From: an uncultured Gammaproteobacteria bacterium
Lineage (GTDB): Bacteria; Patescibacteriota; Patescibacteriia; CAYHOC01
Assembly (NCBI GenBank): GCA_964358135.1
Contig: CAYHOC010000001.1
Location: forward strand, 1 to 41,168
Length of the DNA stretch: 41,168 bases
Direction: 5' to 3'
The position numbers and the translations under genes are program-made. The notes under the pieces were generated by a model. It made no database searches and was not told the DNA's origin. It saw only the letters and a program-made list of their open reading frames with translations. Shown in pieces: positions 1 through 41,168 of the stretch (the first letter of the stretch is position 1; each line of letters opens with the position of its first letter).

Positions 1-234
1 TTTGCCGAAGTTAATCTTGAGCTTCCTCATCGCCTGCTTCGCGCGACGGCAGATTCCGAAGATTTATATAAGGCAATTGATCTGGTAAGAAAAGAGATGG
101 AGCGCGAAATCCTCAAATTCACCGGCGCCTTTAAGGATACGCGCCGTGCGGCCGAAGGAGTCGCCAAGCAACTAAAAAATTTTTCACCGTTGGCTTTAAG
201 CATAAAAGATTTGCCAAAAAGGAAGAAAAAGTAA
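1..234 (+). CDS. hpf: Ribosome hibernation promoting factor / RaiA (S30AE) family, C-terminal part; 5' end lies outside the window
   Basis: Frame 1 is open from base 1 to TAA 232-234. The translation ...ATADSEDLYKAIDLVRKEMEREILKF matches the conserved DMYxAID..l..l.rQl segment of HPF/YfiA proteins. Confidence 0.6.
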   Translation, partial: FAEVNLELPHRLLRATADSEDLYKAIDLVRKEMEREILKFTGAFKDTRRAAEGVAKQLKNFSPLALSIKDLPKRKKK

Positions 235-309
235 TTCTGATTTCACGAACCGGTGAACTTGCAATATAAAATCTTTATGCTAAAATCTAAAATAGACAGG
301 AGGGAAAAA

Positions 310-717
310 ATGAGCGTGGAGTTCTTTTTTGAATTGGCAGGCAAGGGCGGGGGCTGCGGTCTTTGCGCTCTTAACACCATCCTGACGATGTTCGGCAAAC
401 GAGGAGTGATTTTTCCGTTCTCGTCTGAAAAAGGAATTTCTCCCAAGAGGATTCTTCGTGAATTGCGCAGGACGGGCTTGATTGCCGAGCCAAAAACAAT
501 CAGCATCCGTAATCTTAGGCGTCATTCAATCCTTTGGTATCCGCTTCCGCGAGACCACTATGTCGTAGTTAGAAAAATTGCGAATGGCAAGGCGTTAATT
601 TACGACAGCGAAAAAAATAGACCATATTGGTGTCGGCTATCCATCCTAAAAAAGAAATGGTATAGATGGCATAAAGGCAGATGGTGCGGATGGGTGATTG
701 AGGTCAAAAAGAAGTAA
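310..717 (+). CDS. Stand-alone papain-fold (C39-like) cysteine peptidase domain protein
   Basis: AGGAGG lies 8 nt upstream of ATG 310, so I prefer this to the track start at 253. GGGCGLCALNTIL resembles the catalytic Cys motif and DHYVVV the His motif of C39 bacteriocin-processing peptidase domains. A terminator follows. Confidence 0.5.
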   Translation: MSVEFFFELAGKGGGCGLCALNTILTMFGKRGVIFPFSSEKGISPKRILRELRRTGLIAEPKTISIRNLRRHSILWYPLPRDHYVVVRKIANGKALIYDSEKNRPYWCRLSILKKKWYRWHKGRWCGWVIEVKKK

Positions 718-734
718 GTCGCGCGCCAGAGTTA

Positions 735-768
735 CGGGCGAGGGATTAAAACCCCTCGCCGTTTTTTA
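735..768 (+). terminator. Intrinsic terminator downstream of the peptidase gene
   Basis: GGCGAGGG (737-744) pairs with CCCTCGCC (753-760), followed by a T6 run at 762-767. Confidence 0.7.
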
Positions 769-784
769 TAAAAAATTTTGATAT

Positions 785-839
785 CCTCTCCCAGCCCTCG
801 CATTCCTCGCTCGGATTGCGAGTATCGGGGCGTCTCTAC
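785..839. repeat. GC-rich hairpin unit fused to a half copy of the GTAGAGACGC hairpin family
   Basis: The unit is cccagccctcgcattcc-tcgctc-ggattgcgag. The following atcggggcgtctctac (824-839) equals the right half of the copy at 31652-31687. Confidence 0.6.
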
Positions 840-853
840 TTATTTCTAAATAA

Positions 854-901
854 CTTCATTCAATCAAAACACGGCGTAGGCAAGGTTTTGATTGAATGAA
901 G
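854..901. repeat. Perfect 17-bp inverted repeat (hairpin)
   Basis: cttcattcaatcaaaac (854-870) and gttttgattgaatgaag (885-901) are exact reverse complements, separated by a 14-nt loop. Confidence 0.85.
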
Positions 902-925
902 CATGGGTGCTGATATTATTTTTTT

Positions 926-961
926 ATCTTGTATTTGATGTTATAGCATCAAATACAAGAT
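926..961. repeat. Perfect 15-bp inverted repeat (hairpin)
   Basis: atcttgtatttgatg (926-940) and catcaaatacaagat (947-961) are exact reverse complements, separated by a 6-nt loop. Confidence 0.85.
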
Positions 962-990
962 TGGGGGTAAAAGTCGAGTTTTGTTTTTCC

Positions 991-1031
991 AAAAAAAAGA
1001 AGCCGGCTCAATCCCGAAGGATCAAACCGGC
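991..1031 (-). terminator. Intrinsic terminator of the large ncRNA
   Basis: On the minus strand, GCCGGTTTGATCC-TTCG-GGATTGAGCCGGC (1031-1002) is followed by CT and a T8 run (998-991). Confidence 0.8.
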
Positions 1032-1712
1032 CGCCTGCGTGTCCGACCACCGTTGCGGGACAGTGGAGTGGAACGCAAGTTGTGTTCCTCACGGCACGCG
1101 ACGAATCGCGCGCCATGTGAGAGTGTGTCGACCGGTGTGTCTATCCTGGCTACACGACCGGTCCTAAATAACTGGTTTCGAAGGAGGGCAGGTCCCGCTG
1201 CCACGCTTTGTCCTTTCGAACCACCTTCAACGCCCGCGTCAGGAGGCGGTGATGGAAACTACGGACGACATTCGGGGTCGTCCAGCCCGGGCCGCGATGC
1301 CAGCGGCTCCCTTTTGGCTTGTCCCACGGTACTTAACACGCTTACGCATGTTAAGGTTGTCAGGATCACCGACCCACCGCTCTATGCGTGTGGAGACCGT
1401 GGCGCGTCTTAAAGGGAGCGGGATCGGCAGACATTTCGGTCCGCCGGAAATCTTCACGTCCCGATTACTTGGGACGAGAGTTTGAAAAAACTTTACCCCT
1501 TCAGACCGTAGCCAGGCGCCTGTTTGGCGCTTAACTGGCTCGTGTCCGGACCCCTCGGAATAACCAAGGATGGTTTACTGCAGTCCACTGCGTGTCCCCG
1601 AACCTCGCGGTTCGGATTCTTTCACGCCTCGGTTTCCCGAGACGGGGTTGGAAAGAACCACCCAGGAGACCACCGAAGTGGTCTCCTGGGGTGCTACACT
1701 ATAGCACATTAT
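991..1712 (-). ncRNA. Large (~720 nt) highly structured non-coding RNA, family unassigned
   Basis: The block is GC-rich and has no credible ORF. It has its own promoter and terminator on the minus strand. Many helices are capped by GNRA or UUCG tetraloops only when read on the minus strand (1661-1690, 1625-1644, 1597-1616, 1332-1355, 1093-1114). Confidence 0.7.
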
Positions 1713-1718
1713 GATTGC

Positions 1719-1747
1719 AGTATATCACATTTCGCAAAGTTTGTCAA
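1719..1747 (-). promoter_or_regulatory. Sigma70-type promoter of the large ncRNA
   Basis: On the minus strand, TTGACA (1747-1742) is followed by an exact 17-nt spacer and TGaTATACT (extended -10, hexamer 1724-1719). The predicted +1 is near A at 1712. Confidence 0.7.
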
Positions 1748-1809
1748 GTGCCGGTGGCGCAAAAATCGTGATATTTGGCTGTGTTCAGCAAAATATCATC
1801 TTTTCTTTT

Positions 1810-1838
1810 TTGACATTTTTGGAGGTTTGGAGTAGAAT
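1810..1838 (+). promoter_or_regulatory. Sigma70-type promoter for secA, divergent from the ncRNA promoter
   Basis: TTGACA (1810-1815), a 17-nt spacer, then TAGAAT (1833-1838). Confidence 0.6.
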
Positions 1839-1858
1839 TGAAACGAAATGTTTTATTT

Positions 1859-1956
1859 CCCTCCCTTGATAAGGGAGGGTGAGGGAGGGTCACTTTATTA
1901 AATATTTAATATAACAATGTGACCACCCCCAGCCCCTCCTTATCAAGGAGGGGAGG
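1859..1956. repeat. Paired GC-rich palindromic units (family A) in the secA 5' UTR
   Basis: The left arm ccctcccttgataagggagggtgagggagggtcac (1859-1893) and the right arm gtgaccacccccagcccctccttatcaaggagggg (1919-1953) are about 26/35 complementary. Each arm also contains its own 7-bp hairpin. Confidence 0.85.
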
Positions 1957-1965
1957 TATCGTTTT

Positions 1966-4719
1966 ATGTCCTTCTTCTCAAAAATCTTCGGCGATCCGAA
2001 CGCGCGGGTTATCAAAACATTGGAGCCCGTTGTTTTTAGGATTAACGAGCTGGAACCGGAGTATCAAAAATTATCCGATGTGGAATTAAAGTTGAAGACC
2101 TTGGAATTCAAAGAGCGTCTAAAAAAAGGTGAAACGGTTGATAATATTTTACCGGACGCTTTTGCCGCCTGCCGCGAGGCCGCGTCGCGCACGCTTCACC
2201 AGCGCCATTTTGATGTTCAGCTGATGGGCGGGATGGTTTTGCATCGCGGACAAATTGCCGAAATGCGCACCGGCGAGGGTAAGACCTTAACTGCCACCCT
2301 CGCGGTGTATCTTAACGCTTTGGAAGGCAAGGGCGCGCATGTGATTACCGTCAACGATTATCTCTCCCGCCGCGACGCCACCTGGATGGGGCAAATCTAT
2401 TACGCCTTGGGTCTTTCGGTTTCCTGCGTCAATCATCAAACCGCTTTTATTTACGACCCGGCTTACACCAAAAAAGAGGAGGAAAAAAATGCCGAAGGTA
2501 GTGAGGTAGATAAATCGCGCGATACCTTGGGCGTCTTCAAGATTGAATATTCGTATCTCCGGCCTGTCCAGCGTCGCGAAGCGTATGAGGCGGACATCAC
2601 TTATGGCACCAATAACGAGTTCGGTTTTGATTATCTCCGCGACAATATGGCGCCGAATCTTGAACAAAAAGTCCAGCGGCCGCTTAATTTCGCGATTGTT
2701 GACGAGGTGGATTCAATTTTAATTGACGAGGCGCGCACCCCGCTGATTATTTCCGCGCCGGCCGAGGAATCAACCGATTTATATTACAAATTCGCGGACT
2801 TGGTAAAACGCCTCAGGGAAGGCGAGGATTATAATGTGGATTTAAAAATGCGCGCCGCGACTTTATCCGAAGGCGGTATTTCCAGAATGGAAAAATTTTT
2901 GGGCGTAGCCAATATCTACGAAGCCGGCGGCGTAAAAATGGCGCATCACATTGACCAGGCGCTAAAAGCCCGCGCCCTTTTTGTCCGTGATAAGGATTAT
3001 GTGGTGAAAGACGGCGAAGTGATAATCGTTGACGAGTTCACCGGCCGGATGATGTTCGGCCGCCGCTACAGCGAAGGTTTGCACCAGGCAATTGAAGCCA
3101 AAGAAGGCGTGAAAATCCAGCGCGAATCGGAAACTTTAGCAACCGTCACTTTTCAAAATTATTTTCGGCTTTACAAAAAATTGGCCGGAATGACCGGCAC
3201 CGCCGCGACCGAAGCCGAGGAATTCTCAAAAATTTACAATCTGGAAGTCGTGGAGGTTCCTACTAATAAGTTGATGGTTCGTGAGGATTTGGTGGACAGA
3301 ATTTATAAATCCGAACACGGCAAGTGGATGGCGGTGGTGAAGGAGATTAAAGAACGCCACGGCAAAGGCCAGCCGCTTTTGGTTGGCACGATTTCCATTG
3401 AGCGAAATGAATTTCTATCCAATCTGTTGGAGCGCGAGGGCGTGCCGCATAAACTTTTGAACGCTAAAAATCACGAGAAAGAAGCGGAAACCATCGCCCA
3501 GGCCGGCCGCGTCGGCGCCGTCACCATTGCCACCAATATGGCCGGCCGCGGCGTTGATATTATCTTTGGGGGAAATCCGGTCAATCCGGAAGAGGCGGCC
3601 AAAGTCCGCGAACTCGGCGGCCTCCATGTTATCGGTACCGAGCGCCACGAGTCGCGCCGCATTGACAATCAGCTCCGCGGCCGCGCCGGCCGTCAAGGCG
3701 ACCCGGGCTCAACGCAGTTTTATGTTTCCATGCAGGACGACCTGATGAAAATTTTTGCCTCGGATACGGTGCGCTCGCTGATGGACCGTCTGGGTTTGCC
3801 GGAGGATATGCCGATTGAAAATTCATTGGTTTCAAAATCTTTGGAATCGGCGCAGAAAAAAGTTGAGGGCCACAACTTTGATATCCGCAAACATTTGCTT
3901 GAGTACGACGATGTATTAAACAAGCATCGCGAGGTTATCTACAAAAAGCGCGATGATATTTTGGGCATTACCGAAAAGGGGAGTTTGCGGGATGAAATCT
4001 TAAAATTAGTTGAGCAGGAAATTGAGCAGATTGTTTTATTCCACACTTCTAATCCAAACGAGCTGGAATGGAATGTTGAAGAAATCTACGAGAGCGTCGG
4101 AACGATTTTTCCGATCAAAACCGAATCGCGGATTAAGATGGATGATCTCCGCCATCATGCCGGCGATAAATTGCAGGATATTTCCGCGCGCACCGGCATC
4201 ATTGAATATCTGGTCGGGCTCGCCAATACCGCCGGCGACGAATTTGAACGCCGGATTGAAAATGCCGCACCCGAAGGTTTGGACGCGAGAAAGTTTATTG
4301 CCGAAGTGCAAAAAAATGTAATGCTGCACGCGATTGATGCGATTTGGGTTGAGCATCTGGAGGCGATGGATCACTTAAAGCAGGGGATTGGGCTCCGCGG
4401 TTATGGCCAGCGCGATCCGCTGGTGGAGTACAAGCGGGAGGCGTTTAGGATGTTTCAGGAACTGATTGCTTACATCAACAAACAAGTCGTTTATAATATC
4501 TTCAAAATCGGCATCTCCACCGAGCCGAACCGTTCGCTCGTCAACCGCCGCGGCATTCAATTTTCCGCTCCTGCCAAAGAAGGGGATGCGCGATTTTCCT
4601 CCCCTTCAGAAGGGGGAGCGAGAGGGGGTCAACCCGCCGAAGCTTCAGCCAAGGTTGGCCGCAATGACCCATGCCCATGCGGTTCGGGGAAAAAATACAA
4701 AAAGTGCCATGGGGCGTAA
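1966..4719 (+). CDS. secA: Preprotein translocase ATPase SecA
   Basis: 917 aa. It has the MRTGEGKTL Walker [19 protein letters not shown], and the C-terminal zinc motif [19 protein letters not shown] lies 9 nt upstream of the ATG. Confidence 0.97.
4598..4630. repeat. Family A repeat unit inserted in frame in the secA C-terminal linker
   Basis: cctccccttcagaagggggagcgagagggggtc encodes [12 protein letters not shown]. It is the same unit as at 5682-5714. Confidence 0.8.
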
Positions 4720-4723
4720 TAAT

Positions 4724-4750
4724 AAAAAAGACCCAAGAAATTTTGGGTCT
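4724..4750 (-). terminator. Intrinsic terminator of the small minus-strand ORF; the hairpin is also immediately 3' of secA
   Basis: AGACCCA (4729-4735) pairs with TGGGTCT (4744-4750), and a T run follows on the minus strand (4724-4729). The hairpin overlaps the TAG stop of the small ORF. Confidence 0.7.
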
Positions 4751-4928
4751 ATCGACAGTCCGCGGTGAAATTAATGCCACAATTTGGACAATGAAAGAAG
4801 GGAAAATTTCCATCGTATTCGGGATCAGTTTGGTAAGCATCAGTATGTTCCCAATATTCGTTTTCTTTTATCGGGGGAACAAATGGATGTTCCTTGTTAC
4901 AGATATTTTTGATTTTTTCAGGTTCCAT
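4749..4928 (-). CDS. Small hypothetical protein (59 aa) with an HCPNCG half zinc-ribbon
   Basis: AAGGAGG (4940-4934) lies 5 nt upstream of the ATG at 4928, which is codon 7 of the track ORF. A terminator overlaps the stop codon. Confidence 0.55.
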   Translation of the reverse strand: MEPEKIKNICNKEHPFVPPIKENEYWEHTDAYQTDPEYDGNFPFFHCPNCGINFTADCR

Positions 4929-5077
4929 TAAATCCTCCTTCCCCATAAAGTGCTATTGTTATGATACTATCTAAGAAAAATTAACGCAAGACTGCCGCAT
5001 TGAGCCAGATGTTAATCATCAAGAAAAAAATTTGGCCGGAGGAACAAATTAAAGAAATTTGACAAAGTAAAACTTGG

Positions 5078-5123
5078 GGAGGTCGGGTCTCCCATAGTCT
5101 AAACTTTTGGAGACCGGACCTCC
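5078..5123. repeat. 15-bp (14/15) inverted repeat just upstream of thpR
   Basis: ggaggtcgggtctcc (5078-5092) pairs with ggagaccggacctcc (5109-5123). The second arm ends 11 nt before the ATG at 5135. Confidence 0.75.
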
Positions 5124-5134
5124 AATAGTTCAAT

Positions 5135-5677
5135 ATGCGCGCGTTTATTGCAATCAATCTACCGCAGGAAATTAAGGATTCGCTTGAGACGACAATCAAG
5201 GGTCTTGATAAGATTAATCGCGGGACAAAAATCAATTGGACTAAACCGGAAAATTTACATTTAACTCTTCATTTTTTGGATGAAATTGATGAAAATCAAG
5301 CGCAGATTGTCAGCGCCGAGTTGGAAAAAATCGCCGGCGAATATCAAAAAATTCAAATGTCGCTCGGATCAATCGGCGCTTTTCCCGATGTAAAAAATCC
5401 AAGGGTGATTTTTATTGGCGTTCAAAGCAATCATAGTCGAATCATCGAAAAAATCCAAAAGAAAATCGGATATGAATTGAAACGGCTTGGATTTAAGATT
5501 GACTTGCGGCCTTATGAGGCGCATGTCACCCTGGGGCGAGTAAAAGCAGGTTCGGTAAAACTTGATTTAGAGGCCTCCGCTGGTAAATTTGAAGTTGACA
5601 GCATTGAGCTTATGAAAAGCACACTCACCCCATCTGGTCCGATTTACGAAGTGATTAAAAGTTTTGAATTTAGATAA
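5135..5677 (+). CDS. thpR: RNA 2',3'-cyclic phosphodiesterase (2'-5' RNA ligase / LigT family)
   Basis: 180 aa with the two H-x-T-x motifs of the 2H phosphoesterase fold (HLTLHFL and HVTLGR). Confidence 0.9.
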   Translation: MRAFIAINLPQEIKDSLETTIKGLDKINRGTKINWTKPENLHLTLHFLDEIDENQAQIVSAELEKIAGEYQKIQMSLGSIGAFPDVKNPRVIFIGVQSNHSRIIEKIQKKIGYELKRLGFKIDLRPYEAHVTLGRVKAGSVKLDLEASAGKFEVDSIELMKSTLTPSGPIYEVIKSFEFR

Positions 5678-5681
5678 GTAT

Positions 5682-5763
5682 CCTCCCCTTTAGAAGGGGA
5701 GGCGAGGAGGGGTCTGTGTTGGTCTTTTTTGACCTCCCCACGCCCCTCCTTCTGAAGGAGGGG
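5682..5763. repeat. Paired family A GC-rich palindromic units between thpR and the GT26 gene
   Basis: The arms are cctcccctttagaaggggaggcgaggaggggtc (5682-5714) and gacctccccacgcccctccttctgaaggagggg (5731-5763). The right arm carries the SD GGAGGGG 2 nt before ATG 5766. Confidence 0.85.
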
Positions 5764-5765
5764 AT

Positions 5766-6503
5766 ATGAAAGTAGAAATCCTCGGCGTAAAAATTAATAA
5801 TGAGAATACCTCGCAAATCACTGCCGGGATTATTGAACGCATTCGCCAAAAACAAAACACCTTCATCGCCACGCCGAATCCGGAAATGCTGGTTTTGGCG
5901 CGCCGGAACAATCAATTCAAAAATATCCTGAACGCCGCCGATATTGCGATTCCCGACGGCTTTGGATTAATCTTGGCGGCAAAATTCTTACATCTGCCGC
6001 TCAAAGAAAAAGTTTCCGGCGCTGATTTGGTAGAGAAGGTAATCAAAGAATGCGGCGATGAATTGCGAATCTTTCTTCTAGGCGCCGAACCGGGGGTGGG
6101 GGAGAGGGCGGGGGAATACTTAAAACGATTGAATCCGGCGGCGCAGATTGTCGGGATTGAAAGCGGAGGAAAATTAAATGCGGACTTTAGATTTCAAAAT
6201 GAAGAATCTATTATACAAAAAATAAAAGAGAGCAGCGCGAACTTATTATTAATCGCCTTTGGACAAGTTAAGCAGGAAATCTGGATTTATCGCAATCTTC
6301 AAAATCTTCAAGGCATAGCGGCTGTTGGCATTGGCGGGGCATTGGACTTTTACGCCGGTAAAGCTCGCCGCGCGCCAGATATTTTACGACGCCTCGGATT
6401 AGAATGGTTCTGGCGCTTGCTCTTGGAGCCAAAGAGAATCAGGCGTATAATTAATGCGGTGATTGTTTTTCCATACTTAGTTTTAAAATATGGCCGAAAA
6501 TAA
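5766..6503 (+). CDS. WecB/TagA/CpsF family (GT26) glycosyltransferase
   Basis: 245 aa. The pattern FIATPNPEMLV...ADIAIPDGFGL...LGAEPGV...DFYAGK..RAP is typical of TagA/WecG-type N-acetylmannosaminyltransferases. Confidence 0.85.
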   Translation: MKVEILGVKINNENTSQITAGIIERIRQKQNTFIATPNPEMLVLARRNNQFKNILNAADIAIPDGFGLILAAKFLHLPLKEKVSGADLVEKVIKECGDELRIFLLGAEPGVGERAGEYLKRLNPAAQIVGIESGGKLNADFRFQNEESIIQKIKESSANLLLIAFGQVKQEIWIYRNLQNLQGIAAVGIGGALDFYAGKARRAPDILRRLGLEWFWRLLLEPKRIRRIINAVIVFPYLVLKYGRK

Positions 6504-8016
6504 ACCAAAAGTCAGAGTTCGCTTTGCCCCGAGTCCAACGGGTTTTTTGCATATTGGCGGGCTGCGCACGGCGCTTTATAATTATCTTTTCGCCAAGCAC
6601 GAAGGCGGTGATTTTATTTTGCGCATTGAAGATACCGACCGCACCCGCTTCGTGGAGGGCGGAATAGAAAATATCATCCGAACGCTTAATTGGGCCGGTT
6701 TGGAATATGACGAGGGGCCATATCTGAAAGACGGTCAGATAGAACAAAAAGGCGGGTATGGGCCGTATATCCAATCGGAGCGGCTGACGATCTACAAAAA
6801 GTACGCGGCCGAGTTGGTAAAAAAAGATCGCGCGTATTATTGTTTTTGCGCGCCCGAGCGCCTGGAAGAAGTCCGCCATGAGCAAATGGCCAAAAAACAG
6901 CCGACAATGTATGACGGCCACTGCAAACGCCTTCCAAAACAAGAAATTGAGCGCCTTTTGTCCGAAGGTAAGCCCTGTGTTTTACGCCTTAATGTCCCGG
7001 ACGAGGGTGAAACAGTTTTTAACGACTTAATCCGCGGCGAAGTCCGCTTTAAAAATAAACTGATTGACGACCAGGTGCTCTTAAAATCCGACGGCCATCC
7101 CACTTATCATCTCGCCAATGTCGTTGACGACCATCTGATGAAAATCACGCATGTTATCCGCGCCGAAGAGTGGCTTTCATCAACGCCAAAGCATGTTTTA
7201 TTATACGAGGCCTTTGATTGGGCGTTGCCGCAATTTGCCCATCTTCCGCTGCTTCTGAATTCCGATCGCAGTAAACTGTCAAAACGGCAAGGAGATGTCG
7301 CGGCCGAAGATTACGCCAGAAAAGGATATTTGCGCGAGGCGCTCGTCAATTTTATCGCCCTTTTGGGATTTAATCCGAGCGCCAGCCAGGAGATTTACGG
7401 AATGGATGAGTTGATTGCCAAATTTGACCTTACCAAGGTAAATAAAACCGGCGCGGTATTTAATCCGGAGAAACTTGACTGGTTAAATGGTGAATATATC
7501 CGTCAGACGGAGGAGGATGTTTTTACGGGTATGTGCCTGCCGTATTTGGAATCCGCGAATTTAATTCTGCGGAAGGGAAAAAAGATTTTCGCCGCGGCGG
7601 CAAAAGCGGAAATCAAAAAAGAACAGTTAGCGGCTATTTTGAATTTATCAAAAGACCGTTTGGCCAAACTTGAAGATATTGTTTATGAGAGCAAATTCTT
7701 TTTTGAAGATAAATTGGACTTTCCGGCTGAAACATTGCTTTGGAAGGGGGCGGGCACAAAAAAAACCAAACAAATTATGGAGGCATCGGCGGTGTTTGTG
7801 AAGAAATTAGCGAAGAAAGATTTTACCAAAGAAATTCTTGAAGAAAAAATTATCGCCTACATAAAAGAGACAAAACAAAAAAACGGCGATGTTCTTTGGC
7901 CGATGCGCGTCGCGCTTTCCGGCCGCGCCAAGTCCCCCGGGCCGTTTGAAATCGCCGCGATTTTAGGCAAAGATGCGGTTTTGAAGCGCTTAGAAGATGC
8001 TGCGGAAAAACTTTAA
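6490..8016 (+). CDS. gltX: Glutamate--tRNA ligase
   Basis: 508 aa. The HIGH region is RFAPSPTGFLHIGG and the KMSKS-type motif is KLSKRQ. The start overlaps the upstream gene by 14 nt. Confidence 0.96.
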   Translation: MAENKPKVRVRFAPSPTGFLHIGGLRTALYNYLFAKHEGGDFILRIEDTDRTRFVEGGIENIIRTLNWAGLEYDEGPYLKDGQIEQKGGYGPYIQSERLTIYKKYAAELVKKDRAYYCFCAPERLEEVRHEQMAKKQPTMYDGHCKRLPKQEIERLLSEGKPCVLRLNVPDEGETVFNDLIRGEVRFKNKLIDDQVLLKSDGHPTYHLANVVDDHLMKITHVIRAEEWLSSTPKHVLLYEAFDWALPQFAHLPLLLNSDRSKLSKRQGDVAAEDYARKGYLREALVNFIALLGFNPSASQEIYGMDELIAKFDLTKVNKTGAVFNPEKLDWLNGEYIRQTEEDVFTGMCLPYLESANLILRKGKKIFAAAAKAEIKKEQLAAILNLSKDRLAKLEDIVYESKFFFEDKLDFPAETLLWKGAGTKKTKQIMEASAVFVKKLAKKDFTKEILEEKIIAYIKETKQKNGDVLWPMRVALSGRAKSPGPFEIAAILGKDAVLKRLEDAAEKL

Positions 8017-8019
8017 GTC

Positions 8020-8050
8020 AAAACCCCGCTTCGTTAAAGCGGGGTTTTTT
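8020..8050 (+). terminator. Intrinsic terminator after gltX
   Basis: AAAACCCCGC (8020-8029) pairs with GCGGGGTTTT (8039-8048), followed by a T run. Confidence 0.8.
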
Positions 8051-8064
8051 GATATAATGTGGGT

Positions 8065-9282
8065 ATGAAAATGAAGCGGACACAATATCTAATGGCGGTC
8101 CTAATTTTTTGGCTTTGGATAATAAGTCCGGTTTTTGCGTCCGTCAGCGATGATGTTGCCTCCCTAAATGACGCGATCTTGAAGAAAAAACAAGAAATTC
8201 AGGAAATTAACGCAAAAATTGCCGGTTTTCAAAAAAACATTGACCAGGAGAAGTCAAAATCCGCGTCTTTCATGAATCAAATGGCGCTCATAAAAAATAA
8301 AATATCCAAACTGGAGCTTGATATCCAGTCCATTCGGCTGGGAATTGAAGAGAAAAATCTTGAAATAAGCGCGCTTCAAGGAAATATTGACTTAAAGGGC
8401 GAAAAGATCAACGGAAAAAAGGATGACCTTGGAAATATCATAAAATCCATAGATAAAATGGATCGTGAAAATAAACTAAAGATTCTTGTTCAAAATGTTT
8501 CATTTTCAAATTTTTTTGACCAGATAAAATATCTTGAAGATCTGCAAACAAATCTTTTGCTGAAACTCGGAGAGTTAAAATCGCAAAAACAGGATTTGGA
8601 AGACAAAAGCAAGGAACTGGCAATTAAGAAAAATGAACTCCAGGATAAAAAAGAGCTGCTGGAAAAAACCACCTTGAGTCTTGAAGAACAACGAGTCGCA
8701 CGTTCACTCCAAATAAAAGCATCCTTAAAATCACAAACCAGGCTGGGTGGCATAGTTGCCGAGCTTCGCGACGAAATTACGCGCGTCAATGATGACATTG
8801 CGAGCATTAAGAATACAATCAAGGATAAAATAAAAAACAGCGACCAGTTTAAGCTTGGCGAAGCGGTTATTTTAAGTTGGCCGGTTGATCCCAAAAAAGG
8901 CATTTCCACATATTTTTATGATCCGGAATATCCTTTTAGATATATCTTTGAGCATCCGGGAATTGACATCCGCGCTCCGCAGGGCACGCCGGTTAAAGCC
9001 GCGGCCCCGGGATATGTCGTCAAAGCGCGCGATGCGGGAATGGGTTATAGCTATATAATTTTGATCCATTTTGATAACACCATCACGGTTTACGGACATG
9101 TTTCGCGCATTGATGTTAAAAATGATCAATTGGTTGAACGCGGACAAGTAATCGGTCTTTCCGGCGGCACGCCCAGAACCAGGGGAGCGGGAAATTTGAG
9201 CACAGGGCCGCATCTGCATCTTGAAGTCCGAAAAAGCAATACGCCGGTAAATCCGCTGGATTATTTAGTGAGTATCTATTAA
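8065..9282 (+). CDS. Secreted M23 (LytM-type) metallopeptidase with N-terminal coiled coil (EnvC-like)
   Basis: It has a signal peptide (...ISPVFASV), a long coiled-coil region, and the C-terminal motifs HPGIDI and GPHLHLEV. The ATG at 8065 is preferred to the track GTG at 8059. Confidence 0.9.
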   Translation: MKMKRTQYLMAVLIFWLWIISPVFASVSDDVASLNDAILKKKQEIQEINAKIAGFQKNIDQEKSKSASFMNQMALIKNKISKLELDIQSIRLGIEEKNLEISALQGNIDLKGEKINGKKDDLGNIIKSIDKMDRENKLKILVQNVSFSNFFDQIKYLEDLQTNLLLKLGELKSQKQDLEDKSKELAIKKNELQDKKELLEKTTLSLEEQRVARSLQIKASLKSQTRLGGIVAELRDEITRVNDDIASIKNTIKDKIKNSDQFKLGEAVILSWPVDPKKGISTYFYDPEYPFRYIFEHPGIDIRAPQGTPVKAAAPGYVVKARDAGMGYSYIILIHFDNTITVYGHVSRIDVKNDQLVERGQVIGLSGGTPRTRGAGNLSTGPHLHLEVRKSNTPVNPLDYLVSIY

Positions 9283-9290
9283 TGTTTTTC

Positions 9291-9328
9291 AAATCATAGT
9301 TTTATTCGTACGAATAAAACTATGATTT
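9291..9328 (+). terminator. 38-nt perfect palindrome downstream of the M23 gene (terminator-like)
   Basis: aaatcatagttttattcgtacgaataaaactatgattt is followed by gcggtttttta. Confidence 0.55.
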
Positions 9329-9435
9329 GCGGTTTTTTATCAATATATTTTGCGACGCATAGTAAATCTAATCTACTCTTGACACGGATAGCGACTCATG
9401 ATAAGATTTGGATAGATCATTCGAGGAGGCAAAAA

Positions 9436-9711
9436 ATGCCGCAGAAGAAACGGACAAAAAAGACCGTACATTATGAGATTAGATATAAGTGTCTATATAT
9501 ATATAATGATCGGCCGCCATTTACGCCCGAGACCTGCCGTGAAAGCTTAAAGTCAAAGACCGCTAATGCCGCCTTAGCTACATTTAAGAGCTATAAGCGG
9601 CTTTTTTCTGAGTTCTGTAACGGCTTCAAACTGATAAGAATTACGAGGACAGTAGAGACCTGTCCAAAAAAGAAGATTATTGTTTTTACAGAGGAGTTGA
9701 TCGGGTCCTAA
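9436..9711 (+). CDS. Small hypothetical basic protein (91 aa)
   Basis: GAGGAGG lies 6 nt upstream of ATG 9436, which is codon 39 of the track ORF. A weak hairpin plus T8 follows at 9729-9753. Confidence 0.5.
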   Translation: MPQKKRTKKTVHYEIRYKCLYIYNDRPPFTPETCRESLKSKTANAALATFKSYKRLFSEFCNGFKLIRITRTVETCPKKKIIVFTEELIGS

Positions 9712-9898
9712 ATGAGAAAAAGATAATAACCGCCATGTTTGGCGATTTTTTTTGTTTAATTAAAGAGTAATAGGATATCCCTCTGCCGTAATTTTTTATT
9801 CTTATGCGTCGCATAAGATACATTGTGCGACGCAAGATAGGATAAATCGTTAGCTCGGCAATTAAGCGTCTTTGGCCAAAATGTCCAGCTTCCCTATT

Positions 9899-9928
9899 CA
9901 AAACAGGCCTCTTTTGAGGCCTGTTTTG
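9899..9928. terminator. Bidirectional terminator hairpin between convergent genes
   Basis: AAAACAGGCCTC (9900-9911) pairs with GAGGCCTGTTTT (9916-9927). This is a 12-bp stem with A/T runs on both sides. Confidence 0.75.
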
Positions 9929-9934
9929 AATATT

Positions 9935-9962
9935 GTAGAGACGCAATGCATTGCGTCTCTAC
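9935..9962. repeat. GTAGAGACGC hairpin family, copy 1
   Basis: gtagagacgc-aatgcatt-gcgtctctac: perfect 10-bp arms (the loop is itself palindromic). Confidence 0.9.
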
Positions 9963-9988
9963 AAGCGACGACTACCACTTTTTTTATA

Positions 9989-10912
9989 CTACTTAAAGTA
10001 TATCTTCTCTCCGAATCTAAGGTCAATATATTTTAAGCTGCTCATCATCTTATTAAGCTTTTCAGCATATAATACCTGTAAATGATTTATTTGCGTTGGA
10101 ACATCAAGATCCAAATCAAAATATACTTCTATATTGTTCAGTAAAGTTATGATAATTTTGGGGTCATTTTCGCCTTTTATGGTAATATATTTTATTTTGA
10201 AGTCCTCGGAAATTTTCTCCACGCCGTAAGTTTTTTTTAATTCGGACAAAAATTTTTGTTTATATATCTCCGCGCCGCGGTTGTTGCCGCCAGTATTGAA
10301 ATTTCCGCCTTTTCCGCCTCTGGCGGGGGTGGAAAACATCAAAAACTGATAGCCGCTTTTCAAATCCTCATATTCCTTAAAAATATCGGCCGCCCCGGGC
10401 GTAGAACTGGCATTGTAAAAAGATGACAAATCCTTCAATTCCTTGAAGGCAACCCCCTCCCCATCCATCAGAGCAAAACGCTTTTCATAAAATATCGCAT
10501 ATTCCGGATTTCGTTCAACAACATTAACCACGAGCGCGCGGGGATATATTTTTTTAATATCAGCGCCCTTTAAGATAAAATTATCCGTCATTCCGAAAGA
10601 TATTTTCGCGGTATTTAGAAAAAAAATATTTTTATTATAGCTACGCGTTAAATAGTCCTCCAAACTTTTTTTAGTCAGCTCTTTATTTCCGGAGACGGCA
10701 ATATCAATCACGGAAAAATACGACGAGAAAAACAAAAAGTAAATCCAGCCGCCGAGCGCCAAAAACAACAAAATAAAATCTATTTTAAGACGAACTCCGC
10801 GTCGGGAAGAATTAAAAGAGTTTTTCTTTTTAAAAAAGGGGTTTTCAAATTCGCGCGGATGACGGAATTCCTTGAAATTTTTTATTTTTTTCCCTGGCCG
10901 AATATAGCGCAT
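9989..10912 (-). CDS. FtsQ-like cell division protein (POTRA domain)
   Basis: It has a basic N-terminus, one TM segment (IDFILLFLALGGWIYFLFF) and a POTRA-like VIDIAVSGNKELTKKSLEDYL. The start is set at ATG 10912 because the first 8 track codons are encoded by the hairpin repeat. Confidence 0.6.
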   Translation of the reverse strand: MRYIRPGKKIKNFKEFRHPREFENPFFKKKNSFNSSRRGVRLKIDFILLFLALGGWIYFLFFSSYFSVIDIAVSGNKELTKKSLEDYLTRSYNKNIFFLNTAKISFGMTDNFILKGADIKKIYPRALVVNVVERNPEYAIFYEKRFALMDGEGVAFKELKDLSSFYNASSTPGAADIFKEYEDLKSGYQFLMFSTPARGGKGGNFNTGGNNRGAEIYKQKFLSELKKTYGVEKISEDFKIKYITIKGENDPKIIITLLNNIEVYFDLDLDVPTQINHLQVLYAEKLNKMMSSLKYIDLRFGEKIYFK

Positions 10913-10921
10913 TTTGATAAA

Positions 10922-10949
10922 GTAGAGACGCATCATTATGCGTCTCTAT
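10922..10949. repeat. GTAGAGACGC hairpin family, copy 2
   Basis: gtagagacgc-atcattat-gcgtctctat: 9/10 arm match. Confidence 0.85.
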
Positions 10950-10971
10950 AATAAACATTGATAGATAATGA

Positions 10972-12234
10972 TTATTTTTTGGACACGATGTTTTTGAACC
11001 CGCAGTATTTTTGCAATACCGCGGGAACTTTTATGGAACCGTCTTTTTGCTGGTAATTCTCAATAATGGCAATCAAAATGCGGCCGATGGCGAAAGCCGT
11101 GCCGTTTAAGGTATGCAGAAGCTCCGTTTTTCCGTCTTTTCTTCGCATCTTGATATTAAGCCGTCTCGCCTGGTAATCGGTACAGGTTGAAGTGGAATGC
11201 GTTTCACGGTACTTCCCTTCTGACGGAATCCATGTTTCTATATCCCACTTTCTGGCCGCCGGATCGCCCAAATCGCCGCTACAGATATTAACCACTTGAT
11301 AAGGCAGTTTTAGGCCCTTCATCAGTTTTTCTTCCATTGCGAGCAAAAATTTATGTTCTTTGTCGGATTCCTCGGGCGCAGTAAAAGAAAACATTTCCAG
11401 CTTGTCAAACTGATGCACGCGCAAAATGCCGCGCGTATCCTTGCCGTAAGAACCGGCTTCGCGGCGAAAACAAGTTGAAAAAGCGATATAGCGGAGCGGC
11501 AGGTCTTTTTCGTCAATAATTTCATCCATATGCATCGGACCGACGGATTGCTCCGATGTTCCGACGAGATACAAATCATCTTGAGTTTTATAAATTTCAT
11601 CCGCTCCCCTGTCCAGATAGCCCATGGCGCCCATTGATTTTTTGCTAATCATTACCGGCGGAACAACCGGTGAAAATTTGTATTTTCGGAGCGTATGCAA
11701 AACATACTGAACAATCGCAAATTCCATCATCGCCAAATCACCCTTGATGTAACCAAACCGTGAACCGGAAACTTTGGCGGCGCGAGCCGTATCAATAATA
11801 TCCAATCTTCCTCCAAGCTCCATATAGTCCATCGGCTCGAACTTAAACTTTGGCGGCGATCCCACGGTACGCAAAACTTTATTATCGCTGCCATCTTTTC
11901 CGACAATCACATCATCTTTCGGCAGATTCGGAATCAGACGCAAAAGCGCCTGTAATTTTTCATTAGCTTCTTTCAACTTGCCGTCCAGCTTATCATTGTC
12001 GCGGTCAAACTCTTTCATGTCAGCCAATAGTTTGGCTTTTTCTTCCGCGTTAACCTGAACAATTTTTTTGGAAAAATTATTTTTGAAAGCGCGGTAATCG
12101 TCAACCTTTTTCGCCAGTTCGCGTTTGGTCGCGTCCAAACGCAAAACTTCGTCCAAATCAATATTGGCGCCTTTATTTTTTAACCCTCTCTTTACAACTT
12201 CGGGGTTCTCTCTGATAAACTTGATATCAATCAT
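10972..12234 (-). CDS. serS: Serine--tRNA ligase
   Basis: It has the N-terminal coiled-coil arm and class II motifs (FRREAGS..., GTAFAIGR). The start MIDIKFIRENPE is at 12234, which is codon 19 of the track ORF. Confidence 0.95.
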   Translation of the reverse strand: MIDIKFIRENPEVVKRGLKNKGANIDLDEVLRLDATKRELAKKVDDYRAFKNNFSKKIVQVNAEEKAKLLADMKEFDRDNDKLDGKLKEANEKLQALLRLIPNLPKDDVIVGKDGSDNKVLRTVGSPPKFKFEPMDYMELGGRLDIIDTARAAKVSGSRFGYIKGDLAMMEFAIVQYVLHTLRKYKFSPVVPPVMISKKSMGAMGYLDRGADEIYKTQDDLYLVGTSEQSVGPMHMDEIIDEKDLPLRYIAFSTCFRREAGSYGKDTRGILRVHQFDKLEMFSFTAPEESDKEHKFLLAMEEKLMKGLKLPYQVVNICSGDLGDPAARKWDIETWIPSEGKYRETHSTSTCTDYQARRLNIKMRRKDGKTELLHTLNGTAFAIGRILIAIIENYQQKDGSIKVPAVLQKYCGFKNIVSKK

Positions 12235-12343
12235 ATAAAAATGTATTTTGGATTTCACCAATGGCGCTCGCGCGCCCACGGATAACACTAATATAAATTC
12301 GTGTTATTCGCGGGGCCACGAGGCCCATTCGTGTTATCCTGAA

Positions 12344-12772
12344 TTAAGCTTTTAAGCTGATAAGATATACTCCGAAGATAGTAATGATAATTCCGAGATA
12401 TCCGACCCAACCCAGCGATTCTTTTAAGAAGATTGTTGAGAGAACCGCCGTGACGATTGGATAAGCGGCCGTGAGCGCCACAACCATTCCGGCGCCTTCG
12501 CGAAGCAGGGCATAACGGAAAGCGATCACCGCCAAACCATTAGTAGCAACGGCAACAAGCGCCCAAAGCCAGACCCATTTTGATATCTGAAATCCTTCTC
12601 GGCCGTGCAATTTATACAGAAAAAATGCGGCGACCGGCATAAATGCCAGCGCGGAAACGGTTAAAAATGCAAAAAGCGTTTGCCATGGATTACCATGAAA
12701 CAGGGCCATTTTTTCTGATAGCCCCCAAACGCCCCACATTAAAATTACCGCGGCGATTAAGAACCAGAACAT
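12344..12772 (-). CDS. EamA-like (DMT superfamily) half-size membrane transporter
   Basis: 142 aa, about 5 predicted TM helices, EamA-type pattern. Confidence 0.6.
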   Translation of the reverse strand: MFWFLIAAVILMWGVWGLSEKMALFHGNPWQTLFAFLTVSALAFMPVAAFFLYKLHGREGFQISKWVWLWALVAVATNGLAVIAFRYALLREGAGMVVALTAAYPIVTAVLSTIFLKESLGWVGYLGIIITIFGVYLISLKA

Positions 12773-12803
12773 AATAAAAACTAAATTTGTCGGATTTTAT
12801 TCC

Positions 12804-13898
12804 TTAAAGTTTTCTGTATCTTGTGGTTCTCCCCAATCCAATTCGTTCAATCTTTTTAAGTTTCAGCAATACTTCAAGGGCTTGTTTTACGGTCGGTCTC
12901 GATATTTTGGTATTTTCCGCGATATTACCCGTGCTTGTTTCTTTTATTTTTTCAATGTATCGCCAAACCATCAGTTGTTTTTCGGACAGAATTTTTTCTA
13001 TGTTTTCCTTAGATAATAATTCCACGGCGATTTGCGATTGTTTTAGAACAATACTCAAAAAGAAATCGAGCCAATCAATAATATTCTCATTTTTCACGCC
13101 CATGGATTTTTGACTGCGGCGCAAGGCGATATAATAATCGGGTTTATTTTCCTCAACTAATTTTTCATGGGAAACATAGGGTATATATGCATATCCGGCT
13201 TTAAGCAACAATAGATTTGTCAGTACGCGGGATAGTCGTCCGTTTCCATCGGTAAAAGGATGAATTTTTAAAAATTCAACTAAAAAATTTCCAATCACCA
13301 ACAATGGATGGCGCTTATTTTCCCCCAATGCTTTTTGTGTCCATTCAACCAAATCGCGCATTTGGCTGGGGGTGAGATACGCCGGCGCGGTATCAAAAAG
13401 AATACCGACTGATTGACCCGCCGCATCTATCATATGCACTTTATTTTCACCCTTTTTGTATTCGCCCCGATGTCTTTCATCCTTTTCTACATACTTCAAA
13501 AGTTCTTGATGAAAATGCTTGATTGCGCTTTCGCTCAATTTGATGCTCTCCCACGAATTAAAAACATTTTCTAATAATTCATAATATCCCCGCACCTCTT
13601 GCTTGTCGCGGCTGGTAAATTTTTGAATATTAATGCCGCGCATCAGTTTTTCAATATCTTCATCGGAAAGGCGAGATCCTTCAATACGCGTGGAAGCGCC
13701 AGTTGAGGTAATCAAAACCGATCGTTTCAATCGTCCCAAAACCTGCGGGCTTAGACGAGCGCCGGTTATCCAGCGTCCTTTTAATTCGTCAATTTTGGCG
13801 ATTTTAGAAACAAGAATAGACGGAAGCTGTTCTATCCGTTTTGAAAAATTATCCGGAGGCGAGTGTTTTTCCGTTGGTTTTTGACTTCTTTTTGGCAT
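12804..13898 (-). CDS. Fic family protein (AMPylase type) with C-terminal winged-helix domain
   Basis: The Fic motif is HPFTDGNGRLSR and the N-terminal inhibitory motif STRIEG fits [ST]xxxE[GN]. The C-terminal ...GNIAENTKISRPTVKQALEVLLKLKKIERIG is HTH-like. ATG 13898 is preferred to the track TTG at 13919. Confidence 0.88.
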   Translation of the reverse strand: MPKRSQKPTEKHSPPDNFSKRIEQLPSILVSKIAKIDELKGRWITGARLSPQVLGRLKRSVLITSTGASTRIEGSRLSDEDIEKLMRGINIQKFTSRDKQEVRGYYELLENVFNSWESIKLSESAIKHFHQELLKYVEKDERHRGEYKKGENKVHMIDAAGQSVGILFDTAPAYLTPSQMRDLVEWTQKALGENKRHPLLVIGNFLVEFLKIHPFTDGNGRLSRVLTNLLLLKAGYAYIPYVSHEKLVEENKPDYYIALRRSQKSMGVKNENIIDWLDFFLSIVLKQSQIAVELLSKENIEKILSEKQLMVWRYIEKIKETSTGNIAENTKISRPTVKQALEVLLKLKKIERIGLGRTTRYRKL

Positions 13899-13904
13899 AT
13901 TTTT

Positions 13905-13941
13905 AATTGGATATATCAACTATATCCAATTATATCCAATT
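13905..13941. promoter_or_regulatory. AATTGGATATA repeat triplet (operator-like) just upstream of fic
   Basis: aattggatata (13905-13915) faces two tandem inverse copies, tatatccaatt (13921-13931 and 13931-13941). Confidence 0.45.
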
Positions 13942-13985
13942 AGGCAGATATAGTCCATTGGCATACTCATGACTCTTGGTAATAG

Positions 13986-15467
13986 TTATTTCTCCGGCTT
14001 CAGAGTCGGAAACAAAATTACTTCTTTTACGCTGTGAGAATTGGTGAGAATCATAGTCAAACGGTCAATGCCCATGCCGAATCCGGCCGTTGGCGGCATG
14101 CCGGCGCGGAGGGCGTCAAGAAAATCCGTATCCATCCGTTGCGCCTCAATATCCCCGGATTCGCGGGCTTTTTCCTGTTCGGCAAAGCGTTCTTCCTGCT
14201 CCAGCGGGTCATTTAATTCAGAAAAAGCATTACAGAGCTCAATTCCCCCGCCCAAGACCAGCTGGAAACGCTCCACATATTTTGGACTGTCCGGTATTTT
14301 TTTCGCGAGCGGCGAGAGTTCCGGCGGATGATTGATAATAAAGGTCGGCTGGATTAAATTGGGACGAACAAATTTTTTGTACAGCTCATCCATTATCCGG
14401 CCGTGGCTATCCCCTTTTGCGACATCAACTCCAAGCGCTTTGGCCTTTTTCGCCAGTTGGTCGCGGGTTGGATATTCTTCAATATCAATTTTGGCGTATT
14501 TTTTGATTGCGTCGGAGAAAGTAACCCGCAGGTACGGCGGCGCAAAATCTATCTCGTTTTTGTCATAAACACATTTGGTCCCGCCCAAAACTTTTTTTGC
14601 CAAATACGGCAAGAGCTCCTCGGTCAACTTCATCAAATCTTCATAGTCCGCGTAGGCCTGATAAAACTCAATCTGCGTAAATTCCGGGTTGTGAAGATGA
14701 TCAATCCCCTCGTTTCTGAAACACCGGGCAATTTCATAAACGCGCTCCATACCGCCGACAATCAATCTCTTTAGATATAATTCTGGGGCGATTCGCAAAT
14801 ACATATCAATATCCAGCGCGTTGTGGCGCGTGACAAATGGCCGCGCGTTCGCTCCGCCGGGAATCGGCTGTAAAATCGGCGTTTCCACTTCCAAAAATCC
14901 TCGCGCGTCAAAAAATTCGCGGATGGCGCGGACAATCGCGCTCCGTCGCGCAAAAATCAGTTTCACCTCCGGATTGGAAATCAAATCCAAATATCTTTTG
15001 CGAAACCTGATTTCCGTGTCAGTTAGGCCGTGCCATTTTTCCGGAAGCGGAGTGAGTGACTTGGAAAGAAGCGTAAAATCTTTCACCAGCACGGTTTTTT
15101 CTCCCTTGTGGGTTAAAAATAGCCCGCCCCTTACTTCCACAAAATCGCCAATGTCAATCAAGTCCCCAAAAAAAGCATATTTTTTCGCGCCAACCTCGTC
15201 GCGTTTCAAAGCCAGTTGGATTTTTTCCGATTCGTCCTCAAGGTGCGCGAAAGTAAGCGCCCCATGGGCGCGGATGCTCCGGAGCCGGCCGGTTAAAATG
15301 ATTTTTTTTCCGTCTTTTTCCAGTTCCTTGAATTCTTCAACAACCTCGCGGATTTTGCGCGTCCGCGTTGACTTTGCCGGATAGGGATCGACTCCGAGGG
15401 CGCGGATTGTTTTAAGTTTTTCAAGACGGATTTTTTCTTCGTCGGATAATTTTATCATAAGGATCAT
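13986..15467 (-). CDS. lysS: Lysine--tRNA ligase, class II
   Basis: 493 aa. It has an OB-fold anticodon-binding N-domain and class II core motifs (FRNEG, GGGIELCNAFSELNDP, GFGMGIDRL). Confidence 0.96.
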   Translation of the reverse strand: MILMIKLSDEEKIRLEKLKTIRALGVDPYPAKSTRTRKIREVVEEFKELEKDGKKIILTGRLRSIRAHGALTFAHLEDESEKIQLALKRDEVGAKKYAFFGDLIDIGDFVEVRGGLFLTHKGEKTVLVKDFTLLSKSLTPLPEKWHGLTDTEIRFRKRYLDLISNPEVKLIFARRSAIVRAIREFFDARGFLEVETPILQPIPGGANARPFVTRHNALDIDMYLRIAPELYLKRLIVGGMERVYEIARCFRNEGIDHLHNPEFTQIEFYQAYADYEDLMKLTEELLPYLAKKVLGGTKCVYDKNEIDFAPPYLRVTFSDAIKKYAKIDIEEYPTRDQLAKKAKALGVDVAKGDSHGRIMDELYKKFVRPNLIQPTFIINHPPELSPLAKKIPDSPKYVERFQLVLGGGIELCNAFSELNDPLEQEERFAEQEKARESGDIEAQRMDTDFLDALRAGMPPTAGFGMGIDRLTMILTNSHSVKEVILFPTLKPEK

Positions 15468-15631
15468 TTAGTTTTTAATTTACAGTGAGTCGTCGGACTT
15501 TAAATTTAAGCCAGCTAAGCCAAGGGCTCCCCCTCTGGGAAGCTGAGCAACAATATAATATCATTACCCGATTTTAGTCGGCTTTGAAAGGCGCTAAGTG
15601 AAAAAATCGCTACGAGTTCTAATATATAATA

Positions 15632-15660
15632 ATTTTAAGCTAATCCGTGAACTTTGTCAA
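15632..15660 (-). promoter_or_regulatory. Sigma70-type promoter upstream of lysS
   Basis: On the minus strand: TTGACA (15660-15655), a 17-nt spacer, then TAAAAT (15637-15632). This implies a leader of about 160 nt. Confidence 0.55.
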
Positions 15661-15665
15661 AATAT

Positions 15666-15689
15666 AAAAGCCGCCAGATAGCGGCTTTT
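15666..15689 (-). terminator. Intrinsic terminator after adk
   Basis: AAAAGCCGC (15666-15674) pairs with GCGGCTTTT (15681-15689), and a T-rich run follows on the minus strand. Confidence 0.75.
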
Positions 15690-15704
15690 GAACTGATTTT
15701 GGAA

Positions 15705-16397
15705 TTATTTTTTGGCAATCGGATCAATGATTTCAGCCACTTTTTCGGTTACTTCAGCAACGGTTTGACGGCCGTCGAGCTCGCGCAAAATACCTTCGGC
15801 GCGCATAAATTCAATCGCCGGAATCGTGTTTTGGCAGTAATCCGGCAATCTTTTCTCCATAATCTTTTCCGCGGTGTCTATCGCGCGCTGAATTAAACGC
15901 CCGGCGCATTTTGTGCAGGGTGAGCCCTTCATCTTCTCAAGATTTTCCGGCGCCACCGTCATCGTCTGGCCGCATTTGTCGCAAGTCAGACGACCGGTAT
16001 TTCTGCTCACGGCGTGATGATCATCAACATCAAGAAGAATCGCGGCAACTTTTTCTTTGCCGTAATCGCGAAAAAGCTGCGGAATCAGCCGCTCGGCTTC
16101 GTAAAGCGAGCGCGGCGAGCCGGAAAAAACTATCCCCTGCCCGGTCACGGCGTATTCGTGCGCTTTTTCCGTTACCAGCGCGGCCACCCATTCAAAAGTG
16201 TTGAGTTTTCCCGATTCGTAAATTGATTTTTCACGGCGATCTTCGTCAGTTTTCGGATTGGCGATCCGGTGGCGAATTACTTCGCCGGTATTAAAGTGCG
16301 CGAGTCCGTATTTTTCCGCCAAAACTTCCGCCTGCGTTCCTTTTCCTGATCCGGGCTTGCCCATAAAAAGAACAACCATTTTTGCGTTTTTGTTCAT
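15705..16397 (-). CDS. adk: Adenylate kinase with a zinc-binding LID
   Basis: The P-loop is GKPGSGKGTQ and the LID cysteines are CDKCG...CTKCAG. Confidence 0.93.
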   Translation of the reverse strand: MNKNAKMVVLFMGKPGSGKGTQAEVLAEKYGLAHFNTGEVIRHRIANPKTDEDRREKSIYESGKLNTFEWVAALVTEKAHEYAVTGQGIVFSGSPRSLYEAERLIPQLFRDYGKEKVAAILLDVDDHHAVSRNTGRLTCDKCGQTMTVAPENLEKMKGSPCTKCAGRLIQRAIDTAEKIMEKRLPDYCQNTIPAIEFMRAEGILRELDGRQTVAEVTEKVAEIIDPIAKK

Positions 16398-16428
16398 ATC
16401 TTTAATTTAACTGAACCGCCTCCTCAGA

Positions 16429-16890
16429 TTAAAATACAGTCAATATTTTATATACTATTTTTCCGGCCGGAGTTTCCACCGCCACTTCATCTCCGGTCTT
16501 ATGCCCCAAAAATGCCCGACCGAGCGGCGATTCATTTGAAATAAGACCGTTGGCGGGAGCGGCTTCATTTTGGCCGACAATTTTATATTCTTTAATTTTT
16601 CCGTTTCCCTCAATTTTTATACTCGCCCCGACAGTAACCATGTCTCCGGATTTTTTATGAATGATGACGGCTTTTTTAATTAAATCCTCCAATTCAAAAA
16701 TACGGATCTCAACAAAAGCCTGCTGTTCCCGCGCTTCGGCATACGCCGCATTCTCCGAAAGATCACCAAAGGCCTTGGCTTCCACTATTTTTTGAATGAT
16801 TTCATGGCGGACGACTTTTTTGAGATGCTCCAGCTCGTCTTTCAGTTTCTGCAGTCCTTCGGCCGAGATATAATGCTTTATTTCATCCAT
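16429..16890 (-). CDS. greA: Transcription elongation factor GreA
   Basis: 153 aa. It has a coiled-coil N-domain with GDLSENAAYAEAREQQ and a C-terminal FKBP-like domain. Confidence 0.95.
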   Translation of the reverse strand: MDEIKHYISAEGLQKLKDELEHLKKVVRHEIIQKIVEAKAFGDLSENAAYAEAREQQAFVEIRIFELEDLIKKAVIIHKKSGDMVTVGASIKIEGNGKIKEYKIVGQNEAAPANGLISNESPLGRAFLGHKTGDEVAVETPAGKIVYKILTVF

Positions 16891-16892
16891 AA

Positions 16893-17111
16893 TTACCTGC
16901 CAATCGCCTCCCCGAACTTGGCTTTAATTTCTTTGACTTTATTTTCAATTTCCGAAAGTCGCTCCTTGCATTTTTGCGCCAACGCCAGCCCGTGTTCAAA
17001 TTCTTTCAGTGATTTTTCCAAATCAGCATCATCGCGTTCAAACTCCTCAACGATTCTTTCCAACTCGCCGAACGCCTCGCCGAAATTGAATTTTTTTGCG
17101 TCTTTATGCAT
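16893..17111 (-). CDS. xseB: Exodeoxyribonuclease VII small subunit
   Basis: FGEAFGELERIVEEFE...LEKSLKEFEHGLALAQKCKERL is the typical XseB pattern. The start is at ATG 17111. Confidence 0.88.
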   Translation of the reverse strand: MHKDAKKFNFGEAFGELERIVEEFERDDADLEKSLKEFEHGLALAQKCKERLSEIENKVKEIKAKFGEAIGR

Positions 17112-17121
17112 GGGGATACCA

Positions 17122-17188
17122 CCACAGATTTTTAAACACAGATAGCACAGAACCAAATCTGTGGAATCTGTGAAAGTAAGATCTGTGG
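17122..17188. repeat. Array of three CACAGA(T) and three inverse ATCTGTG heptamers in the xseA-xseB spacer
   Basis: The forward copies are at 17122-30, 17137-44 and 17146-52. The inverse copies are at 17157-64, 17166-73 and 17181-88. Confidence 0.8.
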
Positions 17189-18340
17189 TCAGATTACCTT
17201 GGATCTAACGCGTCCTTTTGATAATTTTACATTCAAAATATCGCCGGGAGCGACCGTGCCCGCGTCTTTAATTATTTTACCATTTTTAAAAACAATAGAG
17301 AAGCCGCGGTCAAGAATGTTCTCCGGATTAAGATTTTTGAGCGCGCGCATCATAAAATCAAGGCGAGTTGTTGTTTTATCAATCAGCCGATTTATTAACA
17401 TTATCATATTATTTTTGGCGGCGTCCAATCGGCGCTTTCTTTCTCCAAGCGAGCGTTCAAAAATTATTCCGGCATCGTGAACTCTATTTTGCGCGTTTTT
17501 TATTTTCATCTCCATCTCCTGTTCCAAGAGATGGACGCAATGCTCCAGCGACGCAAGAATCTCCGCGCGGTCGGGCGTCAGCCGCTCGGCGGCGTTTGAA
17601 GGCGTGGAAGCGCGGACATCAGCCGCATAATCAGACAAGGTTTCATCCCGCTCATGGCCGATGCCGACCAGTGTCGGAATTTTGGATGCAAAAATCGCCC
17701 GCGCCACTTCCTCGGAATTAAAAGCCGCCAAATCATCAAGACCGCCCCCGCCGCGGGTGATGACCAAAACATCCAAATTCGGCATTTCCTTATTAAAATA
17801 ATTGATCGCCAAAACAAGCTGCGGCGCTGCTTCTTTCCCTTGAACTTGCGTATGAAAAAAATTGATTTCAAGCCCGCTCCAGCGGTTATTTAAGATGCGC
17901 ATAAAATCGGTGTAGGCCGCGGCCTCGCGCGAAGTTATAAGCCCAAGACGCGCCGGAAACCGAGGAAGTTTTCTTTTTCTCTCCGGCGCGAAAAGCCCTT
18001 CTTTTTCCAGCTTTGCTTTCAAAAGTTCAAACGCCCGGTGAAGCGCGCCCTCGCCGACAAGCTGAATTTCTTGCACAGTAATGCTGAAACGGCCGGTTTT
18101 GCCGTAAAGTTTCGGTACGCCACGGACGCGAATTTTCATTCCGTCTTCAATTGCCTCGCGGAGCGTCCAGGCGCCCATAAAACAGCCGACTTTCGCGCCC
18201 TCCTTGTCTTTCAAATCAAAAAATACCCACTTGTTTTGGGAGATATTAAAACCGCTCACTTCTCCCTCAATCCAAACTTCAAAAGCCAAAAGCTCATTCG
18301 CGGCATCAATAAATTCGGAAACGGAATAGATTTTGTCCAT
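17189..18340 (-). CDS. xseA: Exodeoxyribonuclease VII large subunit
   Basis: 383 aa. It has an N-terminal OB fold (VWIEGEVSGF), a catalytic region (ITRGGGG..DLAAFN; GIGHERD) and a short coiled-coil tail. Confidence 0.93.
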   Translation of the reverse strand: MDKIYSVSEFIDAANELLAFEVWIEGEVSGFNISQNKWVFFDLKDKEGAKVGCFMGAWTLREAIEDGMKIRVRGVPKLYGKTGRFSITVQEIQLVGEGALHRAFELLKAKLEKEGLFAPERKRKLPRFPARLGLITSREAAAYTDFMRILNNRWSGLEINFFHTQVQGKEAAPQLVLAINYFNKEMPNLDVLVITRGGGGLDDLAAFNSEEVARAIFASKIPTLVGIGHERDETLSDYAADVRASTPSNAAERLTPDRAEILASLEHCVHLLEQEMEMKIKNAQNRVHDAGIIFERSLGERKRRLDAAKNNMIMLINRLIDKTTTRLDFMMRALKNLNPENILDRGFSIVFKNGKIIKDAGTVAPGDILNVKLSKGRVRSKVI

Positions 18341-18360
18341 GATGATATTATATCACCTTA

Positions 18361-18451
18361 CTATTCGCCTATTCCCTCCTCCGCTAACCTCCTACGCTCA
18401 AGCTTCGGATGGTCAGGAAGCTACGGCGGGCAGGCGCGCGAATTAGAGAAG
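18361..18451. repeat. Long copy of the ctattcgcctattcc...ggcaggcgcgcgaattagagaag repeat
   Basis: It shares its 15-nt 5' end (17 nt including the flanking ta) and its 23-nt 3' end with 39932-39980. Internally it carries a ctacgctcaagcttcgg unit (family C). Confidence 0.85.
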
Positions 18452-18471
18452 AGATTGTTCGTGGTAAAAAA

Positions 18472-20514
18472 TCATAGCTCATCAATGCTCCGGAGGAAAC
18501 TGCGTTTTTTCCAGTCTTTCTCAATCGGCCCCTCCTTCGCTAAAGCTTCGGAGGGCAGGGCGTCCTCGTCAACATATTCAGCGTCATCGGTAATTTTTGA
18601 GATATTTTCCGCCAAAAGACTTTCATCAATTTCACTTAGAAACATCGAGGGCGTGTTCCAAGACAGGCCGCCCATCCGCGCGGTTTCAGGGTAAGTTAAA
18701 AACAAATTTCTTTTGGCGCGGGTGACGGCGACATAAAACAATCGGCGTTCTTCTTCCAATCCCCCATCCTCCATCATTGCGCGCTGATTTGGAAATCCGC
18801 CGTCAACCAAGTTGATGACAAAAACCGCATCCCATTCCAAACCCTTGGCCTGGTGGATGGTGGAGAGCACAATCCTTTGGCCGTCGGTGGAATTGGCCGC
18901 GCGCGCTTGATACCCTTCATATAATATCGCTTCGGCTAAAAAATCGGTGAGGGTGTCGTATTTTTCAGCAAAAACCGCGAGCTGACCGATATCCTCCAGT
19001 CGGTCGTCGCTATTTTCGTGTTCCGCGGCAAGATAATCACGGTAATTTGAATTTGCCAGCGCCTTCACTAATTCCGCCGGATTTTGACCGTGATATTCCA
19101 AAAGTTTCCCGATGACCGATTTAAATTCCTGCCAGCCAAGCCGCGCCCGTTCCGGAAGATTAAACGCGAACTGATGGTCAATAATTCTTCCGATTGAATC
19201 AAAACCGCGCGCTTCGTTGAAGATTTTATCGGCCGTCGTCTCGCCGATGCCCTGATGGATGATTAAAATTCGCCGCCAAGCCGCCTCGTCCGCCGGTTGA
19301 TTAAAAATGCGAAGATACGCCAAAACATCTTTAATGTGCGCGCGTTCAAAAAAACGGACGCCGCCGCGGTATTCGTAAGCAATCCCCCGCCGTCCCAGTT
19401 CAAATTCCAGCGCCTGCGAATGATGAGCGGCGCGAAAAAGCGCGGCAATATTCCGCGGATTTATGCCGGCGTCCAGCAGCGCGGAAATTTTTTTAACGAT
19501 AAATTTGGCTTCCTCCTCGGCCGACGGCGCGATGTGCAAAACAGGTTTCTCAAAATTTTTCTGGACGCTTCTTAAATCTTTTGGAAACTGCGCCAAATTT
19601 TTTGAGATGACATCATTGGCCAAATCCAGAATATCCGGCGTCGAACGATAGTTGGTTTCCAACCGAAAAATTTTCGTCCCCAGATAAATCTTCGGAAACT
19701 TTAAGATATTTTGCACCGTCGCGGCGCGAAAAGAATAAATGCTCTGCGCGTCATCGCCGACCACCAAAATATTTTTACTCTCCGGCGCCAAAAGCGAAAT
19801 CATCTCCGCCTGCAAAGGATTAGTATCCTGATACTCGTCAATTAAAATATATTCAAAATGGCGTTTCAGCCGGTCGCGGATATCGGCGTTTTCGCGTAAA
19901 ATCTTTACCAGATTCAAAAGCAGATCGTCAAAGTCCATTAGATGCCCGGCGAGTTTCTTTTTGTTGTATAATTCCCCGATATCTTTTATTTCCTGCGAAA
20001 AACGAAATAATCCGGGACTTTTTTGTTCCAGCGAATCTTCAACTGTTATCCGGCTATTGACGGCAAAGCTTAATATCCCCTTGATGACCGCCGGCGATGG
20101 AAAGCGACCGTGCACTGCCGCGGCGCCGGTTTCTTTGACGCAGGCCTTGATTAAACTATGCGCGTCATCCTCATCCATAATATTAAAATTGGACTTGAAG
20201 CCGATTGCGGACGCAAAGCGCCGCAAAAAGCGATTAGCGACGCCGTGGAAAGTCCCGCCCCAAAGTATCCGCGCGTTCACGCCGGTCAGGGCCTCCACGC
20301 GCGAGAGCATTTCATTGGCCGCCTTGTTGGTGAAAGTTAGAAGCAAAATCTTTTCCGGAGCAATCCCCTGCTCCAACAAATACGCCATCCGATAGACAAT
20401 CGTCCGCGTTTTTCCGCTCCCGGCTCCGGCCAAAACCAAACATGGGCCGTCGCCTTCGCGGATGACTTTTAATTGTTCGGGATTGAGTTCTTGTTCAAAG
20501 TTAATGGGGGGCAT
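18472..20514 (-). CDS. uvrD: ATP-dependent DNA helicase, UvrD/PcrA (SF1) family
   Basis: 680 aa with GAGSGKT, ILIDEYQDTN, VGDDAQSIYSFR, TIHQAKGLEWD and YVAVTRAK. Confidence 0.93.
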   Translation of the reverse strand: MPPINFEQELNPEQLKVIREGDGPCLVLAGAGSGKTRTIVYRMAYLLEQGIAPEKILLLTFTNKAANEMLSRVEALTGVNARILWGGTFHGVANRFLRRFASAIGFKSNFNIMDEDDAHSLIKACVKETGAAAVHGRFPSPAVIKGILSFAVNSRITVEDSLEQKSPGLFRFSQEIKDIGELYNKKKLAGHLMDFDDLLLNLVKILRENADIRDRLKRHFEYILIDEYQDTNPLQAEMISLLAPESKNILVVGDDAQSIYSFRAATVQNILKFPKIYLGTKIFRLETNYRSTPDILDLANDVISKNLAQFPKDLRSVQKNFEKPVLHIAPSAEEEAKFIVKKISALLDAGINPRNIAALFRAAHHSQALEFELGRRGIAYEYRGGVRFFERAHIKDVLAYLRIFNQPADEAAWRRILIIHQGIGETTADKIFNEARGFDSIGRIIDHQFAFNLPERARLGWQEFKSVIGKLLEYHGQNPAELVKALANSNYRDYLAAEHENSDDRLEDIGQLAVFAEKYDTLTDFLAEAILYEGYQARAANSTDGQRIVLSTIHQAKGLEWDAVFVINLVDGGFPNQRAMMEDGGLEEERRLFYVAVTRAKRNLFLTYPETARMGGLSWNTPSMFLSEIDESLLAENISKITDDAEYVDEDALPSEALAKEGPIEKDWKKRSFLRSIDEL

Positions 20515-20521
20515 TTAATTT

Positions 20522-20580
20522 CACCCCACCCCGCCTTTCCATTTCCTCGCTCGCTCGAAATGGAAGTACCAAGGGGAGGA
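20522..20580. repeat. GC-rich hairpin unit (family B)
   Basis: caccccaccccgcc precedes ttccatttc (20537-45) -ctcgctcgctc- gaaatggaa (20557-65). The architecture matches 785-826. Confidence 0.7.
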
Positions 20581-20616
20581 GTTTATTTTCTCCACCAGTT
20601 TATCACTTCCGCCGTA

Positions 20617-20651
20617 AAAAAACAAAAAAATCTCCGACAGAGTGTCGGAGA
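20617..20651 (-). terminator. Intrinsic terminator after the 187-aa hypothetical gene
   Basis: TCTCCGAC (20631-38) pairs with GTCGGAGA (20644-51), and a long T-rich run follows on the minus strand (20617-30). Confidence 0.75.
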
Positions 20652-20657
20652 CAGGGA

Positions 20658-21221
20658 CTACGCGATGACCTCAATGCCCACAAGTTTGAGATATTCCACC
20701 GCGGCATCGGGTAATGTCTTGCCCGCGGGGAGCGAACGCTTGACGGCTTGGAAGATTGATCGCATGTCCTCGTAGTTGATCACTAAGCTCGCAACCATCA
20801 TTTCTTTCTCAGACTGGAATTGACCGATTGGCCACATAGAATCGTCGAGTTGAGTGGTGGCTAATTTACCGGTTGGTTTCCCTACTATATATAAACATCC
20901 TAACCAACTTGCCAGAATATGAGAAGTTTCCAATTCCGTTTCTTTGTCCACCTCTTCCGCCACTTCTTTGACGGTAAGTATCAACTTGGGATCTCCTGTC
21001 AAAAAAGATTCCAGTTTTTCTTGTACTTGGTCGTCTAAATCCGCCATTTCTTGCCTTATTTTTTTTAGAGAAGTGCGGTCTATTTTGACGGTTATGTGTC
21101 GTATTTCTCCCGCGAATTTAAGCGCTACAATGGGCTTGACGAATGGTACAAATAAATTGTAAAGCCGCGCAAACGGCTTGCTACGATTCTTAACCTTCTT
21201 CGTATCGCGGTGTTTTGGCAT
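20658..21221 (-). CDS. Hypothetical protein (187 aa), no recognisable domain
   Basis: AGGAGG lies 6 nt upstream of ATG 21221, which is codon 14 of the track ORF. A terminator follows. Confidence 0.6.
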   Translation of the reverse strand: MPKHRDTKKVKNRSKPFARLYNLFVPFVKPIVALKFAGEIRHITVKIDRTSLKKIRQEMADLDDQVQEKLESFLTGDPKLILTVKEVAEEVDKETELETSHILASWLGCLYIVGKPTGKLATTQLDDSMWPIGQFQSEKEMMVASLVINYEDMRSIFQAVKRSLPAGKTLPDAAVEYLKLVGIEVIA

Positions 21222-21322
21222 CCCGCCCTCCTTTGCCCCACGCGGGGCGAAAAAGAACAACTCCTACACATACTCTAAAACAGAACACGGCCGATGTCAA
21301 TGGCCGTATCGTTTTTTAAAAT

Positions 21323-21355
21323 CCCCCTCGGTCCCCCTTTTCTGAAAGGGGGAAG
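21323..21355. repeat. Family A GC-rich unit downstream of the cyclophilin gene
   Basis: ccccctcggtcccccttttctgaaagggggaagg contains a CCCCC/GGGGG hairpin. Confidence 0.75.
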
Positions 21356-21360
21356 GCGGA

Positions 21361-21999
21361 TTATTTTGTGTCTTCAACCGCAACCTTAATCATCTTATCG
21401 CCGACTTTGATGGATTTGACGAATTCCATCCCGGAGATTACTTTGCCGAAAATTGTATAAAGTTTTGGCAATTGCGGGGTGTCTTTTAGCATGATAAAAA
21501 ATTGACTGCCATTGGTATTTGGCCCGGAATTGGCCATCGCGACAATGCCCTCAAGATAGTCGCGCATCACAGGTTCATCCGTAAAAGAATATCCCGGACC
21601 GCCGGCGCCATTGCCCAAAGGATCGCCACCCTGGATGACAAAATCCGGCTCAACGCGGTGAAAGGCAAGGCCGTTATAAAATCCCTGATTGGCAAGATAA
21701 ACGAAGTTACTAACCGCGAGCGGCGCTTCGTCCGGAAAAAGCGCAAAGACGATGTCGCCGTAATCCGTTTTAATCCGCGCGATTTTATTTTGAATTTCTT
21801 TATCCGGCAAAATCCCGAGGGGACGCGGGACGAATTCCATGGTCTGTGGTTCTTCGGTCATAGTTTTTTCTTCTTCCGGCGGCAGAATCAGCCGCGGATT
21901 TGCCGCCAGCTCGCCAACCGAAGGCGGACGGGTCGTTTTGCATCCGACGCCGAAGAAAATTAAAATCATTATAATCAAAACAAAATATCCTACTTTCAT
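21361..21999 (-). CDS. Cyclophilin-type peptidyl-prolyl cis-trans isomerase, lipoprotein
   Basis: The lipobox is FFGVGC. The cyclophilin core is FHRVEPDFVIQGGDP...GPNTNGSQFFI. Confidence 0.92.
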   Translation of the reverse strand: MKVGYFVLIIMILIFFGVGCKTTRPPSVGELAANPRLILPPEEEKTMTEEPQTMEFVPRPLGILPDKEIQNKIARIKTDYGDIVFALFPDEAPLAVSNFVYLANQGFYNGLAFHRVEPDFVIQGGDPLGNGAGGPGYSFTDEPVMRDYLEGIVAMANSGPNTNGSQFFIMLKDTPQLPKLYTIFGKVISGMEFVKSIKVGDKMIKVAVEDTK

Positions 22000-22004
22000 A
22001 CAAA

Positions 22005-22075
22005 AATTGTTAAATTGTCACATTGTTACATTGCTATTTGGAATAACAATTCAACAATTTAACAATGTAACAATT
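22005..22075. repeat. Symmetric array of ATTGT and ACAAT pentamers
   Basis: There are four ATTGT in the left half and five ACAAT in the right half. ttgttaaattg and attgttacatt each recur as reverse complements. Confidence 0.7.
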
Positions 22076-23270
22076 AATAACATGTCTGTTTTGCGCCTAA
22101 CGCTTTAAAATTATACACGTTCCGCGCGTTCCAGAAAAGCCAACCTGGTGTTGCGCCGGCATCGCAGGCGCCGCGGATTTGGTCAACAATTTTCTTTTCG
22201 TCATACACGGCTCCTAAATTAAATGCCTGGAACCATGGCCTGAATTTGCCCAATGTTTTCTTTATGTATTCCGGGGTGCTGGTGACATTTTTCTTGGCCA
22301 GCGCCAAACCGCTTTCCATGCTCATTTTAATAATTTCGTAAGGATTTTCCGCCGGATTTTTATACCCGCGGAAATTTGCCGGAAAATGCGAGGGATAAAC
22401 CATCGGCGAGACAAAATCAAAATTCGCCATCGCGTCCAGATATTTTTGCCCGATATTATAATCGTAATCGCTCCAAAAGGTAATGCCGAACAAATCCGCG
22501 GAAATCGGCGCGCCCTTTTGCCGGAGCTCGCGATCCAAAAATTGAAAAAATAATTTGATTGTTTCCGCTTTTGGCGCGTTATTTTTATAAAATGGAAAAA
22601 CGATTTTGTCGGTCGCGCCGTCGGTCGCAAAACGGATGTAATCAAATTGGATTTCATCAAAACCGGCCGCATACGCCAGTTTGGCGATTTGCAAATTATA
22701 ATTCCACACTTCGCGGGCGGCCGGATCCACCCAGGCCAACCCTTTGTTGTCGCGCCAAATCGTTCCGCCGGCGTTTTTTAAAGCCAGTTTCGGCCTTTTT
22801 TCGGCGAGATAGGTATCTTGAAAAACCGGAATGCGGGCAATCAAATAAAATCCTTCTTTATGAAATCTGGAAACAATCTCGTCAATTTTAAAATACGGTT
22901 TTTTGGGCGAAAGATCGCCAATGTCCGAAATTTCAAACGCCGGATAACCCTTGTAATCTTTAAGGTCAATTACAAAGGCGTTAATCCTCGCCTCTTTTGA
23001 GCCGGCAATAATTTTTTCCATTTGCGCGCCGACAACCGTGTATGATGTTAAATAAATTCCGCGGACAACCTCCGGCAAAACAATGTGTTTTGGCGTTTCG
23101 GGCGCCGCGTTTTGCGGTTTTTCGGATAGTCCGACATCTTCCGGCGGCGCGTAGACGGCAGTTATCGTGGTGGCCTTAGTTTCATAAACGCGGCTCAAAA
23201 AATCCGGCGGTTTGCATCCGGCGCCGAGAAAAATCAGCAAAAATACGGCTAAAATGATAATCCTGTTCAT
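22074..23270 (-). CDS. Putative TIM-barrel glycoside hydrolase-like lipoprotein (DUF4015/COG1306-like)
   Basis: The lipobox is FLGAGC. VRGIYLT..., AWVDP and FDYIRF resemble the GHL/DUF4015 group. The functional assignment is tentative. Confidence 0.55.
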   Translation of the reverse strand: MNRIIILAVFLLIFLGAGCKPPDFLSRVYETKATTITAVYAPPEDVGLSEKPQNAAPETPKHIVLPEVVRGIYLTSYTVVGAQMEKIIAGSKEARINAFVIDLKDYKGYPAFEISDIGDLSPKKPYFKIDEIVSRFHKEGFYLIARIPVFQDTYLAEKRPKLALKNAGGTIWRDNKGLAWVDPAAREVWNYNLQIAKLAYAAGFDEIQFDYIRFATDGATDKIVFPFYKNNAPKAETIKLFFQFLDRELRQKGAPISADLFGITFWSDYDYNIGQKYLDAMANFDFVSPMVYPSHFPANFRGYKNPAENPYEIIKMSMESGLALAKKNVTSTPEYIKKTLGKFRPWFQAFNLGAVYDEKKIVDQIRGACDAGATPGWLFWNARNVYNFKALGAKQTCY

Positions 23271-23351
23271 AATGACATTTTACATTGCCTTAGGGAGTTT
23301 GACAAATTTTTCCGCTCGAAAAATTCGGAGCTTTTTCTTTTACAAATAAAC

Positions 23352-23383
23352 TTTACTGCTATACTTATAAGTATAGCAGTAAA
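23352..23383. repeat. Perfect 32-nt palindrome in a divergent intergenic region
   Basis: tttactgctatactta|taagtatagcagtaaa. Confidence 0.9.
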
Positions 23384-23469
23384 TACTTTCTTCCTTTACA
23401 GTATGAAAGTAAAAATATTTTGCCCCTGACTGACTTGACCGGGGATATAAAAAGTGATATAAATCTACC

Positions 23470-23497
23470 GTAAAGACGCAAAATTTTGCGTCTCTAC
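23470..23497. repeat. GTAGAGACGC hairpin family, copy 3
   Basis: gtaaagacgc-aaaatttt-gcgtctctac: 9/10 arm match. It ends 13 nt before the tgt ATG. Confidence 0.85.
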
Positions 23498-23510
23498 AAT
23501 TAATCCAAAT

Positions 23511-24749
23511 ATGTCATTTTTTGAACTACAACACAAAGACGGCCGGGCAAGGGCCGGCGTTATCCATACGGAACACGGGGACATTGAAACCCCGGTTTTT
23601 ATGCCCGTGGGAACACAGGCGACGGTTAAAGCATTGGACCCCGCGGATTTGAACGCAATCGGCGCGCAAATAATCCTCGCAAATAACTATCACTTGGAAC
23701 TTCGGCCAGGCGCGGAAACGGTGGCAAAACTCGGCGGTTTGCATAAGTTTATGAGCTGGGATAAACCGATTTTAACCGATAGCGGCGGTTTTCAGGTATT
23801 CTCATTGGCGCACAATAAGAGCGATTGCTCCCACCCCCTCTCGCTCCCCCTCGGGCAGGGGGAGAATAATCAATTGAACACAAATTTTGTTCAGGGTAAA
23901 TTGGTTGAAATTGACGAAGATGGCGTCACTTTTCGCTCGCATATTGACGGCAGTGAACGCCGCTTTACGCCGGAATCAGCGGTTTATCTAGAGCATCTTT
24001 TGGGCGCGGATATTATTATGGCCTTTGACCAGTGCACTTCTGATGACGCTTCCCGCGACGAGGTTGTTGCTGCCATGAACCGGACGCACCGCTGGGCCGA
24101 GCGGAGCCTTGCGGCGCATCAAAATCCCAAACATAAAAACCCTTATCAACAATTTTTATTTGGTATCATCCAGGGTTCTAAATTTGAGGACTTGCGCCGC
24201 GAGAGCGCGAAATTTATCACCTCATTGCCGTTTGACGGAATTGCCATCGGCGGAGAATCAACCGGTTTCAATATGCCGCTGACGGCGCAAATTTTGGATT
24301 GGATTGAACCGGAGCTACCGGAAGACAAACCCCGCTACACGATGGGTGTCGGGTTCGCGCCGGAGGATTTGTTTACCGTCGTGGAACGCGGCGTGGATAT
24401 GTTTGATTGCGTCTCCCCTACCCGGATGGCAAGAAACGGCACGCTTTTTTCACGCGACGCGAAAAATCTACCCCAGCCCTCCTTTGGAAAAGGAGGGGGA
24501 CGATGGCGTCTGAATATTACCAATGCCGAATATAAATTAGACGAAAAGCCGATAGATTCCACTTGCGATTGCCACGCTTGTAAAAATTTTACCCGCGCTT
24601 ACTTGAACCATCTCTTTCGCGCCAAGGAATTACTTGCCTATCGTTTGGCGACAATTCATAATTTGAGATTTTTTCTGCGATTAATGGAGCAAATCCGCGA
24701 GAGCGTTAAACAAAATAAATTTCAGGAATTAAAAAAAGAGTGGATGTAA
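23511..24749 (+). CDS. tgt: Queuine tRNA-ribosyltransferase (tRNA-guanine transglycosylase)
   Basis: 412 aa with TPVFMPVGT, ILTDSGGFQ, and the zinc site C.C.AC...H (CDCHACKNFTRAYLNHL). It carries two repeat-derived insertions. Confidence 0.94.
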   Translation: MSFFELQHKDGRARAGVIHTEHGDIETPVFMPVGTQATVKALDPADLNAIGAQIILANNYHLELRPGAETVAKLGGLHKFMSWDKPILTDSGGFQVFSLAHNKSDCSHPLSLPLGQGENNQLNTNFVQGKLVEIDEDGVTFRSHIDGSERRFTPESAVYLEHLLGADIIMAFDQCTSDDASRDEVVAAMNRTHRWAERSLAAHQNPKHKNPYQQFLFGIIQGSKFEDLRRESAKFITSLPFDGIAIGGESTGFNMPLTAQILDWIEPELPEDKPRYTMGVGFAPEDLFTVVERGVDMFDCVSPTRMARNGTLFSRDAKNLPQPSFGKGGGRWRLNITNAEYKLDEKPIDSTCDCHACKNFTRAYLNHLFRAKELLAYRLATIHNLRFFLRLMEQIRESVKQNKFQELKKEWM

Positions 24750-24750
24750 A

Positions 24751-24869
24751 CCCCGTTAGAAGCTTATCTCGATTTAAAAATAGAGCTGCTCTCTGCAGCT
24801 GCTTTTATTAACAAATGATTCGTAAAAACAAAAAATTTTATAACTTTTTGCGGCGAGTTTCTAACGGGG
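24751..24869. mobile_element. MITE-like element, copy 1 (119 bp)
   Basis: The terminal inverted repeats are ccccgttagaa / ttctaacgggg. The right-end interior is similar to copy 2. It is flanked by TAAA on both sides. Confidence 0.5.
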
Positions 24870-24898
24870 TAAAATCCGCTCTTTTTTGATTCACCCCC

Positions 24899-26080
24899 CT
24901 AAATTCCCATATAATCAACCCGATAAATTACGCCGGCCTTGTCATCGGAAATATATATCACGCCATAAGGCTCGGCTAAAATATCAACCGGCCGGCCGTA
25001 AACACCGCCATCATCTTTAAGCCAGCCGGTAATAAAGTCCTCGGCCGGCAGAGGATTGCCCGCGGCGTCAAATTTATAACGGACAATTTTATATCCGGTC
25101 GGCGCGCTCCGGTTCCATGAGCCGTGGTAGGCGACAAAAAGATTGCCGGCATATTCCTCCGGCCAGCCATCGGCCGGCGAGAATGCCAAACCGAGCGGAG
25201 CCGAATGCGCCGGGATGTCAATGAAACTCGGCGTTTCAAACGGCGTCATACAGGGATTGCGGATATAAGTATTTTTATCAAAATCCGTATCGTGAACATT
25301 TTGGCCGTAGCAAATCGGCCAGCCGTAATTTTTTCCCTCTTCAATAATATTAATTTCATCCGACGGCGTGTCGTCACCCAAAAGATCGCGCCCCATTTCC
25401 GTGGCCAACATTCTTCCCGCGTCGTCCCAGATAAAAAAAACCGAATTCCGTAATCCCCGGGCCACTTCCTTAAAATCACTACCGTCGGGATTCATTGAAT
25501 AAATTTTCGCGCGGCGCGCGTCTGATTCATTACAAACATTGCAATCAGAACCGATAGAAACATATAAGCGCCCATTGGGGCCGAACCCAAGCGTCCTGGT
25601 AAAATGATTTCCGCCGCCCGGAAGATCGGCGAGCTTTTGTTTATTGGATAGCGACAAATTCTCGCCGTCATAATCATAGGCGTTGATTTTGTCAGTTTCG
25701 GCAATATACAACCTACATTCATCTTTACACAGAAGCGCCAAACCGTGCGGCTGATTCAAATTTTCAGCCAATGACTTTATGCCGCCATCTTCTTCTATCG
25801 CCACAACTCGGCCTTCCGACGGCACGCTCACGAGCAAATGACCGGCGCCATCTTTAATCATTACCCGCGGATTCACTAAATCTTTGGCAAAGATTGAGAT
25901 TTGCCAGCCCGGCGGCAGATTAAGCGGCATACCGGTCGTGTTGATGATTTTAGAAATGTCGGCTGACGGGGGCGCGATTGCCGGTTTTATCCCACGAAGA
26001 TTCCGCCAATAAAAACGGCCGGCAAAAATCGCGGCGACGATGACGATAATGGTACTGATGATGATTAAAATTTTTTTCAT
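24899..26080 (-). CDS. PQQ-dependent sugar (glucose/sorbosone) dehydrogenase family beta-propeller, membrane-anchored
   Basis: It has an N-terminal TM segment and the motifs PHGL, YVSIGS..N, GLRN, DEINIIEEGKNYGWP and AHSAPLGL. The start is at ATG 26080, codon 39 of the track ORF. Confidence 0.85.
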   Translation of the reverse strand: MKKILIIISTIIVIVAAIFAGRFYWRNLRGIKPAIAPPSADISKIINTTGMPLNLPPGWQISIFAKDLVNPRVMIKDGAGHLLVSVPSEGRVVAIEEDGGIKSLAENLNQPHGLALLCKDECRLYIAETDKINAYDYDGENLSLSNKQKLADLPGGGNHFTRTLGFGPNGRLYVSIGSDCNVCNESDARRAKIYSMNPDGSDFKEVARGLRNSVFFIWDDAGRMLATEMGRDLLGDDTPSDEINIIEEGKNYGWPICYGQNVHDTDFDKNTYIRNPCMTPFETPSFIDIPAHSAPLGLAFSPADGWPEEYAGNLFVAYHGSWNRSAPTGYKIVRYKFDAAGNPLPAEDFITGWLKDDGGVYGRPVDILAEPYGVIYISDDKAGVIYRVDYMGI

Positions 26081-26364
26081 CTTACAATCAGGGGAAAAAA
26101 TTAAATTTATTACGTGGCCATAATACCGTCCCCGCCGCGGCGGGCCATCAGGGCGGATGGAGGCCATAAAAATATATGTCGGCGGAGTCGACACATCTCA
26201 TAAAAAACTCGCCCGGATACCCCGCCAGCTTGCTGCGGGGTCGGGTTTATTTTGTCACATATATATTTTACCTCTTTTGGCCTTTTCGGACAATGCTTTA
26301 CAAAATTCTGAAAAAAAGCTATCATATAATGGGTTTAACGAATTTCGGTATAATCTGCGGCGAC

Positions 26365-26388
26365 AAAAATGCCTCCTTAATCGGGGTG
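26365..26388. repeat. Left arm of a perfect 24-bp long-range inverted repeat flanking tRNA-Pro
   Basis: aaaaatgcctccttaatcggggtg is the exact reverse complement of 26782-26805. Confidence 0.9.
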
Positions 26389-26545
26389 TGCCCGCCTAAC
26401 TTTTTGAATAAGATATCTATAATATTAAGATTCCATGAACACGCTGCGCGGAATTACAGGCAAAGCGATATCAAAAAGTTGGGCGGGTGAAGCTAGCGCG
26501 CGTTGTTCGGTCTCGCCCACCCAACTTTTTAAAACTCAATTGAAT

Positions 26546-26618
26546 CGGGCTGTAGCGCAGTTGGTAGCGCGCATCGTTCGGGACGATGAGGCCGCGGGTT
26601 CAAGTCCCGCCAGCCCGA
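26546..26618 (+). tRNA. tRNA-Pro (anticodon CGG)
   Basis: It folds as a 73-nt cloverleaf: acceptor cgggctg/cagcccg, D arm gcgc-agttggta-gcgc, anticodon arm catcg-ttCGGga-cgatg, T arm gcggg-ttcaagt-cccgc, discriminator A. No CCA is encoded. Confidence 0.95.
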
Positions 26619-26781
26619 TTGAGTTGAGCGATCTTAATTAAAACAGATCAATTTTTAAAAAGTTGGGCGGGGAACAAGAGGTCGCCGGTTTCCGCCCGAG
26701 GCGGATCTGCCGTAGGCATGACAAGTCCGGCTACCCCGAAATTTAGGCGGAGAACACGAGGCCGCCCCGCAAATGCGGGGT

Positions 26782-26805
26782 CACCCCGATTAAGGAGGCA
26801 TTTTT
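26782..26805. repeat. Right arm of the 24-bp inverted repeat flanking tRNA-Pro
   Basis: caccccgattaaggaggcattttt. Confidence 0.9.
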
Positions 26806-26830
26806 CAATTCAAATCCTCTCACCCCGACC

Positions 26831-26858
26831 AAAAAAGACCGAGCACTCGGTCTTTTTT
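26831..26858. terminator. Bidirectional intrinsic terminator (tRNA region on plus, nrdJ on minus)
   Basis: aaaaaaGACCGA-gcac-TCGGTCtttttt. Confidence 0.8.
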
Positions 26859-26991
26859 GGTTTTATATAGTTGGCATCAGGCGCATCTCTTTTCCGCACT
26901 TAGAGTACCCACAAACTTCTCCTACGCTAAAGCTTCGGAGGACTGGTAGTGCAATTGAGCTCATCTGGCATCTAAAAAATATTCGCGCATA

Positions 26992-29900
26992 TCAACCGCA
27001 TTTTGAGTATCCGCACACCGGACAAAGCATACAACTCTCTTTGAAGACAAGCATCCCGCCGCATTCCGGACATTCCGGCGCGTGGCCGACATTGGCAATT
27101 GAGAAAGTTCGGAGCGGCGTTTCCGCCAGCACATAATCGCGCTCCGGCACATGGAGCCCGGTGATTTGCGCCGCCAGCATCGGTTCAGCCGAAGCGGCCG
27201 GCAAAGTTTCCGGATTTATCCCGTTAGAAATTAAATTTTTAACGGGATTTATTGTTCCGGCCATCCCCTGCTCCCTGAACTCCAGATTCAATTTTGCCTG
27301 CGGTTTTTGGATGTGCTCAAGCATCACATGGGCGATGGCGTCCGGAATGGAAAGAATTTGTCCGTATTTTCCCCACGACGGCATCGGGCCCCTGATTCCC
27401 TTGATTTGGTCAATGATCGTCTCGGCCGGAATACTGCTCCGCAGTCCGAGCGAAATCAGGCGGCAAATCGCTTCTGACTTGGCGGCAAAAAATCCGCCGG
27501 TCTTACCGATGGTCGCGAAAACTTCAAAGGGATTGCCCTCTTCGTCATTATTAACGGTAACAAAAAGCGTGCCATACCCTGTTTTAACTTTATAAGTGCT
27601 TCCGGAAACAATCTCCGGCCTTGGTTTCGGCGAAAAAACATACGGCGGCGGCGAGGCCTCTTGTTTTGCCGCCGACGCTTCCAATGTCTTGGCTTCCGCC
27701 TCCGATTTTTTAACATCTTCTTTGGAAGTCAAAACCGCGTCATCGCGCGAACCGTCTCTGAAATATGTCGCGCCCTTGCAGCCGAGTTCGTAAGCCAGAG
27801 CGTAAAGCTCTTTCACCTGCTCAATCGTATGCGTCTTCGGAGCATTGACTGTTTTGGAAATGCTTGAATCAACATATTTTTGAATCGCCGCCTGCATCCT
27901 GATGTGCTCTTCCGGGGTGAGCTGTTTCGCGGTGATGAAATATTCCGGCAATTTTTCGTTTGAATATTTTGTTTTAAATTCTTCATACAGCGCGTGATAC
28001 ACCTCGTGTTCGCCGAGCCGGTCTTTGCGCGTGAGGACGAAATCATAAATCGGCTCAATACCGGAAGACGCCTCGGCCAGAATGCTGGTGGTGCCGGTCG
28101 GCGCCTGCGTCAGAAGCACGGCATTCCTGATGCCCTTATTCCTGATTTCTTCGCGTAAATTTTCCGGCAAACGCTTAATGAACCATCCTTCAAGATATTT
28201 TTCCGCGTCAAAACGCGGAAAAGCCCCTTTTTCCGCGGCGATTTCAATTGATGCCGCATACGATTCATCGCGGATAAACCGGTAAAGTTCCTCGCACAAA
28301 TCCAGCGCTTCCTTGCCGCCATAGCGGATTTTAAGCTTGATTAAAAGATCGGCCAGGCCCATTGTCCCCAAACCGACGCGCCTGGTTTGCATCTGGGCCG
28401 TCCGATTTTCCTCAAAGATATAATAGGTGGCGTCAATCACATTGTCCAAAAATCGCGTCGCCGTCCGCACGGTGGCGCCGAGCGCCGCGTAGTCAAGCCT
28501 CCCGTCCCGCTCAAATTTTGCAAGATTCACCGCGCCCAAATTGCACACCCCCCAGGCGCCGAGTCCCTGTTCGCCGCAATTGTGAACGACAAGGCCGTTG
28601 GCCGAAAAAGAATGACTGCTCGGTTCAACTAAATCGTAGACCATCTCTTCACCAAGATATTCTAAATTTTTGAAGGTTGCCAAAAACTGTTTTTCATACG
28701 GACCTCGCCGGTATCCTTGCAAAAGGTCGTTTAATTTCGTTTGTTTCGCTTCCGACAAAAAACCTATCTGTTCCGCAAAAACAGCAACCATATCCTGACT
28801 GATAACCAGGTCGTGTTGGGCTTGGCAGAAATACGGAGCTAAGCCGCCCTTGCCGTTCGGAAGTTCGCGCACTCCTTCCGACCGTCGCTCGGTGTAAATA
28901 CTGCTCACAATTTTAAAGTTCAATAACAATTGCTGCACCTCTTTAAGCAAAGATACTGAAACGGATGAAAGGCGCGCGCTCACGCCTTTTTGGATTGTGC
29001 CCGCCACATGGCCGTCAGCCGTAAACAAACCTTGCAAAAAACCTCGTTGCATATCAGCCGAACCCTCCCACACGGACTTCGGCACTTTCAATTTTTCACC
29101 GATTGCGAGGCCGGCATCAAAAAGCAGGGCCGTCAATCGCTCTGAGGAAACGCGCGCTTCGTCGCGATTGGTCAGCAAACAAGCGCTAACGGTATAAACG
29201 CGTCCGCTCCTTTCGGCGACTGTGGCGCTTTGATTTATTGCCCGATTTACAAAATTAGCAAAAACCGGCGCGAGTTCCCGCTTTTCTTCGCCAAAAAAAG
29301 ATAAAACCGCCAAATCTTTTGACTCATTAAAATGTCCGTCGCCCACAAACCAGCCGAGAACGCGCCCCCATTCGGCATCTCCTTCCTTTCCGAATCCTCC
29401 GCCGTTATTGGATAAAAAGATTTTGTCGCCATTCTTCAAATGCCCCGCTTCCACCCATCCTTGATCCGTGCGTACGCGATGGTCATATGTCAGTTTTATT
29501 TCATATCCCTCCTTGGTCTCTAATTTGTACACTTTTTTTACGCCGGACTGAATAATTTTTTCCACGGCAGAAAAACGTTCTCCGCTCAAACGGCTATCTA
29601 AAACAACCGAGACCTTACTCTGACTTTCAAATAGCTCCTTAATTGTTTTAAGACCATCCGCGGTGGCAACGCGCGTATCGCCGGCAACGCAGGGATTGAC
29701 GCAAATAATTTTTTCATAATACCAGGTGTTTGACTGTTTATTGTAGCGGTCGGTAAAAACAACACCCGGCTCGCCCGACGCCCAGGCCGACTCGCAGATT
29801 TTATCCCATAATTCGCGCGCCTTGACTGTTTTATGCACTTTGCCGCCCCATTTCAGTTCCCAGTCGCGGTCTTCTTTCACCGCTTCCATAAAAGGATCAG

Positions 29901-30498
29901 AAACGCAAACCGACAAATTGGCATTCGTAATCAAACCCATGGTGCGCTTGACGGTGATAAAATCTTCAATATCCGGATGGTCGTCGTTTAACATCAGCAT
30001 CAAAGCCCCGCGGCGCGAGCCGCCTTGAGTAATCAGGCCGGTGGCGTAAGAATATAATCCGCCGAAAGAAACCGAGCCCGAAGCGGTGCCATTGACGCCT
30101 TTTACATAATTTCCTTTCGGGCGAAGCGTAGAGATATTAACGCCCACTCCCCCGCCCCGCGACATAATTTCCACCATCAATTTGACGCTGTCAAAAATGC
30201 CGCCGCGGCTGTCTTCCGGCGAAGGAATCACGAAACAATTGTAAAAAGTGAGCTGGGCCGATGTCCCGGCGCCGGACAAAATCCGTCCGCCTGGGACAAA
30301 CTTGAAATCTTCCAGCGCGTTATAAAATTTTTCTTCCCAAAAATTTTTCGTCTCTTCGGTTTTCTCTCCCCCGGCAATAAAATGAGCGACGCGGCGCCAC
30401 ATTTCTTCGGGCGCGCGTTCAATCTGCTTGCCTTCGCCATCCTTTAAGGCATAGCGGTCGTTAAAAACTTTTAGAGGAAGACCGGAGAGTTCAAGCAT
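26992..30498 (-). CDS. nrdJ: Adenosylcobalamin-dependent (class II) ribonucleotide reductase, intein-containing precursor
   Basis: 1168 aa (797 aa of extein). It has no ATP cone. The motifs are SRGGGVGVNISTLRPKG and the active-site NPCGE (split by the intein), plus a C-terminal zinc ribbon CPECGG...CPVCG. Confidence 0.92.
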   Translation of the reverse strand: MLELSGLPLKVFNDRYALKDGEGKQIERAPEEMWRRVAHFIAGGEKTEETKNFWEEKFYNALEDFKFVPGGRILSGAGTSAQLTFYNCFVIPSPEDSRGGIFDSVKLMVEIMSRGGGVGVNISTLRPKGNYVKGVNGTASGSVSFGGLYSYATGLITQGGSRRGALMLMLNDDHPDIEDFITVKRTMGLITNANLSVCVSDPFMEAVKEDRDWELKWGGKVHKTVKARELWDKICESAWASGEPGVVFTDRYNKQSNTWYYEKIICVNPCVAGDTRVATADGLKTIKELFESQSKVSVVLDSRLSGERFSAVEKIIQSGVKKVYKLETKEGYEIKLTYDHRVRTDQGWVEAGHLKNGDKIFLSNNGGGFGKEGDAEWGRVLGWFVGDGHFNESKDLAVLSFFGEEKRELAPVFANFVNRAINQSATVAERSGRVYTVSACLLTNRDEARVSSERLTALLFDAGLAIGEKLKVPKSVWEGSADMQRGFLQGLFTADGHVAGTIQKGVSARLSSVSVSLLKEVQQLLLNFKIVSSIYTERRSEGVRELPNGKGGLAPYFCQAQHDLVISQDMVAVFAEQIGFLSEAKQTKLNDLLQGYRRGPYEKQFLATFKNLEYLGEEMVYDLVEPSSHSFSANGLVVHNCGEQGLGAWGVCNLGAVNLAKFERDGRLDYAALGATVRTATRFLDNVIDATYYIFEENRTAQMQTRRVGLGTMGLADLLIKLKIRYGGKEALDLCEELYRFIRDESYAASIEIAAEKGAFPRFDAEKYLEGWFIKRLPENLREEIRNKGIRNAVLLTQAPTGTTSILAEASSGIEPIYDFVLTRKDRLGEHEVYHALYEEFKTKYSNEKLPEYFITAKQLTPEEHIRMQAAIQKYVDSSISKTVNAPKTHTIEQVKELYALAYELGCKGATYFRDGSRDDAVLTSKEDVKKSEAEAKTLEASAAKQEASPPPYVFSPKPRPEIVSGSTYKVKTGYGTLFVTVNNDEEGNPFEVFATIGKTGGFFAAKSEAICRLISLGLRSSIPAETIIDQIKGIRGPMPSWGKYGQILSIPDAIAHVMLEHIQKPQAKLNLEFREQGMAGTINPVKNLISNGINPETLPAASAEPMLAAQITGLHVPERDYVLAETPLRTFSIANVGHAPECPECGGMLVFKESCMLCPVCGYSKCG
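28579..29691 (-). mobile_element. Intein (371 aa) with a LAGLIDADG homing endonuclease domain
   Basis: It starts with Cys270 (CVAGDTRV, codon 29691-29689) and ends with VVHN (Asn640, codon 28581-28579), followed by the +1 Cys. Block B is TYDH. The LAGLIDADG motifs are LGWFVGDGHF and LQGLFTADGHV. Confidence 0.9.
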
Positions 30499-30942
30499 GG
30501 AAAAGAAATTTAGTTTTTATTTTGCAGCCGATGACCATAATCCGTTTCGACGACGGATTAATACTCATGAGCCGAAATAAAAACAAATTATTATGTCTAA
30601 CTGTTAATTAAAATGGAGTTAAAAAAAGAATAGAAAAGGGAATTTCCATTCAAGAAAATTAATAAACCCCTCATCAACATTATAACACGGCTATTGATTT
30701 TTACGCTGTGGATAAGCCGTAAAAACCGCGATTTTCCGCTTCAAAAATTTTTCTTGACAGGTTTTTTTATCAGTGAATTCCTCGAGCTTGTGCCCGAAAT
30801 CCTCGCGTTAACAAGGTCTTTCCTCGCTCACGCGAGGACTCCGATTTTTTTGATTTCTCCAATGCCCTGGCAGAATTTTTTTATCGCGATTTTGATATTT
30901 TAGCACATTCAAAAATAATTGCAAAATTTTTCGATCAGTTAT

Positions 30943-30970
30943 GTAGAGACGCAAAATTTTGCGTCTCTAC
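30943..30970. repeat. GTAGAGACGC hairpin family, copy 4
   Basis: gtagagacgc-aaaatttt-gcgtctctac: perfect arms, with the same loop as copy 3. Confidence 0.9.
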
Positions 30971-31008
30971 GATATCCGCGTTATCCACTCATATCCGCGT
31001 AATCAAAT

Positions 31009-31581
31009 TTAAAACAATCTTAAATTACCCGCCTCTTTTTTTGGCGCATTCGTTATCACAAGCGGAATCCTTCTTTTCTCGCCGCTCCACTTGTCGTGAT
31101 AAAAAACTTCGGATTTATCGCGGACATACTCGTATAAATCTTTGGTGACGCGCACATCCTGCAGACAATATTCTTTTAATTTTTCCAACTCGCCGTCGGC
31201 CCAAAATTTTACCGCGTCAAGGCCGCTGCCGCTCTTGCCCCTGCCGAGCGTCGCTTGCGCCAGCGAATCAAGTTTAATCCGAAATCCGGTAATCCGTTCA
31301 AACTCTTCCATCAGGTCCAAAGTTGGAATTTTCCAAATATCAGAAAAATGTTTCGCCATCACCGGATAATCAAAACCCTTAAGATTAAAGCCAATCACCC
31401 GCTCGGCGGAAGACAAAAGCGGCCACAAATCCTTAAAATCCTCTTCCCAAAAGCCAAGATAGCCGTCGCGCGCGTAATCATAAATACCAATAAAAGAAAT
31501 ATCCAGTTTCTCCGGATTGTGCCCGCCGACATCCATAAAAGTGTTTTTAGTTTCTATGTCCAAAACTATTTCACTTGACAT
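31009..31581 (-). CDS. DEDD-type 3'-5' exonuclease (RNase H-like fold, PolB-exonuclease-like)
   Basis: 190 aa. Exo I is VLDIET, Exo II is GFNLKGFDYP, and Exo III is YCLQDV. Confidence 0.75.
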   Translation of the reverse strand: MSSEIVLDIETKNTFMDVGGHNPEKLDISFIGIYDYARDGYLGFWEEDFKDLWPLLSSAERVIGFNLKGFDYPVMAKHFSDIWKIPTLDLMEEFERITGFRIKLDSLAQATLGRGKSGSGLDAVKFWADGELEKLKEYCLQDVRVTKDLYEYVRDKSEVFYHDKWSGEKRRIPLVITNAPKKEAGNLRLF

Positions 31582-31651
31582 AAAAATATTTTAACACAAA
31601 ACCGCTATTACATGAATTTAAATGTCAAGATTAATCCAAATAGCTTTGACC

Positions 31652-31687
31652 GTAGAGACGCCCCGATGTCCATCGGGGCGTCTCTAC
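31652..31687. repeat. GTAGAGACGC hairpin family, copy 5 (extended stem)
   Basis: gtagagacgccccgatg-tc-catcggggcgtctctac: 17-bp arms. Confidence 0.9.
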
Positions 31688-31735
31688 AATACCCAGCGCC
31701 ATCATCATTAAAACTATAATTAAAATACCCCGACA

Positions 31736-32632
31736 TCAGGTCGGGGTTTTTTTCTTATATTCTTGCGGCCGCTTTTGCCGCCAAATGCCGGCTTGGTCGT
31801 TTTCGTCAACGGCAAAAATGATTTTATCGCCGGCGATTACATCTTCAAAAATTATTGCCGCCAAAAGTTTATGGATAATTTGATCGAAGATGCGGGAGGA
31901 TTCAAGATACCGTACGACTCCGTCCGTTGAACTTGTCTGCTGCTCCAGCATAAACAAATACAGACCGTCGTATTTGATGCCAACCGGAACAACTATTCCA
32001 AATTTGTCAACGCATTTCCCGGCAAACAAATCCTGAATAGCCCGGAGTTGAACATCCAGAATTGATTGGCCGCCCGATTTGTTGCCGGCGATTTTTTGGA
32101 GCGGAGCGAGGGTCTGGCTAAAAATGCCGCGCATCACCGCATCCGCGACTTTTCGAAACGCTTTCACCCAGCCATCGCTCCAGCGCATCTTTCCGGCCAC
32201 TAAGCGGCTGGCAACTTCAAGGCAATCAATCCGCACCAGATAACTCGCCCTGGCCGCCATAAAATCTTTCAGATGCTCGGGAATCTCTCCGAGCGGCCCG
32301 TACCATTCCTTTTTAGTAATTTCAATTGCCTGCTCGCGGCTGGCGTCGGCAAAAAGAATATTCCAAGGCCCGAGTTCTCCAGTCCTAAGCCCTCGCCCTT
32401 CCCGCGCCCATTCTTCCAAACACCCAACGACTTCAACCGGCGTCTTATTGGCAAAAAGCCGATGCCAGGCGCGGTGTTTAACATCCAGAGGATATTTCAA
32501 ATTCCACCAATCATCGGTTCCGCCGCGACTGCGGGGAATAAGATGATGCTTGCTGCACAGGGGTTCGCGTTTCCGGCGCCGCGGTTGCCGTTTTCTGTCT
32601 TTTCTTCGCAAGGCACTCCTCCTCTTTTTCAA
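31736..32632 (-). CDS. HNH (His-Me finger) nuclease domain fused to a ~220-aa C-terminal region of unknown function
   Basis: It has an Arg/Lys-rich N-terminus followed by KHHLIPRSRGG...WWNL...KHRAWHRLF. There is no ATG start. The likely start is TTG 32611, which has GAGGAGG 6 nt upstream (the track uses TTG 32632). A hairpin at 31727-31751 overlaps the stop codon. Confidence 0.6.
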   Translation of the reverse strand: MKKRRSALRRKDRKRQPRRRKREPLCSKHHLIPRSRGGTDDWWNLKYPLDVKHRAWHRLFANKTPVEVVGCLEEWAREGRGLRTGELGPWNILFADASREQAIEITKKEWYGPLGEIPEHLKDFMAARASYLVRIDCLEVASRLVAGKMRWSDGWVKAFRKVADAVMRGIFSQTLAPLQKIAGNKSGGQSILDVQLRAIQDLFAGKCVDKFGIVVPVGIKYDGLYLFMLEQQTSSTDGVVRYLESSRIFDQIIHKLLAAIIFEDVIAGDKIIFAVDENDQAGIWRQKRPQEYKKKTPT

Positions 32633-32644
32633 TGAACAAAATTG

Positions 32645-33643
32645 TTATTCAATAAATAATTTTTTGCTTTCATTCCAAAAAGTATCATTGCCGCGAACTT
32701 TTAACCAATACCACCACTCCACTCCCCAAAGATAGACCTCCGTAAATCCGGCGCGCCGCGCGAATTCAATATTATCCCTAAATCGTTCCAAATTCATTGA
32801 TTTATATTGTTCTTCAAGCGGTAAAAATTTGATGTCCGTCGGCGCCCAGGGTTCAACCTGCAGCTCTGTCACAATTACATCAGAAACCAGATATTTTATC
32901 AAGTTCGCGCGCTCGCGGTAAAAGGCCGGAAAAACCGGATAAAAAAGGTACCCAAAAAGTTTATTCCAAGACACCCGGTACATACTGATGCCTAAAATAT
33001 CGGCGAGCGACGCCGTGCCAATCCAGCTGGAAAGCTCGCCGGAATCGGTAATCACAACCGGACGATTATCCAAAGATTTTACGAGCGCGATTTCTTTTTT
33101 TAAAAAATCACGGCTGATTGTTTTACATTTTTCACCGAAAGGAAAAAACGGCTCGTTTTCAACCTGCCAATACCTTATCGAAGAATACGATTTATAACGG
33201 CTGACTACTTTGGCAAGATACGCAAGCGCCGCGCGATCCTGCTCCTCCTCATTTAATTTTTTCGCCCACTCCGGCAAATGACACTCGGGCCAACGGGGCA
33301 GTTTCCGGCCAATCGCCAAAATCACGAACGCATTTCTCTTTTTTGCCTCCAAAAGCTGCCAGTCCAAATCAGCAAACTGATAATTTCCGCGAGATGGTTC
33401 AATCTCTTCCCAATACGCGGGAATTCGCAACGCCCGAACTTTTAAATCATCCAGAATATCCGTATAAGTTTGCCGCCAATCCAAATCAAAATATCCGGCG
33501 TAGGCGCCGCTGAACGAAACGCCCCAAGTGATTTTACCGCCATTGGCCGGCGCGTTGGCGCGGAGCACCCAAAAAACAACAAAAGCCGCAATAATAACTA
33601 CTGCCGCTAAAATAAGAAACATTATTTTTTGTTTCCCTTTCAT
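32645..33643 (-). CDS. Membrane-anchored clan GH-A-like glycoside hydrolase
   Basis: It has an N-terminal TM segment. The TIM-barrel-like pattern includes LRIPAYWEEIEP..G.Y.F..LD and WQVENEPF (the NEP acid/base motif). Confidence 0.6.
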   Translation of the reverse strand: MKGKQKIMFLILAAVVIIAAFVVFWVLRANAPANGGKITWGVSFSGAYAGYFDLDWRQTYTDILDDLKVRALRIPAYWEEIEPSRGNYQFADLDWQLLEAKKRNAFVILAIGRKLPRWPECHLPEWAKKLNEEEQDRAALAYLAKVVSRYKSYSSIRYWQVENEPFFPFGEKCKTISRDFLKKEIALVKSLDNRPVVITDSGELSSWIGTASLADILGISMYRVSWNKLFGYLFYPVFPAFYRERANLIKYLVSDVIVTELQVEPWAPTDIKFLPLEEQYKSMNLERFRDNIEFARRAGFTEVYLWGVEWWYWLKVRGNDTFWNESKKLFIE

Positions 33644-33646
33644 ATC

Positions 33647-34003
33647 TTAAGCCAGCATTACTAATCCAATAAAAACAACGAGTATGCCGGCAATCTGTAC
33701 GGCGGTAAGGCTTTCTCTTAAAAAAAGCGCGCTAATCAAAACAACTGCCGTAAAAGTCAGTCCGGTAACAATCGGGTAAGCGAGAGAAATTTTTTGCCGC
33801 GTCAGCAACAAAACAAGAGCTGGAAATGAAAGCGCGAATCCCAAAAGTCCCAGAAAGAACCAGCCGTTTAAGAGAGCTTTGGCAACTTGACCAAACGGCG
33901 CCGTTCCGATGACCGGCATTTTATCGGCCCCGAGTTTAAAAAAGATGTTCCCGGCAATATTTCCGAGCGCAATAATCAAATAAAGCCCAATGGTGTAAAG
34001 CAT
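33647..34003 (-). CDS. Small 4-TM membrane protein, SMR/EamA-like (ArnE/ArnF-like flippase subunit)
   Basis: 118 aa with four hydrophobic helices. Its stop is 3 nt upstream of the start codon of the hydrolase gene that follows. Confidence 0.6.
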   Translation of the reverse strand: MLYTIGLYLIIALGNIAGNIFFKLGADKMPVIGTAPFGQVAKALLNGWFFLGLLGFALSFPALVLLLTRQKISLAYPIVTGLTFTAVVLISALFLRESLTAVQIAGILVVFIGLVMLA

Positions 34004-34004
34004 A

Positions 34005-34128
34005 CCCCGTTAGAAGTCCGCCTCCTCACTTTTTCTCATTTTGATATTAAACGGACTTAAATTATTTATTGACCCCGCAGTATAGACGAAAAATTATAAA
34101 ATTTTTTCGCGAAGGACTTCTAACGGGG
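34005..34128. mobile_element. MITE-like element, copy 2 (124 bp)
   Basis: The terminal inverted repeats are ccccgttagaagtcc / ggacttctaacgggg. It is flanked on both sides by the 5-bp direct repeat GCATA (34000-34004 and 34129-34133). Confidence 0.55.
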
Positions 34129-34134
34129 GCATAA

Positions 34135-34320
34135 TTAATGTTGATGTTCTTCCTCCGGCTTATAAAGCGCGCCGCAAATCGGGCACTTTAACCTTTTTTC
34201 AAACTCATGGCCGTACATCGGGCAAGCGTGTTCGCCGCATTTTTTTAGGCCGTTTTCATACTCGGCCTCAGAAACATTGGCGCCGCAGGTACCGGCGCAG
34301 ACATAACGAATTTCGGGCAT
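34135..34320 (-). CDS. Small Cys-rich (putative zinc-binding) protein, 61 aa
   Basis: MPEIRYVCAGTCG...CGEHACPMYGH...CPICG. The start choice (34320 versus 34365) is uncertain because there is no clear SD. Confidence 0.45.
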   Translation of the reverse strand: MPEIRYVCAGTCGANVSEAEYENGLKKCGEHACPMYGHEFEKRLKCPICGALYKPEEEHQH

Positions 34321-34406
34321 AGAAACAATAAAGCAAGAAATCATACGGCCTTTGGGCCTAAACAAAAAAGCAAATTGTTTTCTTGTTTTTTTGTTTTCTT
34401 GTTTTT

Positions 34407-35927
34407 TTAATCAATTAACCGCGGAAACAATTGTCCCGCTTTTGTTATTATACCACCTTCCGGGAGTAAGCCCCAGAGCTTGAGCTTTTCGGCCGGAGAT
34501 TCTTTAAAAGATTCGGCAACGCCAAGCGCGGATAGGATTTTTTCGGCGGTTTCCGGCATAAAGGGCAAAAGCAGAAGACCGATATGCCGTAAACTCTCCA
34601 GGAGGGTATAAATAACCCGCGCCAGACGGCCGGTATCGGTTTTGGCGAGCGTCCACGGCTGTTCGGCATCAATAAATTTATTAAGAAAATCAATTAAATC
34701 CCAGATGTCTTTCAGCGCCGCGTGCGTTTTTGTCTCAGACATATTGATGTCGTAAGATAACCACGTCGGTGAAATATTGCCTTCGCATTTTTCCGGGCAC
34801 TTGCCGTTAAAATATTTTTCCGTCATCGCCAGTATGCGGTTAACCAGATTTCCCAAGCCATTAGCCAGTTCGCTCGCGTATCTTTCCTTGAGACGCAAAA
34901 CGGAAAAATTGCCGTCTTCGCCAAGGGTGATCTCGCGAAGCAAAAAATACCGCAGAACATCGTTTCCGTATTTTTCGGCAAATTCAATCGGATCCAAAAT
35001 ATTCCCCAAACTCTTTGAAATTTTTATGCCATCAATAGTAAAAAATCCGTGAGCGAAAATTTTTTCCGGAAGCGGCAAACCGGCCGACATCAGCATTGCC
35101 GGCCAGAGGGCGCAATGGAATTTGATAATATCTTTTCCGACCAGATGCAAATCAGCCGGCCAGTATTTTTTGAATTTTTTTTCATCCGCGCCGTATCCCG
35201 CCGCCGTGAGATAATTGATGAGCGCGTCAAACCAAACATACAGCGCCTGACCATCCGCCCCTTTTCCGGCAATTTTCGGAACGGCAATCCCCCACTTTTG
35301 GCTCTCGCGCGAAATAGAAATGTCTTCCATAAAACCGCGGATATAACTCAAGATTTCATTTTGTCGGGAGGCCGGTTGGATAAAATCTTCGTTTTTGCCA
35401 ATATGATCCAAAAGCGCGTCGCGATACTTGGATAATCTGAAAAAATAATTGCGCTCTTTAATCTTTTTCGGCTCTTTCTGATGAATCGGACATTTGCCAT
35501 CCGCCAAATCTCCGGCCGGCACAAAGGCCTCGCAACCGGTACAATAATAACCCTCGTAAGTTCCAGAGTAAATATCACCCTCATCCCAAACGGCCTTAAA
35601 AAACTTGTTCACCCCGACCAAATGCCGCTCCTCGGTGGTGCGGATAAAATCGTCATTGGTGATGCCGAGCGAATCCCAGGCGCCGGCCCAAACCGCGGAC
35701 ATCTCATCCAGATATTTTTTGATATCCGGCTCGCCCTTCTTTTCCGCGGCCTCAATATTTTTTTGGCTGTTTTCATCGGTGCCGGTGACAAAATAAACAT
35801 CGCGGCCGTTAAAACGGTAATATCGCGCGAGCGTATCGGCGATGATCGTGGTATAAGCGTGGCCGATGTGCGGCTTATCGTTTACATAAAAAATCGGGGT
35901 GGTGATATAGAATTTATCTTTTTTCAT
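34407..35927 (-). CDS. metG: Methionine--tRNA ligase
   Basis: The HIGH region is PHIGHAYT and the KMSKS-type motif is KISKSLGN. It has a zinc knuckle, CTGCEAF...CPIH. The start is ATG 35927, codon 13 of the track ORF. Confidence 0.95.
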   Translation of the reverse strand: MKKDKFYITTPIFYVNDKPHIGHAYTTIIADTLARYYRFNGRDVYFVTGTDENSQKNIEAAEKKGEPDIKKYLDEMSAVWAGAWDSLGITNDDFIRTTEERHLVGVNKFFKAVWDEGDIYSGTYEGYYCTGCEAFVPAGDLADGKCPIHQKEPKKIKERNYFFRLSKYRDALLDHIGKNEDFIQPASRQNEILSYIRGFMEDISISRESQKWGIAVPKIAGKGADGQALYVWFDALINYLTAAGYGADEKKFKKYWPADLHLVGKDIIKFHCALWPAMLMSAGLPLPEKIFAHGFFTIDGIKISKSLGNILDPIEFAEKYGNDVLRYFLLREITLGEDGNFSVLRLKERYASELANGLGNLVNRILAMTEKYFNGKCPEKCEGNISPTWLSYDINMSETKTHAALKDIWDLIDFLNKFIDAEQPWTLAKTDTGRLARVIYTLLESLRHIGLLLLPFMPETAEKILSALGVAESFKESPAEKLKLWGLLPEGGIITKAGQLFPRLID

Positions 35928-35938
35928 ACGAAAACTGA

Positions 35939-36838
35939 CTAAATTAAAAATATTCTCTGGCAAAAAGCACTAATGCCGATTCCATTGGTATTATTAGTTT
36001 GAACTCTATATGCCGGAACATTATTAATATAAATTGTATAACCGACATTGGAGCCGCTGTCTTTTTTGGCAATTATCTCATCTTTCACCGCCGTTTGTTT
36101 TTCCGCGGATTTATAAATTACCACTCCCAAATTATTGGCAATGATTACGTATAAGTCTTCATCAAAACAATCAGTGATAAAATTTAAAAATTCTCTCTTC
36201 CTTTTGAGAGATAAGTTATTAAATGCATTAAAACAAATTTTATTCAGCAGTTTTTGATATTTTTTGCCGTTATTCTGCGCCCATCGCAACAGATTTTTAT
36301 TTTTCTTGGCTAACTTTTTCAATGCGTTATGTTTATCGAATTTTTTTCCAGTAACATTAAAAATATAATTACGCAGTTTCTGCCACATTTCATCTTGCCG
36401 CTCCTTAAAGCTAAAACCAAACCACTGCTCTAATTTTTTTAATCCGAGATTTTTTAACGTGCCAGCGCCGGATTCGGCGATGGATTTTATGGAAAATCGT
36501 GTCTTGTTCCTGCTCATATGTTCAGCGTCAACATCGGAAGTTGACTGTTCAATGACAAAATGTCGGCCGATCCAGGTAACGCCGATAATTTTACCCTTCC
36601 TGGATATCTCCTCGTCCAATATTTTCTTAATTTCGGGTTGAACTTTTAAAAGATTATTATTTTGCAACTGCAGCCGTTCTTTACCATCCGGTTTATTCAA
36701 TACCTGATTGGATAATTTAGCCAAATCATCGCTGTATGAAAAAGTGATATTGTATAAGTGGCAAATATACTGACAAACCAAAAGCTCGAAATAATCGGCT
36801 TGCGCTCGGTTGGATTTATTTTTATTCTTATTGGTCAT
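35939..36838 (-). CDS. Putative type II restriction endonuclease
   Basis: 299 aa. Its ATG lies 1 nt after the methyltransferase stop. A possible PD-(D/E)XK-like core is SDVD...FSIKS. The region is AT-rich (about 30% GC by eye). There is no other recognisable domain. Confidence 0.55.
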   Translation of the reverse strand: MTNKNKNKSNRAQADYFELLVCQYICHLYNITFSYSDDLAKLSNQVLNKPDGKERLQLQNNNLLKVQPEIKKILDEEISRKGKIIGVTWIGRHFVIEQSTSDVDAEHMSRNKTRFSIKSIAESGAGTLKNLGLKKLEQWFGFSFKERQDEMWQKLRNYIFNVTGKKFDKHNALKKLAKKNKNLLRWAQNNGKKYQKLLNKICFNAFNNLSLKRKREFLNFITDCFDEDLYVIIANNLGVVIYKSAEKQTAVKDEIIAKKDSGSNVGYTIYINNVPAYRVQTNNTNGIGISAFCQRIFLI

Positions 36839-36839
36839 A

Positions 36840-38294
36840 TCAGTTAAAATATTTTTCAACGATTTTATTTATATGAATCTGTTCATGCTCAAAGTTATAT
36901 TCTAAATTTTTATTCATACTTTTAATAATATCCTTAGAAATGGCAGCGATACTTTTTATATCATCATCCTTAAAATCCGGCATCGGCAACTTTTTAATAT
37001 CTCTGATCTGTATGGAATTGGTGTGATTGAGTAATTTAACCATTTTATTATAAATTCCACTATTTAAAAGTCCGACAAAAAATTCCGGCGGATGTTTTTG
37101 CGGGTCTTTTGGAAAAAAACACATTGCCTTATTGCTCTCCCAGAGCGCGCCGACTGTTGACAGTCGGGCGGTCAAACTAGAACAAATGCCCGAGATAATA
37201 AAACCGCGACGATATTCATTGATATTGAGATCTCGCGGCATCTTATAATGTCCGACTGATTCTTTGTCCCATCTTATGGCATATTCGGCTGGTAAATAGT
37301 ATTTATTATTCCCGCCTTTTTTGTGATAAAATTTCCATCTTTTGCCGTCGATATTTTTAACGGAAATTTTTTGATCAATGCCATTATTCTTAACATACTG
37401 TATTCCGCCGTAGTCGGCAATAGCTAAAAATTTATGATTATCGGTCGTATGCATTCCCAATCCGCCGTCTAAATAATTAACCATTTTTTTAAATTCATCT
37501 ATTTTTCCCAACAATTTTGCTCCACCATTAAAATCAAAAACACAATCCGGATATGATAGAATATTATTTTGAATCGTCTGATATTTCTTGCCATTATAAT
37601 CATCGACGTTATTTTCCCGACAATCATTAAAAATAACCACATGCTTATCGGCTGCTTTTTTATTGGTCAGATAAATAATGCTGGTATTTACCAATGCTCC
37701 GCTATCCTTAAACAGTCTTTTGGAACATAGGGTAATCTCATTGATGGTATAATTTCTTAATAAAAATTTTCTTAATTTTTTGTGAATACCCAATGTTAAA
37801 TAAGTATCGCTAATAATAAAACAAAGCTGGCCATTATCTTTCAGTAATTTACATCCCAAATATAAAAACATAGCATAGGTATCATTGGCTCCAATTTCCT
37901 TAAAAACATCACCCAGCTTATGCTTATTTTTCTTTATATAATCACTTTGTTTGTTTAAATAAGGCGGATTACCGACAATATGAGAAAATTGCTCACAACC
38001 AAAAAGAGAATCATTAGTAAAATTAGTACTTAAAAGAGTGTCTTTGATAACAATATTTTTTATACCTAATCCGGCTAATCCTTTTTTAACATCCGCATTT
38101 ATATCCCAAACAGTTATCTGATCAGACTTTAACAACTTATTTCTTAAGACTACGGAAACAAAAGCTCCATCGCCGCCGCTTGGCTCCAATAATCTGCTAT
38201 TTTTATCAAAATCGGTTAATCTGCCAACCATGTATTCAACCGTATGTATGGGCGTATAAAAAGCACCCAGTTGTCTCTGCGCCTGTTTATTCAT
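36840..38294 (-). CDS. N6-adenine DNA methyltransferase, gamma class (TaqI/Eco57I-like)
   Basis: It has GAFYTP near the N-terminus and the AdoMet motif LEPSGGDGAF before the catalytic VGNPPY. The large C-terminal region is a likely target-recognition domain. Confidence 0.85.
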   Translation of the reverse strand: MNKQAQRQLGAFYTPIHTVEYMVGRLTDFDKNSRLLEPSGGDGAFVSVVLRNKLLKSDQITVWDINADVKKGLAGLGIKNIVIKDTLLSTNFTNDSLFGCEQFSHIVGNPPYLNKQSDYIKKNKHKLGDVFKEIGANDTYAMFLYLGCKLLKDNGQLCFIISDTYLTLGIHKKLRKFLLRNYTINEITLCSKRLFKDSGALVNTSIIYLTNKKAADKHVVIFNDCRENNVDDYNGKKYQTIQNNILSYPDCVFDFNGGAKLLGKIDEFKKMVNYLDGGLGMHTTDNHKFLAIADYGGIQYVKNNGIDQKISVKNIDGKRWKFYHKKGGNNKYYLPAEYAIRWDKESVGHYKMPRDLNINEYRRGFIISGICSSLTARLSTVGALWESNKAMCFFPKDPQKHPPEFFVGLLNSGIYNKMVKLLNHTNSIQIRDIKKLPMPDFKDDDIKSIAAISKDIIKSMNKNLEYNFEHEQIHINKIVEKYFN

Positions 38295-38445
38295 ATAAGC
38301 AGATTATAGCACAAATTTTTGTTTTCAAAAATATCCGTGTTGATCTTTTTCTTGCGTAAAAAATGTTTATATTATAAAATAGAAATGTAAGTCGCGAAAC
38401 GACACCATAATTTTGAATTTTTTATCTTGAATCTTAAATGAAAAC

Positions 38446-39312
38446 ATGACCACCATCGGATACATTTTTGCCGACAATAAACTCCTGCCCGAGGATCGAG
38501 TATTTTTAAATTTGGCGCGGGAAAAAAATATTAAAGTAATTGTTTTTCCGTCGGCGAGATTTTTAAATTTGGCGCGCGTTAAAAATCTGGCAAGAAAATG
38601 CGCCGTGGTCTTAAATAACTCGGCCGAGCGGGAATCGCTGGAAATCGCCAAAGTAATTGAATCGGTGGGGACGCCGATCGTTGACCCGACGCGTTCGCTG
38701 TATTTTTATGAAGACAAATGGATGTTCTATGTCCATTGCAAAAAACATAATATCCCCACCCCCGAAACCTTTCTACTGCCGATCTCCATCAGTCAATGCT
38801 ACGAGCCGCTTGAGCGGCTGATAAAAAAGAGCGGCGCCGTCATCATCAAAAATATTTTCAGCGACAACGGCAAGTTTGTTGACCGCGCCAAAACCGTCAA
38901 GCAAGCCGTTGAGATGATAAGAAAATTTCGCAAGGGCGACCGGGCGCCCTTAATTGCTCAAGAATATGTCAAGGCCGCGCACAAAGTCTACCGCGTGATG
39001 GTTTTGAACGGGAAAGTTGTGCAGGCGATAATTAAAAAATCCAACAACTGGAAATGCACCGGCCGCTTTACCAAGGGCGATGTGCCGACTTTCCGTGTCA
39101 CGCCGAAACTGGAAAAAATGTGCGTCAGAATTTCCAAGATTTTGAATATCCCCTGGTGCGGGATAGATTTAATGCGCAAAAATCGCGAATGGACAGCGAT
39201 TGAAGCCAACTCCAGCCCGGGAATGGATTTTATCAGCGGCGATATTGAAAATCTTTATAAACAGCTTCTGAAATATCTGGTTTCCATCTCGGAAAAGTGG
39301 TGGAAGTTATAA
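38446..39312 (+). CDS. RimK-type ATP-grasp ligase
   Basis: 288 aa with IIKNIFSDNGKFV, LIAQEYV and AIEANSSPGMDF (the E-x-N-x-x-PG motif). It contains an in-frame 18-bp direct repeat at 38502-19 and 38559-76. Confidence 0.75.
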   Translation: MTTIGYIFADNKLLPEDRVFLNLAREKNIKVIVFPSARFLNLARVKNLARKCAVVLNNSAERESLEIAKVIESVGTPIVDPTRSLYFYEDKWMFYVHCKKHNIPTPETFLLPISISQCYEPLERLIKKSGAVIIKNIFSDNGKFVDRAKTVKQAVEMIRKFRKGDRAPLIAQEYVKAAHKVYRVMVLNGKVVQAIIKKSNNWKCTGRFTKGDVPTFRVTPKLEKMCVRISKILNIPWCGIDLMRKNREWTAIEANSSPGMDFISGDIENLYKQLLKYLVSISEKWWKL

Positions 39313-39371
39313 ATATTATTGCCCGCCTTTAGGCGGCTAAAATAGCCAGCTAAAGCTGGGTAATAAAAAAT

Positions 39372-39401
39372 AAAAAAAAGAGCCGTGATGGCTCTTTTTT
39401 T
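39372..39401. terminator. Bidirectional intrinsic terminator between convergent genes
   Basis: aaaaaaaAGAGCC-gtgat-GGCTCTtttttt. Confidence 0.8.
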
Positions 39402-39404
39402 GAC

Positions 39405-39611
39405 TTAAACTGACGGGATGTTGATTTTTTTATGGCAAGTCGGGCAGACAATGATCTCGCCCGGAGGCCCGGCGTGGGAGTCGGGGCAATTTTCTTGAAG
39501 CGCCCATAATTCCGCGCTTGTTTCAACTCTGGCGCGAAGATATTCCCGTTCCAGACGCTCCAATCTTCGCTCCAACCCGGCGAGATACAGTACAAAATCT
39601 TCTTTCGTCAT
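39405..39611 (-). CDS. Small hypothetical protein (68 aa), coiled coil plus C-terminal C/H cluster
   Basis: GAAGGTGG lies upstream of ATG 39611. The sequence is LERRLERLEREYL...CPDSH...CPTCH. A terminator follows directly. Confidence 0.5.
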   Translation of the reverse strand: MTKEDFVLYLAGLERRLERLEREYLRARVETSAELWALQENCPDSHAGPPGEIIVCPTCHKKINIPSV

Positions 39612-39654
39612 CTTTTCCACCTTCTGCGCATCTTCCCTCCGGAAAGAACCAACA

Positions 39655-39834
39655 TTATTTACCCGCTTTCGGATTTGACAGCCGAGCGGAAAAGATCTTC
39701 CTCAAAATGCGCCACATTTCCTCTTCGGTCAGTTCCGACGGCGGTAAATCTTCTTTTTTGATAAGACCCCTCACGAACGCGCGCAACTCTTTATCCGTCA
39801 TCTTAGCAAGGTCTTTCTTCGCCGGCTTGCTCAT
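39655..39834 (-). CDS. Small hypothetical protein (59 aa); not in the ORF track because it is under 60 aa
   Basis: GAGGAGG lies 6 nt upstream of ATG 39834. The translation is MSKPAKKDLAKMTDKELRAFVRGLIKKEDLPPSELTEEEMWRILRKIFSARLSNPKAGK, ending at TAA 39657-39655. Confidence 0.5.
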   Translation of the reverse strand: MSKPAKKDLAKMTDKELRAFVRGLIKKEDLPPSELTEEEMWRILRKIFSARLSNPKAGK

Positions 39835-39931
39835 CTTTCGCCTCCTCGGACTCGTCAGATTATATGAAATGAACGATACTGCTGTTTTTAATCATAGCGC
39901 CCAGATTTATTTCCGTCAACCCCCCGTAGAA

Positions 39932-39980
39932 CTATTCGCCTATTCCTGCCTACCGCAGGCAGGCGCGCGAATTAGAGAAG
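39932..39980. repeat. Short copy of the ctattcgcctattcc...ggcaggcgcgcgaattagagaag repeat
   Basis: Its ends are identical to those of 18361-18451. Internally it has a 7-bp hairpin, cctgcct-accgc-aggcagg. Confidence 0.85.
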
Positions 39981-40014
39981 GTTGAAACAAGGTTGAAATA
40001 AAAAATAAACTATT

Positions 40015-40686
40015 TTATCTCTTTCCGTCGATCACCACCACAAACTCCCCGCGGACGGCGGAGGCGGGAATCTTGGAACGGATGTCGCCGACGGTTCCGC
40101 GGTAGACGGTTTCAAACATTTTGGTCAGTTCGCGGCAGACGACGAGGCGGCGGTCGGGCGGTAAAAACTTTTCCAACTGCTCCAGCGCTTTCAAGATGCG
40201 ATGCGGTGATTCGTAAAAGACGACCACGCGACGCATCTCTGCGATTTCTTTGAAGAATTTCTCGCGGCCTTTTTTGTGCGGCGGAAATCCCAAAAATAAA
40301 AATTCATCGGTTGGAAAGCCGGAAATAGAAAGCGCGGCAATGGCCGCATTGGGCCCCGGAATCGGGACAATATTCAAATCAGGTATCAAAGACAACAGAT
40401 ATTGAATCAAACGATTGCCGGGATCCGATATTCCCGGTGTTCCGGCATCGGAGACCAGCGCCAATTTATTGCCCTGCTTTAGCAGTCCTGCGATATAATC
40501 CATTTTGGTGAGTTTACTGTGTTCGTGATAACTCACGGTCGGCGTTTTGATTTCAAAATGGCTCAAAAGCTTTTTTGTGACGCGCGTGTCTTCGCATAAA
40601 ACAAAATCAACCGAACGCAGAATATCCAGCGCGCGCTTGGAGATATCGTCAAGATTTCCGATGGGGGTGGCGGTGATGTATAACAT
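40015..40686 (-). CDS. rsmI: 16S rRNA (cytidine1402-2'-O)-methyltransferase
   Basis: LYITATPIGNLDDISKRALDILRSVDFVLCEDTR is the typical RsmI N-terminus. ATG 40686 is preferred to the track TTG at 40701. Confidence 0.9.
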   Translation of the reverse strand: MLYITATPIGNLDDISKRALDILRSVDFVLCEDTRVTKKLLSHFEIKTPTVSYHEHSKLTKMDYIAGLLKQGNKLALVSDAGTPGISDPGNRLIQYLLSLIPDLNIVPIPGPNAAIAALSISGFPTDEFLFLGFPPHKKGREKFFKEIAEMRRVVVFYESPHRILKALEQLEKFLPPDRRLVVCRELTKMFETVYRGTVGDIRSKIPASAVRGEFVVVIDGKR

Positions 40687-40718
40687 AAAGTTATGAATCA
40701 AGAATTACGAATTATGAA

Positions 40719-41168
40719 TTATGAAACCCTAATTCTTAATTCCTCTTTCTTTAACAAGGCGTCTTTTATCAGCGCGTCAACATTAAGCTTTTCTTCCTCT
40801 CCAAGTATATCAGCAAGTTCCGCTCTCGTCTCCGGATGTTTCGGTAAAAATAAGCTGCAACAGTCGCTATGGGGCAAAATTGAGATATCGTAAGTCCCGA
40901 TTTTTTTCGCCTCGGCGATAATTTCCGATTTGTCATATCCAATCAGCGGACGGAAGACCGGTAGAGTGGCGACAGCATCAACGACATTGATATTCGGCAA
41001 TGTCTGCGAGGCCACTTGCCCGACGCTCTCACCGGTAATGAGCGCCAACATTTGATTTTCGTCGGCGATTCGCTCGGCGATTCGGAACATCATCCGCCGA
41101 TATAAGAGAACGCGAAGCTTGACCGAACACTTAGCCACGATTTCTTTTTGAATTTCGGCGAGCGGGAC
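40719..41168 (-). CDS. thiI: tRNA 4-thiouridine synthase ThiI, C-terminal part; 5' end lies outside the window
   Basis: The frame is open to the window edge. ITGESVGQVASQT, RPLIGYDKSEII and the catalytic SDCCSLF are ThiI PP-loop domain motifs. Confidence 0.85.
   Translation of the reverse strand, partial: VPLAEIQKEIVAKCSVKLRVLLYRRMMFRIAERIADENQMLALITGESVGQVASQTLPNINVVDAVATLPVFRPLIGYDKSEIIAEAKKIGTYDISILPHSDCCSLFLPKHPETRAELADILGEEEKLNVDALIKDALLKKEELRIRVS

Follow-up and report, generated by a model that had tools for sequence, protein, structure and literature searches.

Among bacterial non-coding RNAs, those that exceed about 400 nt and adopt complex folds are rare, and each of them is either a core machine or an open problem (OLE, GOLLD, ROOL, raiA). 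Here we ask whether one more such RNA is encoded between a C39-like peptidase gene and secA of a groundwater member of the Patescibacteria, and what kind of molecule it could be. The locus lies in a 41,168-nt stretch of DNA (the window) for which an earlier reading of the bare letters (the original prediction) had proposed an unclassified RNA gene of about 720 nt on the minus strand, GC-rich, devoid of credible open reading frames and equipped with a promoter and a terminator of its own.

A predicted transcription unit without coding capacity

The block clearly differs in composition from its surroundings, with a G+C content of 0.579 at 991-1712, compared with 0.370 at 761-990, 0.399 at 1713-1965 and 0.453 in the whole contig; the line 1261-1320 contains exactly the 41 G+C out of 60 that had been counted in it. 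A promoter scan detects an element with 11 of the 12 consensus matches and a TG extension on the minus strand at 1747-1719, which is the promoter originally proposed, and the RNA probably starts near 1712. The proposed terminator, a UUCG-capped hairpin followed by eight T residues, is also present, with a 14-bp stem (Table 1).

Three further versions of the RNA occupy the same locus in contigs that were identified through the neighboring C39-like protein: a strain variant of 729 nt (L139) and two versions from sister lineages (397 and 534 nt; L137 and L143), compared with about 720 nt (722) in the window. The promoter is kept in L139, L137 and L143 as TTGACAAAnnTTnnnAAATGTGnTATAyT, and the terminators of L137 and L143 occupy the equivalent position to that of the window RNA. 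Both signals are conserved in position as well as in sequence in the three versions; in all versions, the whole block is bracketed by a single promoter and a single terminator.

Table 1. Features of the RNA gene and of the adjoining promoter region, in window coordinates
Feature	Position	Strand	Description
Intrinsic terminator	991..1032	-	14-bp stem and UUCG loop at 1032-1001, then U8 (T8 in DNA)
3' closing module	1034..1078	-	Hairpin enclosed by a UGCGU/ACGCA helix; has one of the three GGACACG motifs
Domain C	1084..1262	-	Common with L143; closed multi-helix domain sealed by UUCC/GGAA
Central domain	1263..1445	-	Window and L139 only; GUAA hairpin 1332-1355, hairpin 1263-1283
Core unit 2	1446..1488	-	Internal paralogue of core unit 1; apical loop AAGUAAUC replaces GNRA
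Domain B	1502..1616	-	Common to window, L139 and L137; nhmmer E=6.6e-10 to L137
Domain B parts		-	GCGA hairpin 1597-1616; UGGA hairpin; UUAUU-loop hairpin 1550-1574; long hairpin 1502-1548
Core unit 1	1614..1655	-	Outer helix UUUC(C)A/UGAAAG, 5'-side internal loop AACCC, GAAA-capped 8-bp stem
Hypervariable 5' clamp	1661..1707	-	Hairpin 1 (1691-1707) and 13-bp UUCG hairpin (1661-1690)
Promoter of the RNA	1719..1747	-	-35 TTGACA 1747-1742, 17-nt spacer, extended -10 TG-a-TATACT 1727-1719
13-4-13 palindrome	1769..1798	.	Between the divergent RNA and secA promoters; kept in L137 and L143
secA promoter	1810-1838		Promoter scan

The high G+C content and the plus-strand ORFs of up to 143 amino acids could be taken to indicate an mRNA for a small protein or a decayed gene fragment from a GC-rich donor. 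The ORFs in the block are, however, all short and overlapping, without a single Pfam match, and they are not conserved from version to version. A search of 1.84 billion representative proteins with the longest of them, the 143-aa plus-strand ORF, returned no credible homologue (the two matches, a tandem-repeat artefact and a low-complexity protein, were judged spurious), and a six-frame concatenated pseudo-protein of the RNA has none among 5.8 billion proteins. The indels between the RNA versions (1, 1, 4 and 10 nt, and 4, 4 and 1 nt) break every frame, and the substitutions show no 3-periodicity, so that the protein-like conservation that would have spoken for a coding region is lacking. The protein-coding or decayed-gene reading is thus close to refuted.

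A stable predicted fold specific to the minus strand

The minimum free energy of the window RNA is -339 kcal/mol (z = -9.5 against shuffles), and an independent run yields z of -9.9 on the minus strand compared with -5.6 on the opposite strand. The three homologues fold with z of -8.2, -5.9 and -6.4, the RNA strand always being the stronger one. The window RNA contains six GNRA or UNCG hairpins on stems of 6 bp or more, compared with a shuffle mean of 0.17, with none of the 1000 shuffles reaching six; for the versions in general, the tetraloop counts on such stems are matched by 0-2 shuffles in 1000. Strand specificity of the stable tetraloops had been claimed from the outset, and the counts bear this out: 6, 5, 3 and 5 on the RNA strand of the four versions, as opposed to 3 and 2 (on short, 5-7-bp stems), 0 and 0 on the other strand. 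The individual helices proposed originally are in place as well. The 13-bp UUCG, 8-bp GAAA (1625-1644), 8-bp GCGA and 10-bp GUAA helices are found where they were predicted (Table 1), the UUCG helix given as 9 bp at 1093-1114 extends to 12 bp at 1090-1117 when G·U pairs are counted, and the hairpins at 1263-1283, 1457-1476 and 1511-1539 are all within the minimum free energy fold.

The anatomy of the RNA is modular and consists of 5' hairpins, one or two core units, exchangeable domains, a closing module and the terminator. The sequence of the 5' clamp is unrelated in every version, yet one or two very stable hairpins always form there, with fold energies between -26 and -35 kcal/mol in all four. 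Domain B includes a hairpin with a conserved UUAUU loop, the central domain has no counterpart in L137 or L143, and domain C, which includes a hairpin carrying the loop AGCCAGGAUAG as well as the 12-bp UUCG hairpin, matches L143 with an nhmmer E-value of 2e-35. The UCGUC/GACGA module of L143, read by eye, appears to be analogous to the 3' closing module. A candidate loop-loop pair would join UUAUU with AAGUAA; the window, L139 and L137 have both of these loops and L143 has neither.

Two other candidate motifs were rejected. GGACACG is not a family-wide motif, its enrichment being limited to the window and L139 versions, and a Kt-7-like kink-turn (GCGUG|AAA|GA...GGA|CACGC) was dropped because the C-stem, reduced to 3 bp in L137, is in competition with core-unit helices that have better support.

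A 42-nt core unit in a mosaic RNA

The sole RNA element present in all versions, in one or two copies each, is the core unit of 42 nt, which is built as a stem, an asymmetric AAC(Y)C(Y) internal loop and a second stem capped by a GNRA loop that is kept as GAAA or GCAA. A first covariance model (R1) finds core unit 2 of the window (E=0.037), the L143 copy and the second L137 copy, all three outside its training set; a second model (R2) scores core units 1 and 2 at 60.7 and 50.5 bits, respectively, and in 67.7 kb matches the known core-unit copies and nothing else. The inner helix is paired in 95.7% of the alignment cells and has two pairs changed on both sides, and the outer helix is paired in only 75% of the cells. 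Of 500 shuffles, 7 reach the covariation score of the unit and 51 reach its count of doubly changed pairs.

Apart from the promoter, the terminator and the core unit, the domains are swapped in and out from version to version. The view of the block as one entity of about 720 nt therefore has to be amended: what stands, after all the tests applied, is the reading as an independently transcribed, structured RNA, but this RNA is a mosaic of self-contained domains that also comes in 397- and 534-nt forms. Such turnover of whole domains between genomes with SecA N-termini 92-94% identical is unusual for a large structured RNA. Even between co-occurring strains, the 5' end is replaced: the differences between the otherwise near-identical window and L139 are almost confined to the first ~65 nt of the RNA and to the promoter spacer beside it, with 61 of the 63 differences over 2889 nt falling within 1450-1749 and 51 within 1650-1749. 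The family thus amounts to a small natural experiment on the modular assembly of large RNAs.

As far as seen, the RNA does not extend beyond a single genus-level clade of groundwater Patescibacteria. It is missing from the locus in a sister lineage whose SecA is 90% identical, as it is in all the relatives with SecA synteny at 85-91% identity (L001-L006), and in L001 the whole cassette is missing. The RNA would be dispensable because one sister lineage lacks it, and any function of it would be non-essential given its absence from the sister genomes L001 and L002-L004. No further copies were detected in the 41-kb window, in related loci totaling about 160 kb or in scans of the sequence collections. 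A blastn search of phage and plasmid collections with the RNA and a search of viral contigs with its pseudo-protein returned nothing; the GGACACGCAG...GGACACG pattern gave nothing but chance matches in viral contigs, where two more pattern scans were also negative; the core pattern gave 26 chance matches in GTDB genomes, 0 of them from Patescibacteria; and for the domain C pattern in metagenome contigs, the matches listed were all from the contig of L139. The pattern scans were exact-pattern searches that distant relatives could escape.

Signs of selection at the RNA level

The substitutions between the versions preserve the structure, in agreement with the originally proposed minus-strand RNA. 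Between the window and L137, there are six compensatory and six one-sided changes; for domain B, in the consensus of the 5' domain, RNAalifold predicts 28 pairs, of which six have both sides changed and none is broken apart from gaps, with five double changes in the UUAUU hairpin. Several predicted pairs are broken in L137 outside the well-aligned part. The comparison with L139 adds two compensatory changes, both in helix 165-211 of domain B, and two adjacent broken pairs. In domain C compared with L143, 50 pairs show four one-sided changes of the G·U type and no breaks. Each of the ten one-sided changes goes through a G·U pair, which is possible on the RNA strand only. Covariation as such carries little statistical weight with no more than four versions, drawn from three lineages. 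The G·U-mediated substitutions and the strand-specific tetraloops point to selection at the RNA level.

Conservation of the shared domains far exceeds that of neutral sites. Domain C aligns with L143 at 83.9% identity over 193 positions, starting 30 nt upstream of the domain, and the block 1084-1155 is identical at 68 of the 72 positions (94%), compared with 57% at four-fold sites of secA in the same pair of genomes. Judging by these alignments, the shared RNA domains are under purifying selection.

These observations bear on the possibility that the hpf-secA spacer is a hotspot that gathers palindromic or MITE-like insertions and the RNA is a functionless transcribed pile of hairpins. The locus does gather palindromic elements (CCCTCC elements and perfect hairpins), which possibly inflates the apparent structure, the RNA is a mosaic that differs between close relatives and is absent from L001, and the core unit is duplicated internally. 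It is hard to see, however, why a pile of insertions would be enclosed by one promoter and one terminator in every version, and why its shared domains would be 84-94% identical, with signs of selection at the RNA level. Also, the RNA domains are single copy in the window, the related loci and the collection scans, which speaks against dispersed REP, BOX or MITE repeats in many copies, although a low copy number in the complete genomes is conceivable. The resemblance to BOX, REP/BIME and Correia elements consists in the modular, hairpin-rich build, the presence/absence polymorphism and the intergenic hotspot, but those elements are dispersed in many copies without a promoter-terminator pair of their own, whereas the RNA domains are bracketed by conserved transcription signals and subject to purifying selection. 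Accumulation of functionless repeats is, therefore, improbable.

Comparison with known RNA families

The RNA was called unclassified in the original prediction, with a search of Rfam suggested as the check. A cmscan of the whole window with Rfam 15 at the gathering score yields only tRNA-Pro; at E<=10, the region 850-1900 matches no family and shows only junk miRNA/snoRNA-type matches on the flanking hairpins; the L137, L139 and L143 versions are negative as well, and ARAGORN finds no tmRNA. Accordingly, RNase P, tmRNA, SRP, 6S and the group I/II introns are discarded, as are GOLLD (RF01998), ROOL (RF03087), OLE (RF01071), raiA (RF03072) and HEARO, the covariance models of which remain unmatched. 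Our literature searches turned up no description of an RNA of this kind from Patescibacteria. The evidence from the DNA makes it very likely that a stable and highly structured non-coding RNA has its own gene here, with minus-strand transcription from a strong sigma-70-type promoter to the intrinsic terminator at 991, and that this RNA is dispensable and the founder of an undescribed family.

The likeness to GOLLD, ROOL and OLE noted originally holds with respect to size and complexity and ends there: the RNA is clade-restricted, absent from a close relative that either lost it or never acquired it, and its versions have in common only ~42 nt and the transcription signals. OLE, at about 600 nt, is likewise non-coding, with numerous helices and with internal loops that are conserved; it is regarded as a ribonucleoprotein scaffold and is not proven to be a ribozyme. 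The sequence of OLE is conserved across many Bacillota, where it is co-transcribed with the oap genes, whereas the present family keeps no more than the 42-nt unit in all versions, and no dedicated protein was recognized in its neighborhood. ROOL and GOLLD are similar in being ornate, accessory and patchy RNAs of 500-800 nt, found as GC-rich structured islands. They typically reside in prophages or near tRNA genes, unlike the window RNA, which is located among housekeeping genes and has no match in the phage, plasmid and viral collections.

The same parallel underlies the possibility of an RNA-only machine, either a self-assembling particle of the ROOL/GOLLD kind or a ribozyme, in which the core units and loops would mediate contacts or catalysis. 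The size, the ornate multi-domain fold and the patchy, accessory distribution fit, the putative UUAUU/AAGUAA pair could provide a contact, and GOLLD, ROOL and OLE are described as homo-oligomers by cryo-EM (PMC12286853). Apart from the unmatched Rfam models, this account is at odds with the range of lengths, from 397 to 729 nt, and with the ~42 nt common to all versions, which would not suffice for a conserved core of catalysis or assembly. A ribozyme built on a fixed catalytic core appears unlikely because too little of the RNA is conserved, and the machine reading as a whole has a low probability.

The raiA motif RNA is of interest as a structured non-coding RNA next to the gene for the hibernation factor (raiA/hpf), given that the window RNA lies between hpf and secA. 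It is described as an abundant RNA of about 200 nt, conserved in over 2500 species that belong to the Bacillota and Actinomycetota. In Bacillota, raiA RNA occurs in the hpf-secA neighborhood, upstream of raiA and on the same strand, whereas the RNA analyzed here lies on the opposite strand and downstream of hpf, is longer by a factor of two to three and is unmatched by the raiA model.

Possible functions

The tiny genomes of Patescibacteria spare little room for dispensable sequence, which makes it unlikely that a strongly promoted RNA of 0.4-0.7 kb, kept by purifying selection, has no task. The functional analogy that we favor is sequestration of the type performed by CsrB and RsmZ, which likewise combine repeated stem-loop units in lineage-variable numbers with a strong promoter, an intrinsic terminator and fast sequence turnover outside the binding motif. 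The binding motif itself differs: CsrB and RsmZ have GGA in most hairpin loops, whereas here, the unit is the 42-nt internal-loop stem in one or two copies. A genuine GGA sponge was considered and rejected, given that the 17 GGA in 722 nt are mostly predicted to be paired and only about 3 of 22 hairpin loops contain GGA. We noticed no csrA gene within the 41 kb.

By this analogy, the RNA may act in trans as a long-lived scaffold or decoy, with the core units as the sites recognized by a protein or another partner, the terminal hairpins shielding the RNA ends from exonucleases, and the interchangeable domains tuning or extending the scaffold. This mechanism, conceived from the anatomy, is a tentative proposal that we make with low confidence. 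As a whole, a structured non-coding RNA gene with a modular anatomy, supplemented by the guess of a trans-acting scaffold or decoy, is probably the best explanation of the observations. A more specific scenario would make the RNA the specificity-bearing part of a conflict or recognition system directed against phages or the host of the episymbiont, with the core units docking an effector and the strain-variable 5' hairpins and exchangeable domains evolving under diversifying selection; we regard this as a long shot.

The present weight of the family is limited by its narrow distribution and the lack of a functional clue. The RNA is a tangible target for metatranscriptomic work on groundwater and for studies of RNA structure; for the Hainich site, metatranscriptomes are mentioned in a published study (PMC12960796).

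The neighborhood of the gene

The scaffold or decoy reading places the action of the RNA in trans; the constancy of the locus invites consideration of an effect in cis. In the RNA carriers, the order is hpf, the C39-like gene, the RNA in antisense orientation and secA, the RNA gene being divergent from secA in every version, and the Pfam matches of the window ORFs are housekeeping genes only. Between the back-to-back promoters lies a conserved 13-4-13 palindrome that belongs to the same cassette as the RNA and is possibly a shared operator of the two promoters; compared with L001, the cassette gives secA a new promoter and leader. The RNA could, then, be a regulator produced from the divergent promoter to control secA, or a convergent transcript controlling the C39-like gene. 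The RNA overlaps no gene, however, and its strong terminator ends it about 230 nt short of the terminator of the C39-like gene; in relatives devoid of the RNA, secA has an ordinary promoter; and a conserved, domain-organized structure of 400-730 nt far exceeds the needs of promoter interference. Regulation in cis is, in our estimate, quite improbable.

The C39-like protein was also considered as a partner of the RNA or a defense component and rejected: it has no PADLOC or NCBIfam match, and its homologues adjoin dnaG without the RNA. Separately, palindromic CCCTCC elements are located at 1858-1954, with a second copy at 5682-5766 and more in L006, L137 and L143, and perfect hairpins are found at 854-901 and 926-961.

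A predicted transcription unit in a housekeeping neighborhood

The original prediction placed an unclassified structured RNA gene of ~720 nt between a peptidase gene and secA, and every sequence feature that it listed is present. The block is GC-rich (0.579 G+C in 991-1712, compared with 0.37-0.40 in the flanks and 0.453 in the whole contig; 41 of the 60 nt at 1261-1320, as first counted), the predicted promoter, TTGACA-17-TGaTATACT, and the terminator (14-bp stem, UUCG loop, T8) are both present, and all the tetraloop hairpins lie at the positions first given. The fold of the minus strand has z = -9.5 (-9.9 in a second run), while the plus strand scores -5.6 to -7.8. Six hairpins are capped by GNRA or UNCG loops on stems of 6 bp or longer; shuffled sequences average 0.17 such hairpins, and none of 1000 reached six.

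At the gathering score, Rfam 15 yields a tRNA-Pro as the only match in the window, in line with the unclassified status; relaxing the threshold to E<=10 for 850-1900 adds only meaningless matches on flanking AT-rich hairpins, and ARAGORN detects no tmRNA. The short overlapping ORFs, judged not credible from the outset, have no Pfam match. A search of 1.84 billion representative proteins gave no real relative of the longest one, and a search of 5.8 billion predicted proteins gave none of a six-frame pseudo-protein covering the region. A coding region or pseudogene is essentially excluded. The pseudo-ORF query did match, by repetition only, a 916-aa protein of a public collection (P0121) that consists of twelve identical 77-aa repeats and is evidently a miscalled ORF spanning a 231-nt tandem DNA repeat. 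Nothing similar to the RNA was found in phage and plasmid records.

The window is a complete contig of 41,168 nt from a Patescibacteria MAG. The locus belongs to the core chromosome, with no obvious island, because the genes on the remainder of the contig serve housekeeping functions (tRNA synthetases, GreA, Adk, UvrD, TGT, an intein-bearing ribonucleotide reductase). The closest named SecA relatives are from Falkowbacteria, Uhrbacteria and Magasanikbacteria (62-67% identity), and sample names of contigs identical to the window suggest groundwater from Hainich well H43 (0.2 µm fraction) as the source. Regulation of secA or the peptidase gene by the RNA, in cis or as an antisense transcript, is disfavored: the RNA overlaps no gene, its terminator is strong, and its complexity goes far beyond what such a role requires. 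The palindrome between the divergent promoters looks like a candidate operator for a regulator.

Features of the RNA locus and of the remainder of the window
Feature	Coordinates	Remarks
hpf	1-234	first in the order hpf, C39-like, RNA, secA
C39-like cysteine peptidase gene	253-717	stand-alone; own terminator 737-760
16-mer GTAGAGACGCCCCGAT, single copy	824-839	beside RNA locus
AT-rich hairpins	854-901, 926-961	between RNA and C39 terminators
RNA gene		between C39-like gene and secA; strand opposite to neighbors
RNA terminator	1032-991	
Domain C	1084-1262	common to sister-lineage locus L143; nhmmer E = 2e-35
Central domain	1263-1445	window and strain variant L139 only
Second core unit	1446-1488	
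Domain B	1502-1616	common to sister-lineage locus L137; nhmmer E = 6.6e-10
RNA promoter	1747-1719	
Palindrome (13-4-13), TGATATTTGGCTG/CAGCAAAATATCA	1769-1798	between divergent RNA and secA promoters; kept in L137, L143
secA promoter	1810-1838	back to back with RNA promoter
Palindromic elements	1858-1954, 5682-5766	~90-100 nt
secA	1966-4719	
Fic-domain gene	12804-13919	11 kb from RNA
Ribonucleotide reductase, large subunit	26992-30498	
16-mer GTAGAGACGCCCCGAT, inverted pair	31652-31687	intergenic
Low-GC stretch	36000-38400	G+C 0.31-0.33 (contig 0.45)

Homologs and modular architecture

The search through SecA relatives found no RNA homolog at the locus: in L001, a sister lineage with 90% SecA identity, ~50 nt separate the C39 terminator from secA, and the 85% relatives have hpf directly next to secA. 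Homologs were recovered by tracing the C39-like protein to other contigs, namely the co-occurring strain L139 (729-nt RNA), L137 (Logan SRR22388187; 397 nt) and L143/L144 (Logan SRR32696707/11; 534 nt); a contig from Hainich well H41 (L145) carries the C39-like gene as in L143/L144 and stops short of the RNA. Locus and orientation are identical across all versions, and each has a terminator and the promoter TTGACAAAnnTTnnnAAATGTGnTATAyT. The SecA N-termini of the window, L137, L143, L001 and L006 (the latter two without the RNA at this locus) are 89-94% identical, and these lineages therefore form one genus-level clade. Exact-pattern scans, which are insensitive to divergence, gave 26 chance matches in species-representative genomes, none from Patescibacteria, only L139 itself in metagenome contigs, and nothing real in viral contigs (checked with nhmmer). 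The family is not obviously widespread and may be wider than observed.

The C39-like peptidase (~135-154 aa) evolves fast, with 64-85% identity where SecA N-termini share 92-94%, and has no match in PADLOC or NCBIfam; elsewhere in Patescibacteria, C39-like genes adjoin dnaG, with no RNA nearby.

The first 55-75 nt past the predicted start site show no sequence relationship among the four versions, yet fold in each into one or two hairpins (-26 to -35 kcal/mol). There follows a 42-nt core unit comprising an outer helix, an internal loop AAC(Y)C(Y) and a GNRA-capped inner stem. A covariance model of the 5' domain, trained on the window, L139 and L137, detects, outside the training set, L143 (E = 6e-6) and second core-unit copies at the 3' end of L137 (E = 0.002) and within the window RNA (E = 0.04); a model of the core unit alone recovers seven copies and no other match in 67.7 kb. 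Several helices make up domain C, which UUCC/GGAA seals into a closed unit, and L137 and L143 each have unshared stretches of their own. Given this differential sharing, the RNA is a mosaic in which self-contained domains lie between ends that are conserved, an unusual modular turnover.

Selection and strain polymorphism

In the 5' domain, RNAalifold identifies 28 pairs, of which six changed on both sides and none is broken apart from gaps; a single hairpin, whose UUAUU loop is conserved, has five double changes. Helix 165-211 shows two compensatory changes between the window and L139, yet also two adjacent mismatches. Domain C (50 pairs) has four one-sided changes and no broken pair. All 10 one-sided changes pass through G·U, where the opposite strand would read C·A mismatches, GNRA loops remain GNRA (GAAA/GCAA, GCGA/GCAA), indels between versions measure 1, 1, 4, 10 and 4, 4, 1 nt, and substitutions lack 3-periodicity. 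In domain C the window and L143 share 84% identity (94% in the best 72 nt); four-fold degenerate sites of secA in these genomes are 57% identical. Formal covariation statistics are weak with four sequences, the core-unit score being matched by 7 of 500 shuffles. A hotspot of repeats at this locus is disfavored, given that the domains are single copy in the window and in about 160 kb of related loci and are under selection, and that the transcription signals are conserved.

Of 2889 nt aligned between the window and L139, 63 differ, with 61 differences within 1450-1749 and 51 within 1650-1749 (5' hairpins and promoter spacer); hpf, C39 and the remainder of the RNA are identical, and secA differs at two positions. 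Since the promoter spacer of L139 resembles that of L137, recombination over a short tract with a diverged allele is the simplest reading. Whatever the cause, one aquifer holds two coexisting 5' alleles of the RNA.

Nature of the RNA

The analysis shows a predicted transcription unit bracketed by its own signals and structured on one strand specifically. Its evolution is purifying and compensatory, a conserved unit is repeated within it, its domains turn over, and it is dispensable. The RNA is a new family among the large structured bacterial ncRNAs of unknown function; we found no literature report of one of this kind in Patescibacteria, and the weight of the finding is limited by the narrow distribution and few sequences. 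A fixed-core ribozyme is unlikely because so little is conserved. A functional kinship with protein-binding scaffold or decoy RNAs can be suggested only tentatively: the RNA would be stable and trans-acting, with the core units as the element recognized, the ends shielded by hairpins of free sequence and the domains serving as an adjustable scaffold. An RNA-only assembly is possible, and the joint occurrence of the UUAUU and AAGUAA loops in versions bearing domain B would fit it.

Other elements in the window

The palindromic elements recur in L006 (1-101), L143 (~3195-3300, ~4005-4095) and L137 (~1125-1225). They consist of a CCCTCC...GGGAGGG hairpin, GAGGGnGGTCAC, an AT-rich spacer, GTGACCnCCC and a CCCCTCCTT...AAGGAGGGG hairpin, look MITE/REP-like and have only spurious miRNA-type matches in Rfam; the gene that follows (secA; a WecG-like gene) takes its Shine-Dalgarno sequence from the right arm. 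The 16-mer beside the RNA locus, found again as a perfect inverted pair (hairpin), thus represents a second small repeat family. The AT-rich hairpins, perfect or near-perfect with 17-bp and 18-bp stems, recur unchanged in L139; L137 and L143 lack them. The ribonucleotide reductase intein carries a LAGLIDADG homing-endonuclease domain. The low-GC stretch, probably acquired horizontally, encodes an Eco57I/N6-methylase-type restriction-modification protein, and the Fic-domain protein, which matches the PADLOC SoFic model (E = 1e-41), is a candidate for anti-phage defense.
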